Source of the DNA: a virus
Lineage: Duplodnaviria; Caudoviricetes
DNA: 59,460 bases
IMG/VR virus record: IMGVR_UViG_3300033148_005420
Span: 1-59,460 of that record
Reading direction: 5' to 3' (one strand)
Positions 1-59,460 of this stretch are shown one piece after another. The notes below the pieces were generated by a model that saw nothing but the letters and a program-made list of their open reading frames with translations, made no database searches and was not told the origin of the DNA. Every line of letters begins with the position of its first letter. Positions within the stretch are counted from its first letter, which is position 1. Position numbers and translations under genes: made by a program.

Positions 1-114
1 CCAAGCAATCCGCAGCAAGAATACTTGTCACAAAATACCGGACAGGGAAATGTAATGGTGGGGGCTCAATTTCAGGATCGTCCGAAGAAACTGATTCAGT
101 AGCGCAGGCGTTCC
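1..114. repeat. Terminal direct repeat, copy 1 (identical to 59347-59460); marks circular closure
   Basis: The first 114 nt (ccaagcaatc...gcaggcgttcc) are identical to the last 114 nt. Confidence 0.97.
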
Positions 115-778
115 CTGAGACGGTGTACTGAATATTATCAATACCAACCGGTCGCAGGTCAACACCTTCCTCTCTTAGGTCTGAATCACTCATGCAATTA
201 AAGACTCTCCAGAGGTAGCCACGCTTGCTTGTTTCGGCTTGGGCATGGTCAGTTGGGAACTCCATCTCCTCGACCACTGACAGGGCGGGGGTGGTGTAGA
301 CTATTACCCTTTGCCCTGGCTGGAACTCATCGTTGCTATCAATGATCGGCACCGCTGATTTTGATAGATAGTCAGGCCCGTTGCAAACTGCAATATCCAC
401 GGTGTTCTGTGCGGCTCCTTTGGTAACGGCTCCAGTAATGATAGCAACCATCAAACAGTCACCACAGCAAGGGCATGGTTTCTCTTCAGGCTCTTTGAGG
501 GGTGGCTCTTCTGTGCTGATGTAGATTTTAGATAACTTGTAATTCATTTCCACGCGGATCGTTACCAGGACTTCACCATGCTTGTAAAAAAAAGGGCCTG
601 CCTTCCCGGTCGGCAAGTTCCCAGGGGTGCTCTGTCCGTATCCTAGTGGAACTCTTGCACCCCGAAGGGCATGATCAAGCATTCCCAGTTTTTTACGGCC
701 GATTGGCTGGTACTGCGAAGTAATACTCCTATCTCCACTTTCAAGGATAATGGGGGATATCGGAGGGTGATAGCTCAT
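1..778 (-). CDS. Putative virion protein, 261 aa, spanning the circular join (778->1, then 59346->59339)
   Basis: Not in the ORF track. ATG at 778 overlaps the TGA of the upstream gene (ATGA). The frame stays open to base 1 (MSYHPPISP...SILAADCL) and ends EL-TGA at 59339-59341 once circularised. It lies in the structural gene run. Confidence 0.8.
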   Translation of the reverse strand, partial: MSYHPPISPIILESGDRSITSQYQPIGRKKLGMLDHALRGARVPLGYGQSTPGNLPTGKAGPFFYKHGEVLVTIRVEMNYKLSKIYISTEEPPLKEPEEKPCPCCGDCLMVAIITGAVTKGAAQNTVDIAVCNGPDYLSKSAVPIIDSNDEFQPGQRVIVYTTPALSVVEEMEFPTDHAQAETSKRGYLWRVFNCMSDSDLREEGVDLRPVGIDNIQYTVSGNACATESVSSDDPEIEPPPLHFPVRYFVTSILAADCL

Positions 779-2118
779 AGGCCTGTAGTGCTGTAGCTCT
801 CTCCGATACTCGCACTGTCTGACAGGCTATGTGATTGGCTTTCGCTGCTACCAAAACTTTCACTTGCTGAAGCGTTCATGGCCCCGATGATAGAGGCGAT
901 CAACTGTGACACCTGTTGCCCAAGCGTTTCGAGTATCTTCTCTCTCAAGTCGGCTTCGGCCTTAAAGCCCTCTATATTGATCCCGGCAACTTTCAGATCA
1001 ACTTCAATCTTTGCTAGGAGCTGCTGAAACTCAAAGTTAGCTTCAGCAAGCTTTGATTGTTGTTCAGTGGCTGCTGCGGATATTTCAGCTTTCCAGGTAT
1101 CAATTTCAAGCCCACGGATCTGGACTTTAGCTATGTTCTCGGCACCAGCCGCGTCAACATTAGCCCGGTACCCGTCCCACTCAGCAATATACTGGTCGTT
1201 CAACCCTTTGTTCTTTGAGGTGATCGCCTCAATACGGGCCTTAAATGCGCTTGCTTGTATTTCGATACCTTGCCACTTTGCAAGGTAAACCTGAATAGCT
1301 TGATCAACTGCACGGAATGCGAATTCAAATTCAACCTTAGCTGATTCTAGGGATCTGGCTTCCCAAGAATCCCATTCGCCAAGCATGACTTTTTCCAGCT
1401 CAACACCAAGAGTATGGACAAATTCTTTATTCCGTTGAGCTGTGCTGTAATCCTGTTCAGTGACAAGATTCAGGGCATCCTGATCAAGCTTATCTTGATT
1501 CTTGAACACCTCCGCAATGATAGCGGCCATTTGACCATCAGGTAAGCGGCAACCGTTCGCCCCGCCTGCGTGGACGGCATCCCTTAAAGCACTTGCTTGG
1601 TTGATTTTTCGCCTGTTTTGCTCCCGGTCTAAAAGGGCAGCATGAACAGCAGGGGTAAGACTGGTTCCGTTGGCAATGTCGTTAATGATTGAGGCAATTA
1701 AAACTAACCTCATTTCGCTACTGTAGGGTTCACCTGACCAGGAAAAAGACTCCTCCATGAGTTTTGGTGGGATAGGGTCAATGTAATCAAAGTCTAGGCT
1801 GCCATAGTTCTGTAACTGCGGCTTATTGGGCACGGACTTCGGCCACCGGCTATTCAGGACTAATTTGGCAAAACTTGGCGCTGTCGGAAAGGTGGTGGGG
1901 GTAACGTAGACTTTCTGCAATTCTGCTTCAACGTCTGCGAGGTCAAAATCCTTGGCAAGGTCGATCATCATCTTATGCAGATCGTCAATGGATTTAACTC
2001 TTTCCGCATAAGTGTTCTGCACGAAAGAAAAAACGTCCAGAACATCTCTACGAGGAATGCCAGGGTCAACCCCTATATCACTTGGTACTTGAGCAAACGC
2101 CCCTCTTAAGGTCACCAT
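775..2118 (-). CDS. Putative virion/internal (ejection-type) protein, helical, 447 aa
   Basis: Long Ala/Gln/Glu-rich coiled-coil-like ORF with a Ser-rich C-terminus, tightly coupled within the tail/virion operon. Confidence 0.6.
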   Translation of the reverse strand: MVTLRGAFAQVPSDIGVDPGIPRRDVLDVFSFVQNTYAERVKSIDDLHKMMIDLAKDFDLADVEAELQKVYVTPTTFPTAPSFAKLVLNSRWPKSVPNKPQLQNYGSLDFDYIDPIPPKLMEESFSWSGEPYSSEMRLVLIASIINDIANGTSLTPAVHAALLDREQNRRKINQASALRDAVHAGGANGCRLPDGQMAAIIAEVFKNQDKLDQDALNLVTEQDYSTAQRNKEFVHTLGVELEKVMLGEWDSWEARSLESAKVEFEFAFRAVDQAIQVYLAKWQGIEIQASAFKARIEAITSKNKGLNDQYIAEWDGYRANVDAAGAENIAKVQIRGLEIDTWKAEISAAATEQQSKLAEANFEFQQLLAKIEVDLKVAGINIEGFKAEADLREKILETLGQQVSQLIASIIGAMNASASESFGSSESQSHSLSDSASIGESYSTTGL

Positions 2119-2649
2119 TTAAGCGCCTCCATTTGATATTCCAGCGGGCCTTTTTATAAACGACACGCTCAACCCTAATAAAGTAAAAGGTTGTTTTGTT
2201 TCTAAGCCTATAGCCCAAAATTCACCTTGTAGGCGACTGCCCACCGCAGCCCTAAAGCCCCTCTGATGGGGTGTGCAGCGGCTCCAGTGGTAAAAACCTT
2301 GATCACCCACAGGAGGTACATGAGAATCATGCAAACAACCTCCTGTATCAGGCTTGGTCAAAACCTCCATGCCATCGTACTTCCCCTTTAACGACGCATA
2401 GATGTAGTTGAGCTTTTTCAAGTGCCCCCTGACTCCAAAATCGGAAGTATTTAGGATAAGCCGGTAAACAATATCTGATTCATCGTCTTTGTCGCCATGG
2501 TTCAGTTGCCACACCCCGCCTTCATTAAATCCATAAGCGTACCCACTGGTTTCAACTAGCCCCAAGAATGGCCCAGGAGCGTACGAAAGCGTTGTGACAG
2601 CTTTACCACCTACCGGCCCAACACCACACTGAACAGTAAAAATAGGCAT
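2119..2649 (-). CDS. Putative tail/nozzle-associated protein, 176 aa
   Basis: Beta-rich ORF coupled to both neighbours; position in the virion module. Confidence 0.5.
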   Translation of the reverse strand: MPIFTVQCGVGPVGGKAVTTLSYAPGPFLGLVETSGYAYGFNEGGVWQLNHGDKDDESDIVYRLILNTSDFGVRGHLKKLNYIYASLKGKYDGMEVLTKPDTGGCLHDSHVPPVGDQGFYHWSRCTPHQRGFRAAVGSRLQGEFWAIGLETKQPFTLLGLSVSFIKRPAGISNGGA

Positions 2650-4118
2650 TAGAACCAGTCTCCACGGTTAAATTCTGGGGACAGACAAGGGGGTGTCCCC
2701 GTTTGAGCGGTTATCACTGATCCCAGAGCAATTCCAACCTTGAGTTTCCCGGCTTGCTCGCTGGCACCAACCATCTTTACGTCAAGCTTCATGGCCGCAT
2801 TTAGCACATTACCTGGAACAGTATCAGCCCTGAGCATACAGGATAAACATAATTTACCTTTCAACCTGGCGGCGTTTGGCTGGGTAATCTCTCCGGTCAT
2901 ACCCAAGCCAAGAGCGGCCAATAATGCGGCGGGTTTGTGTTCGGCTGCTGCTGTCATGTTTGCAGCCAGAGACAACCCGCAAGATACTGAATTCGGCAGG
3001 GACTGTGTTGCCTTAAGGCTTATGTCCAGATCAAGACCACCTTCTAGTTTTGCCTCATTGGTCTCAGATTCACCACCTGTCAGAAAGCCAAGACTGAACC
3101 CAGCAACAAGGGCGGCTGTCTCGGAAAAATTAACATCAAGGGAATATTCATCTACTTCGTCAACGGCTGAATGGGCTGATATGTCCCCAGCCGTTTGTCC
3201 AAGACGACTGTCAAAAACAAGGATTTCACCAGCAATAGGGACGGAGTCATCTTCGGCGATTATCTGCGTTACCGGGTAGTCGGTAACATATATCTGGGCC
3301 TCACGGACACCCCTTGAGATATCAGCACCGGCTGAATGGAAATTATTGAGGATAACCTCGTCAAACTCAATGTCCTGGGGGAGGACCACGACTAATTGGA
3401 TATAGCCCCCGCCAACTTTATCGCCGGTCGTCGGGGAAAAAATGTCAAAATCTGATATCCAGGCATTGTTGATGTTGAGGTTTCCAGTTTTTGGCCCATA
3501 AGGGAGAAACGCTGAAAATGGTGTTATGTCTACAGTTTGTCCCGGTACCGACGCGTACGCATCCAGCATTGCCCAATTGAGCCTTGCTGTACCTTCTTCC
3601 GACCCGTAACCGCCAACAACTATTTTATATTCAACTCCCTGGGTAGCTTCAAAATTCAAAGCACTCCATGCCCCGCTTATCCCTCCGCCAAGCTCCTGAT
3701 CGTCGTTTTCAACAACCAGAGACAGTCCAAGCAAGGTATCCCCAAGATAAACAGCTAAAACAGTGTCTATTGCGCTGTTTTTCGTATCAAAGAAAACTGT
3801 ACCACTAGAGGGAGCTACCCATTTATACCACGCTGTAGCTGTTGTTCCGCTCTCGGCGTGGTCAGGCTCGTTGGTTTCTGTCGTAAATCCGGTATTATCG
3901 AGCTCTGATGCACCAGCTCCGCCTGTAAGCTCTGTTGCGGATGTAAAGTTGTCTGCTCCCGCTGCTTGAAGCCCACCAAAAGCGGTGCCTGGAAAAGCTA
4001 TCCTTTCGCTGGCCAGCGACAATTCTAATCTACGGATACCCGCTTGTGTTGCCGAACTAATTGCCGTGTAATTTTTGTATATCCTAAAAATCAGGCTCCG
4101 GGCCGTTACGTTGGACAC
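2649..4118 (-). CDS. Putative virion surface protein with a PPC-like beta-sandwich domain and discoidin-like segments
   Basis: ADNFTSA...EPDHA...AWYKWVAPSSGTVFFDT...DTVLAVY...ENDD resembles extracellular pre-peptidase-C-terminal-type domains; Ala/Gly/Leu-rich C-terminal repeats. Confidence 0.55.
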   Translation of the reverse strand: MSNVTARSLIFRIYKNYTAISSATQAGIRRLELSLASERIAFPGTAFGGLQAAGADNFTSATELTGGAGASELDNTGFTTETNEPDHAESGTTATAWYKWVAPSSGTVFFDTKNSAIDTVLAVYLGDTLLGLSLVVENDDQELGGGISGAWSALNFEATQGVEYKIVVGGYGSEEGTARLNWAMLDAYASVPGQTVDITPFSAFLPYGPKTGNLNINNAWISDFDIFSPTTGDKVGGGYIQLVVVLPQDIEFDEVILNNFHSAGADISRGVREAQIYVTDYPVTQIIAEDDSVPIAGEILVFDSRLGQTAGDISAHSAVDEVDEYSLDVNFSETAALVAGFSLGFLTGGESETNEAKLEGGLDLDISLKATQSLPNSVSCGLSLAANMTAAAEHKPAALLAALGLGMTGEITQPNAARLKGKLCLSCMLRADTVPGNVLNAAMKLDVKMVGASEQAGKLKVGIALGSVITAQTGTPPCLSPEFNRGDWF

Positions 4119-4882
4119 TACAGCACCGCCGCCGCTGAAATCTCCACGGTAACCTCTGATACATCCACGGGCACGCCCATTGTTAATTGATTCCCGCTGG
4201 CCATGATTAGGTCACCCCCGCCAGCCTGGCCAGTGACCGAGCCATCAAAACGGACAGAAACTACGCTCGCACCTGTGATTACATTATTTGCGTACAATCT
4301 AAACGAGTTAGCGGCCAAAGCCTGCTTGGGCAAACCTCTCATGATCTCCGGGGCTGCTGTTTCTGGATCAATAGCACGGCGCAGGGTGTTCCCGACTAGA
4401 TCCCCAAAGTTTAAACCATTGGTTGGCTCTCCTGCGACAAAAGCGCCAGCATTTAATGTAATATCACAGATGCTTATTCCGGGTTCTGCTTGGTCTGCGT
4501 CCGAAGCCCTCGATTCGTTGAACAGTCGGATAGTTGCGTTCTGAAAAATACTCCTGAAGCACCCAGCAACGTCAAACTCCAATAGGTCAATATCCGATCC
4601 AGCAGCGAGCGTGGTAAAGCTGCCCGCAGGAACTTCCAGCTGCGTGGCCGAAGACGACAATACCTTGACCAGCTTGTTGCGATTCGGATCTCCAGAAGGA
4701 GTCAATGTTTTGACAAAAGCGTGTTGTTTGAAAATATCCAATCCAGATGAAGCGTTAATAGTATCAAGACCACCTGTCCCGTCACCGTCACCAAGACTGA
4801 TCCCGTTACTGATGAAATTGTTTCTCACGTCAAGATTCCACGTAAGCAAGGCGTGTTTGAGTCCTGTGGATGGTTTAATCAT
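4118..4882 (-). CDS. Putative virion structural protein, 254 aa
   Basis: Gly/Ala/Thr-rich, beta-type composition; coupled within the virion operon. Confidence 0.55.
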   Translation of the reverse strand: MIKPSTGLKHALLTWNLDVRNNFISNGISLGDGDGTGGLDTINASSGLDIFKQHAFVKTLTPSGDPNRNKLVKVLSSSATQLEVPAGSFTTLAAGSDIDLLEFDVAGCFRSIFQNATIRLFNESRASDADQAEPGISICDITLNAGAFVAGEPTNGLNFGDLVGNTLRRAIDPETAAPEIMRGLPKQALAANSFRLYANNVITGASVVSVRFDGSVTGQAGGGDLIMASGNQLTMGVPVDVSEVTVEISAAAVL

Positions 4883-4886
4883 AGTA

Positions 4887-5843
4887 TTATACGGTAGATA
4901 TTATCAGCATGGATTCGTTGACGAGCATCATGCTGCCTTTTGTTTTCCCGCAATCTCGGGGTAAAGCGAATTTCTTATTTGTCAAATTCATGATTGTGCC
5001 GTCTGGAAAGCCAAAGACTGGCCCTTTAACGGTCATGAACACAGCTCCAAGGGCTGGAGACTCGAATCCAAGAGCAGCGGAATCGACTAGCCCTTGAACC
5101 TTGCAATACTCAACTGCTGGATAGTTCAATACCTTCCTAGATACCCATTTTCTACAATCAAGGCCGGACAAGAACCATATTGATTTATCATCAGAGACGT
5201 AAAGCCCTTCCTGGACGGAAGCCAACAGTCTTACAGATCCCTCGGCTGGCCAAATGTTCTCAAGCTCCCTCATTAGGATTTCCTGAGAGGGTTCAGAGTA
5301 AAAGACAGCCTGGCCGGTTGCAGAAATAACGCTCTTTCCATGCCGCTCGATGTGTCGCCCGAATGGGAGTCGGGCGTATTTTAAGGTATTGTCAGCGGCC
5401 ATCATCTCTGTTGAGTTCGGCCAACTAGTCAACTGATGATCTGTGGTAATAATACCCCTCTCTCGCTGGGTCGAGAACCAGTAATCCCCGGCCAGCTCAA
5501 ACCAGCTCAACCAATTGCTTGGGTACCTAATACGGGCAATCTCTGCAATGACCAGGGAACCCGTTGAATCAGGTCTAGCCTGCATGATTGCGGTGCCTAG
5601 GCCGTCGTCCTTATCACAGGCAAAAAGCAGGCCAGAAGGGGTGTTTACTGGGGAATGGCAAGATCCGCCCGCAAACAACTGCCGACTACCAAGGCGGGAG
5701 TAGAGTTCCCCGGCACGGCCAATCAGCATGTTGTTTGCCACCTGGAGACCGGCGACACCTGACCGTGGGTCAAAAGGGATCAGCTCAGGTTCAACAGTGT
5801 TTGCGATACCGGAAGAGCCGCTGTATAGACGGATTTTAGGCAT
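4887..5843 (-). CDS. Putative tail nozzle/stabilisation-type beta-propeller protein
   Basis: Motifs NNMLIGRAGELYSRLG, VFYSEP and LYVSDDKSIWFLSG are typical of podovirus nozzle/P22 gp10-like proteins; downstream of the adaptor. Confidence 0.5.
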   Translation of the reverse strand: MPKIRLYSGSSGIANTVEPELIPFDPRSGVAGLQVANNMLIGRAGELYSRLGSRQLFAGGSCHSPVNTPSGLLFACDKDDGLGTAIMQARPDSTGSLVIAEIARIRYPSNWLSWFELAGDYWFSTQRERGIITTDHQLTSWPNSTEMMAADNTLKYARLPFGRHIERHGKSVISATGQAVFYSEPSQEILMRELENIWPAEGSVRLLASVQEGLYVSDDKSIWFLSGLDCRKWVSRKVLNYPAVEYCKVQGLVDSAALGFESPALGAVFMTVKGPVFGFPDGTIMNLTNKKFALPRDCGKTKGSMMLVNESMLIISTV

Positions 5844-5848
5844 GGTGG

Positions 5849-6394
5849 TTATTCGCCACTCAACTCGGATAATCCATGTCGGGTATTATCAGCTACGATT
5901 TTTAATCGCTCCAGGACTTCGACTCCCCCGTGATCGTCATAAAGCTTGTTCCGCTCAACCTCTTTAATCACACCTTTGACGTAGTGGAGGTATTCGACAG
6001 GCAGATGAAAAGTGAGCTGTTCGTTCGAGGATTGTAGGCCCAGTATGAACCACCCATCCATAACCTCACCTTCTTTGCTCCTGTGAGTCCAGAAGGCAAT
6101 ATTGGGCGACATTAAGCAGACGTTCACAAAGAGAATATGCCGAGCAGCGTACAGTTCGCTAAAGGTGTGATAACCGTCCGAGATTTCGCCTGGGTCTTTT
6201 GCGACTTTCGGTTCACCGAGAATCCATTTCTCGATTTCCTTACATTGTTTCAGTGTTTGGGCTGGCGCTAACAGCTCCCCTGATCTCGACAGATTGGATG
6301 CTAGCCCCGTTACTGTCTGGAAAATAGCCAGTCGGATTTCAATCTCTTGGTGGCGCTTGCCGTGAACCATAGCTGCTGTTGGTTTATCAGACAT
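5849..6394 (-). CDS. Phage protein of the SDGYHTF/WDGH-motif family
   Basis: ISDGYHTFSELY...GWFILG...QLTFHLP...YDDHGGVEVLERL matches a widespread phage family (recalled, not searched). Confidence 0.65.
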   Translation of the reverse strand: MSDKPTAAMVHGKRHQEIEIRLAIFQTVTGLASNLSRSGELLAPAQTLKQCKEIEKWILGEPKVAKDPGEISDGYHTFSELYAARHILFVNVCLMSPNIAFWTHRSKEGEVMDGWFILGLQSSNEQLTFHLPVEYLHYVKGVIKEVERNKLYDDHGGVEVLERLKIVADNTRHGLSELSGE

Positions 6395-6626
6395 CCTTGA
6401 AAGCTCCCTTTTTCGTCTTAAAACAACCCGTACAGGTCACAGGATTACATAGTTCAACTCCAATCCCTACCGGCCATCTCTGACACTCAGGACAGGGTTC
6501 TTTTGGACTTTTCTCTTTTATCTCTTTTTGCACTGGCTCTTTCCCGGATTTTCTTCAGTTTTTCGCTGTCTTCGGCTGACAGTGCGTCAGCCATTGTTAG
6601 GGCTGATCCTGATTGGGTTTGTTTTG

Positions 6627-7310
6627 TCATGTCATGAATTGGTCTTCATTAGCTTCCACGTTATACGCTGGAGCTGATTCTTTCAAGAAGATATCAAGGT
6701 TAGTTAAGGACTCGTTAAAAAACTGACGGTGTTTGCCTATATTATGCAATGAAGATCCTGCATCCTGATCAATGTCATTCCAAAAATGAATGGCTGGATA
6801 ATTGGTCAGCAATGCATACTGAAGATGCTCCGGTATTCCGTCTGGATTATCGTCATCTTTTACCATCTTTACTGGGTAGCGATAACCCGAAATATTGATT
6901 ACCTCTGACTCCGATGCTTGCCGGGAGTAATACAAAGTTTTCCCAGATAAACAATACGATACGACATTGCCAGTTTTGCTAAAATTTTGAGAATTATCTT
7001 TTCTAAACTTCAGCAAATCGTCGTAACGAGTCAGCATCTTGCCCGAGCCACCCCAGGCTTGCACCCCTCCGTTACGCTGGTACGTTAAAGGCATAACCAG
7101 CGAATTTTGTCCAGGGATGGTATTAACCTGGAATACCGTTTCAAGCAAAGGTAAAGGGGGGAGCGGTGGCACTCCATATCCCCGAGTGCCACCGCCTGCA
7201 ATGAACTCGACTCCACGATTGATCATGTCTTGAATACCTACCTTGTCCAGGCAACCACTGTTCAAGATACGATCAATTGCGTCAACTAATGACTTCAGAG
7301 TCTCAGGCAT
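6627..7310 (-). CDS. Putative head-tail adaptor protein
   Basis: Directly after the capsid gene; 227 aa; DDDNPDGIPEHLQYALLTNY resembles adaptor C-terminal motifs. Confidence 0.6.
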   Translation of the reverse strand: MPETLKSLVDAIDRILNSGCLDKVGIQDMINRGVEFIAGGGTRGYGVPPLPPLPLLETVFQVNTIPGQNSLVMPLTYQRNGGVQAWGGSGKMLTRYDDLLKFRKDNSQNFSKTGNVVSYCLSGKTLYYSRQASESEVINISGYRYPVKMVKDDDNPDGIPEHLQYALLTNYPAIHFWNDIDQDAGSSLHNIGKHRQFFNESLTNLDIFLKESAPAYNVEANEDQFMT

Positions 7311-7312
7311 AA

Positions 7313-8290
7313 TTAAGCCGTTAAGCCAGAATGCATTGCATGTGCTGACCGGTCAGACGTTGTTAACACTCCTGTCCATCTGGTATTGGCAATAACATCA
7401 TCTGGCTTGGTAGCCGGATCGTTTGCAATCCATCTTGCAGGGGTAAAGTTAAAATCTTTATGGGCTCTGATTCTAATTTTATCCAGATTCATGGCGTAGA
7501 TATTACCGGTCGGGCACTGAGTATCCCAGACAAAAGGAATGCCGTCATGAGTAATGTTTTTAAAACCGGCCTCTAACATTACCTTGTCAACGAAACGTTG
7601 CTGTGGCTGCAAAGATCCCTTGTATTTATCATACAGAGCTTTTGTCCCTAGGATCAAGTTAGGGATAGACCCTGCTGAGTTTTCGGTGGTAGCGGCGGAA
7701 ATAATATCAGTCATGACAGCGTAACTGATAGCCTCAACGGTTGTTATCACGTTAGGAGACCATAGAGCCATATCGTCTTCAGCTATATTCCCGTAAGGGG
7801 TCGCTGAGGTGGCATTAAACAAGTCGGGCAACCCATCAAAGCCTCGCTGATCCGTAGAGGCGGACCTCGCCACGTACAGGCCTTTCCCCATAGCGTCACG
7901 GATTGTCTTCGCAATACTATTGAGTTTCTTCTGTACGAGGCTAACCATGGCTGCGTCGCCGGAATTCTGCTCTCTCTCGGTCAGCCCGATAGCATCTGAT
8001 GCAAAATACCCCGACCAATCAAAGGCTGCTGTGTTGATGATATCGTTATTGGTTCCCGGTATTGTAGTGGTTGCCCCGTATGTCCCGCTACTTACTGCGG
8101 CATATTCCAAGAATTCCAGTACTCTCTTTCCGCCGTCTACCGTTTCGCTGGCGGTAACAAGCGAAAGTTTGTTCTGTCCAGACCCGAGCAAACGATACAG
8201 CATTATGTTGCTTTTAAAATACAGGTCTTCAACTTTGTTTTTATCGTAGAAGTCGTTCGTTACGGCTTCAATCTGGTCAATCAGTGCCAT
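7313..8290 (-). CDS. Major capsid protein (HK97-fold expected)
   Basis: 325 aa, after the scaffold; GFDGLPDL, PNLILGT, LQPQQRF and AGFKNITHDGIPFVWD are typical of phage MCPs. Confidence 0.85.
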   Translation of the reverse strand: MALIDQIEAVTNDFYDKNKVEDLYFKSNIMLYRLLGSGQNKLSLVTASETVDGGKRVLEFLEYAAVSSGTYGATTTIPGTNNDIINTAAFDWSGYFASDAIGLTEREQNSGDAAMVSLVQKKLNSIAKTIRDAMGKGLYVARSASTDQRGFDGLPDLFNATSATPYGNIAEDDMALWSPNVITTVEAISYAVMTDIISAATTENSAGSIPNLILGTKALYDKYKGSLQPQQRFVDKVMLEAGFKNITHDGIPFVWDTQCPTGNIYAMNLDKIRIRAHKDFNFTPARWIANDPATKPDDVIANTRWTGVLTTSDRSAHAMHSGLTA

Positions 8291-8303
8291 GATGTGTTCC
8301 TAT

Positions 8304-9119
8304 TTAAGCCGCTCCCCGGAATGCAGCTAACCCGGATTCCATAAGTTGGGCTTTGTTTATTTTTTGGGGTTGTTCGGCCCCGGCTGGTACAGGTAGCTGT
8401 TGTCCACTAGCTCCAGTCACGCCTTTTGCGGGGTTCGATCCGCTTACTTGGGCCAAAGTTTCTGCCTTTCCTTTTTCGAAGGCTTCGGTTGCTGCGGTTT
8501 GCGCTAAAGCAGCGCTATTACTCGCCTGGATTTTGTAATATGCATCGTAATGATCCCGGATATAAGGGTCGACTTTAACCATCTCGTCAAGCTGCCCGGA
8601 ACTCATTAGCTGCTCAAACTCGGGGTTCTCAACAATGAACTGGTTATACAATGCTTGTTGATCTCTCTGGGCCAACTGGTCAGTAAAATCTTGTCCCTGT
8701 TTTTCCAGAGCGGACTGGTGCTGCCTTGAGGCCTGTTCACCAACTTTTGCTGCGGCAATATTTGCAAGCCGTGTTGACATTACCTTTTCGTCAATGGTGC
8801 CTGAATCAAACTCTTTGTAAACCTGCTGTTGATCGGCAGCAAAATCCTGCTGCTCCGCTGGCGGTACGGCCTGTTGCTGTTGGGCCTGCTGCATAGTCAT
8901 CATGTTTTCATTAAGAGCTGACAACTGCTGCTTCACCCCTCCTAGCTCTTCTGCCTGCTTACCATTAAATTGCTGCAAGTCTTGGTAACCTTTCTCAAGG
9001 CTCTCTAGACTGTCAAACTTTCCACCGGCGTACGTTCTTGACTCCGTGGTATCCTTATCGGGCACGGTCGTTTTCACTGTGGTATCCTTATCGGGCACAG
9101 CAGTACTTTCGGTTGTCAT
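8304..9119 (-). CDS. Capsid scaffolding protein
   Basis: Gln/Glu/Ala-rich helical protein before the MCP; AGGKFDSLESLEKGYQDLQ is a scaffold-type motif; N-terminal VPDKDTT duplication. Confidence 0.75.
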   Translation of the reverse strand: MTTESTAVPDKDTTVKTTVPDKDTTESRTYAGGKFDSLESLEKGYQDLQQFNGKQAEELGGVKQQLSALNENMMTMQQAQQQQAVPPAEQQDFAADQQQVYKEFDSGTIDEKVMSTRLANIAAAKVGEQASRQHQSALEKQGQDFTDQLAQRDQQALYNQFIVENPEFEQLMSSGQLDEMVKVDPYIRDHYDAYYKIQASNSAALAQTAATEAFEKGKAETLAQVSGSNPAKGVTGASGQQLPVPAGAEQPQKINKAQLMESGLAAFRGAA

Positions 9120-9379
9120 CCTGTTTGCTCCAAGTTATTCTTTTTGAGGTAATTATTAAAAGATGTCCGGTCAGTAACAAGTTGTTTTGCATCGGCTCTT
9201 AGATTATCCGTGGCGCTGTCGAGCCATGCCGGGCATTCTCTTCGGACTTTAGAACTGATAACTCTCTTGGTCTGGTATCCGCATTGCGGGCAGGGTAAAG
9301 AGTTATTCCGATTTGCAATCCTTCTTACTGTCTCCATTGTTGCCCCACAATGAGCACAATTGTGCTCATACAGAGGCAT
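9116..9379 (-). CDS. FmdB-family zinc-ribbon protein
   Basis: MPLYEHNCAHCG...CPQCG...KRVIS; start taken at ATG 9379. Confidence 0.8.
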   Translation of the reverse strand: MPLYEHNCAHCGATMETVRRIANRNNSLPCPQCGYQTKRVISSKVRRECPAWLDSATDNLRADAKQLVTDRTSFNNYLKKNNLEQTG

Positions 9380-9641
9380 ATTTAACCACCCATCCATCCG
9401 TAGGCTTACTATCGTCAAGCCTATTCCTCACAGTACTAACAGATACTCCTAGTACTGTTGCGGCCTCGGAAATAGACGGAAGCTTCTTGTCTACCTCCCC
9501 CTCCTTTGACAGAACGACAGATTTTCCGCCCGTGCTCATGGTGATAGCAATTTCCATACAATTAGTACAGACCATGGACTCCCCTAGATCTTTTACAGGG
9601 ACTAAAATTCGGCATTTTTTACAACGTTGTAGCTCTGGCAT
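9366..9641 (-). CDS. Small Zn-finger plus HTH (NUMOD1-like) protein
   Basis: CKKC...CTNC followed by SISEAATVLGVSVSTVRNRL; start taken at ATG 9641. Confidence 0.55.
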   Translation of the reverse strand: MPELQRCKKCRILVPVKDLGESMVCTNCMEIAITMSTGGKSVVLSKEGEVDKKLPSISEAATVLGVSVSTVRNRLDDSKPTDGWVVKYASV

Positions 9642-9829
9642 TAAGTAGCTCCTTGTATTGTGCTCTCCATTTCTTCTCGTGCGGCTGCGAGGCAACAGGA
9701 GAAACCGGCCCTGAGTCTTCTTGAAATATTCCCAATCATGTACCTCTTGAGACTTTCCGCACTCGTTTTAGGTTTACCGTGCTTCATTACATGTTGCATT
9801 GCGGCATTGGCCTTCTCTCTGTCCGTCAT
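9641..9829 (-). CDS. Hypothetical protein, 62 aa
   Basis: Coupled by overlapping stop/start codons to the portal gene and the next gene. Confidence 0.5.
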   Translation of the reverse strand: MTDREKANAAMQHVMKHGKPKTSAESLKRYMIGNISRRLRAGFSCCLAAAREEMESTIQGAT

Positions 9830-11724
9830 TAAGCAGCTCCTTGTCGAGCCCTAGGTACACCGGGTTTAGGTTGTCCGGTTGATTGAGAGCCAGTTGTATT
9901 ATTGTTATCTTGAGCTTGATACTGGGCCTGCTCAAGGGCTTCTTTTAACATCATTGCTTGTTCTTCAGGCATACCGGCCTGGATCATTATAGACAGGGCA
10001 GCATCTAGCTGGCCCTCTGCCATCCTTTCAAGTACCGCCTTAGCTTTAGGGTAGGAAAGATCTTCAAGCAATGCCTGTTGATCAATAGCTCCTTTATCAT
10101 ACAGCCCTACAGACTGCTCTTGCTTCTGTATCCTGGTTTGGATCATGGTCGAGCCAGCATGAACAAGATAATTAAACTCGGTGCCAGCAAACTCGGTGCC
10201 ACGGAAAAGAAATGTCTCACCATCGCTTTCTATCGTCTCTTCCATGTGTCCATGCATCTGGTAGAGGGCAATGGCGCTCATCCCCCTGGATTCTACCAGC
10301 TTCTCTATAGCGTCAATTTTATGTTGAATTAACACGGCGTTACTCTCTTTTAACGCGACAATAGCACTGGCAGCAATCACGCCGGAAGGGGCTTCGCCCC
10401 TGTCAGCATCCTGTACGGCGTAAATCCGGTCATGCAGGGTGATTAAGAGCTCTACCAGATTAAAGTATGAGGAGGGTAGTGAGGGTAATGGTAAAAACTT
10501 AACACTATTTACATCAGTTGTAGGGAAGAGAACAAGGCCAGGCTTACTATTAATGTGTTGGCGCTTGATGCCTGAGTTTTGCGTAACCACCATGATTCCG
10601 TAAGCTGATCTCATATGGTAGGCTATAGCCATGGAAACCAACTCCTCTATCTTGGTAGCCAATTCATAGGTCTGATCCAGGGCACTGAAGCCCCAGATTG
10701 AACTGGTATCCTCGTAAGAATTAGCCTTGAAGAACGGTAGACGGCCAAATAGAAAGTTCGTCTTGATCTTGTCGTATTCGAAGGCCCAGTTTATTTGTGG
10801 GTTCTTTCGATCAGCAAGGACTTTTCCGTTATTGCACATAGTGACGCACCTTATGCCGTCCGGGTAATCCTCGTCTTGCTCCACACGTACCCACATTTCA
10901 ACTTTTAAAGCATCGTTGCCTCTGCCAGATGAATTCAGACTACCCTGGAAGGACTCGGTGGCTGATGGTCTAGTTCCCGCTACCCCCCCTGACACAACGG
11001 ACGAATGCTCTTCTCTGTCTAATCCTAACTCATAATAGGCTTCGTCAGCGTGTATGTCATCCGTTCCAAACTCACTCTTTAGCTGATCAACCGGAATCTG
11101 AGTAGCATGGCTAATATGTGGACAATCAAGGCTTAAGTCTTCCCAGTACCCCGCAGCAGGAAAGAAGGTGAAAGGATCAATTACGGCGGTATCTGGGGCT
11201 TTTATTTTGTCATTCCAGAACGGCTTCTCAATCGTGATACCATACACCTCATTATTGATATCTGAGAGCCTAAGTTTCTTGTGCTGATTTGTTTCTTTCC
11301 ACCACTTTTCTAGCTTCCGGGTAAAAATCCTTGGCATGTCACCGCCTTGGCCAGTCAAGTCCTCTATCTCGGCCACCGGGTTACGGTTTACAATGTTCGC
11401 TACTGTCCTAATAACATTAGAGAAGAACAGGTTTGTTGATACCTTGGTCTGTTTGTCTTTAGGCTTGCTACGGCTCCAATGATTGCCCTTGAAATAACAA
11501 TATGCCTTAAACCACTGATCAGGCTTGCCTAGCCTTTCCCGTTCTGTCTTCGCTTCGAGATAGAGATTCCAGAAGAATTTACCCACGTCCTCATGGTCTT
11601 CCGGTGGGGGGTTGGATAAAGACCAGTTGCGTTGCTGAAGGGCTTTCTTCTTCTGGTTCAGCCTCTTGAGTTCTGTCTCTGGAAGATTGATTGTCTCCAG
11701 TATGTCGAGTTCTTTATCAGGCAT
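9829..11724 (-). CDS. Portal protein
   Basis: 631 aa between terminase and scaffold; YFKGNHW, NLFFSNVIRTVANI, IDPFTFFP and RGEAPSGVIAASAIVAL fit P22-like portals. Confidence 0.85.
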   Translation of the reverse strand: MPDKELDILETINLPETELKRLNQKKKALQQRNWSLSNPPPEDHEDVGKFFWNLYLEAKTERERLGKPDQWFKAYCYFKGNHWSRSKPKDKQTKVSTNLFFSNVIRTVANIVNRNPVAEIEDLTGQGGDMPRIFTRKLEKWWKETNQHKKLRLSDINNEVYGITIEKPFWNDKIKAPDTAVIDPFTFFPAAGYWEDLSLDCPHISHATQIPVDQLKSEFGTDDIHADEAYYELGLDREEHSSVVSGGVAGTRPSATESFQGSLNSSGRGNDALKVEMWVRVEQDEDYPDGIRCVTMCNNGKVLADRKNPQINWAFEYDKIKTNFLFGRLPFFKANSYEDTSSIWGFSALDQTYELATKIEELVSMAIAYHMRSAYGIMVVTQNSGIKRQHINSKPGLVLFPTTDVNSVKFLPLPSLPSSYFNLVELLITLHDRIYAVQDADRGEAPSGVIAASAIVALKESNAVLIQHKIDAIEKLVESRGMSAIALYQMHGHMEETIESDGETFLFRGTEFAGTEFNYLVHAGSTMIQTRIQKQEQSVGLYDKGAIDQQALLEDLSYPKAKAVLERMAEGQLDAALSIMIQAGMPEEQAMMLKEALEQAQYQAQDNNNTTGSQSTGQPKPGVPRARQGAA

Positions 11725-11954
11725 TATTTTCGGATCTTCCCGGTAAACGAATCAGCGTAGCAATTGCCGCAGACGGGGCATGTTAAATTGTCGCCTACAA
11801 TGCTCTCTATCTCTTCGAAAGACTCCCAAGATGCATCTTTGTGCTCTTGTTTTAAGCTAAACATGTCACCACGTAACGGCTTATCTATGTCAAAGGCGGG
11901 CGTTGTCTTGTGGGGCGAGTTTGAGCATATTGGACAGGTGAAATCATTCATCAT
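11724..11954 (-). CDS. Small Zn-binding protein (CPIC...CPVC)
   Basis: Two CxxC motifs; start taken at ATG 11954, overlapping the upstream gene. Confidence 0.55.
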   Translation of the reverse strand: MMNDFTCPICSNSPHKTTPAFDIDKPLRGDMFSLKQEHKDASWESFEEIESIVGDNLTCPVCGNCYADSFTGKIRK

Positions 11955-12258
11955 CAGCCTCCTCAGCCACAGTATCAATTGCTGCCAGAACGTCATCAGT
12001 GCCCAGTGAAGGGATAACAGCACTGACAGTCGGACTCTCTGCCAACTCAGCAGCAAACTGCTTCACGAACTCATCATTCCGCTTTTCAATTACCCCGGCA
12101 AAGTCTTCATTGACGTTCGCTGCCCGGTCTACAGGGAGCATGAAGTCCTGGTCAAGGTTAACTGGCTTTGTCTGTTCTGGCTGCTTAACGCTTACCTGGT
12201 CACCGTCAACGAGGATAGTGACCATTGTTTCCCCGGTCTTGATAGTAATCTCAATCAT
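11944..12258 (-). CDS. Hypothetical acidic protein
   Basis: Coupled to the TerL stop codon. Confidence 0.55.
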   Translation of the reverse strand: MIEITIKTGETMVTILVDGDQVSVKQPEQTKPVNLDQDFMLPVDRAANVNEDFAGVIEKRNDEFVKQFAAELAESPTVSAVIPSLGTDDVLAAIDTVAEEADDE

Positions 12259-13709
12259 TAGGCTATATTTATCGCTGTGTTGTCGTTTTGGTCGTGGCCA
12301 GTGACCTTCAACCAGTCTTGTTCGGCTGAGGTCTTGATTTCGTCAGGCTCAGATCCTGCTACCGGGTGAGAAAAGGTAAGAGCTAAAGCGTCTGACTTGT
12401 CAGGGCTACGGCCTATTATCTTCTTCAAGTCCACCTTTGCAAGCAATTGCTTACGGTTGGTCTGTCGGTTGTATATCAACTCTTGGACAACTAAATCCTG
12501 CTCAAGTATGTGGTCGTCCGGGATAGATACAGCGTACTGTTCGAACCACTTTCTAGTTTCGTCGTAAATCTCGAACCGCTTGTTCTGGTGCTTTTCTGGA
12601 TCTGAATCCGATTTGGCAGAGAATACAACGGGTATGACATTATCATAACCAAGTTCTATCAACCTACTGTACGCTCCTGACCCATACCCGCCTGTAGTAT
12701 CGATGAAAACCATCTGCGGGTGTGTCTCTTTGATTGCCTGTATAACCTTTCGAGCTATACCCATCTCATCTAAACCATTGTAATTTTTCATACCATGGAG
12801 CTTAACGCCCTGTCTGTGGGCTATACAGGTGTCGTCATCACCATATTGAGCACAATCAACACCAAGTATGTTTGGTGCATGTCTGTAGGCTTCAACAGGT
12901 ATCTTACGCCCTAAAGCCCGTTCTACAGCAGCGGGAGAAATAAGGGTTGACACTGAATTCCTAGGAGGCAAACCTAAGACACGAACCCTGACAAAATCGG
13001 AGTCAATGCCGTAATCTTCTATCCATTGCGCTATCTGTTTTTTGTCGGCATATTTACAGGCTCGGGTGTCTATGATTACCTGTTTCCATCGGTGTTTCTG
13101 ACGACCAAAACAAGTGTCATGAAAAGCGCCGCTATTGAGGGTCGGGTTGCCAAACAACAACCACTTGCGATAACCTCCCTCTGTAGCCGTGGCCCCCTCG
13201 GACACCTCGTAAATTGAACGAGGAATCGCACTCGCTTCATCAAATATCTGGAGCATGTATTTTTCATGAGCTCCTGCAAACGCTTCGGAATTATGTTCCG
13301 TTTGCGGGACAGCTGCCGCAAACCATGTTGCAGGGTCTTCTGTAAGATTGAATTTAGTAGCCGACCATTTAAACCAGTCCTTAACCAATGATCTACCATG
13401 CCACTTAGCCAGCTCACGCCATGTTTTTTGTGTCAACTGCTTTTCGGTGTTGGCTGTTACAATTACTTGTGGTTGCGGGTGGACTGACAGAAAATATATT
13501 ACGATACCAGCTGTTAATGCAGATTTTCCCGATGAATGGCCTGAAGACACAGCGAATCTGTCGTAGGTGTGGAAGTTGTTGCACAGATCCCTTTGCCAGT
13601 CATCCAGTTCCATCCTGACAATGTCAGTCAGGAACTCGGTGGGATGGCCGTAATAATCCTTATGGATAGCTGCGGCGTTGGCTGCGTTATAGGCTATTTG
13701 CGAAGGCAT
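12258..13709 (-). CDS. terL: Terminase large subunit
   Basis: Walker A SSGHSSGKS, Walker B LQIFDEAS, coupling motif GNP, nuclease GVDCAQYGDD, C-terminal SPDKSDALAL; start taken at ATG 13709. Confidence 0.93.
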   Translation of the reverse strand: MPSQIAYNAANAAAIHKDYYGHPTEFLTDIVRMELDDWQRDLCNNFHTYDRFAVSSGHSSGKSALTAGIVIYFLSVHPQPQVIVTANTEKQLTQKTWRELAKWHGRSLVKDWFKWSATKFNLTEDPATWFAAAVPQTEHNSEAFAGAHEKYMLQIFDEASAIPRSIYEVSEGATATEGGYRKWLLFGNPTLNSGAFHDTCFGRQKHRWKQVIIDTRACKYADKKQIAQWIEDYGIDSDFVRVRVLGLPPRNSVSTLISPAAVERALGRKIPVEAYRHAPNILGVDCAQYGDDDTCIAHRQGVKLHGMKNYNGLDEMGIARKVIQAIKETHPQMVFIDTTGGYGSGAYSRLIELGYDNVIPVVFSAKSDSDPEKHQNKRFEIYDETRKWFEQYAVSIPDDHILEQDLVVQELIYNRQTNRKQLLAKVDLKKIIGRSPDKSDALALTFSHPVAGSEPDEIKTSAEQDWLKVTGHDQNDNTAINIA

Positions 13710-13710
13710 G

Positions 13711-14274
13711 TTATTTTTCTTTATCTGCCTGAATAATTGCAGCGGCAACGGAAAGCGCCTTGTCCGCATCTTGCACTGCGGGATCATCCAGAGAGTATGC
13801 CTGGCGTTCGAGAGGAATCAACCGGGAAAAGGTGGTTGATAGTGTGTTCTGGAGGCCTGCGAGTTTAACAGCGTCGTCAACTGTCTCTATTTGGTCTACA
13901 AACTTCAGGGATTTGTCAATGGTTTGGCGTGCTTGTTCGCGCAGACTCTGTATATCTTTTCGGTGTGTCCTGATGACATTTGCACCTTCTTTAGCTGCGG
14001 AGTCCACAGCTTCACGGTCTGCTGTGGACTCGCCTGTGGACTCACCCGCAACAAGCTCGGCTGCTACTTTTAAACGCACATTATCAGCCAAGGAACCATA
14101 TACGATACCAGCTCTTTTCATGTGTGATTCTATGGTATTTCTATCCGGCCCAAACTTACGAGATATAGCAATCTTAGCTAACTGACCAGCTGCCCAAGCC
14201 TGTTCAATACGTTCCCATTCCTTGCGGGTGTACCTTGTGCCGTTCTTCTTTTTACCTTTCTCAGTTTTAGCCAT
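13711..14274 (-). CDS. terS: Terminase small subunit
   Basis: Immediately upstream of TerL; N-terminal HTH (EWERIEQAWAAG...ISRKFG) and C-terminal LIPLERQAYSLD. Confidence 0.8.
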   Translation of the reverse strand: MAKTEKGKKKNGTRYTRKEWERIEQAWAAGQLAKIAISRKFGPDRNTIESHMKRAGIVYGSLADNVRLKVAAELVAGESTGESTADREAVDSAAKEGANVIRTHRKDIQSLREQARQTIDKSLKFVDQIETVDDAVKLAGLQNTLSTTFSRLIPLERQAYSLDDPAVQDADKALSVAAAIIQADKEK

Positions 14275-14329
14275 AGCTAACTTTCTTTAGGTACACCTAA
14301 CTTTGTTAAAACCTCTGAAACTTTCTTTC

Positions 14330-14358
14330 GTTGTACCTAACTTTCTTTCCCGTGTCAA
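14330..14358 (-). promoter_or_regulatory. Sigma70-type promoter for the terminase/virion operon
   Basis: TTGACA-17 nt-TACAAC on the minus strand, 56 nt upstream of terS. Confidence 0.65.
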
Positions 14359-14390
14359 ATATTTTAACAATCAAACTATTTTAATAAACA

Positions 14391-14455
14391 TGCAAGTTTT
14401 ATCTTGCAAGTTTTAATAGGTATGGTATAACTAAGACAGATGAGAGAGAGAGAGA
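14391..14455 (+). repeat. Promoter-containing direct repeat, copy 1 (copy 2 at 14956-15017)
   Basis: CTTGCAAGTTTTAATAGGTATGGTATAACTAAGACAGAT(GA)n is shared; it contains TTGCAA-16-TATAAC with an extended -10 TG. Confidence 0.9.
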
Positions 14456-14522
14456 CCTGGACAGTAAAGCTGATGCATACAAAATACATCAAGCATAATT
14501 CAAAACAGATTCGGAGAAAACC

Positions 14523-14960
14523 ATGCCAAAAAAAACAATATACCTAACCGACGTTCAGAAAAACACAGTCACCAATATAGTGACCAGCGGAACAGCCGAA
14601 TTGCTTCACAAACTCAACAAGGCCCAGCTTGACGGAGCTGAGCCTAAGAAGGTCTGCAAACTAGTAGATATGTTACCGGCTAAAATACAGTGGACATTTA
14701 ATACCCTCCAGGGCTTGCCTGATGGTGAACGCATGGAACTGACAGCCCTTGCCGTAGCTACCAGCCGAATACTGATAGAGCTCGTTACCTTGCCTCAACC
14801 GTATACCTTGTCCGCCTTGACCCAAGTGCAATCTAATAATACCGGACTTTTTTCCCGTGGCAGTAATACCGCTGCCAAATTGAGCGAGATATTTAAGGAT
14901 AAAAAGATGCCAAGCCTTGTGTTTACGACACAAGGTAAGAAAAAGATGGTTAGCTTGTAA
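14523..14960 (+). CDS. Hypothetical protein, 145 aa
   Basis: GGAG RBS; lies between the two promoter repeats. Confidence 0.7.
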   Translation: MPKKTIYLTDVQKNTVTNIVTSGTAELLHKLNKAQLDGAEPKKVCKLVDMLPAKIQWTFNTLQGLPDGERMELTALAVATSRILIELVTLPQPYTLSALTQVQSNNTGLFSRGSNTAAKLSEIFKDKKMPSLVFTTQGKKKMVSL

Positions 14961-15017
14961 GTTTTACCTTGCAAGTTTTAATAGGTATGGTATAACTAAG
15001 ACAGATGAGAGAGAGAC
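14956..15017 (+). repeat. Promoter-containing direct repeat, copy 2
   Basis: Near-identical to 14391-14455, with (GA)5 instead of (GA)7. Confidence 0.9.
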
Positions 15018-15037
15018 TAACCAAAACGGAGCCAGCC

Positions 15038-15451
15038 ATGACCAGCAAAGAAATCAAAGCCGAAGCCCATCGCATCCGAAACGAAGCAGCAGCGCGCCAC
15101 GGATTAAAGGCCAAGGAAATTTGTTTTATCAGCTGCTGGAACATGGCTCGTTTAGGGCAGGCACTGCCCTGGGAGGTCGTGGAAATAACAGTCCTGGAGA
15201 CCATCAAGGCCGATAAGATCCGAAGAGAAGACGGAAGCAAGATGCCCGTAATGTGGGCAGAGAGGAACGATAATGCAAATCAGGTAGTCATTGCCTTCCC
15301 CGGCGATCAGGTCACCGGTAACGGAGAGACCTATACCATAACGGCCCTTTATCTCCGGTGCCAAGGGGAAAAGGTGTGTTACCGATTCCAAGAGACAAAA
15401 CTAGAAATAACACTCGATCAATTATACCAAGCAGGAGCCACAAGATGCTAA
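15038..15451 (+). CDS. Hypothetical protein
   Basis: GGAG RBS before ATG 15038 (MTSKEIK...). Confidence 0.65.
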   Translation: MTSKEIKAEAHRIRNEAAARHGLKAKEICFISCWNMARLGQALPWEVVEITVLETIKADKIRREDGSKMPVMWAERNDNANQVVIAFPGDQVTGNGETYTITALYLRCQGEKVCYRFQETKLEITLDQLYQAGATRC

Positions 15452-15609
15452 CACAAGACCAAGTAGCATACCTAGAGCAGCGCCTAAACATGACCGTAGA
15501 TCCAGAGAGCGAGTATTGCACCCACGGAAGCATTGATGACGAGACTGGTTGGGAGCCCATCCCAGAAGACGTTATGCAAGAGGCCTTAGAGGAGTGCCCT
15601 AACGAGTAA
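15445..15609 (+). CDS. Small acidic hypothetical protein
   Basis: AGGAG RBS; ATG 15445 (MLTQDQV...). Confidence 0.55.
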   Translation: MLTQDQVAYLEQRLNMTVDPESEYCTHGSIDDETGWEPIPEDVMQEALEECPNE

Positions 15610-15715
15610 CCCCAAGCCGGAAACCCGGCCCCCAAATCAGAGCTTATCACGGTAGGCTTTGATTTGTGGATGCAAATAATGGCCGATTGGCCGTAAATAA
15701 AACTAAAGGAAGATT

Positions 15716-16018
15716 ATGGAATTAATAAAAACCTATAAGAGTGCAGCAAGAATCCTGATGAAAGGTCGGGATGACGAGTTCTTAAAGCTAGAAAACCTGC
15801 GAGAAATAGCAGAACATAAAGACGAGATAGCCGATCTTGTGAAAGGCAAACACCTTTACGAGTTTGAAGGCGGGGCTTATGTGTCCCAGCGATTTTATGG
15901 ACTTATCTGGGCCTGGGACTTGAGAGATTTTTACCTTGGGTGTGACACACCTCCAGAGGTAATGACCTCGGAAGAATTAAGAGAGTTCTTCGACCTCGGA
16001 GGGGCAGCTAGGTCGTAG
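15716..16018 (+). CDS. Hypothetical protein, 100 aa
   Basis: AAGGA RBS; open ORF. Confidence 0.65.
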   Translation: MELIKTYKSAARILMKGRDDEFLKLENLREIAEHKDEIADLVKGKHLYEFEGGAYVSQRFYGLIWAWDLRDFYLGCDTPPEVMTSEELREFFDLGGAARS

Positions 16019-16102
16019 AAGCCGGAACACCATTTGACCAACCTTTTCCAGCAGACGGACTAGAGCAGACAGCTGGGCCAAATAAACCAAGGAGAGGAAT
16101 AC

Positions 16103-16276
16103 ATGAAGGTAATCAAAGCGCCAAGAAATAATACCAGGGCATTTCATAAAGCCCTGGCCAGCAAGCGGGCCTCACTACCTAACACGGATTTTGTAAAACA
16201 GCGGGACTTTAGAGGTCGGCTGCTTACCGGGGAAGGCCGTTATTGGTGGGAAGATCGTACCTTCCAGCAGCGATAG
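16103..16276 (+). CDS. Small basic hypothetical protein, 57 aa
   Basis: Below the ORF-track cutoff; AAGGAGAGG RBS; MKVIKAPRN...RTFQQR-TAG. Confidence 0.55.
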   Translation: MKVIKAPRNNTRAFHKALASKRASLPNTDFVKQRDFRGRLLTGEGRYWWEDRTFQQR

Positions 16277-16559
16277 AGAGGGGAGTGTGAACCGATCCAG
16301 AAACCCCAATAAAAGGCCGTTCAGGATCTTTTGTCGGAAGAATTTCAACTGTGATCCCGTAAAGGTGACAGCTGAGAAATCGCAAAGATGGGCAATAGGA
16401 TTGCTCGTTTTGGTGAACTTTATCGCATACTAAAAACCGCCCGGCGTATCAATAGCCGGGCGGCAACCAAGGGAAAAGCCCCTCCGGATGATACTTAAAG
16501 TTTGAGGAGAGGATAAAATCAACATACAGCCTTTCAGGGCTAGGAGCAAAAAAGATATT

Positions 16560-16772
16560 ATGAAAGAAGAAGACGCAAAAGAAAAATGGTGCCCGTTTGG
16601 GTATTTTCAGAACTCGGAAATATTACAGTCTGGGGCAATAGTCTCAACGCAGGTAAACAGATGGTCACCCGCTAAGGCTGGAGCGAAATGTCTCGGTAGC
16701 GGGTGCATGGCCTGGATATCTTACCGGGGTGAACATCTACCTGAAGGTCGATGCGGGATGGTGTCTAGGTAA
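16560..16772 (+). CDS. Small Cys-rich phage protein
   Basis: EDAKEKWCPF...CLGSGCMAW...GRCG, a recurrent phage motif; AGGAG RBS. Confidence 0.7.
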   Translation: MKEEDAKEKWCPFGYFQNSEILQSGAIVSTQVNRWSPAKAGAKCLGSGCMAWISYRGEHLPEGRCGMVSR

Positions 16773-16818
16773 AAACACCCCTGATCCACAACGGAACAGA
16801 GGTCATAGCCGTTCTAGT

Positions 16819-16850
16819 AAAGCCCTGGGATAATACCCAGGGCTTTTTTT
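16819..16850 (+). terminator. Intrinsic terminator between convergent units, probably bidirectional
   Basis: AAAGCCCTGGG-ataata-CCCAGGGCTTT followed by a T run. Confidence 0.85.
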
Positions 16851-16854
16851 ATCT

Positions 16855-19800
16855 TTACTCCAGTCCCTTTAGCCCCTTAAGATCCTCAATAGTTCCTCTT
16901 CTGGCCGTATCAATAAAAGCATTCACCAGGGACGCAATATCATCAGCGCGCTGAAAACTATAGGCGGAAACGGAAACCAAGTCTCCCGTACCCTTATCCC
17001 AGGCGTTGATCCAAAATTCATCGGTGCCGTCAATCCTTATCTTGTAACTAACATCCAAACTGACATCACAAGGGTCAATATTTATAATCCTTGTGAATGC
17101 CTTCCTGAACAATGCTCGGAGAGCCTTGTTACCAATTTCTCTCGTTTCATACCGCCCCATGACCGCCCTCGGTGCCCCTTCCGTCGTCATCCCTGATTCC
17201 CCCACAAAGTAAGCTGTTTAATTCCCTTAACCTTCCCTTTCGCCTCAACCGCCCGCCGCACAGAGGCAAGCCGCCGCCCCGCCGGAAACCCGATCCGCCG
17301 CAGTGACTCGTCGGATAAATTGGCGTGAAGCCCATCAATTACTGGATTTATGTAATATGCTTTTTTACTCATAATGCCTCCAGCTTGTAAATCTGCCCAC
17401 CATCGCAAGTCTTGGATCCATCAGATGCAACCGGCAGCTTATCACGCTCGTATTCCCCATGCTCATCAGTCAGCCCACATAGATGGCACCCGGTGCATTC
17501 GCCCTCAACCTGATCCGGCTTGAGGGAATAAAACTCACCCTGTATCTTTAAATCAGCCATTGCTATTCCGTCTGTCGTCATGTTTCCCTCTTGGCCAGTT
17601 CACTTTTCATTATCATCGATAAATTCGTCAAAATACCAGTCCGAAACCTCCCTTATTGCCTCTTCCGTCTTGGCCATAAAATCAGCCAAGCCCTGTTCGC
17701 ACATTCCGCCAGTTTTCAGCCGAGCCTTTAGCTGCTTGGCAAACATTTTAATCATAAGAGCATCTGGGTCATACGATGGCATCATTGTCACCTGGGTATT
17801 CCCCCTTAAAAATAATCCCATCAACCGCGTCTGACAGGCACCCTTCCGCAGCTGCGCAATATTCCTCCATTCCATCCTCGTTTAGGGCGCACCCGTCGCA
17901 TCCTCCGCACCCCTCCTCCGGCGCAGCGTAAAATACCCCATCAAGCACTCTCCTTACCCCCTTAGCCAGCTCTAATGCAGCAAGCGCCGCTGTCATCACT
18001 CCTTTAGCCTCAGCTTTCCGCAAGTCACTCCAGTCGTGGACGCATCTCAGGCCCTTGAAGTGATCAACGTAATACAGTATTTCGACCTCTGGTCCGCACT
18101 GGACAAGATACGTTTTTTGGGGCCATTTTGCCCGATACACAAAGCCTTGCTCGTGGCATCCTATTGGCCCAGTAGAGCAATCAAGCTCTCCTGCTTTATC
18201 AGGCACACCCCATATATCACAGTCGCGACATGTCCCTTTATCACTTGGGGTTTTGACGTAAAGTCGCCCTTTGAATGTTATAGATTTTTTCATTTCACGC
18301 TCTCAAATTAAAACACCCAGCGTCACCCGCTGGGTGGTCATTAGTCCCGATTTTCACTTTTCGTGCCCAGCGCACCGCCCATCGGGGCCTGGGTTATCGC
18401 AACCGCAAAAATAGGTGTGCCCCATAGCCTGGCAGGCAAAAAGAGCGGTCCTTGTCTCTTGGGCAGAAAGCTCCCCGTTGTCGTCGCTCAGAAAACCAAA
18501 AAGCCTCTCGTCGGGCCAACACAGCGCATCCGCAATCACAATATGTACGTGATGGATACCCTCAAGATCACTTTTCGGCAGTGGCCGCTTTGTTCCGCCT
18601 GATTTCTGCATCATTCAGCTCCCCTTAATCTCAATCAAATTCGACTGGTAAACAGTCCCAGTATCCCCATTCTTGTACGGCTTATTTTTACCGGTGTACC
18701 TAGTGCCAAAATATTTACAAATCGGAACGCCTAGTGAGATAAGCACGGTAATTTTTTCGACCATTATCCGCCCGTTACAATTCCGTACTATATCACCAAT
18801 CTTTACGTTACTCCTTGATAAGGCGTACTCTTCGGCAAGGTCTTTTTTGCTTGCCCAGTACTGATTGACGAGCTCCTGTAGCCTGCTTTTGTAATCTGCT
18901 TCGGACATTTTGCCACCACCGCTCGCCTCCACCTTAATTGCGGTCTGGATCAGCTCCTCAATCTGACCAGGAACCAAAAGCCCCTGGTCCTCAGCTCTCG
19001 TAACCTGGCCGCTTGGATCCTTCATCAGTACGATAAAAAATCCCCTCTTCACTGTCAAGCGGATGGAGTACCCGGCTGGCAGCGTTTCCTTTGCCAGCAG
19101 CATCGCCTTGTCTAAGCTGCTCATTTTTCATTCTCCGGCTCAATAATCAGACAACCGATACTTTTGCCAAAAAAGCCATAGGTGCTTTCTACGGCCTCGC
19201 CTGCCTCAATAATATTCCCACACTGGTTCGTGGCGGCACGGATGAAAACTTCCAAGTCGTCTTCTAGTCCTTCTATTTGTTTTTTTAAGTCCTTGATTCT
19301 CATAATTCTTCCCTCTCAATTACAACACGGTGCAGATCCTGAGACCCGCAACTCTGACAGTTAAAATTATACTCCAGCGGATCATCTCCCTGAACAATAC
19401 TGTCCTGCCCATGCCAACCACACTGGTTACAGAGCACGGCAACTTTTTGCCGGTCGCCTCCCTGCTGCTCAACTCCTCCTGTCTGATCAACTTGCTGCTC
19501 TCCAAGGCAACTCACCGCCATATCGTAAATACGTTTTATAGATGGCCACGTAATGGGCACCCGGTAGGTAAAGGTTCCGTATCCAGAGCAGACCTCGCAG
19601 CCTTCGTCGCCGTCATCACAGGCCGTGCATTCCAGCTCGACAACTTCAAAAAATTCGCCTATCAAATGATACTTTGCGCCGTTTTCGGCGGTCAGCTTTC
19701 TTGGCATTTTTACGGTTTCGTTCGTCGTTTCTACCAGTTCCCTCTTAGTCATAGCTATTCTCCGTTAAATTCAAAATACCCGCCCGGTTTCATCTGGACG

Positions 19801-20056
19801 GCATCCCCTTGCCCATTTTGCCGCGTCTCTTGATCACCGTGATATGGTAATCCTCTCCGTCCTGCTCAACATCATACGCCCCGGCCCCGAAATCGAACGA
19901 TTCGGAAAGCCGGAAATCCTTCACGACCATGCCTAGGGCATCCTTGACTTGCTTTGCATCCGGTTTAGTCGCTGCGTGCGCTCCAGATTGGTGATTTCCC
20001 CATTTTCCGCAAAATGCGCACCATAATCTTGATTGCGCCTTTCTTTTTTTGTCCAC
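16855..20056 (-). other. Run of about 10 small hypothetical CDSs downstream of dnaB (nin-like region)
   Basis: Tightly packed minus-strand ORFs ending at 16855, 17187, 17369, 17600, 17769, 18354, 18615, 19121, 19300 and 19790; several have CxxC motifs. Confidence 0.7.
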
Positions 20057-20065
20057 ACTGATCCC

Positions 20066-21409
20066 CTATGATAAATTAACAAAAGTGGTAGTTTCTGCTA
20101 CCCAGCCTAATCGAACTGTTCCAGTAGGCCCGTTCCGCTGCTTCCCGATGATCACTTCCGCCATACCCATGTTCGGATTATCCTCCGCCTTGTTGTAAAC
20201 TTCGTCCCTATATATAAACATAATTACATCAGCATCCTGCTCAATGGCTCCTGATTCACGCAGGTCAGAAAGTTGCGGGTGTTTATCTGGACGATTTTCA
20301 AGCATCCGGTTGAGCTGAGACAGGACCACTACCGGAATATCCAACTCCTTAGCCATAGCCTTCAGTGACCTGGAAATATCACTGACCTCCTGGGTACGGT
20401 TCTCGTTCTTCGACCTCCCCTGCATTAGCTGGAGGTAATCCACTACTATCAATCCAATATCATGATTCGCCTTCAGCCTCCTGGCCTTGGCCCGCATCTC
20501 CATGACGGTTATCCCGGCAGTATCGTCAATCCAAACAGGGGCACCTTTGATCTTCCCAGCGGCGTTCACCATTTTCGGCCAATCATCATCCCTGAGCTGT
20601 CCATTACGCAGGCCGTGAGAATTAATCATACCAACGGATGAAAACAAACGGGTCACAAGAGCATCTTTGGACATTTCGAGACTGAACATGCCCACACGGA
20701 CACCGGTCTGCATGGCGGCGTACTGGATAATATTCATGGCTAATGCCGTCTTACCCATGGACGGACGGGCAGCCAAGATAATCAAATCAGACGGCTGGAA
20801 ACCCGATGTCATATGGTCGATTTCGCCATACCCGGTGGACACCCCAGTAATGGTGCCAAGGGTATTGCTCATTTTTTCGATGCGACCAAAAACACGTTCA
20901 GAAATAGGGCCGACGGATTCAAAACCCTCTGATTTCCGTTGAGAGGATAGCTCAAAAATGCTCTGCTCTGCCTCTGTAATCAATTCTTCGCCACCTGCGG
21001 CCCCTGACATGCAACGACCTCTTACGTCATCACACAGGGCTATCAGCTTTCTCAGGTTGGCCTTTTCTTTGATCCCTTTTGCATGATGGCCCAGGGCTCC
21101 CGCAAAAGGGATAATATCGGTGATGGAAGTGAGGTAAGCGGCCCCTCCACATTTTTTCAGGGTTCCTGCATCCCTCATTGAGCTGGTGACCGTGACCAGA
21201 TTGCAAGGCTGGTTTTCCTCATGCAGTGCAACAGCGGCCTCAAATATAACCCGGTGAGCAGGGACATAAAAATCTTCGGCATCGATCTTGTGGGCAACCT
21301 TACCCATCACTCCATCAGCAATCAGGATAGTACCGAGCAGATCTTTTTCGAGTTCAGTGCAGTTTGGTGGTACTGGCTGCGCTTCTTGTTCTGGTGGTGG
21401 TTCGATCAT
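20066..21409 (-). CDS. dnaB: Replicative DNA helicase DnaB
   Basis: AARPSMGKT Walker A, FSLEMS, IVVDYLQLM, LSQLNR, DLRESGAIEQDADV, KQRNGPTG. Confidence 0.97.
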   Translation of the reverse strand: MIEPPPEQEAQPVPPNCTELEKDLLGTILIADGVMGKVAHKIDAEDFYVPAHRVIFEAAVALHEENQPCNLVTVTSSMRDAGTLKKCGGAAYLTSITDIIPFAGALGHHAKGIKEKANLRKLIALCDDVRGRCMSGAAGGEELITEAEQSIFELSSQRKSEGFESVGPISERVFGRIEKMSNTLGTITGVSTGYGEIDHMTSGFQPSDLIILAARPSMGKTALAMNIIQYAAMQTGVRVGMFSLEMSKDALVTRLFSSVGMINSHGLRNGQLRDDDWPKMVNAAGKIKGAPVWIDDTAGITVMEMRAKARRLKANHDIGLIVVDYLQLMQGRSKNENRTQEVSDISRSLKAMAKELDIPVVVLSQLNRMLENRPDKHPQLSDLRESGAIEQDADVIMFIYRDEVYNKAEDNPNMGMAEVIIGKQRNGPTGTVRLGWVAETTTFVNLS

Positions 21410-21630
21410 TTTTCTCCCTCGTTTACTTTTCGTATCAGATATATTTCCCCATTCAGCGATTCAAGATGCAGATTTCCGCAATTCATAAATTTACATCTGT
21501 CCGGATTCCGGATCCAGCATCTGCATGGGCCATAACGCTTACGCTTTCTGTCTTTAACCCAAATCAAAAGCTCTCCCTCCTCCTCAATAACACCGCCTTC
21601 TGTGGGTCTTGCTCTATTCCTTTCGCTCAT
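21406..21630 (-). CDS. Hypothetical protein, 74 aa
   Basis: ATGA-coupled between the initiator and dnaB. Confidence 0.55.
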   Translation of the reverse strand: MSERNRARPTEGGVIEEEGELLIWVKDRKRKRYGPCRCWIRNPDRCKFMNCGNLHLESLNGEIYLIRKVNEGEK

Positions 21631-22565
21631 CCCGCTCCCTCGTCATCCCCAAGCATAGGGTTCATACCCCCGTTGAGGTATTTTTCTTTGTCGAATTTCT
21701 TTCCGCTTGGCACCGGTGTTGATACGTGCGTTTGCTCTAGCTCATCTTCCCAACGCTTTTGAGTTATCCATCCCTGTGCCATTTGTGGCGTTTTGCCGTC
21801 TGTGACGGTTTTGGTTCGCAACGTGGCTTCTGCGTTGGCCGACTTGTAAATCGTTGCGACAATACTATCTGTGAGGTCTGGGATGTCTAACCATGCATCT
21901 GCTGCCGTTGCCTTGCCTCTTTTGTAATTAAAAGCTTCCCAGAATAAAAGGAAGGTCTCAAGCCTCTTTCCCGAAAGCTTCCTCTTGCGGTGCGTCATGT
22001 AGGATTCTCCTGGGGTTCGGTCCCTCTGTCCTGCATCCTTTGGTGCAGAAGGCTTTTTATCTTTTGGATTAGGTTCAGGATCAGGATCAGGATAACTAGT
22101 AGTGTACCGTTGGTTGTTCGTCGGTTGTACCGTTGGTTGCTCGTTGGTTGTTCGCCGGTTGTTCGCCGTGTCTCCTAAGTCACTGTTTCCAAGTGGTCTA
22201 GGTTGTTCGCCGGTTGTTCGCCGATTGTTCGCCGATTGTTCGCCGGTTGTATCGTCAGTTGTTCGCTTTGTCCACGTTGGATCATGAATCACGCTCCCTT
22301 TGGCATTCCTGTTGATAAGTATTTGATTCAACCCTCTTCTTACCTCCTTTGATATTTCCCAGCCTTGCTTTTTGGCAAATCTTGAAACCTTCCCTCTACT
22401 CCAAATCCAAAGCTTTGAGTATCCATTCTCAGAAACCAAACTTTCGTTGTCAAAGTCGCATGTAAGGCAAAATGCGGCTTCGAGTTCCGTGTATGGTCTT
22501 TCTCCACTTTTCGGAAGGCTAGATACCAATTTTTTATTTACTGGAACCCAGTTTCCCCGCTGCAT
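21627..22565 (-). CDS. Phage replication initiator (lambda O-like organisation)
   Basis: Upstream of dnaB; N-terminal wHTH-like region (WIWSRGKVSRF), internal repeats, C-terminal FLLFWEAF..KRGKATAADAW...GWITQKRWEDE domain; start taken at ATG 22565. Confidence 0.8.
   Translation of the reverse strand: MQRGNWVPVNKKLVSSLPKSGERPYTELEAAFCLTCDFDNESLVSENGYSKLWIWSRGKVSRFAKKQGWEISKEVRRGLNQILINRNAKGSVIHDPTWTKRTTDDTTGEQSANNRRTTGEQPRPLGNSDLGDTANNRRTTNEQPTVQPTNNQRYTTSYPDPDPEPNPKDKKPSAPKDAGQRDRTPGESYMTHRKRKLSGKRLETFLLFWEAFNYKRGKATAADAWLDIPDLTDSIVATIYKSANAEATLRTKTVTDGKTPQMAQGWITQKRWEDELEQTHVSTPVPSGKKFDKEKYLNGGMNPMLGDDEGAG
22112..22266. repeat. Two arrays of 11-bp tandem repeats (GGTTGTTCGCC consensus); candidate origin iterons
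   Basis: About 5 copies at 22112-22167 and about 6 copies at 22201-22266, inside the initiator gene. Confidence 0.8.
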
Positions 22566-22566
22566 C

Positions 22567-22740
22567 TTAAATCTGCCTCGCTTTGATCTCTTCGTTCTTC
22601 TTCCAGTCAACCACCATCGCTCTGAGCACCGCCGCCTTAGCAAGTCCGGTTTTCTCGCAGTAACTTTCCAGAAAGTTGAACAACTCTTTATTTAAGGGTA
22701 CTGAGGCACACCTGTTGCCAGATTTAGCACGTTTTGCCAT
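22567..22740 (-). CDS. Ribbon-helix-helix (CopG/Arc-like) regulator, 57 aa
   Basis: Below the ORF-track cutoff: MAKRAKSGNRCASVPLNKELFNFLESYCEKTGLAKAAVLRAMVVDWKK...; GAGGA RBS; first gene of the replication operon. Confidence 0.7.
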   Translation of the reverse strand: MAKRAKSGNRCASVPLNKELFNFLESYCEKTGLAKAAVLRAMVVDWKKNEEIKARQI

Positions 22741-22785
22741 TATTTAATTCCTCTTTACTTTCTTTTTGATGTTATTAACTATCGC

Positions 22786-22826
22786 TTGCTTGTTATTAAA
22801 CTACATGGTATAAAGCGGTATGTCAA
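22786..22826. promoter_or_regulatory. Overlapping divergent sigma70 promoters
   Basis: Plus strand TTGCTT-17-TATAAA (extended -10 TG); minus strand TTGACA-17-TAGTTT. Confidence 0.65.
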
Positions 22827-22850
22827 TTAAATTTAACTGGAGGGAGAATA

Positions 22851-23261
22851 ATGAGCATAGCAACTAAAGAAACATGGAGAACGTTCATCACAAAAAAAGA
22901 GGCTGATACGCTCCAGCTTAACGGCGCTGATAATTTTGCGGAGATATTAGCCTTGCGGGAAAGATTACGGAACTCCCTGGCCGGGTCGGTATCAGATGAA
23001 GCTTACGGTATATTCCAGAAGCTTGGGATACCCCTTGCTGGCGGGTGGGGTGAGGACCAAATGAGCGCAGACGAATTGAGAAAAGAATTAGCCGCAGCCC
23101 GGGAAGATGCGGCGGCTCTTATAGTTGAGCTAACGGAAGCCAAGAGATTTGCAGAATGGGTTGAGACCCTTGGCCGTGGGGATGAGGAGATATTAAGGCG
23201 GGATCTGTCGTGCATGTCCGGGAGGTCTATTGACCGGATAGACGAGGCTTTGGGGCTATAA
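22851..23261 (+). CDS. Hypothetical protein, 136 aa
   Basis: GGAGGGAG RBS; between repeat copies 1 and 2. Confidence 0.7.
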   Translation: MSIATKETWRTFITKKEADTLQLNGADNFAEILALRERLRNSLAGSVSDEAYGIFQKLGIPLAGGWGEDQMSADELRKELAAAREDAAALIVELTEAKRFAEWVETLGRGDEEILRRDLSCMSGRSIDRIDEALGL

Positions 23262-23301
23262 ATAAAGCGGTATGTCAATTAAATTTAACGAGAGGAAGCA
23301 A

Positions 23302-23718
23302 GTGCCAAATGGAAAAAACAGTCCAGAGGTAGTTTACACAGACGATGATAATGTGGACTTTGTTTCTGTCCGTAGCGGCGCTCCGTGCCACGATTGTCAT
23401 TTTAGTTACAGTAACGGCAGGCAGTGCCCGGAGAACGTGAACTGTAATATCTGCGGGGAAGACAGGTATCTTATTACTGCCGAAGAGGCCAAGGAAAAGA
23501 CGGTGCAACCTGCGCTTATCGTTGAAATAAACGTCACATGCCCTTGGTGTAATCACTATTTTGACCTACTCGCAACAAGCATGAATGATGAGGGAGAGCT
23601 GTTGAACGCAGCTATACCAAGAAGCTCCCCTTGGGTAGATGCACATGAACGTTTTAAAGAAAGTTGCAAGTGCCCTGAATGCAGGGTGCTGATCAAAATG
23701 AAGGGTATCAAATGGTAA
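23302..23718 (+). CDS. Cys-rich (Zn-binding) hypothetical protein
   Basis: CHDC, CNIC, CPWC and CPEC motifs; GTG 23302 with GAGG RBS preferred over ATG 23272, which lies inside the repeat. Confidence 0.65.
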   Translation: MPNGKNSPEVVYTDDDNVDFVSVRSGAPCHDCHFSYSNGRQCPENVNCNICGEDRYLITAEEAKEKTVQPALIVEINVTCPWCNHYFDLLATSMNDEGELLNAAIPRSSPWVDAHERFKESCKCPECRVLIKMKGIKW

Positions 23719-23845
23719 AGCGGCATGCCCCGGCCCTGCAAGGGGCTATAAAGCGGTATGTCGATTAATTTTAACTGGAGGGCTTAGGTAGAGGAAAGGT
23801 TTTCGCAAGGAAGTGGATGAAATTTTCTCGAAGGATTGAACTGGG

Positions 23846-23877
23846 AAAGCCCCCGGCCGCAAGGCAGGGGGCTTTTT
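23846..23877 (+). terminator. Intrinsic terminator between convergent units
   Basis: AAAGCCCCC...GCAA loop...GGGGGCTTTTT. Confidence 0.8.
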
Positions 23878-23899
23878 GCTGTCTGGGTTTTTCGGACGG

Positions 23900-25200
23900 T
23901 TAAATCAATTCATTTCGCTCGACAATCCATTCTTCCGGGATAATCTTTCTCGCTTCGATATATCGACAAATTGCATTATCAATGTCTTGCACTCTTTTTT
24001 TGTTATGAAGCCTTTGCGGAATTAAGCCGAGCGGCGGTTTTTCGATCGATTCACGGGCAAGTCCACCTGCCTTTGTTACTGAATCGAACTCATCAAGGGT
24101 AGGGACAAACTCGCTTCCCTGGAGCGCCTGATGTTCAGTATCTGTTACAGCGTTGCGAAAATTTGCGAACATGGATTCTTTGACATTTTCTCCAGAACTC
24201 ATTCTGCTTCTCCTTTTATACCCTTCGCGGGTAGTTTGTTTTTGTATCCAGCGGCAGGACGGAAATATTCCTCAAGCTTAGATAATAAGTCTCGCGCTTC
24301 TGCTTCCTCGAGCTTGTGCGTGTTTGTTACGTCTTCAAAGGTATAACCTCCATCAGTCGACCAATCGCTTTCGCCTGTGATGGAAATGCAAAACTTATCA
24401 TCATCTATACTTGTTGCTAGCTTCAATCTATCACCTCTTTGTACCCTTCGCGGGTAGTTTGTTTTCCAGTTTCCAGGCAGCCTCAGCCCAGCCCCATGCC
24501 CAGAGCTGAGCTGGAGGGATAGCTCGCCGTTTACAGTAAGCCATTTTCCAAAACCATTTGTTCATTTGCTTCTCCTTTTATATCCAACCTCGACCGGGTG
24601 TTTTCCAATCGAATATTATGAAAATTTGACCGCTTTAGGCTTGCCGCAAGTTGCACAGAAGGAGATGCTTATACCTGTGCTGTGCTCTCCGTCGCTACAG
24701 TCGTAGAACAGATCCGACCAGCCTGCATAAGCCGTCTCACTGTGGTCACACTTGACAATCTTCCGGCATTTGTCGCACCATTCCGAGTCTAATTTTCCGT
24801 GCTTTTCACACTTGTGCATTCTTGTCCTTTGGCTTCAGTTTTAATATTTGCTTCATCAGAGCAATCACCGCATGCTGATGCGGATGATTTAGAAAATCTA
24901 TCTCCTTTATATGGCTGAGGTGGTTTGTGATTTCGTAACGGTTTTCCACATCCTCCTTCCTCTTTTTGTACTTCTCGGACTCATCCTTGTGCTCCTCGTT
25001 TTCCAGGTAGCAACGGTCGTAAGGCTTGCCGCCAACCATGCTTCCGTTGCTCTTGCGGTACCTGTCGTTACCGATCAGGAACTGCGTCTCCGTGGTTCTG
25101 ATTACGGTCGCTGGTAGCCAGAATGTTTCAACTTTAAACGTGGTTACCCACAGTGACGACTTGACAAGCACGGTATCCCCTGCCTTTATATCTCGGAACA
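23900..25200 (-). other. Run of small hypothetical CDSs (23900-24202, 24199-24426, 24431-24565, 24616-24819, 24806-~25200)
   Basis: Packed minus-strand ORFs with RBSs; 24431-24565 (MNKWFWKMAY...) is below the track cutoff. Confidence 0.65.
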
Positions 25201-25203
25201 TGA

Positions 25204-25566
25204 TTACCCCTTGATCCTGTTGTTTTCCTTCAGGCCGATTTCCATGGCCAGTTCCTTTCCCCATGCTTCAATCACATCCGGCACGTCAATGCCGTATGCG
25301 TCTTTGCAGTGGTTTCTTGCTATCTGGTATGCTTGAGCAAGGTTGCATTCTACGGTGTCAACGAATCCGCTCTCGTAAGCGCCTATCATAGTGTTGACGG
25401 GTCTCATTGCGGCCTGCGCGAGGGCCTGATCGCCCTCGTTATTCATTTCTTTCTCCAGTAGTCGCCTAATCAGGCCCGCCTTGGTTTTGCCGGCCTGCTT
25501 GCAATGCTTATTGAGTCGAGCGAGGAGGTTGTCGGTTAGGTATGCTGATACTTGGTTGTTTTCCAT
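25204..25566 (-). CDS. Protein with an N-terminal ribbon-helix-helix domain
   Basis: QVSAYLTDNLLARLNKHCKQAGKTKAGLIRRLLEKEM; first gene after a divergent promoter. Confidence 0.7.
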   Translation of the reverse strand: MENNQVSAYLTDNLLARLNKHCKQAGKTKAGLIRRLLEKEMNNEGDQALAQAAMRPVNTMIGAYESGFVDTVECNLAQAYQIARNHCKDAYGIDVPDVIEAWGKELAMEIGLKENNRIKG

Positions 25567-25594
25567 TATTTTCCCTGCTTAGTGTTATTTAGTG

Positions 25595-25635
25595 TTGATT
25601 AGTAGTAAAATACATGATACATATAGATATGTCAA
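25595..25635. promoter_or_regulatory. Overlapping divergent sigma70 promoters
   Basis: Minus strand TTGACA-17-TATTTT; plus strand TTGATT-17-TACATA; same geometry as 22786-22826. Confidence 0.6.
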
Positions 25636-25658
25636 GAATTTAACTAGGTGGCCCAGAT

Positions 25659-26714
25659 ATGGAACAAATCAAGCTATTCGGGCGGGTAAGCCTGCCGGAT
25701 AAAAAGGAAAATGTGGTGGCCCAGAATACCTGCAAGACCTGCAAGCACCGCCAGAGATGGCAGAGCGATTGGGGAAAGAAGGTTGGACAGTGTTGCGGAA
25801 AAAGAAGGAGCGGCAGGACCAGGAACGGACTGCTGAAGATTAAATGTAAGAATCCGGCCTGTGGCTTTTATCAGGCTGAGGAGGGAAAATGCCAAATGAA
25901 ATTGAAATGCTGATAATGGATCTGTATGTCAAGCGCAGGGATCATGCCATGGCCAAAGAAGCGTTTAGGAAATTATCCAGCGAGGTGGGGCGATGCTCTG
26001 AGGTTGAGGCATACGGACAGGGGGCTGCACCGTGCTACTCGGTGATGGATCCAGATTTGGACGGGTATTTGCCACCGCATCTATGGTGCGCAGCGTGCGA
26101 AAAGAGGCAGCCACTATGGGAAGCTAAATGCGCCGCATCTTTGGCGGCTGGGGCCGCTCTTCGGCGGGTTTTGTCTGCTGGAAAGCGGGTGTTTAAAGAT
26201 GGCCATGGGGAAAAATGCCAAAATTAAGAAAACCCCAAGAGCTCCTGATGCAGATACTGTGCAATGGCGGGAGGGTGGCCTATGATGATCAAATTTTTGC
26301 CATGGGCGAAAAAGGAGAGCTGGGTGTGATTATGCATAATCAGGACGGCGGGGAGGTGCCTGTGAAGGTCGATGCGGATATGGAATTCTTTTGCTCTATG
26401 GCCGAGGATATTGGCTTTGATGCGCTTTGGTTGCAGATTTGCGCTGGAAAGATCAACAGGAGCGTGACGTGAAAACAGTAGCAGGAATAGTCACCTATGA
26501 GGTGCGGGTGCAGTGTCCAAACCCTGATTGCAAATGGGAGCTGAACCTGACGCAGATGCCTTACGATCCTGATGGTGATTATGCTCCTGATCATGATATC
26601 GGAGGGCCGGTGTTTGGAGGGGAAAATCAGCCGGCGCAATGGAGCGGGCTGGAGCTGGAGTACACCTGCTGTCGTTGCAAGCAGGAATTTATTGTTGATC
26701 GACTGGAGATTTGA
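25659..26714 (+). other. Four small, mostly Cys-rich hypothetical CDSs (25659-25913, 25889-26227, 26215-26472, ~26469-26714)
   Basis: Overlapping plus-strand ORFs leading into the methyltransferase gene. Confidence 0.65.
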
Positions 26715-27886
26715 ATGTGGCAAAGGCTTACTATAACGAGATAGATCAAGATTGCTGCGACTGGCTCAGTAATCTGATGGATGCCGGACTTATTGCGCCA
26801 GGCAAGATAGACAACAGGAGTATTGCCGATGTCAATCCAGATGACCTTACCGGGTTTCAGCGAGTGCATTTCTTCGCAGGCATTGCAGGCTGGGAACTCG
26901 CCTTGCAGCAAGCAGGGTGGCCAGCGGAGCGGCCAGTGTGGACGGGATCATGCCCATGTCAAAGTTTCTCTTCGGCAGGCAAAGGCGGTGGAATCAACGA
27001 CCACCGGCACTTGTGGCCAGAAATGTTCCGACTCATCGAATCCCGCCAACCAGAAACCGTATTTGGAGAGCAGGTTTCTGGCAAACGAGTCACCGGAAAG
27101 CTCTTTAGTTCGACAGCGTTCAGGCGACTTAACCAGGCGGCTGCAAAAGCGGCTAGAGGTCAAGACCAAGAGGCTTGGCTCGGGGTTGTACAATCTGACC
27201 TGGAAGGAGCGAATTACGCCCTGGGGAGCCTTACATTTCCGGCTTGTGGCATCGGTGCGCCAATGCTGTCTCAGCGGCTTTACTGGGTGGCCGAGGCCGA
27301 CAAGAACAGACGCAATCAAGACAGGGAGTATATCTCCACGGCCGGGGGCAATGGGATTATCGGAGACGGTACCGCTGACCAACTGGGCACGGCCCCGGCA
27401 CACTGGAAAAGGGCACTCGACCGGCAACCTGGCAAGGGCTCACGACAGGAAAAGCAGATTAGAGGATCAGATTTTCCTCGCAGCGTGGCACCGGCCGGTG
27501 GTGAGGGATCACCGAAACAGCAGGGGCGATGGGACAAATCCCAGGGACTTGCCGAGACAGGTGGCTCTGATCGGCCCGCTCCGACTGCTGGCTTCTGGGC
27601 GAATCCTGATTGGGTCTACTGCCAGGACGGTGCGCTTCGGCCAGCTCAACCCGGATATGAGCCGCTGGCTCATGGGATACCCGGAAAGCTGGAGCAAATG
27701 CGCACCGAATTACAAAAGTTGGCACCTGGTGCAGGAAATATTAAAGACCTGCTCCGGCAATGCAAAAAGATTTTACGGTCGGCTCGTAGCTGCCGTAATC
27801 AACAGCTGAAGGGGTACGGGAATGCTATTGTTACCACGCAGGCTGTGGCGTTTGTCGAGGCCTATCTTGAAGCTGAGGAAGAATGA
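26711..27886 (+). CDS. DNA cytosine-C5 methyltransferase, large (alpha) polypeptide
   Basis: Motif I FFAGIAG, catalytic motif IV GSCPCQSFS, motif VI GEQV, motif VIII QRLYWVA, motif X LKGYGNAIV. Confidence 0.92.
   Translation: MNVAKAYYNEIDQDCCDWLSNLMDAGLIAPGKIDNRSIADVNPDDLTGFQRVHFFAGIAGWELALQQAGWPAERPVWTGSCPCQSFSSAGKGGGINDHRHLWPEMFRLIESRQPETVFGEQVSGKRVTGKLFSSTAFRRLNQAAAKAARGQDQEAWLGVVQSDLEGANYALGSLTFPACGIGAPMLSQRLYWVAEADKNRRNQDREYISTAGGNGIIGDGTADQLGTAPAHWKRALDRQPGKGSRQEKQIRGSDFPRSVAPAGGEGSPKQQGRWDKSQGLAETGGSDRPAPTAGFWANPDWVYCQDGALRPAQPGYEPLAHGIPGKLEQMRTELQKLAPGAGNIKDLLRQCKKILRSARSCRNQQLKGYGNAIVTTQAVAFVEAYLEAEEE
26823..27809 (+). CDS. Overlapping alternative-frame ORF; candidate beta polypeptide of the methyltransferase (TRD-like repeats plus motif IX)
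   Basis: 328 codons open entirely inside the MTase gene; GWPRPT, NWARP and AAWHRP repeats and GQLNPDMSRWLMGYPESW (motif IX-like). True start uncertain. Confidence 0.75.
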   Translation: MPMSIQMTLPGFSECISSQALQAGNSPCSKQGGQRSGQCGRDHAHVKVSLRQAKAVESTTTGTCGQKCSDSSNPANQKPYLESRFLANESPESSLVRQRSGDLTRRLQKRLEVKTKRLGSGLYNLTWKERITPWGALHFRLVASVRQCCLSGFTGWPRPTRTDAIKTGSISPRPGAMGLSETVPLTNWARPRHTGKGHSTGNLARAHDRKSRLEDQIFLAAWHRPVVRDHRNSRGDGTNPRDLPRQVALIGPLRLLASGRILIGSTARTVRFGQLNPDMSRWLMGYPESWSKCAPNYKSWHLVQEILKTCSGNAKRFYGRLVAAVINS

Positions 27887-28101
27887 TGGCGTGGTATTGC
27901 GAAGAATGCCAACAGGAAGTTGGTGAGCATGATGATTTTTTTAAATACTCTCACGGTTTGGGGCCAGGGCAGCACGGAGAGTTCACCATATGCGGCGTAG
28001 CGTGCGAGATGTGGGGCTACACAGCAGTAATACCGAGAAAAAGGATAACCTGCCCTGACTGCTTGAGAGTTATTAGACATTGCAGGACGTATAAGTTTTA
28101 A
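27883..28101 (+). CDS. Small Zn-finger protein
   Basis: CEEC, ICG and ITCPDC motifs; ATGA-coupled. Confidence 0.6.
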   Translation: MMAWYCEECQQEVGEHDDFFKYSHGLGPGQHGEFTICGVACEMWGYTAVIPRKRITCPDCLRVIRHCRTYKF

Positions 28102-28115
28102 TTAACAGGAGGATT

Positions 28116-28364
28116 ATGAAGCTTGACGAACAGCAGAGGCGGTTGAAAAAGTCTTACTGTGAAAGAGGGCTGTCGCCATGTGTATCGCATGCACTAGCCT
28201 TTATGTGTGGGATGGAGTGCGACCAAGGTAATGCCACCATATCAGACCCTGTTGTGTACGTGCGGAGTAGCTTGTCTGGGCAGATGGTGTTAAGGGCGCT
28301 GCTTGGAGAAAGCGATACCGAGGCATTGATTTTTGAGTTTTTCAGCTCGTTCATTAACAATTAA
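28116..28364 (+). CDS. Hypothetical protein
   Basis: AGGAGG RBS. Confidence 0.65.
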   Translation: MKLDEQQRRLKKSYCERGLSPCVSHALAFMCGMECDQGNATISDPVVYVRSSLSGQMVLRALLGESDTEALIFEFFSSFINN

Positions 28365-28387
28365 AAATCAAAACCCAATCAATTAAA

Positions 28388-28436
28388 AATCCCCAAAGAT
28401 AACCGTTCATTGGTCGTCTTTGGGGATTATTTTTTG
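28388..28436 (+). terminator. Intrinsic terminator between convergent units
   Basis: AATCCCCAAAGA...TCTTTGGGGATT followed by a T run. Confidence 0.75.
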
Positions 28437-28453
28437 TTTCCTGTCAAACAAAT

Positions 28454-28759
28454 TCAGAGGCCGACAAGGCCCCTGGTCAGGTCGTCTCCGATGTCCTCCA
28501 TGAGTACAATATCTCCGATTAGCTCCTCTCTGGTAACCTTTCCCTTCTCAAGGATCATCTGAACCAGGCAAAGAAGAGATTCCGATGTCCCGGATGGCTT
28601 CCGCTTGCCGAGTTCCCAGTTCTCCACTGACCTTTTGCTTACCCTGCCGGTGCCGATCGATAGCACTTCTGCGAGCTCCTGGCGGGTCATGCTTCCCCTG
28701 ATTTCTCTGGAGTTAACCACCCGCCGGGTGGTGGAGTGCTGTTTTTTAGCTTTTTTCAT
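28454..28759 (-). CDS. XRE-family HTH regulator
   Basis: MTRQELAEVL...VSKRSVENWELGKRKPS; start taken at ATG 28759. Confidence 0.8.
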   Translation of the reverse strand: MKKAKKQHSTTRRVVNSREIRGSMTRQELAEVLSIGTGRVSKRSVENWELGKRKPSGTSESLLCLVQMILEKGKVTREELIGDIVLMEDIGDDLTRGLVGL

Positions 28760-28928
28760 GCTCAATTCCTCTCGTTTATTAGTTCGCAAAGACGATCAGC
28801 GCCTTTTTTGTTGGCACATTTGCTCTGTTCGTGATAACGTAATCTTTCGAATACTTTCAATTGACCGGCCCCGTCGTGGGGTCGGGTTTACCAAAAACGC
28901 CCCGGCCAAATGACCGAGGCTTTACATA

Positions 28929-29401
28929 TTACGACCTGACTCCCTTCAGCTCGTTCCCGTGGCCGGGCTCTTCGGGATCCGGTTTTTTTTCCGCGTAATG
29001 CTCGCATGCGTGAGGGTTTGTTTCTATGTTTTTAGCAAACCCCACACTAGGGTTCCTCATCCCGCGTCTACATATTCTCTGGTAATCAGGATACGACCTC
29101 TTTCCTACTCTTCGGACAAATACAAACTTGCAACCGGTACATTCTTTAGGCATTTTTTACCTTGGTTTCGATTATCTGTATAATGCCAGCTACTGCGCCC
29201 AGCTCTGGCCAATGTTCAGCTATTATTTCCACGTTTCGCCCTCATTTTCACTTGGTAAACAGAGACTTCCGGCCCGTCAGCCGGAAATCTTCCGCATTTT
29301 TGACACATCGACCGGTGCATGTTTTGTTCGCACCATTCTGAGTTTCTTGGCTCTTCCATGTCTGCGCCGGTCGGGAATGCCTTGCATGGCCTAGCTGCCA
29401 T
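28929..29401 (-). other. Two small Cys-rich hypothetical CDSs (28929-29153, 29216-29401)
   Basis: Short ORFs downstream of the recombination genes. Confidence 0.5.
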
Positions 29402-30500
29402 CTCTCACAGCCAGCCTTGCAACAATATCGCCCACAACAAAAGGCCTCTCGCTAACCAGGCTGTGGAAAGCGTCTCTGAGCTCTCCTGCCTGTTCTTTGG
29501 TGCCATCAATATCCGCAGATAGGTGGATGGTGTATTTGCCAGTTTTGGCCTCCTCTTGCCCATCTGTGGGAGCTGGCTCAGGATCAGGCGCTTCTTCCTG
29601 TCGCCGCTCCTCCGTAGCCGGTGGCGGATCGCCTTTCAGCTGACTAAGTTTTTCCGAGTAATACGCTCGGAATTCTGCCAAATCCTCTTTGTTTGGCAGC
29701 CCGTCGCTGATTTCTTGAGCATGTTTTTTCGCCCAGTTCTCCAGGTGGGCAAAGTGGCCTTTTTCGTCAACCTCAGCTTTGAGTTTGGACAGGGCTTCAG
29801 GATTCCTGATCTTGGCAGCGTTTTCCCGCCGCTCGGTTTCAAGGCGGTGCTCGGCTTCTCGGCTCTTGATTTCCGCCACCACCTCTCCGGTTGACTTCAC
29901 GATGAGAGTTTTTTTATCAGGGTAAAGGCCGCTGAATTTCGAGGCATTTACCAGGATAAGGTTTTCGTTGCACTCGGCTGCGAGATCTCCAACTTCTTTC
30001 TCGATTTTCTCCACCGCTGCGTTTACGGCGGTATTTAAGGTGTCGATAGTCCTCTTACCTTTGACCGACAGCTTTATCGGTGACAGGTCAGGGCTCAAGC
30101 AGTCGACTATATCAGGGTAAACCCCGTATAATCCCTTGACAAACTCGACAATACGCTGCTCACCAGTCTTGACCATGTCGGCCTTGACCGACTCCTTCTT
30201 TTCCTTGACCGCCTTGGTTGCGGTCAAGCGTGTTATCCTGATCGTACCAAGGAGCCCGTTGACCCCGTCAAGCAGTTGAGATACATCAGCATTACCCTTG
30301 ATTGCTGCGTCAAGGATTGCCTTAATCTCTTTTTCCGAGGCGGTACAGTCTTTGATAAACTGCTCTGCGGTGGCGAACTCCTGATCTGTTTCAGGGGTAA
30401 GCACCGCCCCATCGATCTTGGCCAGCCACTCTTTATTAATCTCGGTAAAGTTACTTTTCTGAACCCCGCCACTGATGGCGATAATTAACTCTTTCATCAA
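29391..30500 (-). CDS. Coiled-coil protein of the recombination module (DUF1351-like)
   Basis: Follows RecT; helical; PETDQEFATAEQFIKDC and SVKGKRTIDTL resemble YqaJ/RecT-associated proteins. Confidence 0.6.
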   Translation of the reverse strand: MMKELIIAISGGVQKSNFTEINKEWLAKIDGAVLTPETDQEFATAEQFIKDCTASEKEIKAILDAAIKGNADVSQLLDGVNGLLGTIRITRLTATKAVKEKKESVKADMVKTGEQRIVEFVKGLYGVYPDIVDCLSPDLSPIKLSVKGKRTIDTLNTAVNAAVEKIEKEVGDLAAECNENLILVNASKFSGLYPDKKTLIVKSTGEVVAEIKSREAEHRLETERRENAAKIRNPEALSKLKAEVDEKGHFAHLENWAKKHAQEISDGLPNKEDLAEFRAYYSEKLSQLKGDPPPATEERRQEEAPDPEPAPTDGQEEAKTGKYTIHLSADIDGTKEQAGELRDAFHSLVSERPFVVGDIVARLAVRDGS

Positions 30501-31297
30501 AAACCCTCCGATTTAAGACCAGCTTTTTCGCTGGTTTCTTTTTGACGTGCCGGGCAGCCTTTTCTTGATTGGCATTCGGTGCAAAAGGAAACAGATACTG
30601 ACTCGTTTGTTCCTGGGCAAACCACCCTCTCACCTGGCGCTTCCCCTTGTTTAGCTTGCGGCTTGTCGGGTTCAGGCTCGCCAAGAGCATCATCAAGGCT
30701 CGTTCTCGGCTTGTCAGTCTCTTCCAGCTCATCAGGAGTGTAAACCCCGGCGATAACATCCGGGCAGTATAATCTTGCCCATTTTTTAACGGCAAGGTAT
30801 GCGAGCTGTTGGGCCGGGTCAGATTTCCAAAGTGAGCTGTTCTGTACGGTCTGCTTGGAGATGTGACTCCAAGTCCCCCAGGTTATTTCAGACTCGCCTC
30901 TTACGATGGCCCCTGTCCTGCATTTCAAAGAGTTCCCCTCGCCTCCCCATTCATAGGTAAATCTTCCCCTGATCAGCCTCGAACTGAGGATGACGGCATG
31001 TACTAGCTGGGCCTCGTACCCAAGGGTTCCCTTAACTAAGTGGGTCTTTTGCGCAACCGTAAAGGGGGACATTCCCCATGCGGCAGCCTGGAGAGCTATG
31101 GCAAAGCAATCGCCCTTTGACCCGACAAGGTGAGCCGGTACTGTAACTTTTGCTTGGCACATTATGGCGGCTACTCTTTCGACTTGACTAATCACGTCCC
31201 CGTCCATCAAGTTGAGGACGGGGGGCCGATAATCATCGACCATTACAGGCGCAGGTACTGGGGCTTCGGTTTTTACTTCTGGTAGGTTTTCACTCAT
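30497..31297 (-). CDS. recT: RecT-family single-strand annealing protein
   Basis: TVPAHLVG..GDCFAIALQAAAWGMSPFTVAQKT..V.GTLGYEAQL...LWKSDPAQQLAYLAVKKWARLYCPDVIAGVYTPDEL. Confidence 0.9.
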   Translation of the reverse strand: MSENLPEVKTEAPVPAPVMVDDYRPPVLNLMDGDVISQVERVAAIMCQAKVTVPAHLVGSKGDCFAIALQAAAWGMSPFTVAQKTHLVKGTLGYEAQLVHAVILSSRLIRGRFTYEWGGEGNSLKCRTGAIVRGESEITWGTWSHISKQTVQNSSLWKSDPAQQLAYLAVKKWARLYCPDVIAGVYTPDELEETDKPRTSLDDALGEPEPDKPQAKQGEAPGERVVCPGTNESVSVSFCTECQSRKGCPARQKETSEKAGLKSEGF

Positions 31298-32052
31298 CGT
31301 ATTTCCTTCAATAATGCTTCAGTTTTAATTCTGGCCAACTGGATCAGCTCGGCCTCTTCGGTTTCTAGGCGAGCGGCCCTGGCCTTATGTTCTTCAACGA
31401 TCTGTTTCGCCATTGGCAGGCGGTCGGCAAGGTCGTTGTTCCACCGATTCATGTCTGTTTCGTATTTCACCCTCTCAATTGCGGTTGGGGCTGGCACTTT
31501 TAAGAGCATCTGGCCGTGTTCTGGGTGCCAGCTGAGAAAAAAGCTGTAAATGGTGTTGCAGATTATCTGCTGCTCGTCCACTTGTTTTTTGTATGTGGTC
31601 GGCAACTTCCAATCTTTTAAGTATTTCAAATGAGTTTTTCTCTCTGGGCATTTGATCTCCAGAGATACCAGGAGGCCTTTGAAGATGATTAGCCGGTCAA
31701 GGCTGGCGTGGAATCCTGGATACTCTCGGTTCCTGATCAGGCCGACTTCTATCGTTTCTAGGCCTGTGGCCCGCTCGAACCATGCAACGGCCTCCTTTTC
31801 CAGGCGGATACCCCTTGACATTGATGCGCTGGAAAAGGTTTCAACAGGTTCGCCGGTGTGTCGCTCTATAATCTTTCGATCCATCAGGGCGATTCTGGTC
31901 TTACCTGATCCACCGGCAAAGGCCGCTGATGCTTCACTGCTGCCGACAGTGTGCCGCTCTTTTAACCATTCCGGCGTTCCCTGGTCGCAGTCGTAAAAAC
32001 GTAGACCGGGAAATCTTTTGTAGGTTTTTGGGGTCACCGGCACAATGACCAC
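31294..32052 (-). CDS. YqaJ/lambda-exonuclease-family protein
   Basis: QGTPEWLKER..VGSSE, MSRGIRLE, HASLDRL, LEIKCP. Confidence 0.9.
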   Translation of the reverse strand: MVIVPVTPKTYKRFPGLRFYDCDQGTPEWLKERHTVGSSEASAAFAGGSGKTRIALMDRKIIERHTGEPVETFSSASMSRGIRLEKEAVAWFERATGLETIEVGLIRNREYPGFHASLDRLIIFKGLLVSLEIKCPERKTHLKYLKDWKLPTTYKKQVDEQQIICNTIYSFFLSWHPEHGQMLLKVPAPTAIERVKYETDMNRWNNDLADRLPMAKQIVEEHKARAARLETEEAELIQLARIKTEALLKEIR

Positions 32053-32291
32053 AACCCCCGGTTCATCTCAATGATCCGGAGATGTCGTCTAGCCTGCCGT
32101 GGTGATGCCCCGAACGCCCAGAGGCCACAGCGGTCAGCCCGGTACTGCCTGACTCTGGCCCCGGTTACCCGCTCGGTTAGCGGGGCTGGGGTTGTCTCTA
32201 TTTTCTCCGGGACTGATCTGGCCCGGAAGAAACTGCATAAAACGCCTTGAACCTCTCTGGCGGTTGGTGTTGTGTTTGTTTGTGTTGCCAT
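32034..32291 (-). CDS. Hypothetical protein
   Basis: Coupled ORF in the recombination operon. Confidence 0.5.
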   Translation of the reverse strand: MATQTNTTPTAREVQGVLCSFFRARSVPEKIETTPAPLTERVTGARVRQYRADRCGLWAFGASPRQARRHLRIIEMNRGLWSLCR

Positions 32292-32695
32292 TAGTCATCC
32301 TCTACGTACCAGATTTTATCCAGGTACCAATCTATTTTCTTTTTGCAGTCATCAAAACCAAGGCCGAACTCGGCCATGTACCCAGCTTCTGACAAATCCC
32401 TGAGCACCTTTAGTTGCTCAAGGACATGCTGAGATTGCCTGTATGATCCATTTCCTCTGAAGACCTGGTCTCGCCCAGTCTTTATCTCGATAAATAAGCC
32501 CGAATAATGATCTTTTACCGATGCGATAAACAAATCTGGCCAAGCTCTCCGCCCTCCGTTTACTTTTTTCGCCTTCATCGCTAATCCGATCGGCAGGCGC
32601 ATCCCACCAAGGTCTGAGCGGAAAAGAACATCAGGGTATTGCAGTAGCAGGTACTCAATCACTGCGCAGTGGATTTGGTATTCTGGGCCTGTCAT
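32291..32695 (-). CDS. VRR-NUC / PD-(D/E)XK nuclease (Holliday-junction-resolvase-like)
   Basis: EYQIH, AWPDLFI, GLFIEIK, Q...L...GY motifs. Confidence 0.85.
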   Translation of the reverse strand: MTGPEYQIHCAVIEYLLLQYPDVLFRSDLGGMRLPIGLAMKAKKVNGGRRAWPDLFIASVKDHYSGLFIEIKTGRDQVFRGNGSYRQSQHVLEQLKVLRDLSEAGYMAEFGLGFDDCKKKIDWYLDKIWYVEDD

Positions 32696-33549
32696 TCGTC
32701 CACCTTGCCGCCGTAGAACACCACCTCATCGTAGCCCGAGTCATCCTGTAGTTTGCGCTCAACCATAGCGGCGAGCTGCCCGATTACGTGGCTGTACGGT
32801 CTTGCGGCCATGTGCTTGATCCTGTCAGGGGTTATCCTGATTGGCCATGCCGTATTGCTTACTTGCACTTTCAGTGCCCGCATCTGTAGTACGCCGCACT
32901 TTATGTGCAGCTCCTTCTTGTTCCAGGGGTAGATCCAGGCTCTTTCGTCCATAGGGTTGCGGAATGCCTCCGCTTGTCCTCTTCGATACACCTCCACTTC
33001 ATCTTCAACTTCAACTTCCACTGAATTTTTTACCCTCATATGATTCCCAAGCCATGGCAGAATGCCGATGGTTGCATGCATCTCGCGCTGCCCTTCCATC
33101 CAGTAGACCTCAAACTCCTGACCTACTTCAAATGTCCCAGAGGCCAGCTCCGGCCCTGTGCCGGTCTCGGTGAACTCGGCTTGGCAAAAAATCGACAAGC
33201 ATTTAAAGCGGTCGCCAATACTGACAGCTTCAGTCCCGCACTCTGGGCAGGCGTTGCGCTTTTCGTCTTCCGGTGGCTGGAGCGGGTGGTCAGGTAATGT
33301 CATGGGCTGCTCCTTTTGAGTGTCGATATCCCAGTCTGTAAGATTAGAGGAGCTAACCTTCAAGGCTGATTTTCCACGCCTGGCGATCAGTCCCGTGTAG
33401 GTGTTTCCGCTTCTCTCGATCCCGTATACCGTCCGGGTGATGAAACAGAATCCGTGCCACTTGGTCGGCAGTTTCCCGCCGAAGTATTCCTCGTTGTCAT
33501 CGGCGGTAACGTTTACCTCCGCCCTGACATTCTTTATTTTCTGCGCCAT
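32692..33549 (-). CDS. Hypothetical multidomain protein with a central Zn ribbon
   Basis: CPECG...CLSIFC; GAGGA RBS. Confidence 0.65.
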   Translation of the reverse strand: MAQKIKNVRAEVNVTADDNEEYFGGKLPTKWHGFCFITRTVYGIERSGNTYTGLIARRGKSALKVSSSNLTDWDIDTQKEQPMTLPDHPLQPPEDEKRNACPECGTEAVSIGDRFKCLSIFCQAEFTETGTGPELASGTFEVGQEFEVYWMEGQREMHATIGILPWLGNHMRVKNSVEVEVEDEVEVYRRGQAEAFRNPMDERAWIYPWNKKELHIKCGVLQMRALKVQVSNTAWPIRITPDRIKHMAARPYSHVIGQLAAMVERKLQDDSGYDEVVFYGGKVDE

Positions 33550-33637
33550 CGCTTCCTCTGGTTGAATTTTACCGCAAACCCAAGACTGCCATAATAGTAA
33601 TCTTGGGTTTGTGGGTCGGGTTGCCCCGACTTTTGGG

Positions 33638-33823
33638 TTATGCGGGTATCGAGGCTAGTAATGCTTTCTCGTAAGCCTCAAGCAAAGTGCGGCCCCGCTT
33701 GAGGCTGCACTGGAATAGTCCCTGGATATTGCTCTGTAGCAAGGCATCGTCCCTCTCTAAGGCCTGCATGCATTCTTCTTCGTTCGTCGGTATTTCTTCT
33801 AACCATTTTTCATCAGGCTTCAT
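33638..33823 (-). CDS. Hypothetical protein, 61 aa
   Basis: First ORF after the minus-strand TTGACA promoter at about 33873-33900. Confidence 0.55.
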   Translation of the reverse strand: MKPDEKWLEEIPTNEEECMQALERDDALLQSNIQGLFQCSLKRGRTLLEAYEKALLASIPA

Positions 33824-33872
33824 GATAGTTCCCTGTAGTTAAATTTGCCCAAAACAACCTGCCAGTAAATCC

Positions 33873-34032
33873 ATCTTAACCGATTGGCCGGTGGTGTCAA
33901 TTAAAAGTTTCACTTTGCAACTATTTATTAAAAAAGTACTCTATCTGTATATAACCAGATGGCTTTGCGTTTAAAATAAAAGTTGTATACTAAAACTTTT
34001 TGCTTGACTTTGGTAAACAGGGGGGCTATTGT
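33873..34032. promoter_or_regulatory. AT-rich divergent promoter region
   Basis: Minus strand TTGACA-16-TAAGAT (33900-33873); plus strand TTGACT-17-TATTGT (34004-34032). Confidence 0.55.
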
Positions 34033-34073
34033 TCAGGCATACCGGTCGAGATGGAAACCAACTAGAGGAAAAT

Positions 34074-34307
34074 ATGAGCGAGAACCACACTGATTTTTTA
34101 ACTACAGAGATTAATAACCAGGCAGCACAGGAGCGACAAGAGTTCAACTTGTTTGCGATGCTGAAACCGTCAATCCAGAGGGATGGCAATCAGTGGTGCG
34201 TCCTGTATGGCAAGGACTTGCAGGAGGGGATCGCCGGTTTTGGCGATTCCCCGCACCATGCGGTACTAGATTTTAACCACCAGTGGTATCAAAGCGTCAA
34301 GTCTTAA
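34074..34307 (+). CDS. Conserved small phage protein
   Basis: DGNQWCVLYG.DLQEGIAGFGDSP..A..DFN is a recurrent phage motif; GAGGA RBS before ATG 34074. Confidence 0.75.
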   Translation: MSENHTDFLTTEINNQAAQERQEFNLFAMLKPSIQRDGNQWCVLYGKDLQEGIAGFGDSPHHAVLDFNHQWYQSVKS

Positions 34308-34365
34308 CCTCTTCGAGCGGGTGGCCATCCCATCCGCTGGGACAGATTAAGAAGAAAGGAGAGCG

Positions 34366-34653
34366 ATGGAGAAAAAAACAATGAAGCAGGCCGCACTAGA
34401 TAGCGGCATCAATTACGACACGTTTAAGAAGTATAAGCGACGAGGTTGCAGTGCTACAAAGTCTTACGAGATTGCCCACATGCTTGCAATGTGGGACATC
34501 CGTAAAAATAACGCAGAACCTCGGGTCGCATTGATAGACCCGGTAATTATACTTAGCCCAATAGGGTTCTGGCGGGAGGTCGTAAGGATCTGCCCAGAAA
34601 TAAACACCAAGGGGCGAGGGAGGCCCAAGAAAGATGATAAGAAAAATGATTGA
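34366..34653 (+). CDS. HTH-like protein with a C-terminal AT-hook-like tail
   Basis: TMKQAALDSGINYDTFKKYKRRG; ends in KGRGRPKK. Confidence 0.65.
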   Translation: MEKKTMKQAALDSGINYDTFKKYKRRGCSATKSYEIAHMLAMWDIRKNNAEPRVALIDPVIILSPIGFWREVVRICPEINTKGRGRPKKDDKKND

Positions 34654-34888
34654 GAAATGGAAGAGGAATAGGGAGAAGTGGAAGAGGAATAGGGAAAAAC
34701 TTGAAGCATGGGACACGTTGCTCAATGGAGCACAGAGTAATCGGGCTCCAGCAAGAACAAGGGAACTGAGCACTATGGCAGGATTCCAGGCTGCTGTGCT
34801 TAAGATAGATCCAACGGTAAACACCAAGGGGCGAGGGAGGCCCAAGAAAGATGATAAGAAAAATGATTGAGAAATGGAAGAGGAATAG
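34601..34888 (+). repeat. 71-bp exact direct repeat (34601-34671 and 34818-34888) spanning gene junctions
   Basis: TAAACACCAAGGGGCGAGGGAGGCCCAAGAAAGATGATAAGAAAAATGATTGAGAAATGGAAGAGGAATAG occurs twice. Confidence 0.95.
34634..34870 (+). CDS. Small basic protein whose two ends derive from the repeat
   Basis: Starts MIRKMIEKWKRNREKWKRNRE and ends NTKGRGRPKKDDKKND. Confidence 0.55.
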   Translation: MIRKMIEKWKRNREKWKRNREKLEAWDTLLNGAQSNRAPARTRELSTMAGFQAAVLKIDPTVNTKGRGRPKKDDKKND

Positions 34889-35561
34889 AGGGGAGAGAGC
34901 GGTTGCCAAGGCCATTGCGGTGCTGGCAACTGCTCCCAGGGCGGCGGTGTCCATCCCCACTAAACAGGCGTTTTTTGACAATAACGATGCGGTAAGGGTC
35001 GTTATTCAGGATTCGCTGAGTATCCTTGTTCACCGGGGGGACATAGAGGTGGTCACTAACTCTGGTACGGTGTCGTTCTGGGGGAGCGATTCACACCGTC
35101 CGTATTTGCAAGCAGGCGGTGAATTTGCATCTGCGCCGCTATTTACCACAGATGAGGTCGTGCGTAACATATGCGCAAATATCAACATCCAGGCTAAAGA
35201 CCCAGGCGGCGAGGTGTTTTGTATCACTATGTATAACCATGTTTTTCATGACGACTTGTCATGGGGTGATGCAAGGAGGGCCGCCGAGAGCATGACGGCT
35301 GTGATCCGTGATGCGGCCAGTGTGATGCATCACGGAGAAAAAGAGAGAGGTGATAAGGCTACAGGTCGTCTTTATTCATCCCTCTTTCTTGCTGGCGAGG
35401 AAGAGTATAAAAACACGCGCAAGGCCAATACGGCCTTGGCGATTTCCGAGGCTGTCTATACATTGAGAGTGGTTAGCACAGCTCACGAGGTTAGGGAGTT
35501 TTTAATTATGTTGTCTCAGGAACAGCATTTGCCGGTTGATGACCTGGAAGAGGAATGGTGA
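34851..35561 (+). CDS. Hypothetical protein, about 236 aa
   Basis: Open ORF starting in repeat copy 2. Confidence 0.65.
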   Translation: MIRKMIEKWKRNRGERAVAKAIAVLATAPRAAVSIPTKQAFFDNNDAVRVVIQDSLSILVHRGDIEVVTNSGTVSFWGSDSHRPYLQAGGEFASAPLFTTDEVVRNICANINIQAKDPGGEVFCITMYNHVFHDDLSWGDARRAAESMTAVIRDAASVMHHGEKERGDKATGRLYSSLFLAGEEEYKNTRKANTALAISEAVYTLRVVSTAHEVREFLIMLSQEQHLPVDDLEEEW

Positions 35562-36153
35562 TAGCACGACGTATGAGGACAATATGACTAAAGTTCCGAG
35601 CAAAGTAACAAGGGCCATAGAGGCCCTTGAAATAAGGGTCAATGGCAAAAAAAAGACCCTCCAGGGTGAAAAACTCTCTTACCAGGAGATTGCGATAAGG
35701 GTATATGAGATTCTTGGCGTTGCCATGCTGGGATCCCACCTGTCTGGGCGGGTTTGGCAGATGAAAAAGCATGAATATCCTGCTAAATCGGCCATAGAGG
35801 ACGTTATAACTGCTAGGTACATGTGTTCCCTGGGGCTGATAAGCATCCCCAAAGGTGGAACGTTTGGCATCCATGGGGGTTTTGTTATAACCAGCCCGGA
35901 AGTCAAAAAGACAGTTGGTCGTGACGTTGGCAGGACCAGGCTGCCCCTGTTTACTTGCGGGGCGATGAAAGCAAAGGAGGTGCTGTCCCCAAGTGTCAAA
36001 AGGGAGGCGCAAAGAGAAAATGGCGATGACTCTGGCTGGGGTGACTTGACCGGCGTAAGGACAAGAGATCAGGCCGACAGACTTGCCGGGATGGCAAGCG
36101 GTGGCACATGGGAGCGGAAGTGCCTGGGCAATGGAATAGCGAGGCGGATTTAA
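35536..36153 (+). CDS. Hypothetical basic protein
   Basis: Open ORF; the likely start is ATG 35584 (GAGGA RBS). Confidence 0.6.
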   Translation: MMTWKRNGDSTTYEDNMTKVPSKVTRAIEALEIRVNGKKKTLQGEKLSYQEIAIRVYEILGVAMLGSHLSGRVWQMKKHEYPAKSAIEDVITARYMCSLGLISIPKGGTFGIHGGFVITSPEVKKTVGRDVGRTRLPLFTCGAMKAKEVLSPSVKREAQRENGDDSGWGDLTGVRTRDQADRLAGMASGGTWERKCLGNGIARRI

Positions 36154-36186
36154 CCACTAAAAGGCCCATTTGGGCCACGGGAACGA

Positions 36187-36626
36187 GTGAAAATGATCAA
36201 GAAACTTATAACCACACTTATATTGATGGCCACTGGCTTTGCGCTGGGTATCATCTACGGAGAGGCCTTGGCTTCTTCTGATATCAACGGCGGAGCTGGC
36301 CCTGCTAACCAGATATATGAAGAAGCTGCAAAGCGTATTGTAGCATCTGTTAACAGTCAGGAAGAAGAAGAGCCTAAACAGGAACCTAAAGACCAAAAAA
36401 CCAAGGAGGACGGGAAATGAGCGACTTGACCAAGGACCTTTTGCTTGCCGTAGGGATTTTTACCGCATTCTTAATCATTGCGTGCTCCTGCGTGCCTGAT
36501 GAATCTGCCGCCACCGAAGTGCCAGTGATTAAGATTGAGGGCTTAATAGTGGATGACGAGGCTGTACCAGCACCTGCACCAAGGGATATTGATGATGTCC
36601 CGGTGATAACCATAGAGGAGGACTAA
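36187..36626 (+). other. Two small proteins with N-terminal hydrophobic/signal segments (36187-36420; 36417-36626, possible lipoprotein)
   Basis: N-terminal hydrophobic stretches; the second has a LIIACSC lipobox-like motif. Confidence 0.6.
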
Positions 36627-36627
36627 A

Positions 36628-36912
36628 ATGGCATTAACAAAAGCAAATCTAGCTCAGGCTATCTACAAGAATCACCCCCACTTGACTAGATCCCAGGCTG
36701 CTGTAGCCGTGGAAGTTTTCCTGACCACGGCAAAAGAGGCCCTGATCGGCGGCGAAGACCTCCTTTTAAGTGGTTTTGGCAAGTTTAGCGTGAAGGATAA
36801 GAAACTCCGAAAGGGGCGCAATCCTCAAACCGGGGAAGATCTGATTCTAGACGCTCGGAGGGTGGTTACTTTTAAGCCTTCGGGGATTTTGCGGGGGCGG
36901 ATTAATGCGTGA
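36628..36912 (+). CDS. ihfA: Integration host factor alpha-like subunit
   Basis: MALTKA..., LLSGFGKFSVKDKKLRKGRNPQTGEDLILDARRVVTFKPSGILR is an IHF-alpha signature. Confidence 0.88.
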   Translation: MALTKANLAQAIYKNHPHLTRSQAAVAVEVFLTTAKEALIGGEDLLLSGFGKFSVKDKKLRKGRNPQTGEDLILDARRVVTFKPSGILRGRINA

Positions 36913-37309
36913 GGAGACGGCAGTCCTGATCTCATTATTGGTCTGTGTAGCTGTCCTGGCTGGCTATCTTAGCTTGTCGGGGAAATTATCAACCTGGATA
37001 GGAATAGAAATGTCTGTAGAAAGCTACGATTGTGACAAGTGCGGCGAAAACGGGGTGTATAGCGAGCATATCGCATCCTGCGAGAGATGTGGAAACAAGG
37101 TGCGCTCTAACTGTACAACCGTGAGGCCGGATGATCATCCTTTTATTCACCAGCTGGTGGATGACGGAGAGCAGCTAGAGAGCAAGTACTGCCCTTTTTG
37201 CAGTGGTGATTCAGTATCGGATTCCCAGCGGGTTGAGTTTCTGCTTGAGAAGTTTGAGGTTGATCCTGCCGACATGGATCGTGAAATTATAGCCAAGAGG
37301 AAAAAGTGA
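36905..37309 (+). CDS. Zn-finger protein with an N-terminal hydrophobic segment
   Basis: CDKC, CERC and CPFC motifs; lies between the IHF genes. Confidence 0.6.
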   Translation: MREETAVLISLLVCVAVLAGYLSLSGKLSTWIGIEMSVESYDCDKCGENGVYSEHIASCERCGNKVRSNCTTVRPDDHPFIHQLVDDGEQLESKYCPFCSGDSVSDSQRVEFLLEKFEVDPADMDREIIAKRKK

Positions 37310-37596
37310 ATAAATCAGAATTAATCCAAGAAATGGCCAAGCAAACTGGCCGCTTGGAGAAGGAAACAGCCGCTGTGGTAAATACGATCCTGGATACCAT
37401 GGCTCAGTCCCTGGCAGAAGGTAACGGCATTGAAATCCGTGGTTTCGGAAGCTTCTCTGTTAAAGAGTATGATGCTTATACTGGCCGAAATCCTAAGACT
37501 GGAGGGAAAGTCGAGGTTGGGGCTAAGAAACTCCCTGTTTTTAAGGTGGGGAAGGGGTTAATGGAAGCGGTTGATGCTGGGAGGAGATCAAAGTAA
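37306..37596 (+). CDS. ihfB: Integration host factor beta-like / HU-family subunit
   Basis: MNKSELI..., IEIRGFGSFSVKEYDAYTGRNPKTG...KKLPVFKVGK is an IHF-beta signature. Confidence 0.82.
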   Translation: MNKSELIQEMAKQTGRLEKETAAVVNTILDTMAQSLAEGNGIEIRGFGSFSVKEYDAYTGRNPKTGGKVEVGAKKLPVFKVGKGLMEAVDAGRRSK

Positions 37597-37758
37597 TGGG
37601 CCTATACTGCGAACTCTGCAAGAAGAATACAAGCCATGACGAAGCGGTGTGGCTTAGCAAAACAAAAGTAGATATGGATTGTCAAAAAATGACCTTAACT
37701 AGGTCATTTTGCAAGGAATGCGCTGGAGAATTAAAAAAAGCAAGAGAGGAAAAATACG

Positions 37759-38034
37759 ATGAGTGACCCGAAAAAGCTGAAGGAAATACTGTTCAACACG
37801 AAGTTCGAGGCGGAAAAGCAATTCGCCTTACTCAAGGAAGAAGAGAGACTGAGGAACACAATTGTGATCGACAAGGTAGGTAATCTTGCCAAGCTGCCAG
37901 AGCAAGCCTTAAAGGAAATACATTCCCGCATCGCTGTTATTGATGCGGAGCTGTGCGGGTGCCAAATTAAACTCAACCAGTTAAAAGCGGCTTACGGGCA
38001 TGAGTATACGTCTGATTTGGATCTTAGCTCTTGA
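37759..38034 (+). CDS. Hypothetical coiled-coil protein
   Basis: GAGGA RBS. Confidence 0.6.
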   Translation: MSDPKKLKEILFNTKFEAEKQFALLKEEERLRNTIVIDKVGNLAKLPEQALKEIHSRIAVIDAELCGCQIKLNQLKAAYGHEYTSDLDLSS

Positions 38035-38073
38035 CCGTGACCGAGCCCTTTCTCTTGGAGGTGAGGTTTTTTA

Positions 38074-38250
38074 TTGCCAAGCCAGCAAAAAGGGGCTAAG
38101 GTCTAGCCATACCCATTGACGTGGGGAGCGGTTTGAAAGGCCGGGAAAACGTAACAAATAGTTTTGATTAAAGGGTTTTATCATTCATCTGTTCGGGGTT
38201 CTTACGTACCTCACTTTCAGGACAGATGTCGGTAAAACCCTTTTTTTATT
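38074..38250 (+). ncRNA. Candidate c4-like antisense RNA plus target attenuator in the antirepressor leader
   Basis: Promoter TTGCCA-17-TAAGGT; two small hairpins (loops TTGACG, TTGAAAG); then a long stem AAAGGGTTTTA/TAAAACCCTTT with T run whose loop carries CTTTCA. Confidence 0.55.
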
Positions 38251-38263
38251 TGGAGTTTGCAAG

Positions 38264-39043
38264 ATGCATGAATTAATCAAGGTGAAGGAAAGCAGTATTG
38301 GTGGTGAGCAGGTGAATTCTATTGATGCCCGACAGCTTCATGAGTTTTTGGGTAGCCGCAAAGACTTTTCAAATTGGGTAAAGGCCAAGGTTGTAAATAA
38401 TGTATTTTTCACGGAAGGTCAGGACTATATCTTGCTCACCCGATCGGGCGAGCAAACCGGCAGCGGTGGTCACAATAGAAAAGATTATGCGCTAACAATG
38501 GATACAGCTAAAAAAGTATCTATGGCCGAGCAGACCGAAGCCGGAAACAAGGCCCGTGATTATTTCCTTGAGTGTGAAAAAGTTGCCAAGGGCGGGCTGG
38601 CCCCTGCGGTCGGAAGTAAGAGGGAGGTGTTCGAGCTAGAACTGATTGGCTACGAGCACGCAGCGAGAATTCTCGACATTTCCCAAAACAGCCTGCTGGA
38701 CGGAGTTCATACCGTGTACGAAAACAACGGCGTTTCACCTGCTGCCCTGCCGCAATATACCGAAAAGGTTCGAGTGGTTTGTTCAGCGAAAGACCTGCTC
38801 AAAAAGAATAATTGCGGTGGAATGTCAACAATAGGGTTCAATAAGCTCTTAATCCGCATAGGATATCTTGAGACAAAGACCAGGTTAGGATCAAAAGACG
38901 TAATCAAGCCCTACAAGTCCATTACAGAAAAGGGTCTAAAATACGGGCAGAATGATGCTTTTAGAGGTTCATCTACCCAGACCCAGCCACATTGGTTTGA
39001 AGATACCTTTATGGAGCTTTACGCCCTCGCAACAGCGCAATAA
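38264..39043 (+). CDS. antA: AntA/AntB-family antirepressor with a KilAC-like C-terminus
   Basis: IDARQLHEFLGSRKDFSNWVK...F.EGQDY...GGHNRKDYALTMDTAKKVSM.E....G..ARDYFLECEK; C-terminal ITEKGLKYGQN. Confidence 0.9.
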   Translation: MHELIKVKESSIGGEQVNSIDARQLHEFLGSRKDFSNWVKAKVVNNVFFTEGQDYILLTRSGEQTGSGGHNRKDYALTMDTAKKVSMAEQTEAGNKARDYFLECEKVAKGGLAPAVGSKREVFELELIGYEHAARILDISQNSLLDGVHTVYENNGVSPAALPQYTEKVRVVCSAKDLLKKNNCGGMSTIGFNKLLIRIGYLETKTRLGSKDVIKPYKSITEKGLKYGQNDAFRGSSTQTQPHWFEDTFMELYALATAQ

Positions 39044-39097
39044 TAACTCAGCACAAAACCACCTAGGTATCACGCAATGCCCAGGTGGTTCAAGAAA

Positions 39098-39601
39098 TCA
39101 CTCCCCACCATACCGTTTCCCATATTCCTTGTCCAGGATGAGCAACCCAGGCGGAACCTTCTCCCCTGCATGATCCATGGCTTGCCTAATCTCGTTAATA
39201 TCCTTCCAAAAATCAGCTTCAAGATCCATGAGGAACTTAGCGCAACCGTGCTCTCCGCCACCGGTCAGCTTCCCGACAGCCCCTTTAATAGCAACCAAAA
39301 CAGCGTTATCTTTCTTACTGATCATATCGAGTACCGCCCCGGCTGTCCATCCTTGCCCGGTTGCCGGAACGCTTTCAGTGGCTTGCAAAACAGGAATAAT
39401 GCCCCCGTGGTCGCAAATATGTTCGTAAATCTTACCAGCATACTCCCGGCGTTCCTTTGCCTCAACACAGGCCATAGCGGAAAGTCCAGGGGCATACTCT
39501 GACCGTAACCAGTAAGAGGCGGCTTGGCAATGCTTTGCGGCTCTGCTTAGCTCAGTGGCGACTATCAGTAACAGCCCGGCAGTTTGTTGATCCATGTTCA
39601 T
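39098..39601 (-). CDS. Ferritin-fold protein with a degenerate ferroxidase centre
   Basis: 167 aa; ASYW...PGL...EAKERREYAGKIYEHICDHGG and terminal GLLILDKEYGKR follow the FtnA pattern. Confidence 0.75.
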   Translation of the reverse strand: MNMDQQTAGLLLIVATELSRAAKHCQAASYWLRSEYAPGLSAMACVEAKERREYAGKIYEHICDHGGIIPVLQATESVPATGQGWTAGAVLDMISKKDNAVLVAIKGAVGKLTGGGEHGCAKFLMDLEADFWKDINEIRQAMDHAGEKVPPGLLILDKEYGKRYGGE

Positions 39602-39602
39602 G

Positions 39603-39824
39603 CTATTTCCCTTTCTTTTTTAGGCAAAATTCAATCACCTCGTCAATATTATCAACAAACCATTCGGCTGTAATTCCAGAGACAATCAGCTTGCATACCG
39701 AAACAATCCAAATTTTCAACATCCCGGACATTGTGCCTGAGTAATGCTTGTCTGCGGCTTTGTCTAAGATTTTTTTATATTTAGGAAGCAGTGAACACCA
39801 CACCTTGTTGGTCTGTTTTTTCAA
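39603..39824 (-). CDS. Small RHH-like DNA-binding protein
   Basis: KVWCSLLPKYKKILDKAADKHYSGTMSGMLKIWI; GGGGAG RBS before TTG. Confidence 0.5.
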   Translation of the reverse strand: MKKQTNKVWCSLLPKYKKILDKAADKHYSGTMSGMLKIWIVSVCKLIVSGITAEWFVDNIDEVIEFCLKKKGK

Positions 39825-39838
39825 AATCTCCCCTTAAA

Positions 39839-39876
39839 TAAACAGGGCCATTATGGTTATAGGCCCTGTTGTTTAC
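39839..39876 (-). terminator. Hairpin/possible terminator after the UGA-containing gene
   Basis: AACAGGGCC...GGCCCTGTT followed by TATTT on the minus strand. Confidence 0.55.
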
Positions 39877-39889
39877 AAATGGACTGCTT

Positions 39890-40972
39890 TTATCCTGGTT
39901 CAGTTGCTGGCTCTGGCACTGGATCAGTTTCCGGCACTGGATCAAGCTCAATTAAAGGTTCAACCAAAGGTTCTGGCTCTGGCTCCGGTTCTGGTTTCGA
40001 TTCAACTACCGGCTGAGGACATGGCCCCAAGGTATCGCCATGACCATAGTGGGTTTCAAGGGCATTAACGCTCACAGAGATGTCTTCGCCATTGTGGCAT
40101 AAGTCAACCTTTTTTGGCTCCTCTCCACTTCCATCATCTTCGCCGCCGATGATATCAATATCAATATTGATATCGTTATCATTGGTGTTATCGTTGTTAA
40201 GTTCGTTGTTCAGCTCCGTGTCCGCTGTATCATCATAACAACCACGGGTGCCGAATCCTGCATTACTGCTTTTGCCTACCGGTGGCACGGTGTCACCGCT
40301 CCCGGCGAGAACACCTTCAGGGGGGCTACCTGCCGCCCCCCGTCCCCCGCCGCCTCAGTGGTGGCCGTGGTGGCCGTTATCACGCAGATCATTGAGTAAT
40401 TCAAGGCGTTCGACCTTCCGCTCTGCCCGATCAAGGTCACGGGTAATAGCACGGCCCTCGGAAGCTTTAATCTCTGCCAAAACCTCTGCCTTGTCTTCAG
40501 CAGCCTGTAATTGCAACTTACAGCAGCACTTATCAGACTCTCGGGCGTTTGCGTTAATTTGCGCTACAAGAGCAGCATGTTGGTCAGCGCCTCGTAATTC
40601 TGATCGAAACTGGTTATCACTCGCACGGTTACCGGTTTCGTTGATATTATCACAGATTTTTCCGTGACCATCAACAACGAGATCAGCTATTCGTCCGGCA
40701 GAAATAGACCTCTGGATATTTTCAATCCCGGTGTTTCCAATTTCCCTATTGGCAAGGACATCAGCACGGATCACAGCAGGCCCGGCATAAGGAGCGAAAC
40801 CGCCATTGCCACCGCCTTCACCGCCACGACCAAGAAAGCTACCGTTTCCAGCACGTACAGTGTCAACCAGTTGAGCTAATCCAGATAAATCCATACTCAT
40901 ATCATTCCCTTTTGCTTTATTGTCACCTGTCATGTCGACAGGCGCTTCCTTTGCGGAATTTGCAGCGTTCAT
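39890..40972 (-). CDS. CCC/His-rich protein (205 aa to UGA) with an in-frame 154-codon extension; 360 aa if the UGA at codon 206 is decoded
   Basis: ORFs 40355-40972 and 39890-40288 share a frame and the 22 codons between them are open (GGGGRGAAGSPPEGVLAGSGDT). GAGGA RBS at 40972. The 205-aa part is well supported; the fusion is inferred. Confidence 0.6.
40320..40341 (-). promoter_or_regulatory. SECIS-like / readthrough hairpin
   Basis: mRNA GGGGGGC-GGCAGGUA-GCCCCCC starts 13 nt after the UGA at 40355-40357. Confidence 0.5.
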
Positions 40973-41126
40973 TTGTTCCTCTTTGTAAAATTTCCGTTAA
41001 TTCATACTAGAGGGACATAAAGAGAATTGCATCTAAATATCTGGAACTGCTGTATTAAAAGTTGCTAAACGTTGCTAGACAGCAACAAAAACAAAAGAGG
41101 CGTGAGGGTCTGGTATTATTTTTGCA

Positions 41127-41156
41127 TAAAAAAAGCCAACCCGAAGGCTGGCTTTT
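41127..41156. terminator. Intrinsic terminator ending the tail/lysis-region operon
   Basis: AAAAAAAGCCAACC-CGAA-GGCTGGCTTTT; U-tract present on the minus strand. Confidence 0.8.
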
Positions 41157-41171
41157 CAGAATCATGTAATG

Positions 41172-41384
41172 CTATTTTTTGCTCTTCGGGGGATCTTTTG
41201 AAGGGTCAATCACCTTGACACTGAGCTCCGGGAACCCTGTTACACAGCCTTGAGTTGCGCATAGAACCATAATACCTTCGGGGGTATCGACTATGAGCAT
41301 GTTGCTGTCTTGGCATTTAGGACATTTCCACGCCTGTACCGGTGGCTGATTGTTTTCACTTTTTTGGTCGGGGGTATCAGTCAT
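41172..41384 (-). CDS. Small Zn-ribbon protein
   Basis: CPKC...CATQGC; start taken at MTDTP. Confidence 0.55.
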   Translation of the reverse strand: MTDTPDQKSENNQPPVQAWKCPKCQDSNMLIVDTPEGIMVLCATQGCVTGFPELSVKVIDPSKDPPKSKK

Positions 41385-42020
41385 TTTGCCCCTCTTTCTG
41401 CTCAACTAACCGAAGATTCTTCAGCACGCTCTCGGTCAACAGTCCAATTTGGAGGTCGGAACCGCCATTCTCCAGCGTCTTGCGCAATTTGGTCACACAG
41501 GTTGCCATTGAGTTATATGAAGTTGCTGCATTCTTAAGCTGGGTGGTTAGGCCATCCTCACCGAGGAGAACCAGTCCTAATAGGTCTTCCAGTGGGGTAG
41601 GTTCGTCCTGGTCTTTAGGAGGAGCTATAAACCCATGGTTCGCTAGCCTTGTCCAGTCAAAACCAGACAGGGGTTCTTCTGGCTTGGCCCGTGCTGCCGC
41701 CTCGAATTTTGCCAGGGATAATTGCCGCTGCTTCCCCGTGCCCTTCGTAAGGTCAACATGACGGAACCTCACGAACCTCTCGGATCCATGAAGCAGGCTG
41801 TAAGAATATTCATCTACAATAATCGGCCCCCACACTCCGGTCGAGGGATTGCACATCAGTCCGACATCGGGGTCTTTCGGGTCGCCATTGGTATCAAGAA
41901 ACCGATTTTTGTAAATTTTGTAATCACTCCTTGCTGCTTTTATCTCGTCCTTCAGGAGTCCGGTTATGAATGCAAGTGATCCGGCTGTGGTTAGCGTGAT
42001 TAAACTAGCTGTATCCATAT
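41377..42020 (-). CDS. Hypothetical protein with an N-terminal transmembrane segment
   Basis: MDTASLITLTTAGSLAFITGLL; AGGAG RBS; start taken at ATG ~42020. Confidence 0.65.
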
Positions 42021-42823
42021 TAATTATTCTCCTTTGGTTCGAGGGCAACAATCTTGCGACCATTGTTTTCATCAGGAACAATCATTGAATTCTGAATAAC
42101 AGTCAAAGCTTCAGCGATACTATAAGTCCAATCGATATTGCGCTGTTGGGTAGTCACTTGGATAACAATCTGACCATTTCCGCAATCCATAGCTTTGGTA
42201 GATTTCATCCAGCCTTCTTTTTCGCTGGAGGCCTTGCAAAGGAGTTGAAACATGTCCCCGTTTCCGACTACCCGAATATCCTTGACGTTTTTCCGGGCTC
42301 CAGAGACCTCACTGTTGTGAAGGGTTTTAACACCTGTACCAACAGGTACATAGTTTTCGGAATAGTATTTAGGAGAAATATACCACTGGTCTTGCACGTT
42401 ATCTTCGGCATGGCAAATCATGCCTCCTTTAACCGGCGAACCATGCTCGCTTACCGTAATTCCGCCCAGATCCTCCCCTTCAGCATAAGGTCGCATCATA
42501 GTTACGCCCGTCTTGGAGTGGGGGATACTTGATCTTGTTTTGGGTGCTTTTGTTTCACATCTGGTGCTAACAGGCCGATAAGCCTCATCAGCCGGAGTCT
42601 TTGGACTCCAGGAAACATAACCATCTTTGTATCTCACCAAATAACCTTCTCCGTTATCTTTAATAGCATCATCCATGCAGATCTTGTGGGACATGTGCCG
42701 CTCTGCTTCTGTGGCGCTCATTGGCACTAAGTCCACAGTTTTAGTACCGATGTTTTTTACCCACGGAAGGTCATTAATAGCCAATACTTCTTCAGCTTCA
42801 CACATCTTTGCTTTTTCACTCAT
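42020..42823 (-). CDS. Three-module phage protein (candidate anti-defence concatemer)
   Basis: Module 1 IGTKTV...GYLVRYKDGYVSWSPK; module 2 MRPY..GEDL.GI.VS...GGMI...DQWY; module 3 KTLHNS.VSGARKNVKDI...GWMKSTKAM. Confidence 0.7.
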   Translation of the reverse strand: MSEKAKMCEAEEVLAINDLPWVKNIGTKTVDLVPMSATEAERHMSHKICMDDAIKDNGEGYLVRYKDGYVSWSPKTPADEAYRPVSTRCETKAPKTRSSIPHSKTGVTMMRPYAEGEDLGGITVSEHGSPVKGGMICHAEDNVQDQWYISPKYYSENYVPVGTGVKTLHNSEVSGARKNVKDIRVVGNGDMFQLLCKASSEKEGWMKSTKAMDCGNGQIVIQVTTQQRNIDWTYSIAEALTVIQNSMIVPDENNGRKIVALEPKENN

Positions 42824-42849
42824 TGGAACTACTCCTTTTTAAAGTTATT

Positions 42850-43254
42850 TTAATTCTTTCTAAACCATGCAATACAAAGGGACATCATAGCAAGTATCAC
42901 TGACAGCGCAGAGCCAACTAATGCTTTTCTATCAGCAACACGTTGTTTGTCATTGGCGATATGGTTCCCGAGATCCATTGCCATTTTTTTTTTTTCGTGC
43001 TTGATAATCGCAACTTCTTCTTCAACACGAATAACCTCCTCACGGAGGGCATCCCCGACTTCCCAAAGATCCTGAATGTCTTTTTCAGCCCTCTCCATTC
43101 GTGGGGTCAGGGCAAGAAGTTCCTTTACATCTGCTCTGATCTCTGTGACCATTTCGTACATTAGGGTTTTCCAGTCCTGATTAGCAGCGCCAACGGCGGA
43201 AGGTTCGTGGAGTAAAAAAACACCAAACACTATACTGCATATGATTTTTTTCAT
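42850..43254 (-). CDS. Membrane protein (signal/TM, coiled coil, C-terminal TM); possible lysis protein
   Basis: Hydrophobic N- and C-termini flank a coiled coil; downstream of the tail fibre. Confidence 0.55.
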   Translation of the reverse strand: MKKIICSIVFGVFLLHEPSAVGAANQDWKTLMYEMVTEIRADVKELLALTPRMERAEKDIQDLWEVGDALREEVIRVEEEVAIIKHEKKKMAMDLGNHIANDKQRVADRKALVGSALSVILAMMSLCIAWFRKN

Positions 43255-43379
43255 CGGGCTCCCTGTACGATATACGGAATTTCTTCTAGTTCAATCGGGT
43301 CACCACTTGGGGTGGGAGGTGGTGATAAGGCGCAGCCACCAAGAAAACAAGCGACTATTACATAAAGTATGATTTTCAT
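43251..43379 (-). CDS. Small Pro-rich lipoprotein (o-spanin-like), 42 aa
   Basis: Below the track cutoff: MKIILYVIVACFLGGCALSPPPTPSG...; LGGC lipobox; ATGA-coupled on both sides. Confidence 0.55.
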   Translation of the reverse strand: MKIILYVIVACFLGGCALSPPPTPSGDPIELEEIPYIVQGAR

Positions 43380-44026
43380 TGTTCTTCTCCTTTTATCATG
43401 ATCGGATTGGCTGAATCTTGGAGGTGCCCGGTGGTCCCCATGTCAGAATCAATTAAGTTATACTGGTCAGCGTGTGGCCTCCGGATGAACGCCTTAAGCA
43501 CATCACCACCTGTGAACCATTTCCCCAGCTCCACCAAGGGCTCTACCCAGGGGGATATAACGGCATTCCACTTGTCATCCCACGTTCTTAACCCTGGGTA
43601 ATGGTACCTCAATAGATCGGCCTTGGCCTGCTGCATAGGGTCGATTACTTTCGGGCCGACTTGTATATTCACGTTTGATGACCCCTGAACAACATAAACG
43701 TCACCTTTTGCTGTTATTTTTGAGGACATGCTTTCAGGGGTCTTGATAGCTATGTCAAAATTCTGATCCGACTCGCCTGTGCAAACAAGGTTATCGGGGC
43801 ATTGATCAAGGCAGTCTTGAGTGCATTCATTCTCACATATTAGGCCGCAGGGGGTTTCACCACTGCCTTGTGGGAGCGGATCTGCGCTTTGACCTTGCTG
43901 AATTATAAGGCGGTCTGTTCTTCCTTTCTGGTACTCTCTATACATGGCTAGATTTATTTCACCAGGACTGGGAGCGCAGCCAGTCAGTAAAACTAAAGGA
44001 ATTGCAATGAATATTCTCTTCATCAT
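43376..44026 (-). CDS. Lipoprotein with an internal Cys-rich segment
   Basis: MKRIFIAIPLVLLTGC lipobox; CGLICENECTQDCLDQC. Confidence 0.7.
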   Translation of the reverse strand: MMKRIFIAIPLVLLTGCAPSPGEINLAMYREYQKGRTDRLIIQQGQSADPLPQGSGETPCGLICENECTQDCLDQCPDNLVCTGESDQNFDIAIKTPESMSSKITAKGDVYVVQGSSNVNIQVGPKVIDPMQQAKADLLRYHYPGLRTWDDKWNAVISPWVEPLVELGKWFTGGDVLKAFIRRPHADQYNLIDSDMGTTGHLQDSANPIMIKGEEQ

Positions 44027-46515
44027 ATCGCCGCCTTAAAGGTTATTTGGTCGATTATCACGCTTAACTCACGAACAGAGGTAACAACATCTGGCTCAGC
44101 GTATATTTTAAATACCAAATCCACGCTAGTAGGCCCGTCTACCCACCTATAACTACTGTCTTTATTTACCTCACCGTTCTGGCCTTCACCAGCCTCTCCA
44201 AAGGTTAAAAGGATTCCGTCCCCGCTATCGCAGGACAGCGTGGAAAACGTCTCTATAAAACCAGATCCCGAGATCCAGTTTTCGGGAACCATGGTGCGAA
44301 CCTCTCCCTCGTTGCCTATATGCTTTTGTATGCCTACGTACTCAAAGTCTCCAGTTTCATATACAGCCCTTACATAGTCCGTTCCGCTGACAATCTCGAC
44401 ACCAAAAGCTATACCCCCGTCAATAGCGCCATCATTATGGGTCGACTGCATCCGGTAAGAGGCTCGTATCTCGGCTATTTGGGTAATCAGTAACGGAGAT
44501 AAGTCAAAAGTTTTTTTGACTATTACAGCAGATCCTGGAGCTATTACAGCTTCCAGAAAAATACCAGTCGCGGTGATTTCGGCGTTGACCCCGGTAGGGG
44601 ACCCAACAACTTCATAGCTCCATCCGTCCGGCCCGGTTGCCCCGTCAACTAAAAAATCATGAGGCTCCCAGTAATCCTCCAGTCGCTCCGCCCAGCCGTA
44701 TTTGTCTGGAACCCAAACACCATCACCCTGACAGGTCTCCTTACGTAGTCGAAATTCTGTGTTGAACACGTAGTTACCCAGGATTGGATCAGGTAAGGCA
44801 TCCCGTTCAGCGGTTGTCAGATTGCCACGAAAACCGTTTATTAATCCATCATACTGAGACATATCCAGATGGATACGCTCATCGGCATTACCACCTTGCA
44901 GTCCTGGCAGGCCATTATGTGCAACCTGGACAACGCCTTGGCTGCCGCCACCCGAGCTGTATAGTAAAATTGTGTGGATTTCGGCTGCGCCTTGCTCGAT
45001 AATAACGGTGGATAGATACACACCCATCCCACCCAACTCTACCGGGAGCACCCCTGGAATTTCTGCGGTCATTGCTTCTTCTGGGTTTTTGAAAGACCCC
45101 GAAGCAACGACAGATAGATGAGGGGTATCATCATCCAGGGAAATGAAAACAAAATAGGCAGTTGACTTACCAGTGCCGAGCGTTGCGGGAGTTATCGAAC
45201 CATCGTTATAGAGCAGGTTGCTTACTTGAGTGTTGTCTTGGGTCTCGCTCCAAGACGTGCCAGAGCCGTAAAATAAAGAAAAGGTGCCAGTGCCGGAAGT
45301 GTCAAAAGCAGGTGTGCTTGGGTTGGACAAAATAAACCAAAACCGCCCGGCACTGACCTTGATGTGCCTTGTTCCAGCATTTGCTGTCAAGGCTGTACCT
45401 GGAACAACAATTTTACCTTCCAAATCCATCGCCTTGCGACGGATTTTTCTGCCCGCATCCACATTGTTCGCAAACGCACCAATACGATGCACGTCGTTTC
45501 CGACTCTACTGGACACATACAAGATGCATTTATCTAAACAATTAAAGTCGTTTATATTGCTTGTTTTTTTGACCTCTGGAACACCAGCACTGTAATCAAC
45601 GTAGACAAAGTTGATAAATCCGTCGATCAACTCTATTTCGGTCTCGGGGAATGAAAGCCAAATTATTGGAGCAGTCTCGGAATCGGTTGCTCGTAACCAT
45701 CCCTCTCCAGCTCCGATTATCGCGGACCCGTTCTCAAGATTTGTCCATGTCACGCCACTAAATAAACCAGCAGAAGCGATATAGTCAATAATCTTATCAA
45801 GGGTTAGCGTCTCTGTAGGGGTGCCAATGATCCTGGAGTCAGGGACACTGATCTGGTCGGTATCTAGCGAGTCGACCGGTGGTATCGTAGCAGCATAATC
45901 CTCGACAAACTTCTTATTGGCCGGGTCATTATCCAGAGCAGGCACAAAAACAGGATCGTCGGTGTTACCTTTCAGAAGGACAGTTTCAATCAGAGCATAA
46001 GGATCAAGGTTTTCATCACCGGTGTTCTCGCCAGTCGTTCGATCCAGCAAATCAGCCAGGGCCGTTAACGCGGTGTCGATTACAGCATGGTCGTTAGTGC
46101 CCTTGTCTGGTAGGTCGGAATGGGTAGCACCATGGGGGTTGCCGCTGGTTATTTCCCTATGTGCTTTACTGGCTGCAACGTCGGTATTTTCTGAGATTAC
46201 GGTATTTGCTTCAGACTCAAGGAGATACTGAACAAAAGGGTCGGAGGTGTTGATTAGATCAGTGATAAGTCCAGCGGCAACGCCTTCATCCTCCTTGCCG
46301 TCTGTGAGGCCCTGAATAGCCGCTACAATAGCGAGGAGGTCTGTAACCAGGGCTGTGATAGCTGATTGAGGGTGTTGGTCGGGCAAGTCACGGTTCAAGG
46401 CAGTAGCATGATCGTTGGTACCGGTGCCCCCTCCGTCTTTACCTGGGGGGCCAGCAAGAGCGTATTTTGGCCTGACGATTACCTGTTGATAGTTAGGTTT
46501 AATATCAACCATCAC
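44023..46515 (-). CDS. Tail fibre / receptor-binding protein
   Basis: 830 aa; short collagen-like GPPGKDG; His motifs HATALNRDLPDQHPQSAI, NPHG and HNGLPGLQGG...H seen in trimeric fibres. Confidence 0.75.
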   Translation of the reverse strand: MMVDIKPNYQQVIVRPKYALAGPPGKDGGGTGTNDHATALNRDLPDQHPQSAITALVTDLLAIVAAIQGLTDGKEDEGVAAGLITDLINTSDPFVQYLLESEANTVISENTDVAASKAHREITSGNPHGATHSDLPDKGTNDHAVIDTALTALADLLDRTTGENTGDENLDPYALIETVLLKGNTDDPVFVPALDNDPANKKFVEDYAATIPPVDSLDTDQISVPDSRIIGTPTETLTLDKIIDYIASAGLFSGVTWTNLENGSAIIGAGEGWLRATDSETAPIIWLSFPETEIELIDGFINFVYVDYSAGVPEVKKTSNINDFNCLDKCILYVSSRVGNDVHRIGAFANNVDAGRKIRRKAMDLEGKIVVPGTALTANAGTRHIKVSAGRFWFILSNPSTPAFDTSGTGTFSLFYGSGTSWSETQDNTQVSNLLYNDGSITPATLGTGKSTAYFVFISLDDDTPHLSVVASGSFKNPEEAMTAEIPGVLPVELGGMGVYLSTVIIEQGAAEIHTILLYSSGGGSQGVVQVAHNGLPGLQGGNADERIHLDMSQYDGLINGFRGNLTTAERDALPDPILGNYVFNTEFRLRKETCQGDGVWVPDKYGWAERLEDYWEPHDFLVDGATGPDGWSYEVVGSPTGVNAEITATGIFLEAVIAPGSAVIVKKTFDLSPLLITQIAEIRASYRMQSTHNDGAIDGGIAFGVEIVSGTDYVRAVYETGDFEYVGIQKHIGNEGEVRTMVPENWISGSGFIETFSTLSCDSGDGILLTFGEAGEGQNGEVNKDSSYRWVDGPTSVDLVFKIYAEPDVVTSVRELSVIIDQITFKAAI

Positions 46516-46994
46516 ACCCCTCCGACAGCATATAAACCACAGGCTTCGTCAATGATAACCTCGGAGCCCACTGTCAGGCCCATAGTGATATACACAATTG
46601 TTTCTTTAGGTATTTTGTTTATCGTTTCAATAGGGATTGTTCCTGACCAGTATTCGTTCTCGTATTTGGTATTGTCGACATCGTATACCCCAGCGTTATA
46701 TTGCGGAATGACGATATCATCATACTCTGTAGTGGCGATATCAAGGTCGCCCGCGAACCTGATATGAAGCTCAGCGACCCCTTGCGGTGTCGGTATAGAG
46801 GAAACCACTTCACCGGTCACTGGATCAATCTCTTCGACAGTACCGATTAAACGGGTAATAGGTATTGATTGGTTAAGCACGAGGATAGAGCCATTTAGCT
46901 CTTTAGTGAACAACAGCCGGATGCTAGAGTCTGGGAGCCCTAAATCTTCTATCTTGATGCCCGTAGGCAAACCACAAGGATTACAGATATTCAT
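46512..46994 (-). CDS. Putative fibre-attachment/structural protein
   Basis: Acidic beta-rich ORF coupled to the fibre gene. Confidence 0.5.
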   Translation of the reverse strand: MNICNPCGLPTGIKIEDLGLPDSSIRLLFTKELNGSILVLNQSIPITRLIGTVEEIDPVTGEVVSSIPTPQGVAELHIRFAGDLDIATTEYDDIVIPQYNAGVYDVDNTKYENEYWSGTIPIETINKIPKETIVYITMGLTVGSEVIIDEACGLYAVGGV

Positions 46995-47030
46995 AGTTTA
47001 TTAATAGCAAAGATTCCATTATTCAGCAAG

Positions 47031-50000
47031 TTACTTTTCGCCCCTTGCATAGCGGCTCATACCCCAGACGGCAAGCACCGGGTGCTTTGTTTGACCTGTA
47101 GACGCATCATACCATCCTTCAAGTGTTCTTTTTACTGGTTTGTAACCAACGCCTGTTCCGTAGGACAGCAAGGTAGCCGCAGAATCGGCCAGGGCCAACA
47201 ATGCTTCGCCGTCTTGATCCTCCACGATGTATCGCTTGCCGTCTTCAACCAATTCTGATAAGCTTTTCCCTATCTCTGTAACAGGGGAGTATGTAGGATT
47301 TTTGCCATAATGATACCCCTTCATGGTATTCCAAAGGCCTTCTGCTGTCTGTCCAATAAGGGGCATGCCCTTTGGCCCTGCCAGGACGATATCTCTCAAT
47401 AAGGTTTCTTTTAATCTTTCGTCGTCTTCATCATCTCCATGCCAAGCGCCCAAGCCACCTGCACCGATGACGGTAAAGATGCCCGGCAAGATAACCCCAA
47501 ACAGAGCAATCCTCTTGCTGGCTGACCTATAGTTCTTTTTTGGATCGGTTAGCAATGCCCTGAAGGAAGCCTGAAGCTGGTTTGTGTATAAAATATTACT
47601 GCTCAAAAACATCGTAAATAATTTGTTCCAACTCCCCCCCCGCTGAAAGTTAGTCTGGTTATAAATGGCCGAATCTTGCTGAGTTCTCCTGGCTGTCTTC
47701 TCGGTCAAGAAGTAAGCCTCTTCCGGGGTTTTTCCTTGGTCTTTGTAATACTTAAATACCGGGAAACTGCCGCCAATTACGCCCGCAGCGTCACCAATCC
47801 CGATAGGCAGCATCATCCAATCCGCAATATTTTTACTACCAGCAATGACGGCTTTGGTCTGCTTGGTTTTGGCAATTTTCATGTCTCGCTCAAAGCCCAG
47901 TTTCATGCGCCGGTCTATGAAATCCCAGTTTTTTACAAATTCCCGCACTTCTCTAGGGTGAGCCACGCCGTATGTAAAATTTTTAGCAAAAGCAGCAGAA
48001 GGGATATCCGCAGACATTGCCGGGATACTTGCCAATTGTTTGACAGGGGTAATCAGGGAGCCACCAAGCAAGGCGGTAGTCACGTTGGCACGGGCTTTGT
48101 CGGCCCAAGCGAAAGTGGTGCCACCTGGAACTTCAGCCATGTCTCTAAAGAAGAGCTTTAGCCCGTCCATGGTGTTTTTACCGTATTCGGCAATGATGCT
48201 AGACTGAACTTGGGGATCATTGAACGTGCCTGTGATAATCCCCATCGGCCCGGCCCACGCCTGGTAATGGGTCATACCCTTCATATGATCCATCATAACT
48301 TGGTCGGCATCCATAAGGCGGAAAGGCTGGTCCTCTTTTTCTATTTCCGAACTAGTTCCGTGCTTCAATCCTGCCTGCCTGGTGCGCTGAACACCAATAT
48401 CAAGACCGCCTGTTTCCCTGTGTAAGGGTACTTCGTTCGGGTTGTTCAGGATGCTGATTCCTTCGACATTCTGAATGACTTTCCCGGTATCTGCTTGAAG
48501 CTTGGGGTAAAATTCCTGCTGCTGCCAGTCTCCCCACTGTTTTTCTTCAGGGCTGAGGTAATTTTCTATATCTTTGAGGGTTTCCTCAGTCACGCCCATG
48601 GCATCCAGTCCAGATTGAGCCTCGTCAAAATTACTTAGCTGCCTGAGATATATCGCTTGACCAGGACCAATGTGGAAAGGTTCTTTCTTTTGCCCGGTCT
48701 GGGAATAACTGTAGACCTTATCTGTCGAGACTTCAGCCATTCGAGCCATGGCGGCCATCAGTTTCTTGCCAGAGCCAAACACCTCGGCTGCTTTGGTCTT
48801 AATAGTGTTCTCGACGATGGACAATTTTAACTGTTCTTCGCGTCTTGTTCCCCAAGCAGCAATGCCCTCAAACAGCTTCACAGTATCACTCTGAAGCATT
48901 CCTTTGCCTGATTTCCCCGCAATTTTGTTCAGGTAGAATCCAAGGATCATGTTGGAATTTTCTACATCAGTAACGAGCTTCTTGGCCCTGCCTGTCACCG
49001 TTTTTTCTTTCTCGGCAACCTGACTCATTTCGGCCCGAGAGTAATCTTTTGGATCCTGTTTACCTTGGACTTCCTGTCGAACCATCAAGGCGTTCTTATT
49101 GTTGAGTGCATTGCGCTGGTCTTGAATAACTCGCCAGGCGCCGGTACCGTTGGTTACTAGATCGTTTACAGCCTCTTTAGCACGGAGGATTTCAGCGTAT
49201 GACAACTTGCCAAAATCTCCAAAAACCGTGAGTAATTGCTTTTCAGAGTAATAATCCGCAAGATTTTCTTCGGCTTGAGCAATGCCCTCTTTGCTTGACT
49301 GAGGACTGCCGATTATTTCCTTTGATCGGTCAATTTTTTTATCAAGGGCTTCTTGCTGGTCAAGGATTGCCCCACGATCCATTTGTTTAGCTTTGCGGAT
49401 TAGACCCATGTCAGTCTTGAGATTCTTGCCCCTTTTACCCTGTCTTAGTTCAGGCTTGATTCTAGGCAATTGACTGCTACGGATTGTTTTGTCAAGATCC
49501 GCTTTTGTGGCTTCAAGCAGGGTGTCTTTCACTTTTTCAAACGCTCGTTTTTGTCGCTCGAATCCTGCTTTTGGATTAGAAATAATACCCAGAGCTTGTG
49601 TTAAATCGCCCTGAACCTCTTCTGGCACCAACCCTTGAAATGCTTCAAGGGTTTCCTGCTTCTTTTTCATGGATGCTACTGGGCTTCTAGATACATTTCT
49701 CAGAGCGTGATAAGCCCCAATAAATTCCCGTTCTTTTTTGATTTCGGCTTGCTTCTCTGCTGTAACTTTACTGACCGCTTCACCGACAGCTTTGCTCACC
49801 CTAGCCATGTAGGACTTGCCCTGCTCCGGCGTTGCCCCCGAAGTGGTTCCGCCTGGAGCGGTGGCGTTCAGGTTCTCGGTATTATTCAACCGCTGCTGAA
49901 TGGCTTCAGGGGTCTTTGGTAGGTCGGCAAGAGAAAACTTAACCTTGGTATCCGTTTTCTGTTTCCTGGGCTTAGTATCAGCCTTGATAGCACTCTGAGC

Positions 50001-53000
50001 CAGCATCTGAAGATCAGCAGTTGTCAGTCTGCTGGTAAAGTATTTCGGAAAGAATCCCTTATTGATCAAGAATTGCTTTATGGCAGCAAAAAGCTTTCGA
50101 ATTAAGCCATGCTCAGGAGACATCGATGCAAGCCGGGCCAATCCCTCTTCTGTGACCTGTTCAGCAGGGGTGCTGTCGGGCACCTTGGCAAAAGCCGCAT
50201 TGATGTCGCTATCTGCTCCTGTTCCAAGGCGACTCTCGAGCTGTTTAAGTATTCGCTTAAATACTTTGCCATCATTAAAACCAAGCTTGCGAGCATGGAC
50301 ACCGAGTTCATGGGTAAGCACAGTAAGTGCTTGACCTTTAGCTATATTCTCCTTGACCAGCCAAACCTTACCATCTGGAAAAGTAAGCCCTTCGATTCGT
50401 TGGCCATCTTTGGAATACTTTGCCTCTGCTTCAGCATCTTTTTTGACTGCGGACAGGGCTTGTTCATTACTAACCAGTTCAAAAGCCTTGCCCTGCTGAA
50501 GCTTTTGGACAACCAGTTGCCCAAGGCTCTCGTTAAGCTCGTCAAGGATGTTGGCCTGCTCAGCCTTGGGCAATACGCCAGCTGCTTTTGACAGCTTAAC
50601 TCGTTCGGCAATCTCTGCTTGGACACGGGCTTTCAGCTCTGCCGCCTTAGCTCTGGAGCCTTTGCCCTTGATTCCTCCAGCTTGTGCAGGAGTAACCCCA
50701 GCCGTTTTCAGCTCCCCAGGTTTAACTTTTTTCACAAACTCGGGTTTTTCCTTCAGCTCTTTGTATTTTTTTCCATACTCTGCTTTTGCTTCCTTGGATG
50801 CGAATACTTTCGCCGCAGGGGCTCTCTTTACGCTAAAGCTCGTATCTCCAGCCTCGTTCCGCCAGGTGTGCCCCACCCCCTTATCTTTCAGGTTATCGAC
50901 CAATTCAGCAAGCATTTCGGCTTTTATAACCTTTTCTTCAATGCTGTATTGGTATTGTTCCGAACTTAACTTAACATGTTCCGTAGCTGCTTGAAGCAAC
51001 GTCTTTGGCCCGTATTGCGATGCGTGGCTTTTTCCAACTTTTACGGGCTGGATAGATAGAGACCTTTTGCCGGGCTTAGGATCGTACTCCATTTGGCCTT
51101 CAGCCTTAAATTTGGCCTTAAGGGCTTCGGTAGCATCATCACCTTTTTGATTAAGGATGATTACTTCTGCACCTACTTCGGGTTTTTTAATGGTGTATGG
51201 TCGGCCTTCAAACTGGACTTCTATTTCTGCCTGACCTTCCTTATCAAAGAGCTTTACAAGGTGCTGTTTACTCTCCTTAACAGAAGCTTTAGCATTATTT
51301 AAGTTTTGTTTTATCGTAGCAGCTTCAGATACAATTTTTTCAGTATTTTTCGGAAGAATTTTCTTGTATTCAGAACTGTCCGTCAAGCGGGGCATTTCCT
51401 TTGGGTTGCGAAACTCTTCTTGAAATTCCTTTGGAGTAAAGTCTTTCAGGTATGTTCGTTCGCCTTCGACACTTAACCCCTCTTTGAGCACCCGTGTGCC
51501 TAATTCTTTTTCTCTAACAGGAGCCTTTTCAGCCAACTCGGCGGAAGTCCTTGAGCTGGGAAAACCTTTAACGAGACCCAGTATCTCTTCTACTTTTCCG
51601 CCAAGGCGGATGACAGGGATTTCTCTGCCCGGTGAATCAGTAAGGCCTTTTACCCATTGATGATGACCGTCGATCACATGGCCATCGTCAGATACCAGAA
51701 TTGCTCTCTCCGTGCCAGTATACTCCCTTGCCTTCTGGATTTTTTCAGGGGAGAATTCTTTCTGAGTCGGCTTTAACTCTGTAGGAAGAACGGTCGTCTT
51801 GGCATACTCGACACCTCTAGAACGAAGGTAGTTCGCTAATGCTCCACGGTCTTCGGACTTGACTTGAGGCATTTCGGCACGGGGGATATTCAGCGTTTCG
51901 GTTTCTTTGCCAAATTCAACCCACTCTTCTTTTGATTCAGCTTGTTCTTTTATCTTGGCGGTAGCGGGTGTTTCTGCCTCAGTGGTGGTTACTGGTTCAG
52001 CCTCGGTCGGCATGGTTGTCTTGCTCAGGTCACGAACGAATTCTTTCTGCTCTGGTGTTCGCTTCTCTGGAGAAATTTTATTGATCCGGTCAACTTCTTC
52101 AGTTGTCCATTTCTTGACTTTCTCTTGATCGGTTAATTCCTGGCCGATCACATCCTTTTTGCTTCCAAGTGCCTCTTTGGTAACCGGGGCCGCAGCAGTC
52201 CCGGCCAAGGTCTCATCAAGAACAGGCTCCGCACCAGCAGCTTGAACACCTCGCTGTATAGCCGATTCAGCAGTACTTGGCGGGGCCTGCTGCGGCTGAG
52301 TGAAGAAATCAACCACATCCTTGTTTTGCTTCAAGGCTGCCTGCTCTTCAGGGATGTTCCGCTGCTGAATCTCTTCAATACTTTCCTTTACCGCTTGAAA
52401 CTCCTCGGTTCCTGGCTGGATCTGGCCCTGCTGGACGGCAAAGCGAGCTTGGTCAAAAGCATCCACGGTATCGGCCTGGAGTTGTGCAGAAAACCCTTCT
52501 GGCTCGATGGTTACGCCGGGAGGTTGGTCGGGTTGGATCGGTTGAGCCCCTTCGGCTGCTCTTTGTGTTGGGCCGGACGGGGGTAGTTGTGGTTGTTGGG
52601 CTAAACCCCCGGCAACGTTTGCCCCAGCACCCATCAGGCCACCTGTCAGCACCGCTTGGGCAGCGGATTCAGGTACGCCGTCCATGAGATCTTTTCCGGT
52701 AGCAGCATTCTTCCAGACCTGCTCCTGCATCTCCTGAGGCATTTCCTCAAACAGCCCTTCAGATACACCGCCGTAAACAATGGCCTTGGCCACATTTGAT
52801 GGTTTCTTGAGGGACGAGCCCGCAAGTAAGGTATCAATATCCGCAATGCCGAGTTTGCCAGCTACCCGGCCACCCGCTGCGCTGAATATGCCTGTGCCTA
52901 TACCAGCGGCCAAGGCGGCAGCTGACTGGGCAGGAGAGAGTAATTTGTTGTCTGTTTGGCTCCGAATGTCTTCAGCCACAAGTCCAGCAGAAACCAAACC

Positions 53001-53591
53001 TTCTCCCATTGCTCCTGCAATAACCGGGGCGATCCGTGGGGCCAATGCCGTGATACCTCGTCCTGCTGCACCACCAGCCACCATTAAGGGGGCTGATTCA
53101 GCCGCAGCTCTGGCAATAGTTGACGGATGCTGTAATGCTGCCTTGAGTGTGGGAACAAAGCCTTTTGCTTCGGAAACTTGCTGTTCGGCGTACTGCTGAG
53201 CTGGGGATAACTGGCCCGCAAGGATCCTTTGAGTTTCTTCAGGTTTGTACCCTAATCGCTCGGTTAACTTGCCAAAGTGGCCACCTGTGGGAATGTCGAT
53301 CAGCCCTTGAGCTGCTTGGGGCAGAGCAACAGCTCCTTTTAATGCCGTTACTCCAATATCCCGAAGAGTGCCGCCAAAAGTTCGCTCAGGTTGCTGAGGT
53401 GGCGCAAATTGCTGGGGCTGCTCAGTCTGTAACGGCTGGACAGGTTGGGGCAAGGTGGCGGCGTACGACTGTCCGTATGCACGCTCAGAGGCTAAACCTT
53501 CCTGTGGGCCTGCTGGGAGGGGGGCAAAAGTCCTTATTGGCTGGACGGGCTGCTGAGGAAGGAATGTTTTTTTCTTTTTATTAATTGGCAT
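47031..53591 (-). CDS. Large polyvalent / DNA-ejection protein, 2186 aa
   Basis: N-terminal Ala/Gly hydrophobic region with EGLFEEMPQE; ParB-like ILVSDDGHVIDGHHQW; zincin-like THELGVH...EE; large helical C-terminus. Confidence 0.8.
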   Translation of the reverse strand: MPINKKKKTFLPQQPVQPIRTFAPLPAGPQEGLASERAYGQSYAATLPQPVQPLQTEQPQQFAPPQQPERTFGGTLRDIGVTALKGAVALPQAAQGLIDIPTGGHFGKLTERLGYKPEETQRILAGQLSPAQQYAEQQVSEAKGFVPTLKAALQHPSTIARAAAESAPLMVAGGAAGRGITALAPRIAPVIAGAMGEGLVSAGLVAEDIRSQTDNKLLSPAQSAAALAAGIGTGIFSAAGGRVAGKLGIADIDTLLAGSSLKKPSNVAKAIVYGGVSEGLFEEMPQEMQEQVWKNAATGKDLMDGVPESAAQAVLTGGLMGAGANVAGGLAQQPQLPPSGPTQRAAEGAQPIQPDQPPGVTIEPEGFSAQLQADTVDAFDQARFAVQQGQIQPGTEEFQAVKESIEEIQQRNIPEEQAALKQNKDVVDFFTQPQQAPPSTAESAIQRGVQAAGAEPVLDETLAGTAAAPVTKEALGSKKDVIGQELTDQEKVKKWTTEEVDRINKISPEKRTPEQKEFVRDLSKTTMPTEAEPVTTTEAETPATAKIKEQAESKEEWVEFGKETETLNIPRAEMPQVKSEDRGALANYLRSRGVEYAKTTVLPTELKPTQKEFSPEKIQKAREYTGTERAILVSDDGHVIDGHHQWVKGLTDSPGREIPVIRLGGKVEEILGLVKGFPSSRTSAELAEKAPVREKELGTRVLKEGLSVEGERTYLKDFTPKEFQEEFRNPKEMPRLTDSSEYKKILPKNTEKIVSEAATIKQNLNNAKASVKESKQHLVKLFDKEGQAEIEVQFEGRPYTIKKPEVGAEVIILNQKGDDATEALKAKFKAEGQMEYDPKPGKRSLSIQPVKVGKSHASQYGPKTLLQAATEHVKLSSEQYQYSIEEKVIKAEMLAELVDNLKDKGVGHTWRNEAGDTSFSVKRAPAAKVFASKEAKAEYGKKYKELKEKPEFVKKVKPGELKTAGVTPAQAGGIKGKGSRAKAAELKARVQAEIAERVKLSKAAGVLPKAEQANILDELNESLGQLVVQKLQQGKAFELVSNEQALSAVKKDAEAEAKYSKDGQRIEGLTFPDGKVWLVKENIAKGQALTVLTHELGVHARKLGFNDGKVFKRILKQLESRLGTGADSDINAAFAKVPDSTPAEQVTEEGLARLASMSPEHGLIRKLFAAIKQFLINKGFFPKYFTSRLTTADLQMLAQSAIKADTKPRKQKTDTKVKFSLADLPKTPEAIQQRLNNTENLNATAPGGTTSGATPEQGKSYMARVSKAVGEAVSKVTAEKQAEIKKEREFIGAYHALRNVSRSPVASMKKKQETLEAFQGLVPEEVQGDLTQALGIISNPKAGFERQKRAFEKVKDTLLEATKADLDKTIRSSQLPRIKPELRQGKRGKNLKTDMGLIRKAKQMDRGAILDQQEALDKKIDRSKEIIGSPQSSKEGIAQAEENLADYYSEKQLLTVFGDFGKLSYAEILRAKEAVNDLVTNGTGAWRVIQDQRNALNNKNALMVRQEVQGKQDPKDYSRAEMSQVAEKEKTVTGRAKKLVTDVENSNMILGFYLNKIAGKSGKGMLQSDTVKLFEGIAAWGTRREEQLKLSIVENTIKTKAAEVFGSGKKLMAAMARMAEVSTDKVYSYSQTGQKKEPFHIGPGQAIYLRQLSNFDEAQSGLDAMGVTEETLKDIENYLSPEEKQWGDWQQQEFYPKLQADTGKVIQNVEGISILNNPNEVPLHRETGGLDIGVQRTRQAGLKHGTSSEIEKEDQPFRLMDADQVMMDHMKGMTHYQAWAGPMGIITGTFNDPQVQSSIIAEYGKNTMDGLKLFFRDMAEVPGGTTFAWADKARANVTTALLGGSLITPVKQLASIPAMSADIPSAAFAKNFTYGVAHPREVREFVKNWDFIDRRMKLGFERDMKIAKTKQTKAVIAGSKNIADWMMLPIGIGDAAGVIGGSFPVFKYYKDQGKTPEEAYFLTEKTARRTQQDSAIYNQTNFQRGGSWNKLFTMFLSSNILYTNQLQASFRALLTDPKKNYRSASKRIALFGVILPGIFTVIGAGGLGAWHGDDEDDERLKETLLRDIVLAGPKGMPLIGQTAEGLWNTMKGYHYGKNPTYSPVTEIGKSLSELVEDGKRYIVEDQDGEALLALADSAATLLSYGTGVGYKPVKRTLEGWYDASTGQTKHPVLAVWGMSRYARGEK

Positions 53592-53592
53592 A

Positions 53593-54558
53593 TTACTGAG
53601 CTAAAGCACGTCTTTTTTTAGGCTTCTTCACGCTGCCGAGAAAACCACTTGTTCCAGGGCTGAATGGCGAAATACTCTTGGTTTGCCCGGTACCAGCTTG
53701 TGGCCATTGAGCCCCTTGAGGAGCAGCTGTAAAACTTGAGGGCTGAAACTGAGGGAGATTGGCCACTGGTTGCACTTGAGAAAAAGGAGCTACCGCAGGC
53801 GGCTGAGCAGATTGAACAGGCTGCTGTCCAAAAGAAGGCACGGCCTGCGCTTGGCTCCCGGTGGTCGTGAAACTCCTGGTACCGCCAACTTGTGGCAACT
53901 CCTGGAGCATGTCTGGCTGGGCCATGGTTTGGGCAGGCTGGGGGAGCTGGGCAGGCTGGTATTTAGCCATTTGGTCTTGGATGTATTTTTGCACCCCACC
54001 GTGTTCAACGTCTTCTGCGCCAAAGCCCATAAAACCACCTTCGGAAGTGGTGCCGTACTGGCCCCGTAAAGCCTTTCCGCCTTCTTCGGGATCGTAATAC
54101 TGTTTCCATAAACGGCTCTCCACGTCAGCTCGCTGTTTGCTGGACATGGCTCCCGGCACTCCCTTCGCCCTCGCTATCGGGGGCTTACCCTGTTGCAACC
54201 TGATAGCCTGCTGGCCCTTAGCACCTATCTCGGCAAGGGGTTGCCTACCCGCCGCTTGCTGCCGTTGCAGAGCCTGCTGGCCTTGCTGCCTCTGGAGGCC
54301 TGCTTGAGCAGCGGTGGACGCACGTTGTTGTTGCTGCTGCTGGCCTGCTCCGACAAGCTGCTCTGCTCTTCGTGCCTGCCGAGAGCGTGCATCCTTCATG
54401 AACTCCCGCTTGTTCCGGGCAGCAATAGCTTTTCCAGCTGCTCCAGAGTATCCGGGGGCGGTGTCCATGGAGCGGGGGGCTTTCGGAAGGGCTAGATATT
54501 CTTTTTTAGCTTTCTCTTTGGCCCACTTGTTACGTAGTTGAGAAACAGACTCAGGCAT
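53593..54558 (-). CDS. Gln/Pro/Ala-rich internal virion (ejection) protein candidate
   Basis: Low-complexity ORF directly upstream of the giant protein. Confidence 0.6.
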   Translation of the reverse strand: MPESVSQLRNKWAKEKAKKEYLALPKAPRSMDTAPGYSGAAGKAIAARNKREFMKDARSRQARRAEQLVGAGQQQQQQRASTAAQAGLQRQQGQQALQRQQAAGRQPLAEIGAKGQQAIRLQQGKPPIARAKGVPGAMSSKQRADVESRLWKQYYDPEEGGKALRGQYGTTSEGGFMGFGAEDVEHGGVQKYIQDQMAKYQPAQLPQPAQTMAQPDMLQELPQVGGTRSFTTTGSQAQAVPSFGQQPVQSAQPPAVAPFSQVQPVANLPQFQPSSFTAAPQGAQWPQAGTGQTKSISPFSPGTSGFLGSVKKPKKRRALAQ

Positions 54559-54601
54559 ATTATTATTTCAGCCCTGATTGGGAGTCAGGGCTGATCCTTG
54601 G

Positions 54602-55135
54602 TTATTTGTTGCGTTTTTGGTAGAGTTTCCAATGCAGTTCGGTGCAGAATAAATCAACACCCGTGCAATCTTCTTTGTGGGCCACGTAAGGGTGTTTCAC
54701 GGAAGAGATAGTCCTGTCACAGTGGGGACAATGGAGATTAAGGGGAGGATTGTCGTTCAGTCGATAGTCCCCGTAATTACGATGCCTTTCGAGAGCATTG
54801 TTCAGGTCAACCTCAGCTTGCTCCAATCTTTTTCTTAAGTCATCACATTCGGCTTCCAGTCGGGCATTGTCTCCGATTGATTCAAGGAAAGAACATACTT
54901 CTCAACCAAGACAGCGTGTTTATCGCCAATATCCTTGGAATTCTCTACCTGACGAGTGAAGCCGATCTTCCATGAGTTTGCATGAGCATTGGCATTGGTA
55001 AGTTTCGTTAAGTTCTCGTTAACCTGGGCCATTAAATGGGTTGAGATTGCAGGTGGTCGCTGGAGGGGAAGATCGTTAAGTTTCCTCTTGGTTTCTCGTA
55101 GCTGCGTTATTAAATCTTCAGACGTTGGGTTCATT
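54602..55135 (-). other. Two small hypothetical CDSs (54602-54826; 54835-~55135)
   Basis: Short ORFs inserted between virion genes; the second likely starts at MNPTSEDL. Confidence 0.5.
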
Positions 55136-55144
55136 TTGACCCTC

Positions 55145-57355
55145 TCAATAATAAGTTTTCCAAACATCATCAGGGGTATTATACAACTCAGGTGCCCCAC
55201 TAACAACCCCATTATCTTTTTTAATAATATCCGATCCGTAAAAATAGTCAATTACGCCTGAATCAGGATCATGACAGCACCGACCAAATGCAAGCCAACC
55301 ATTCTTGCGCTTCTGCACCCATGCTGTATCCCTGGCATGTTGGTACATCATGTACCCCGGATCGCCAGTCAGATTGATAGCGCCAGTACTGACCATTAAC
55401 GGTACCGAGTTAACAGCCTCGTCAAGCGGAGTCGTTGGATAAAAAACACCATCGGCAGAGTTATGATTATAACATCCTGGCTGCCCTAACCCGCTCATGG
55501 GAAACAGTAAGCCACTTAAGAAAGATCCTTTCCACTGCTTTTCTGTGTGGTCAAAGGTTTCTTCACCGGTGAAGCCGGTGCTAAAGGGGTGTACAGGGAA
55601 ATCAATCAAGCTGTCACCCCACGGCGGTATATTCACCGCTGCGCCATCCTGCTGCTCAAAAGGGGTGTATGACCAAATCAGATATTCCGCACCGTTATCA
55701 ATAACGACCCTTTCAACTCGCTGGATACTATAGGCGTAATCTTTTATGTACACATCACAGATAAGTAGCCGATTAATGAGGTCGACATGATGAATGAAAT
55801 AATATCTCTGGTTCCATGTCTCGGAACCAGGGTCAGACTCGCTCAGGTCTTCGCCGTCAAAAAAGATGTTAAAAGTCGAGGTGAACATGGTTATCCCAGA
55901 AATACGGTGAGCTATCTCGATTGATAATTCCTGACTGGCGCTCATTGTAGGATTGGCATCAGTATAATCTGCCCTGATAAGATCTATGTAACTTATTTTT
56001 GGTCTTTTCGTGAATGGATTTTGCCCATCAGTGCAGACCAAGAAATCCTGAGCATCCTGCCCAGCGTGGTTCATTGATGAAGTTTGGATCCACTCGTTGT
56101 AGCTCCCGGGAGTCAAGGCGTTGTCCGTACCTGTGTTGTTTATCTCAAGGATGTATTCAGAATTATATTCGGTTGTTATATAGCTAAAGGTGATATCAAA
56201 ATCAGGAACTCCTAGGATAGTTTTTTCCTCCGATTCCTCTTTGACTGTTACCGTTACAACGCCGTCAACCACATGATATACGTTCCCCACGTACCATTGA
56301 TCGTAGTCATCATCTATATAAGATTCTTTCTTGTAATCCACAAAACCGAAATGGAGCTTAAAACTTGTTCCGGCATCCTCTGGGCAAAAAAGAATATTGG
56401 GCACCCAGTTACCTGTTCTGACTTCTTCGGGGTTGGCGGCAACGGTTCCCCAGGGTCTTGCTATTGTGAAAACCTCTTTGAAATACTTGTCAATCCTTAC
56501 AAAATCCCTGGTATGCGAAAACATGCCATAACCAATATCTGAGGGAGTCACGTAAAACACCAAGTCAGGCAGGTAATCCTCATAATCAGATGTTGCCGGT
56601 TCAAGCTCTCCTGGCTGGACTTCTAACCGGATTGATGGCTGAGGCGTGGGGAATAGCACTGATGGTTTTCTGGCAAAGTCCCAGCCTGTCCAAATTCCGT
56701 TGCATGACCCTCTTCGCCAAGTCCAATTGGTCAGGTTTACTATACTGGGTGTTATCCCGACGTGAACAGGATATGACTGGTTAAAGAGGCCAGATGTTAA
56801 AGTTATTTGGGGTAGGTGGAAATTTGGCCAGTATAAATTGAGGTTGATGAAATCATTAGCATAAGAACCTTTGTCGTAAGGGGAGACAGGTACTTCCAGC
56901 TCGACAACCGAGAAATCATCCAGCAAAAACCGGCGAATATCATCCTTTATCCATAAAATAGGCCCTGCTGAATGATTATCGAGCAGGTCAACCCATTGAG
57001 CATTGTCAATCTCCCTACCGGTGTAAAACTTGTTCGAAACCAGTGAAGTATACGGACTAGAAGCGGGCATTAAGGAGCCAACTACCCAGTAATCAGTTCC
57101 GTTTTTAAAGACTGATACTTTTTCCCCGACCATTATGTACCGGGCGGAAACTAGTTGGCATGGATAGGATTCGGTTTCTGTGTCGTAAGGAACTGCGGGG
57201 TGGTAGTAGGTCTTTGCGGTGACTTCTTGGGCGGGGGACTTGGTGATAATTCGGATTGCCATTTCTGGCCCTGAAAACGAAACAGCCACTACTTCACCGA
57301 TGTGAAGCAGTGGCATGTCACCGGCGTTGAGCTGTAGAGGGGTGTAGGTTGTCAA
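55145..57355 (-). CDS. Putative virion/tail protein, 736 aa
   Basis: Long acidic, aromatic-rich beta-type ORF in the structural arm. Confidence 0.6.
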   Translation of the reverse strand: MTTYTPLQLNAGDMPLLHIGEVVAVSFSGPEMAIRIITKSPAQEVTAKTYYHPAVPYDTETESYPCQLVSARYIMVGEKVSVFKNGTDYWVVGSLMPASSPYTSLVSNKFYTGREIDNAQWVDLLDNHSAGPILWIKDDIRRFLLDDFSVVELEVPVSPYDKGSYANDFINLNLYWPNFHLPQITLTSGLFNQSYPVHVGITPSIVNLTNWTWRRGSCNGIWTGWDFARKPSVLFPTPQPSIRLEVQPGELEPATSDYEDYLPDLVFYVTPSDIGYGMFSHTRDFVRIDKYFKEVFTIARPWGTVAANPEEVRTGNWVPNILFCPEDAGTSFKLHFGFVDYKKESYIDDDYDQWYVGNVYHVVDGVVTVTVKEESEEKTILGVPDFDITFSYITTEYNSEYILEINNTGTDNALTPGSYNEWIQTSSMNHAGQDAQDFLVCTDGQNPFTKRPKISYIDLIRADYTDANPTMSASQELSIEIAHRISGITMFTSTFNIFFDGEDLSESDPGSETWNQRYYFIHHVDLINRLLICDVYIKDYAYSIQRVERVVIDNGAEYLIWSYTPFEQQDGAAVNIPPWGDSLIDFPVHPFSTGFTGEETFDHTEKQWKGSFLSGLLFPMSGLGQPGCYNHNSADGVFYPTTPLDEAVNSVPLMVSTGAINLTGDPGYMMYQHARDTAWVQKRKNGWLAFGRCCHDPDSGVIDYFYGSDIIKKDNGVVSGAPELYNTPDDVWKTYY

Positions 57356-57956
57356 GGGATGCCTTGTTCTATTATATTAACACTGTCAATAACACAAACA
57401 ATACCCTTTATTTTGGGGTTATGCCGATTATATAGGAAGAACTCTTTATCAGTTTTTAATTGGCAACTATTCTCGTGCGTGATATCGATACTGATAAGCC
57501 CTGGCTTACTTTCTGCTATCTGGTTTACCAGCTTGCCTATTGTCAGATAATCTGATCTATCTGGCTCGTTCATGACTTTACCTCAACGAAAGTTCCTGCG
57601 CCAATCTCGTAATTGTTCCCTTCCGAGCACATATAGCTCCCGTACCCGAAAGACCGACCGACAAACCTGAAAGAAGGAAACCAAGCCCCTTCCTCTATCA
57701 GTCCTAGCCGTTTCTTTTTCGATATACCTTTGTTCCGATAGAATAAAGCATAATCCTCATCAAGGTACTTGCTCCATAATACAGCACCTTCTATCACATC
57801 AGCCTCGGTTGCGACTCGTAAATTGCTAGGGATGGGTAACTCAGCCATGCTTATGTCTAGACTGGACCTCTTTCTCTCTAGCCTCAAAATCTCTCGGTCT
57901 ATATCGGCTTGTTCAGATAGAAGGTCGTCCATTTCTTTCACAATCTCAACTCCCAT
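57352..57956 (-). other. Two small hypothetical CDSs (57352-57573; 57570-57956)
   Basis: Coupled ORFs downstream of rha. Confidence 0.55.
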
Positions 57957-58201
57957 TGAGTGTCCAATTTAAAAGAAACACGGCAGATGGTTGGAAATCC
58001 ACCCCTCCCTGGTACTAGTTGTCCAGGAAGTTAGCCGTGTTGAGTTTGCTTATAAGCTTATCGTGATAGTATTTCCTTTTTTCACAATAAGAGCTGATAT
58101 TTTATTCCACTTGTTGTTGTGGAAGGTGTAGAACTCCTGTTTTTCGACATCTACCATATAGCTTACCCTTGTCAGTCGCATAGGGCTATCGGATTTTTCG
58201 T

Positions 58202-58900
58202 TCATTTGGTATCCTCGATCCTCAGCGCCGCTCCGTACCGCAACAGGTCATCCTTAACAGAGGTGTAAATATCTTTATAATTCCGACCAAGATCCATGTA
58301 CTTTTTCAAACTTACCCTGGCCTCACGCTCAACCAGAGTAAGTTCTGCGAGCTGGTAAAGGTTGAGGCTATCTCTCAGCTTTGGCTTCTTTGCAGCTATC
58401 AGGTCAAGGGCCTTATATGCAGCGTTAGTAATATGCTTATAGTAAAACTTTGCTGACTTGCTACCCTGCGCTGTGGCGTAATCAACAAATTCCTTTATCA
58501 CGTCGGTTTCTTCCCTTCTGGCGACCTTGCTTTGTTCCCTTTGCCCAATCCACTGTTGATCCTTTTCGTTTGTGGCCGTCAACAGGAGGCGCTGCTCCAT
58601 GGCGTTGAATGCTGCTATGAATCTCAACTGCCATTCGAAGGCTTTTTTTCCCCTGAATCTCATGACCAGTAGGGAGAAAAAATCTCGATCCATAAGATAC
58701 GAGGTGTACTCTTGCCCTTTATATTCCCGATCCTGCGCAAAGCTTTTAGGGGTACACATGTGTACCTCTTGAATATCGCTCAAGTCGCTTTGGATGTCGT
58801 TTATCAGCTTAACCACACGACTTGCCTTATATCCAAATTTCTTGGCAACTACGTGACTATCGCAAAAAACTTTCTGATCATTATATTCGACCAATTCCAC
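58202..58900 (-). CDS. rha: Rha-family regulatory protein
   Basis: CDSHVVAKKFG...YLMDRDFFSLLVMRFRGKKAFEWQLRFIAAFNAME; AGGAG RBS. Confidence 0.9.
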   Translation of the reverse strand: MELVEYNDQKVFCDSHVVAKKFGYKASRVVKLINDIQSDLSDIQEVHMCTPKSFAQDREYKGQEYTSYLMDRDFFSLLVMRFRGKKAFEWQLRFIAAFNAMEQRLLLTATNEKDQQWIGQREQSKVARREETDVIKEFVDYATAQGSKSAKFYYKHITNAAYKALDLIAAKKPKLRDSLNLYQLAELTLVEREARVSLKKYMDLGRNYKDIYTSVKDDLLRYGAALRIEDTK

Positions 58901-58937
58901 ATCGTCTCCTTTTAGAGGTATTGTTTATATGTCTTAA

Positions 58938-58966
58938 ACTATACCTCTAAACGCTCTCGGTGTCAA
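58938..58966 (-). promoter_or_regulatory. Near-consensus sigma70 promoter for rha
   Basis: TTGACA-17-TATAGT. Confidence 0.75.
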
Positions 58967-59013
58967 TGTTTTGACTGCTTAGGCCCCCTATCCAGCAACT
59001 CACATAACCCAAC

Positions 59014-59274
59014 CTAATCTGGTATCACGAGGGGACGCTTTGTGGTTTCCTTGGGATCTTGACACTCGGCTTCTCCCTGCCGCTGCCGATCCCTGGGTAA
59101 GTACATATTACCCTCAAAAGTGTTACCCTTTCCGGGAGTTAAAGGCTCTAGGCAACCAGAGCAATAATACAAACGAAAAAGAAGCCTATCTACCCAACCC
59201 GTCCTTTTATAGAATACGCAACTCTTGCATCTTGCCTTAGTGATTTTCGGTGTTTCCGTGTCAGTATCTTTCAT
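59014..59274 (-). CDS. Small Cys-containing hypothetical protein
   Basis: GGAG RBS before MKDTDT; CKSC and CSGC motifs. Confidence 0.5.
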   Translation of the reverse strand: MKDTDTETPKITKARCKSCVFYKRTGWVDRLLFRLYYCSGCLEPLTPGKGNTFEGNMYLPRDRQRQGEAECQDPKETTKRPLVIPD

Positions 59275-59346
59275 AATCTCAACTCCCGTTGAGTTCTCCG
59301 TAATAAAAAGTACAGCAGGCGGTGGAGAGCCAACCCCATCACAACT

Positions 59347-59460
59347 CCAAGCAATCCGCAGCAAGAATACTTGTCACAAAATACCGGACAGGGAAATGTA
59401 ATGGTGGGGGCTCAATTTCAGGATCGTCCGAAGAAACTGATTCAGTAGCGCAGGCGTTCC
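59347..59460. repeat. Terminal direct repeat, copy 2
   Basis: Identical to bases 1-114. Confidence 0.97.

Follow-up and report, generated by a model that had tools for sequence, protein, structure and literature searches.

Background

What would a phage do with a ferritin that appears to have lost its ferroxidase centre? The question is raised by the gene for a 167-aa protein in a complete virus record of 59,460 bp with direct terminal repeats, which is the whole stretch of DNA analysed here and which we call the window. Non-catalytic ferritin subunits are, to our knowledge, regarded as a vertebrate speciality. It is already known that phages carry ferritin-fold genes, which are occasionally named as viral auxiliary genes, and a myxophage ferritin is mentioned in bioRxiv 10.64898/2026.09.14.751636. 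Our literature search, which covered few subscription journals, found no description of a phage ferritin without a ferroxidase centre. Within the same scope it found no Ftn from the phage or prokaryote world in which an ion pair replaces the di-iron centre while site C is frozen.

The phage and the place of the gene

The window encodes a terminase, a major head protein, head-closure and SU10-type adaptor proteins, and a DnaB helicase. It also encodes RecT/YqaJ recombination genes, a C5 methylase, two HU-like proteins and Ant/Rha regulators, and there are no tRNA genes in it. This gene content makes it a tailed phage; SU10 itself is a podovirus. A search of sequencing runs with the window returned one DNA run with 0.05 of the sampled words and listed no RNA run, a result that has no bearing on habitat or expression.

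The reading frame of the ferritin-like gene is exact at the limits given in Table 1. A long minus-strand operon, which starts at ~57.3 kb and includes a 2,186-aa protein and other large presumed virion genes, ends with this gene; it is the late/structural operon of the phage. The hairpin just past the gene is likely the terminator of this operon. It has a dG of -28 kcal/mol and a z of -2.9, 5 of 200 shuffles fold equally well, and it is absent from the list given by a consensus terminator scan.

Three other features of the window deserve mention in their own right. In PHROGs the 2,186-aa protein matches giant phage proteins, one of these matches being weak and DarB-like (antirestriction; E 2e-9), and it is probably an ejected or internal virion protein. 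The two HU/IHF-type genes are separate and less than 1 kb apart (PF00216, E 4e-25 and 3e-29, in the order of the table). The two proteins that precede the ferritin module, one with a hydrophobic N-terminal segment and one of 267-308 aa that falls in PHROGs of unknown function, are nearly identical over long stretches between the window and another IMG/VR contig, L003, which suggests that the two phages are close relatives. In this protein pair of L003 there is a stretch G-W-N-G-K-G-M-F-V that may be DUF2829-like.

Table 1. Positions of the features discussed, with counterparts in the other loci that carry a ferritin-like gene
Feature	Position	Strand	Remarks	Counterparts
HU/IHF-type gene	36628-36912	+		
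HU/IHF-type gene	37306-37596	+		
Ant gene	38264-39043	+	convergent with the minus-strand late operon	
Hairpin	39050..39091	-	12-bp outer stem, then U-run; begins 7 nt past the ferritin stop codon	
Ferritin-like gene	39098..39601	-	167 aa; protein ends ...GLLILDKEYGKRYGGE	
73-aa gene, family unknown	39603..39824	-	one base upstream of the ferritin start	
132-aa protein	39890..40288	-	Cys/His motif C-H-N-G ... H ... G-D-T-x-G-x-C-P; acidic Pro/Glu-rich tail	L003 7606-7944; L006 4299-4508
205-aa protein	40355..40972	-	Gly-rich N-terminal part, CCC motif, predicted coiled-coil-like segment, His-rich tail	L003 7003-7548; L004 7189-7713; L006 3735-4262
Protein with hydrophobic N-terminal segment	41377-42081	-	precedes the module	L003 6156-6788
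267-308-aa protein	42020-42823	-	PHROGs 9467/872; precedes the module	L003 5228-6154
Protein with weak PADLOC match	42850-43254			
2,186-aa protein	47031-53591	-		

A rare family of genuine ferritins

A search of 1.84 billion representative proteins with the ferritin-like protein gave 19 matches at E<=0.001. We dropped one of these, P0019 (817 aa), as a low-complexity repeat protein; the remaining matches are 159-171 aa long. The family alignment used below has 19 sequences, in which the top match, P0003, presumably the window's own cluster, is replaced by P0001. Each of the ten clusters that we looked up consists of 1-3 sequences. All of these come from metagenome assemblies, and none is functionally named (one member is labelled 'hypothetical protein'). 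Searching 50,697 phage records by tblastn with the protein gave no family match, only one chance-level alignment at E 0.2. FtnA-type genes are themselves rare in phages, with 6 in the same 50,697 records. No relatives came from scans of viral contigs with three queries, and in genome contigs the scan turned up nothing beyond two short, weak matches of 31 and 59 residues (L008 and L009), which we do not count as members. Neither of these scans yielded a prophage copy or a host assignment. The family is therefore very rare, rarer than prokaryotic Ftn by orders of magnitude, and among the sequences found it occurs only in metagenomes and phage contigs. Five distinct loci can be read: the window, two from IMG/VR (L003 and L004) and two from metagenomes (L005 and L006); L007 duplicates the L004 contig. 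A further 14 distant members are represented by protein sequences alone. L003 has an Ant gene and other neighbours in common with the window. In L004 a 929-aa protein without a family match, which we take for a tail protein, lies upstream of the ferritin-like gene.

The preliminary description of this gene had reported a 167-aa protein with the ferritin pattern, and Pfam, the PDB matches of the family profile and the predicted fold all agree with it. The product is a genuine ferritin homologue. The window protein matches PF00210 (Ferritin) with 27.8 bits against a gathering cut-off of 24.5, and 14 of the 19 family members match the same model individually at E<=0.01. A PDB search with the single sequence is marginal (best E 0.0096). 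The family profile reaches T. maritima ferritin at 9e-12, P. furiosus Ftn at 9e-8 and E. coli FtnA at 1e-6 (HMMER), while animal ferritins score far lower (7dlb, 6lij and 8w6m, for instance, at E 1e-3 to 5e-3). Aligned to E. coli FtnA by hhalign, the family profile has a probability of 92.8%. NCBIfam gave no match for the protein and the best PHROG match had an E of only 0.24.

The AF2 model of the protein has a pLDDT of 90.8 and a pTM of 0.86. It has the five helices A-E (5-34, 38-64, 87-114, 118-146 and 150-164) and the long crossover loop between B and C. A fold search had been named as a check, and it recovers the ferritin fold: Foldseek superposes the model on T. maritima ferritin 6ls0_A with a TM of 0.90 and an rmsd of 1.6 A over 165 columns. 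The best matches are Ftn ferritins at TM 0.84-0.90, and among the Foldseek matches listed all are named ferritin save one ferritin-MtrE chimera and the M. tuberculosis ferritin homologue BfrB. Taking the listed PDB profile and Foldseek matches together, all are named ferritin save a few chimeras or designed proteins and none is named Dps, an absence that excludes no relation. Phage Dps entries in BFVD align with the model at TM 0.5-0.7. BFVD has other phage ferritin-fold entries, among them a 'putative bacterial non-heme ferritin' of an uncultured marine phage (TM 0.86) and several Dps-like proteins. They have only 11-21% identity to the window protein.

The protein shares its fold, the long BC loop and helix E with the prokaryotic Ftn of T. 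maritima (1vlg, 1z4a, 6ls0), P. furiosus (2jd6) and E. coli (FtnA, 1eum). The helix-E motif G-L-x-x-[ILMF]-[DN]-x-x-[LY] is common to the family and FtnA. Identity to cellular ferritins is only 14-18%.

The ferroxidase centre has been remodelled

We fetched the true E. coli K-12 ftnA and ftnB sequences and checked that FtnA carries E17, Y24, H46, E49, E50, H53, E94, E126, Q127, E129 and E130. By hhalign and by MAFFT, residue n+1 of the query stands opposite residue n of FtnA through helices A and B, with W31 at W30 and G39 at G38. The HMMER profile alignment, which is to T. maritima ferritin and not to FtnA, shows the same correspondence from residue ~30 on. With a superposition on ferritin that is nearly free of gaps, a shift of register is improbable.

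In this register FtnA E17 is replaced by L18, Y24 by C25, E50 by R51 and H53 by Y54, which reproduces with the true FtnA sequence the four substitutions that had been claimed. H46 is replaced by E47, and E49 keeps its Glu as E50. Further along, K92-H93-E94 stands opposite K96-K97-D98, E126-Q127-H128-E129-E130 opposite D130-F131-W132-K133-D134, and L133 opposite E137. The preliminary description had read the first of these segments as EHE replaced by KKD; the KKD is right, but FtnA reads K-H-E there and not E-H-E. Its second segment, EQ..EE replaced by DFWKD, holds as given. Two of the ligands, E94 and E130, are conservatively kept as Asp (D98 and D134). Compared with the prokaryotic Ftn, then, the positions of E49, E94 and E130 stay acidic, whereas E17, H53 and Q127 of site A have become L, Y and F and the bridging E50 has become R. 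The full di-iron ligand set of EcFtnA (E17, E50, H53, E94, Q127 and E130) is not complete in the window protein, and none of the three alignment methods restores it.

The rest of the family shows that the loss of site A and the bridging Glu of the di-iron centre is a family trait and not decay. The E17 column is hydrophobic in 19/19 members, the Q127 column never holds Gln in any of the 19, and His is found in the H53 column of a single member. The E50 column has R in 14 members and L or M in 5; the Y24 column holds C, F or Y. The dismantled centre of the preliminary description is thus conserved across the family, with site A and the bridging Glu absent. Its further idea of a dead subunit was half right. 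The loss of the ferroxidase site stands, but the subunit does not look simply dead, as the adjacent carboxylates E47, E50, [DE]134 and E137 are invariant; remodelled is the better word. The Cys and His residues to which it had also pointed are not conserved across the family. We considered and rejected a new metal site built from the Cys and His of the window protein, none of these being conserved in the family.

The window protein is atypical in its own family at two otherwise conserved positions. It has R52 (codon ~39446-39448) where 16 of the 19 members have Trp and two have Tyr, and Ser19 where most members have Asp.

A probable ion pair in the former di-iron pocket

Positions 51 and 98 vary together without exception. 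R51 occurs with D98 in 14/14 members and L or M at 51 occurs with Y or Q at 98 in 5/5, and this second state is found both in P0012 and in the group P0016/17/18/20, hence in at least two separate lineages. In ferritins E50 and E94 bind the same iron, so both positions touch. Given that contact, the perfect covariation indicates an R51-D98 ion pair that would fill the former di-iron site.

The vertebrate L chain provides a likeness in its residues K58 and E103, which we take to be 62 and 107 in H numbering. The L chain has likewise lost its centre, and a basic-acidic pair occupies the same two positions: the K58-E103 salt bridge reported in place of ferroxidase activity there (PMC2603009), and here, judging by covariation, R51-D98. 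Cavity-facing carboxylates are kept in both. The two do not share this by common descent. The nearest relatives of the phage protein are bacterial and archaeal Ftn, so the resemblance to the L chain is convergent.

The carboxylates that remain

Strict invariance in the family is limited to G39, E47, E50, E137 and Y164; position 134 holds Asp or Glu in 19/19. The four acidic positions E47, E50, [DE]134 and E137 persist in the 5 members without R51, which argues that they are not retained merely to pair with or neutralise the Arg. They sit on helices B and D, where E137 follows D134 by one turn of helix D. Given the up-down-down-up arrangement of the bundle, we presume that E137 lies beside E47.

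The closest known counterpart is in the diatom ferritin PmFTN (3e6r and variants). PMC3663513 gives its site A as E15/E48/H51, its site B as E48/E94/E130 and a third site, C, toward the cavity as E44/E47/E130. The same source makes PmFTN Glu-44 equivalent to EcFtnA His-46 and describes a Glu there as peculiar to diatoms and cyanobacteria. By alignment, through H46, E49 and E130 of EcFtnA, the phage residues E47, E50 and [DE]134 correspond to E44, E47 and E130 of PmFTN. The difference is that in PmFTN the A/B ferroxidase centre next to site C is fully active, whereas the phage family would have only site C, with the extra invariant E137. Site C of Ftn is described as a mineral nucleation site in some cases (PMC8743623).

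Our case for a cluster of E47, E50, D134 and E137 and for the R51-D98 contact comes from homology to ferritin sites and from covariation. R51 stands at the site B position, ~3.5 A from site C in PmFTN (PMC3663513), and could compete with metal at site C. The family is also less acidic than FtnA (pI 5.3-7.7 vs 4.8), which fits a weaker mineralising surface.

The neighbouring genes

A gene for a protein of 72-74 aa adjoins the ferritin-like gene in 5/5 loci, upstream in the window and downstream in the other four. The spacing is always tight, with a gap of 1 nt in the window, 0 nt in L003 and 5 nt in L005, and overlaps of 4 nt in L004 and 1 nt in L006. The small proteins have 27-42% identity among themselves, and their family is about as rare as the ferritin-like one, with 5 clusters. 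Neither Pfam nor the PDB gave a sequence match for the 73-aa protein. Its AF2 model has a pLDDT of 68, and the best Z in a wide structural search was 3.7. Leads from the ESM Atlas all stayed below 0.9; among them was a ribbon-helix-helix cluster at 0.87, which is weak. This lead and the beta-helix-helix-like pattern suggest that the protein may be a small ribbon-helix-helix-type regulator. Complex prediction for the ferritin-like and 73-aa proteins scored 0.00 against a mark of 0.32, which is no verdict and speaks neither for nor against binding.

Farther upstream lie two proteins rich in Cys and His. Relatives of the 132-aa protein stand upstream of the ferritin-like gene in 3/5 loci including the window. 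These three share C-H-N-G, then A, H and G-D-T-x-G-x-C-P, with an acidic tail rich in Pro, Glu and Ala. The only Pfam matches of the 132-aa protein are weak, sub-threshold, low-complexity ones and none is at family level; from its motif it may be a small metal-binding domain. The Gly-rich/CCC protein, of 174-205 aa, is found at the same position in 4/5 loci, and the L005 contig ends before that position. Its CCC lies within the coiled-coil-like segment. The C-terminal end is His/Cys-rich, and three of the four copies have at least one His there. The 205-aa protein matched no family in Pfam or PHROG. PADLOC found no defence-family match for the ferritin-like gene and six of the seven neighbours tested; the protein at 42850-43254 had one weak match (E 0.0089) to a type I methyltransferase model.

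What the subunit may do

We believe, with roughly even confidence, that the product of the ferritin-like gene is a non-catalytic subunit of an Ftn-type ferritin cage, 'site-C-only', whose task is to bind or nucleate iron. The Arg-Asp pair would fill and stabilise the empty di-iron pocket, in the manner of the Lys-Glu salt bridge of vertebrate L chains. On the inner surface the invariant carboxylates would make up a metal site that corresponds to site C of diatom ferritin (E44, E47, E130), and this site would bind Fe(II)/Fe(III) and nucleate or buffer iron without enzymatic oxidation. The subunit would build a 24-mer, on its own or together with host ferritin. Encoded by the final gene of the structural operon, it would be produced late in infection, with the 73-aa protein dedicated to it. 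The likely benefit to the phage would be control of the labile iron pool of the infected cell. Two points count against an iron role of this kind. Family searches of the genes in the window recognised no further iron-dependent gene and no Fe-S enzyme gene, and a plain iron-storage role leaves the strict linkage to the 73-aa protein and the Cys/His-rich neighbours unexplained.

Loss of the catalytic site in 19/19 members is also what would be expected of a dominant-negative decoy, a subunit that co-assembles with Ftn or Bfr of the host, dilutes their ferroxidase centres and keeps or releases iron for the phage. Mixed cages are conceivable, given how near the fold and the helix-E motif are to those of cellular Ftn, and H/L heteropolymers are described as the norm in vertebrates (PMC6315955). 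We consider the idea unlikely nonetheless. At the level of identity to cellular ferritins given above, the compatibility of the interface with host ferritin is doubtful, and four invariant inner-surface carboxylates would be needless in a pure decoy.

An equally doubtful proposal would make the protein an Fe(II) reservoir like FtnB, a ferroxidase-poor ferritin whose iron could be mobilised during infection for the repair or assembly of Fe-S or other iron enzymes. FtnB of E. coli and Salmonella is a cellular Ftn paralogue that is also 167 aa long and also has a degenerate ferroxidase centre; in E. coli it has S, N, Q and Y in place of E49, E50, H53 and E94. FtnB thus shows that bacterial selection maintains Ftn paralogues whose ferroxidase centre has degenerated. 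A role of FtnB in Fe-S repair is said to have been found by Velayudhan et al. in 2007, and a Salmonella ftnB mutant is reported to be attenuated (PMC8264917). The substitution pattern, however, is not that of the phage protein: FtnB keeps E17 and Y24, loses E49, and has neither an R-D pair nor the E47/E50 pair. The family profile also aligns less well to FtnB (78.9% by hhalign) than to FtnA, which points to convergence rather than orthology. Orthology with FtnB is rejected on these two grounds, and the want of a recognised Fe-S enzyme gene in the phage tells against the reservoir as well.

The constant company of the 72-74-aa gene invites explanations in which iron is not the point. The ferritin shell or bundle could have been reused as a scaffold, a compartment or a platform for binding the 73-aa protein, the Cys/His-rich neighbours or another metal. 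The small gene has stayed next to the ferritin-like gene despite the low identity among its copies and the swapped order in the window, the two families are about equally rare, and the neighbours have conserved Cys/His motifs. This too we think improbable, since iron is bound in homologous ferritins by just the residues that are invariant here. The 73-aa protein, having no recognisable fold, may for its part simply be the small regulator suggested above, weak as that lead is. We are no more inclined to a wider version, in which the end of the late operon would be a self-contained metal-handling cassette. There the site-C-only cage subunit, a 73-aa partner that docks on it or regulates it and the two Cys/His-rich proteins would together sequester or supply iron, or a different metal, either inside the infected cell or within the particle, and would need no ferroxidase.

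Least probable is a cryptic ferroxidase at a relocated carboxylate site (E47/E50/D134/E137, perhaps with H24 or Y/H61): the family does have two invariant [DE]-x-x-E motifs on the adjacent helices B and D, and paired motifs of this type build the di-metal sites of the ferritin superfamily, but there is no conserved His ligand (H24 in 10/19, His at position 54 in 1/19) and no ligand from helix A or helix C apart from D98, itself paired with R51.

Conclusions

If the gene does encode a site-C-only subunit, this phage-borne and selected family would be a natural experiment on what site C does by itself, whether nucleation, transit or Fe(II) buffering. The same family bears on how viruses manipulate the iron of their hosts. 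For nanocage engineering its product would offer a cage that is compact, catalytically silent and probably very stable, and if the 73-aa neighbour proves to be its partner, that neighbour would be a new kind of ferritin accessory protein.

Follow-up and report, generated by a model that had tools for sequence, protein, structure and literature searches.

The window, a stretch of 59,460 nucleotides from a tailed phage (Caudoviricetes; IMG/VR record IMGVR_UViG_3300033148_005420), carries on its minus strand two open reading frames, A and B, that gene callers report separately (Table 1). As the original prediction had claimed, they are a single frame whose sole break is a TGA at 40357-40355. Past this TGA the frame runs on for 154 sense codons (GGGGRGAAGSPPEG...) and ends at a TAA at 39892-39890. 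The extension contains no ATG, and its first in-frame start codons are GTG 40288 (codon 23), a GTG at codon 94 and a TTG at codon 109. A GGGAG ends 10 nt upstream of GTG 40288, where an SD-like motif had been announced.

Table 1. Features of the A-B locus and of its surroundings in the window.
Feature	Position	Strand	Basis
Gene A, 205 aa, ATG start, GAGG 5 nt upstream	40355..40972	-	ORF and SD inspection
In-frame TGA (UGA-G), proposed leaky stop	40355..40357	-	sequence
22 sense codons GGGGRGAAGSPPEGVLAGSGDT, from TGA to GTG 40288	40289..40354	-	sequence
7-bp GC hairpin GGGGGGC / GGCAGGTA / GCCCCCC, 8-nt loop GGCAGGUA	40320..40341	-	sequence
ORF B as cut by gene callers (P0074), 132 aa from GTG	39890..40288	-	gene calls
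B module EPKKVDLCHNGEDISVSVNALETHYGHGDTLGPCPQPV, beta-hairpin and helix	40007..40120	-	alignment and AF2
Terminator-like hairpin CAGGGCC, 12-nt loop, GGCCCTG, TTTATTT; closes the A-B unit	39836..39868	-	by eye
Ferritin-like gene	39098..39601	-	PF00210, E 2.7e-6
Terminator-like hairpin AGCCAGCC-TTCG-GGTTGGCT and T run; closes the upstream gene 41405-41172	41128..41153	-	by eye

Neither of the two terminator-like hairpins, the one closing the A-B unit nor the one closing the upstream gene, is among the output of a consensus terminator scan; weak Rfam terminator-type matches overlap 41130-41174. The ferritin-like gene is a recurring neighbour of the A-B cassette, since such a gene also lies directly upstream of A in the related loci L012 (2.4e-32) and L011 (8.2e-19). 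Open frames beyond a stop are frequent in the window: at least 60 sense codons follow the stop of 9/92 crude ORFs (8/85 at a 60-aa cut-off), because the next gene shares the frame. Judged within this genome alone, neither the shared frame of A and B nor the GC hairpin between them is above chance.

The N-terminus of the A protein is Gly-rich and disordered. A single long helix follows (residues 65-199 by AF2, with a pLDDT above 90 across residues 100-200), a CCC motif lies at C149-151, and the His-rich tail is HHGHH. The elements that the original prediction had read in the two ORFs, i.e. DKCCCK, the RDNGHHGHH end, KVDLCH...HYGHGDTLGPC and a (PE)n tail, are all present. With 73 database matches, A belongs to an unnamed phage family in which C151 is invariant and C149, C150 and E125 are conserved at 90% or more; the family alignment places the stop of A at the usual C-terminus of the family. 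A three-copy model of residues 60-205 scored 0.69, against 0.00 for the best of three controls, a mark that in the calibration was reached by 20/30 solved pairs and 1/23 single chains. The runs share at least 55% of contacts, the pLDDT of the partner is at least 75 and the contacts are in register. These predicted assemblies lend support to a putative self-association of A. We also noted by eye a short likeness between the GGGGRG that follows the TGA and the GGRG that ends the tail of the closest homologue, P0004 (...HHGHHGGRG).

Pfam and PHROGs hold no family for A, the ESM Atlas returned unnamed viral clusters only, and 0/56 matches of a BFVD fold search had an E of 0.001 or below. By tblastn against INPHARED, A found only Shewanella phage 1/44 and, marginally, Salmonella phage HMD-P2 (E 1e-3), while neither B nor an A of the L011 type was found in that collection. 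Scans of viral contigs with P0001, P0060, P0004 and an alignment gave zero matches, and a plasmid collection gave none. Two scans of genome contigs for a host were empty or returned only L009 (a 34-residue match). L004, from a metagenome scan, was rejected as spurious: its match lies inside a GC-rich 366-aa ORF and it has no family gene.

ORF B opens with a linker rich in Asn and Asp, continues with a Cys/His module and ends in a Pro/Glu tail; it is homologous to the B of L012 (E 3e-19) and of L011 (E 5e-12). In an alignment of six modules C8, H24, G28, D29, G32 and C34 are invariant, and the AF2 model of the module has a mean pLDDT of 91.2. Its best match in a fold search of the PDB is a ribosomal L9-like beta-beta-alpha structure (Z 3.5). 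The module also occurs in 34 longer proteins, many of them with signal-peptide-like N-termini, and this kind of module thus appears to be common in secreted bacterial proteins as well. For B, Pfam and PHROGs gave low-complexity matches below the cut-off only, the module itself being absent from Pfam, and the ESM Atlas gave no usable match. Word-based protein searches with the fused 360-aa query and with the B module (72-231 aa range) recovered nothing beyond the proteins of the window itself. Two further likenesses of the stretch past the window's TGA, PEGVLA to PEGILA of L012 and PPVG to L003, were both missed by BLAST and were given no weight.

To compare the organisation of A and B we used the nine independent A loci, out of the 73 family matches, for which DNA was available. 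B is carried by seven of them. It lies in frame behind a TGA in four of these seven (the window, L005 (/L002), L003 and L011), and out of frame with its own start in the other three (L006, L008 and L012). A ends with TGA in the window, L005, L003, L011, L006 and L001, with TAA in L007 and with TAG in L008 and L012. The original prediction had named a TAA or TAG at this site, or a downstream region out of frame, as evidence against it, and both are found in these relatives. Readthrough is thus not the sole way in which the family expresses B, and covalent fusion is not required for function, since B is separate in three of the seven A-B loci.

In all four in-frame loci, the stop of A is TGA, at A identities of 32-47%. 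TGA is a minority stop near two of them: it ends 1/8 ORFs in L003 (this one only) and 2/11 in L011, and 14/104 in the whole L011 record. In the A tree the in-frame loci are scattered among the out-of-frame ones, L005 being sister to L012 (support 98/97). Together with the identities of A (31-47%), this distribution implies that the in-frame state has been either long kept or repeatedly gained. On frame alone the proportion is not significant: a binomial for 4/7 in frame gives a P of about 0.17 at an expectation of 1/3, and an in-frame run into the next gene occurs by chance for 8/85 ORFs in the window and 18/104 in G001.

The three out-of-frame loci differ in their arrangement. In L006 an ATG lies 4 nt past the TGA and opens B in the +1 frame; in L008 the TAG is followed by a terminator-like hairpin and then by AGGAGG-ATG; in L012 the TAG ends an A that is overlapped by B in the -1 frame. 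Inspected by eye for frameshift expression of B, the L012 overlap shows no X XXY YYZ site, and L006 shows nothing like the prfB site.

In L011, whose genome is 32% GC, 180 sense codons follow the TGA, and the first ATG, GTG or TTG is codon 84, the Leu of HGDT-L-GPC in module 1. For the other 17 of the 18 ORFs of the same record with an in-frame extension of at least 60 codons, the first start comes within 11 codons. In L003, residues 4-48 past the TGA match residues 47-91 of the free-standing B of L008 (E 5e-22). Of the codons aligned with L008, the 16 ahead of the first ATG of L003 give a pN of 0.19 and a pS of 0.69, just like the 29 that follow it (pN 0.23, pS 0.84); the codons ahead of the ATG are thus under purifying selection. 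The only ATG of L005 comes later than the conserved K-V in the first strand of the module. A clear SD stands 5-9 nt upstream of the ATG in all nine A genes; among the candidate starts of B only that of L008 has one, the window having its GGGAG at 10 nt. From these alignments, L011, L003 and L005 seem to have no usable start for the conserved B sequence, even if B may be ATG-initiated and slightly truncated in L005 and L003, or may use an ATT in L011. That a conserved, selected domain lacks its own start in three relatives points to use of the downstream frame and not to noise.

On balance we therefore favour leaky or programmed readthrough of the UGA as the origin, in the window, of A and of a minor A-B fusion. 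The original prediction had proposed a short form of 205 aa and a long form of about 360 aa, possibly switched by host selenium. The two forms gain comparative support from four diverged phages with an in-frame TGA; the selenium switch is unsupported. Three of the four in-frame loci have A next to the stop (UGA-A) and the window has G (UGA-G); in L006 and L001 this base is T. According to passages of PMC5373646, RF2 binding is relatively weak at UGAA, and UGA can be read by the near-cognate tRNAs for Trp and Cys; PMC7918605 describes TGA as leaky, with Trp inserted. Past the TGAs of the in-frame loci no conserved stimulatory structure was found.

The main rival is an independent start of B at GTG 40288. 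A and B would then be two ordinary genes whose shared frame is incidental, and ribosomes fresh from termination 66 nt upstream would perhaps assist the initiation of B. This is a genuine possibility, though we find it doubtful. The GTG has its GGGAG and is the very start at which gene callers cut B (P0074), but the 10-nt spacing is long relative to the 5-9 nt of the nine A genes and the window's extension offers no ATG at all. A stops at the normal C-terminus of its family, in-frame neighbours are frequent by chance, and L006, L008 and L012 do keep B separate. Two ordinary genes nevertheless leave unexplained the presence of TGA at all four in-frame loci, the purifying selection on the pre-ATG codons of L003, and L011, whose first 83 codons past the TGA include no start and reach into the conserved module 1.

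It is improbable that the TGA is a broken codon or a wrong base, i.e. that an ancestral A-B fusion (e.g. with TGG) suffered a recent nonsense mutation or an assembly error. A single transition would turn TGG into TGA, and P0060 is one continuous A-B protein of 353 aa with a W at the junction. But P0060 comes from a contig of 1,391 bp, and a gene model under code 4 may have put W where the DNA has TGA. Its extension resembles that of the window in composition only (E 0.33). The same TGA junction is present in four separately assembled lineages, 32-47% identical, with B intact in all of them, which argues against a recent accident.

The original prediction offered selenocysteine as a candidate reading of the UGA, with the GC hairpin as a bacterial SECIS and the long form possibly following host selenium. 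The position given for this hairpin (40341-40320) was exact: it begins 13 nt past the TGA and its loop 20 nt past it. The loop starts with G and contains GCAGGU, its distance from the UGA fits the range of 16-37 nt accepted by bSECISearch, Cys and His are frequent on both sides, and L005 reads C-P-S-UGA, a would-be CxxU-like spacing. The locus thus resembles the fdhF-type SECIS of E. coli, with an in-frame UGA, a GC hairpin within 13 nt and a loop starting with G. The likeness ends there. In the 70 nt past the window TGA the folding z is -0.79, 42/200 shuffles folding equally well; the corresponding sequences of L005 (z +2.05) and L003 (z +0.95) are less structured than their shuffles, and L011 has a different weak hairpin (z -1.27). 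The hairpin is therefore specific to the window lineage and unconserved in relatives, the outcome of a check that the original prediction had itself suggested.

Nor does the rest of the selenocysteine system come into view. The matches obtained in Rfam, nine at window positions 39500-41300 (E up to 10) and six in L003, L005 and L011 (E up to 1), include no SECIS family, which is weak negative evidence because bacterial SECIS elements are diverse. No homologue aligns a Cys at the junction, and the only continuous A-B protein, P0060, has W. The junction sits in a variable tail, near which the tails of the family end, and outside any conserved redox motif. No tRNA was found in the four phage records searched (4/4) and no SelB (wing) domain in the window. 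With the selenoprotein and SECIS claim left unsupported on all these points, we judge it very unlikely. If it were true, tailed phages would gain their first selenoprotein with A-B, and its long form would report the selenium status of the host.

Sense decoding of TGA throughout the phage or its host (table 4 or 25) can be dismissed, as it has the single in-frame TGA and nothing more in its favour: TGA terminates 42/92 crude ORFs of the window, being the normal stop that it had been claimed to be, coding density scarcely gains when TGA is read as sense (0.900 with table 11 vs 0.911 in the window, 0.905 vs 0.908 in G001), no suppressor tRNA was found in the window or the phage records, and a genome-wide reassignment is thus already refuted, as far as composition can show.

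Readthrough of the UGA would have parallels in known systems. In-frame readthrough was first found in Q-beta, according to a passage of PMC8310308. A-B would resemble the Q-beta coat/A1 pair in that a leaky in-frame UGA ends an abundant protein and gives a minor, C-terminally extended form with no phage tRNA. It differs in that Q-beta is an ssRNA phage whose A1 extension is an essential capsid component, whereas the present phage is a 59-kb dsDNA phage, A is a predicted coiled-coil, A-B is a predicted product and some relatives make the extension separately.

Programmed frameshifting is well known in tailed dsDNA phages. Ig-like accessory domains are added by +1 or -1 frameshift in T3 gene 10, Lactobacillus phage A2 and the Listeria phages A118, A500 and PSA. 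As would be the case here, a small domain of extracellular type is placed on only a fraction of the copies, and just as the Ig-like domains lie in different frames across phages, B is found in the 0, +1 and -1 frames. Unlike these systems, A-B would use readthrough, its module is a 35-aa beta-hairpin/helix of a non-Ig type, and A is not known as a virion protein.

Bacteria also have leaky UGAs (nudL and pheL of E. coli; Salmonella; B. subtilis) that are likewise read by near-cognate Trp or Cys tRNAs. According to passages of PMC5373646 and PMC7918605, this readthrough lies in the per-cent or sub-per-cent range and varies with the nucleotide that follows the stop. In contrast to those cases, the downstream frame is here a conserved, selected domain, startless in three relatives. 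In the open-access literature searched we found no conserved in-frame UGA joining two domains for a tailed phage; the example of phage stop-codon readthrough given in open-access reviews and listings is the RNA phage Q-beta.

Under readthrough, the segment 40972-39890 would be a self-contained, two-part phage cassette. The product of gene A would be a long parallel coiled coil whose C-terminal tail is rich in Cys and His, and most ribosomes would stop at the UGA and release the 205-aa A. A minority would decode the UGA through a near-cognate host tRNA, presumably that for Trp or Cys, and continue in frame, adding a flexible linker of Gly then Asn/Asp, the Cys/His beta-hairpin/helix module and an acidic Pro/Glu tail, to reach about 360 aa in all. 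If A is trimeric, the extra domain would sit on a few assemblies, at the end that gathers the His tails. The GC hairpin would not be needed; it may be incidental, a result of Gly codons that pair with Pro codons, or may have a local stimulatory effect. B may in part also be initiated independently, at GTG 40288. As to function, A-B might form an appendage that lies at the surface or binds metal, possibly in connection with the ferritin neighbour, whose recurrence hints at a metal-related role.

For annotation, gene callers split A-B loci, and in L011 the first module falls outside any called gene; the A family (73 matches) and the B module (34 longer proteins) are both unnamed. If readthrough is true, A-B would offer a natural system of compact size, with the ratio of plain coiled-coil to domain-bearing protein set by the termination efficiency of the host. 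The same accessory module would then be made through readthrough in some phages and from a gene of its own in others.

The window is a complete virus record of 59,460 bp with direct terminal repeats, and no tRNA gene was found in it. All sequence statements of the original prediction are correct: ORF A and the ORF that follows it (B), their shared frame, the TGA between them, the hairpin and the GTG. Past this TGA the frame of A continues for 154 sense codons, none of them ATG. Since terminator-like hairpins stand at both flanks, A and B seem to form a single small transcription unit. By eye, a tandem near-repeat (...gtctagcaacgtttagcaac...) lies in the AT-rich leader of A, after the upstream terminator and before the SD of A; it may be an operator or promoter element, and a sigma-70 scan found no promoter there.

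Within this genome alone, an in-frame TGA plus a hairpin is not above chance. TGA is the commonest stop of the window (42 of 92 crude ORFs), and nine of the 92 (8/85 at a 60-aa cut-off) stay open for at least 60 sense codons beyond their stop, because the next gene has the same frame. The folding energy is -33.1 kcal/mol for the 70 nt 3' of the TGA and -30.7 +/- 3.1 kcal/mol for shuffled versions of them (z -0.79); the 101-nt context has a fold z of -0.77. Therefore the case rests on relatives.

Coordinates of features in the window and in related loci (L numbers: DNA loci of A or B relatives)
Record	Feature	Coordinates	Strand	Remarks
Window	ORF A	40972-40355	minus	205 aa; C-terminus ...RDNGHHGHH
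Window	TGA ending A	40357-40355	minus	in frame with B
Window	TAA ending the extension	39892-39890	minus
Window	hairpin GGGGGGC/GGCAGGTA/GCCCCCC	40341-40320	minus	starts 13 nt 3' of TGA
Window	GTG	40288	minus	codon 23 of extension; GGGAG ends 10 nt upstream
Window	B module	40007-40120	minus	stretch KKVDLCHNGEDISVSVNALETHYGHGDTLGPC; aligns with modules of other loci
Window	terminator-like hairpins	41153-41128 and 39868-39836		either side of A-B unit; by eye
Window	tandem near-repeat	41060-41095	minus	leader of A
Window	CxxC protein	41172-41405	minus	precedes A; by eye
Window	ferritin-like gene	39098-39601	minus	downstream of A-B cassette; PF00210, E 2.7e-6
Window	AntA/AntB-type anti-repressor gene	38264-39043	plus	PF08346, E 1.9e-19
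L001	A, gene S144_28 (KJ018213)	3779-4441		annotated hypothetical
L006	B	3494-3862		separate protein
L012	candidate starts of B	GTG 2764, ATG 2785		within 3' end of A
L011	ferritin gene	2077-2628		directly upstream of A; 8.2e-19
L012	ferritin gene	1448-2008		directly upstream of A; 2.4e-32
L011	118-aa ORF	1696-2052		= 23895-24251 (minus) of phage record G001
L002	small two-CxxC-pair protein	1430-1720		directly downstream of cassette
L003	small two-CxxC-pair protein	2510-2842		directly downstream of cassette
L006	small two-CxxC-pair protein	3913-4305		directly downstream of cassette
L008	small two-CxxC-pair protein	3858-4127		directly downstream of cassette
L011	small two-CxxC-pair protein	4277-4642		directly downstream of cassette

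An exhaustive phmmer search with A gave 73 proteins at E <=1e-3 (A itself counted), 29 at E <=1e-10, mostly of 170-220 aa. C151 is present in every one of 43 aligned family proteins, and conservation is at least 90% for C149, C150 and E125. Family proteins end in short Cys/His/Gly tails, e.g. HHGHHGGRG, HGHHGG, CGCGCGGGVRPCPS and PCHPHHHPR; thus, judged from sequence, the TGA of the window is the usual end of the family. No family was found for A in Pfam and PHROGs, and its Atlas neighbours are unnamed viral clusters. In the AlphaFold model the Gly-rich N-terminus is disordered and residues 65-199 form a single helix; the pLDDT exceeds 90 from residue 100 to 200. Modelled in three copies, residues 60-205 make in-register contacts along 95-179, CCC motif included, with a score of 0.69 against 0.00 in the best of three controls; in calibration, 20 of the 30 solved pairs and one of the 23 single chains reached this mark. 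Runs agreed on at least 55% of contacts, with a partner pLDDT of at least 75. The modelling supports self-association of A as a parallel coiled coil. The sole cultured-phage member of the family is found in Shewanella phage 1/44 (L001), where A lies between capsid and portal genes, on the opposite strand. There, no B is present: past the TGA of A the frame stays open for 30 sense codons, coding for an acidic, Pro-rich peptide, before it meets another TGA, with a terminator beyond. The annotated S144_27 is in a different frame.

The B module follows the pattern K-V-x-[ILM]-C-H...A-H-L-x-H-G-D-T-L-G-P-C, and C8, H24, G28, D29, G32 and C34 are invariant in the aligned modules. It is confidently predicted to fold as a beta-hairpin plus a helix (pLDDT 91.2); there is no Pfam family for it, and a PDB fold search found no good match (best Z 3.5 among 48,161 chains). 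Among 371 candidates, 34 proteins (251-800 aa; E <=1e-3) have the module, often repeated; ten of them also have a FecR domain and others fn3, HYR or a prepilin N-terminus, and the pattern is a widespread repeat of secreted-looking bacterial proteins (P0077-P0110). In the 17 of the 34 inspected by eye the N-termini are mostly signal-peptide-like, so B is best read as an unnamed module of extracellular type. An A-like part was found in none of these 17, and L015 likewise has the module inside a secreted-looking protein, without A.

DNA scans gave nine independent A loci, seven of them carrying B; the count leaves out L009 and L004, the latter rejected as a spurious match. The frame of B varies between phages (0, +1 or -1). 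A stops at TGA with B in frame in the window, L005 (same phage: L002, L014), L003 and L011 (= L013), where the first in-frame start is GTG at codon 23, ATG at codon 11, ATG at codon 20 and TTG at codon 84 of 180, respectively. In L006 A stops at TGA and B, in the +1 frame, has its own ATG 4 nt past the stop; its Cys-rich N-terminus (MNCMRKCQPCIC) and ~18 collagen-like G-X-Y triplets before the module (PF01391, E 2.9e-11) suggest a trimeric, fibre-like product. A stops at TAG in L008 (= L010), where a terminator-like hairpin and AGGAGG-ATG precede a separate B, and in L012, where B is open in the -1 frame. L007 has a TAA stop, a terminator after A and no B. Thus the TAA or TAG stops and out-of-frame B that the original prediction named as arguments against itself do exist in some relatives, while four of the seven A-B loci have TGA and B in frame. 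This is not significant on frame alone (P about 0.17, by our own arithmetic). By arrangement B is separately expressed in three of the seven, two with a TAG stop, so the A-B fusion appears dispensable.

Several observations favour readthrough of the TGA in the four in-frame loci. The stop of A is TGA in all of them, and TGA is scarce near L003 (1/8 ORFs, that of A) and in the L011 record (14/104). In the A tree the four are mixed among the other loci (the sister of L005 is L012, support 98/97), with A identities of 23-56% between loci. All nine A genes have an ATG start and a clear SD 5-9 nt upstream; among the candidate starts of B a clear SD is found in L008 only. B of the window may nevertheless start independently at its GTG, which has the SD-like GGGAG upstream. 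B of L005 and L003 may likewise start at the ATG, in slightly shortened form. In L005 the module's conserved K-V, part of its first strand, stands before the sole ATG. Post-TGA residues 4-48 of L003 align with residues 47-91 of the free-standing B of L008 (E 5e-22), with pN 0.19 and pS 0.69 over the 16 aligned codons before the first ATG of L003, and 0.23 and 0.84 over the 29 codons past it; the pre-ATG stretch thus seems to be under the same protein-level constraint. In L011, B may start at an ATT preceded by GGAG (by eye). In this 32% GC genome the 180 codons past the TGA are open and encode three modules, and codon 84, the first ATG/GTG/TTG, is the Leu of HGDT-L-GPC in module 1. In its 73.8-kb record 18 of 104 ORFs are open for at least 60 codons past their stop; the first start comes within 11 codons in 17 of them, as expected of an abutting gene, and A is the sole exception.

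As the base 3' of the TGA of A, three in-frame loci (L005, L003 and L011) have an A and the window has a G; L006 and L001 have a T. UGAA is described as binding RF2 relatively weakly, and UGA readthrough in E. coli is ascribed to near-cognate Trp and Cys tRNAs (PMC5373646). TGA is also reported as leaky with insertion of Trp, readthrough reaching 6% at one B. subtilis TGA (PMC7918605).

The selenoprotein originally proposed on the basis of a SECIS-like hairpin is very improbable: the hairpin is not conserved (fold z past the TGA of +2.05 in L005, +0.95 in L003, -1.27 in L011 and -0.79 in the window), permissive Rfam scans found no SECIS family, and the junction residue is W, not C, in P0060, the sole continuous A-B database protein (353 aa, 1,391-bp contig). 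Either a genuine TGG or a TGA translated with code 4 in the gene model may underlie this W. No SelB domain was found in the window, and no tRNA in the four phage records searched (G000-G003, L002 not among them). Global TGA recoding is excluded, since coding density is barely altered with TGA as sense instead of table 11 (0.911 vs 0.900 in the window, 0.908 vs 0.905 in the L011 phage).

Ferritin adjoins the cassette in three of the seven A-B loci (window, L011 and L012) which, with the Cys/His-rich tails, hints at a metal-related module. Upstream of the L011 ferritin, a 118-aa ORF with a TGA stop is in frame with it; a start codon stands 9 codons past this TGA, so the two look like ordinary abutting genes. 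The small two-CxxC-pair proteins of the five relatives share a C-terminal motif, ...V(I/V)V(R/Q)SK(I/V)V... In the window an anti-repressor gene lies just past the ferritin-like gene, on the opposite strand, and suggests a temperate phage.

UGA readthrough is the likeliest reading: A would be produced as a 205-aa coiled-coil protein ending at the family's usual stop, its self-association being supported by the model, and a small fraction of ribosomes would decode the UGA, adding the linker, B module and acidic tail, as the relatives suggest. A likeness is offered by the Ig-like domains of tailed phages, which recombination places in frame or out of it and which are then made in-frame or through a frameshift, the frame of the accessory domain varying between phages (PMC5009743); in A-B, readthrough would replace frameshifting. 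DNA phages are cited for frameshifting (PMC8310308, PMC5009743), and the classic phage example of readthrough is the RNA phage Q-beta (PMC8310308). In the open-access literature, mainly titles and abstracts, we found neither a tailed phage described as having a conserved UGA-readthrough junction nor a report of a phage selenoprotein. We speculate that A-B is a surface or metal-binding appendage, given that the module is of extracellular type, that the His/Cys tails would cluster at the same end of a parallel coiled coil, and that ferritin adjoins the cassette. The window's own evidence is indirect; the finding is notable because this architecture is common to four diverged phages, among which L011 is a clean test case.
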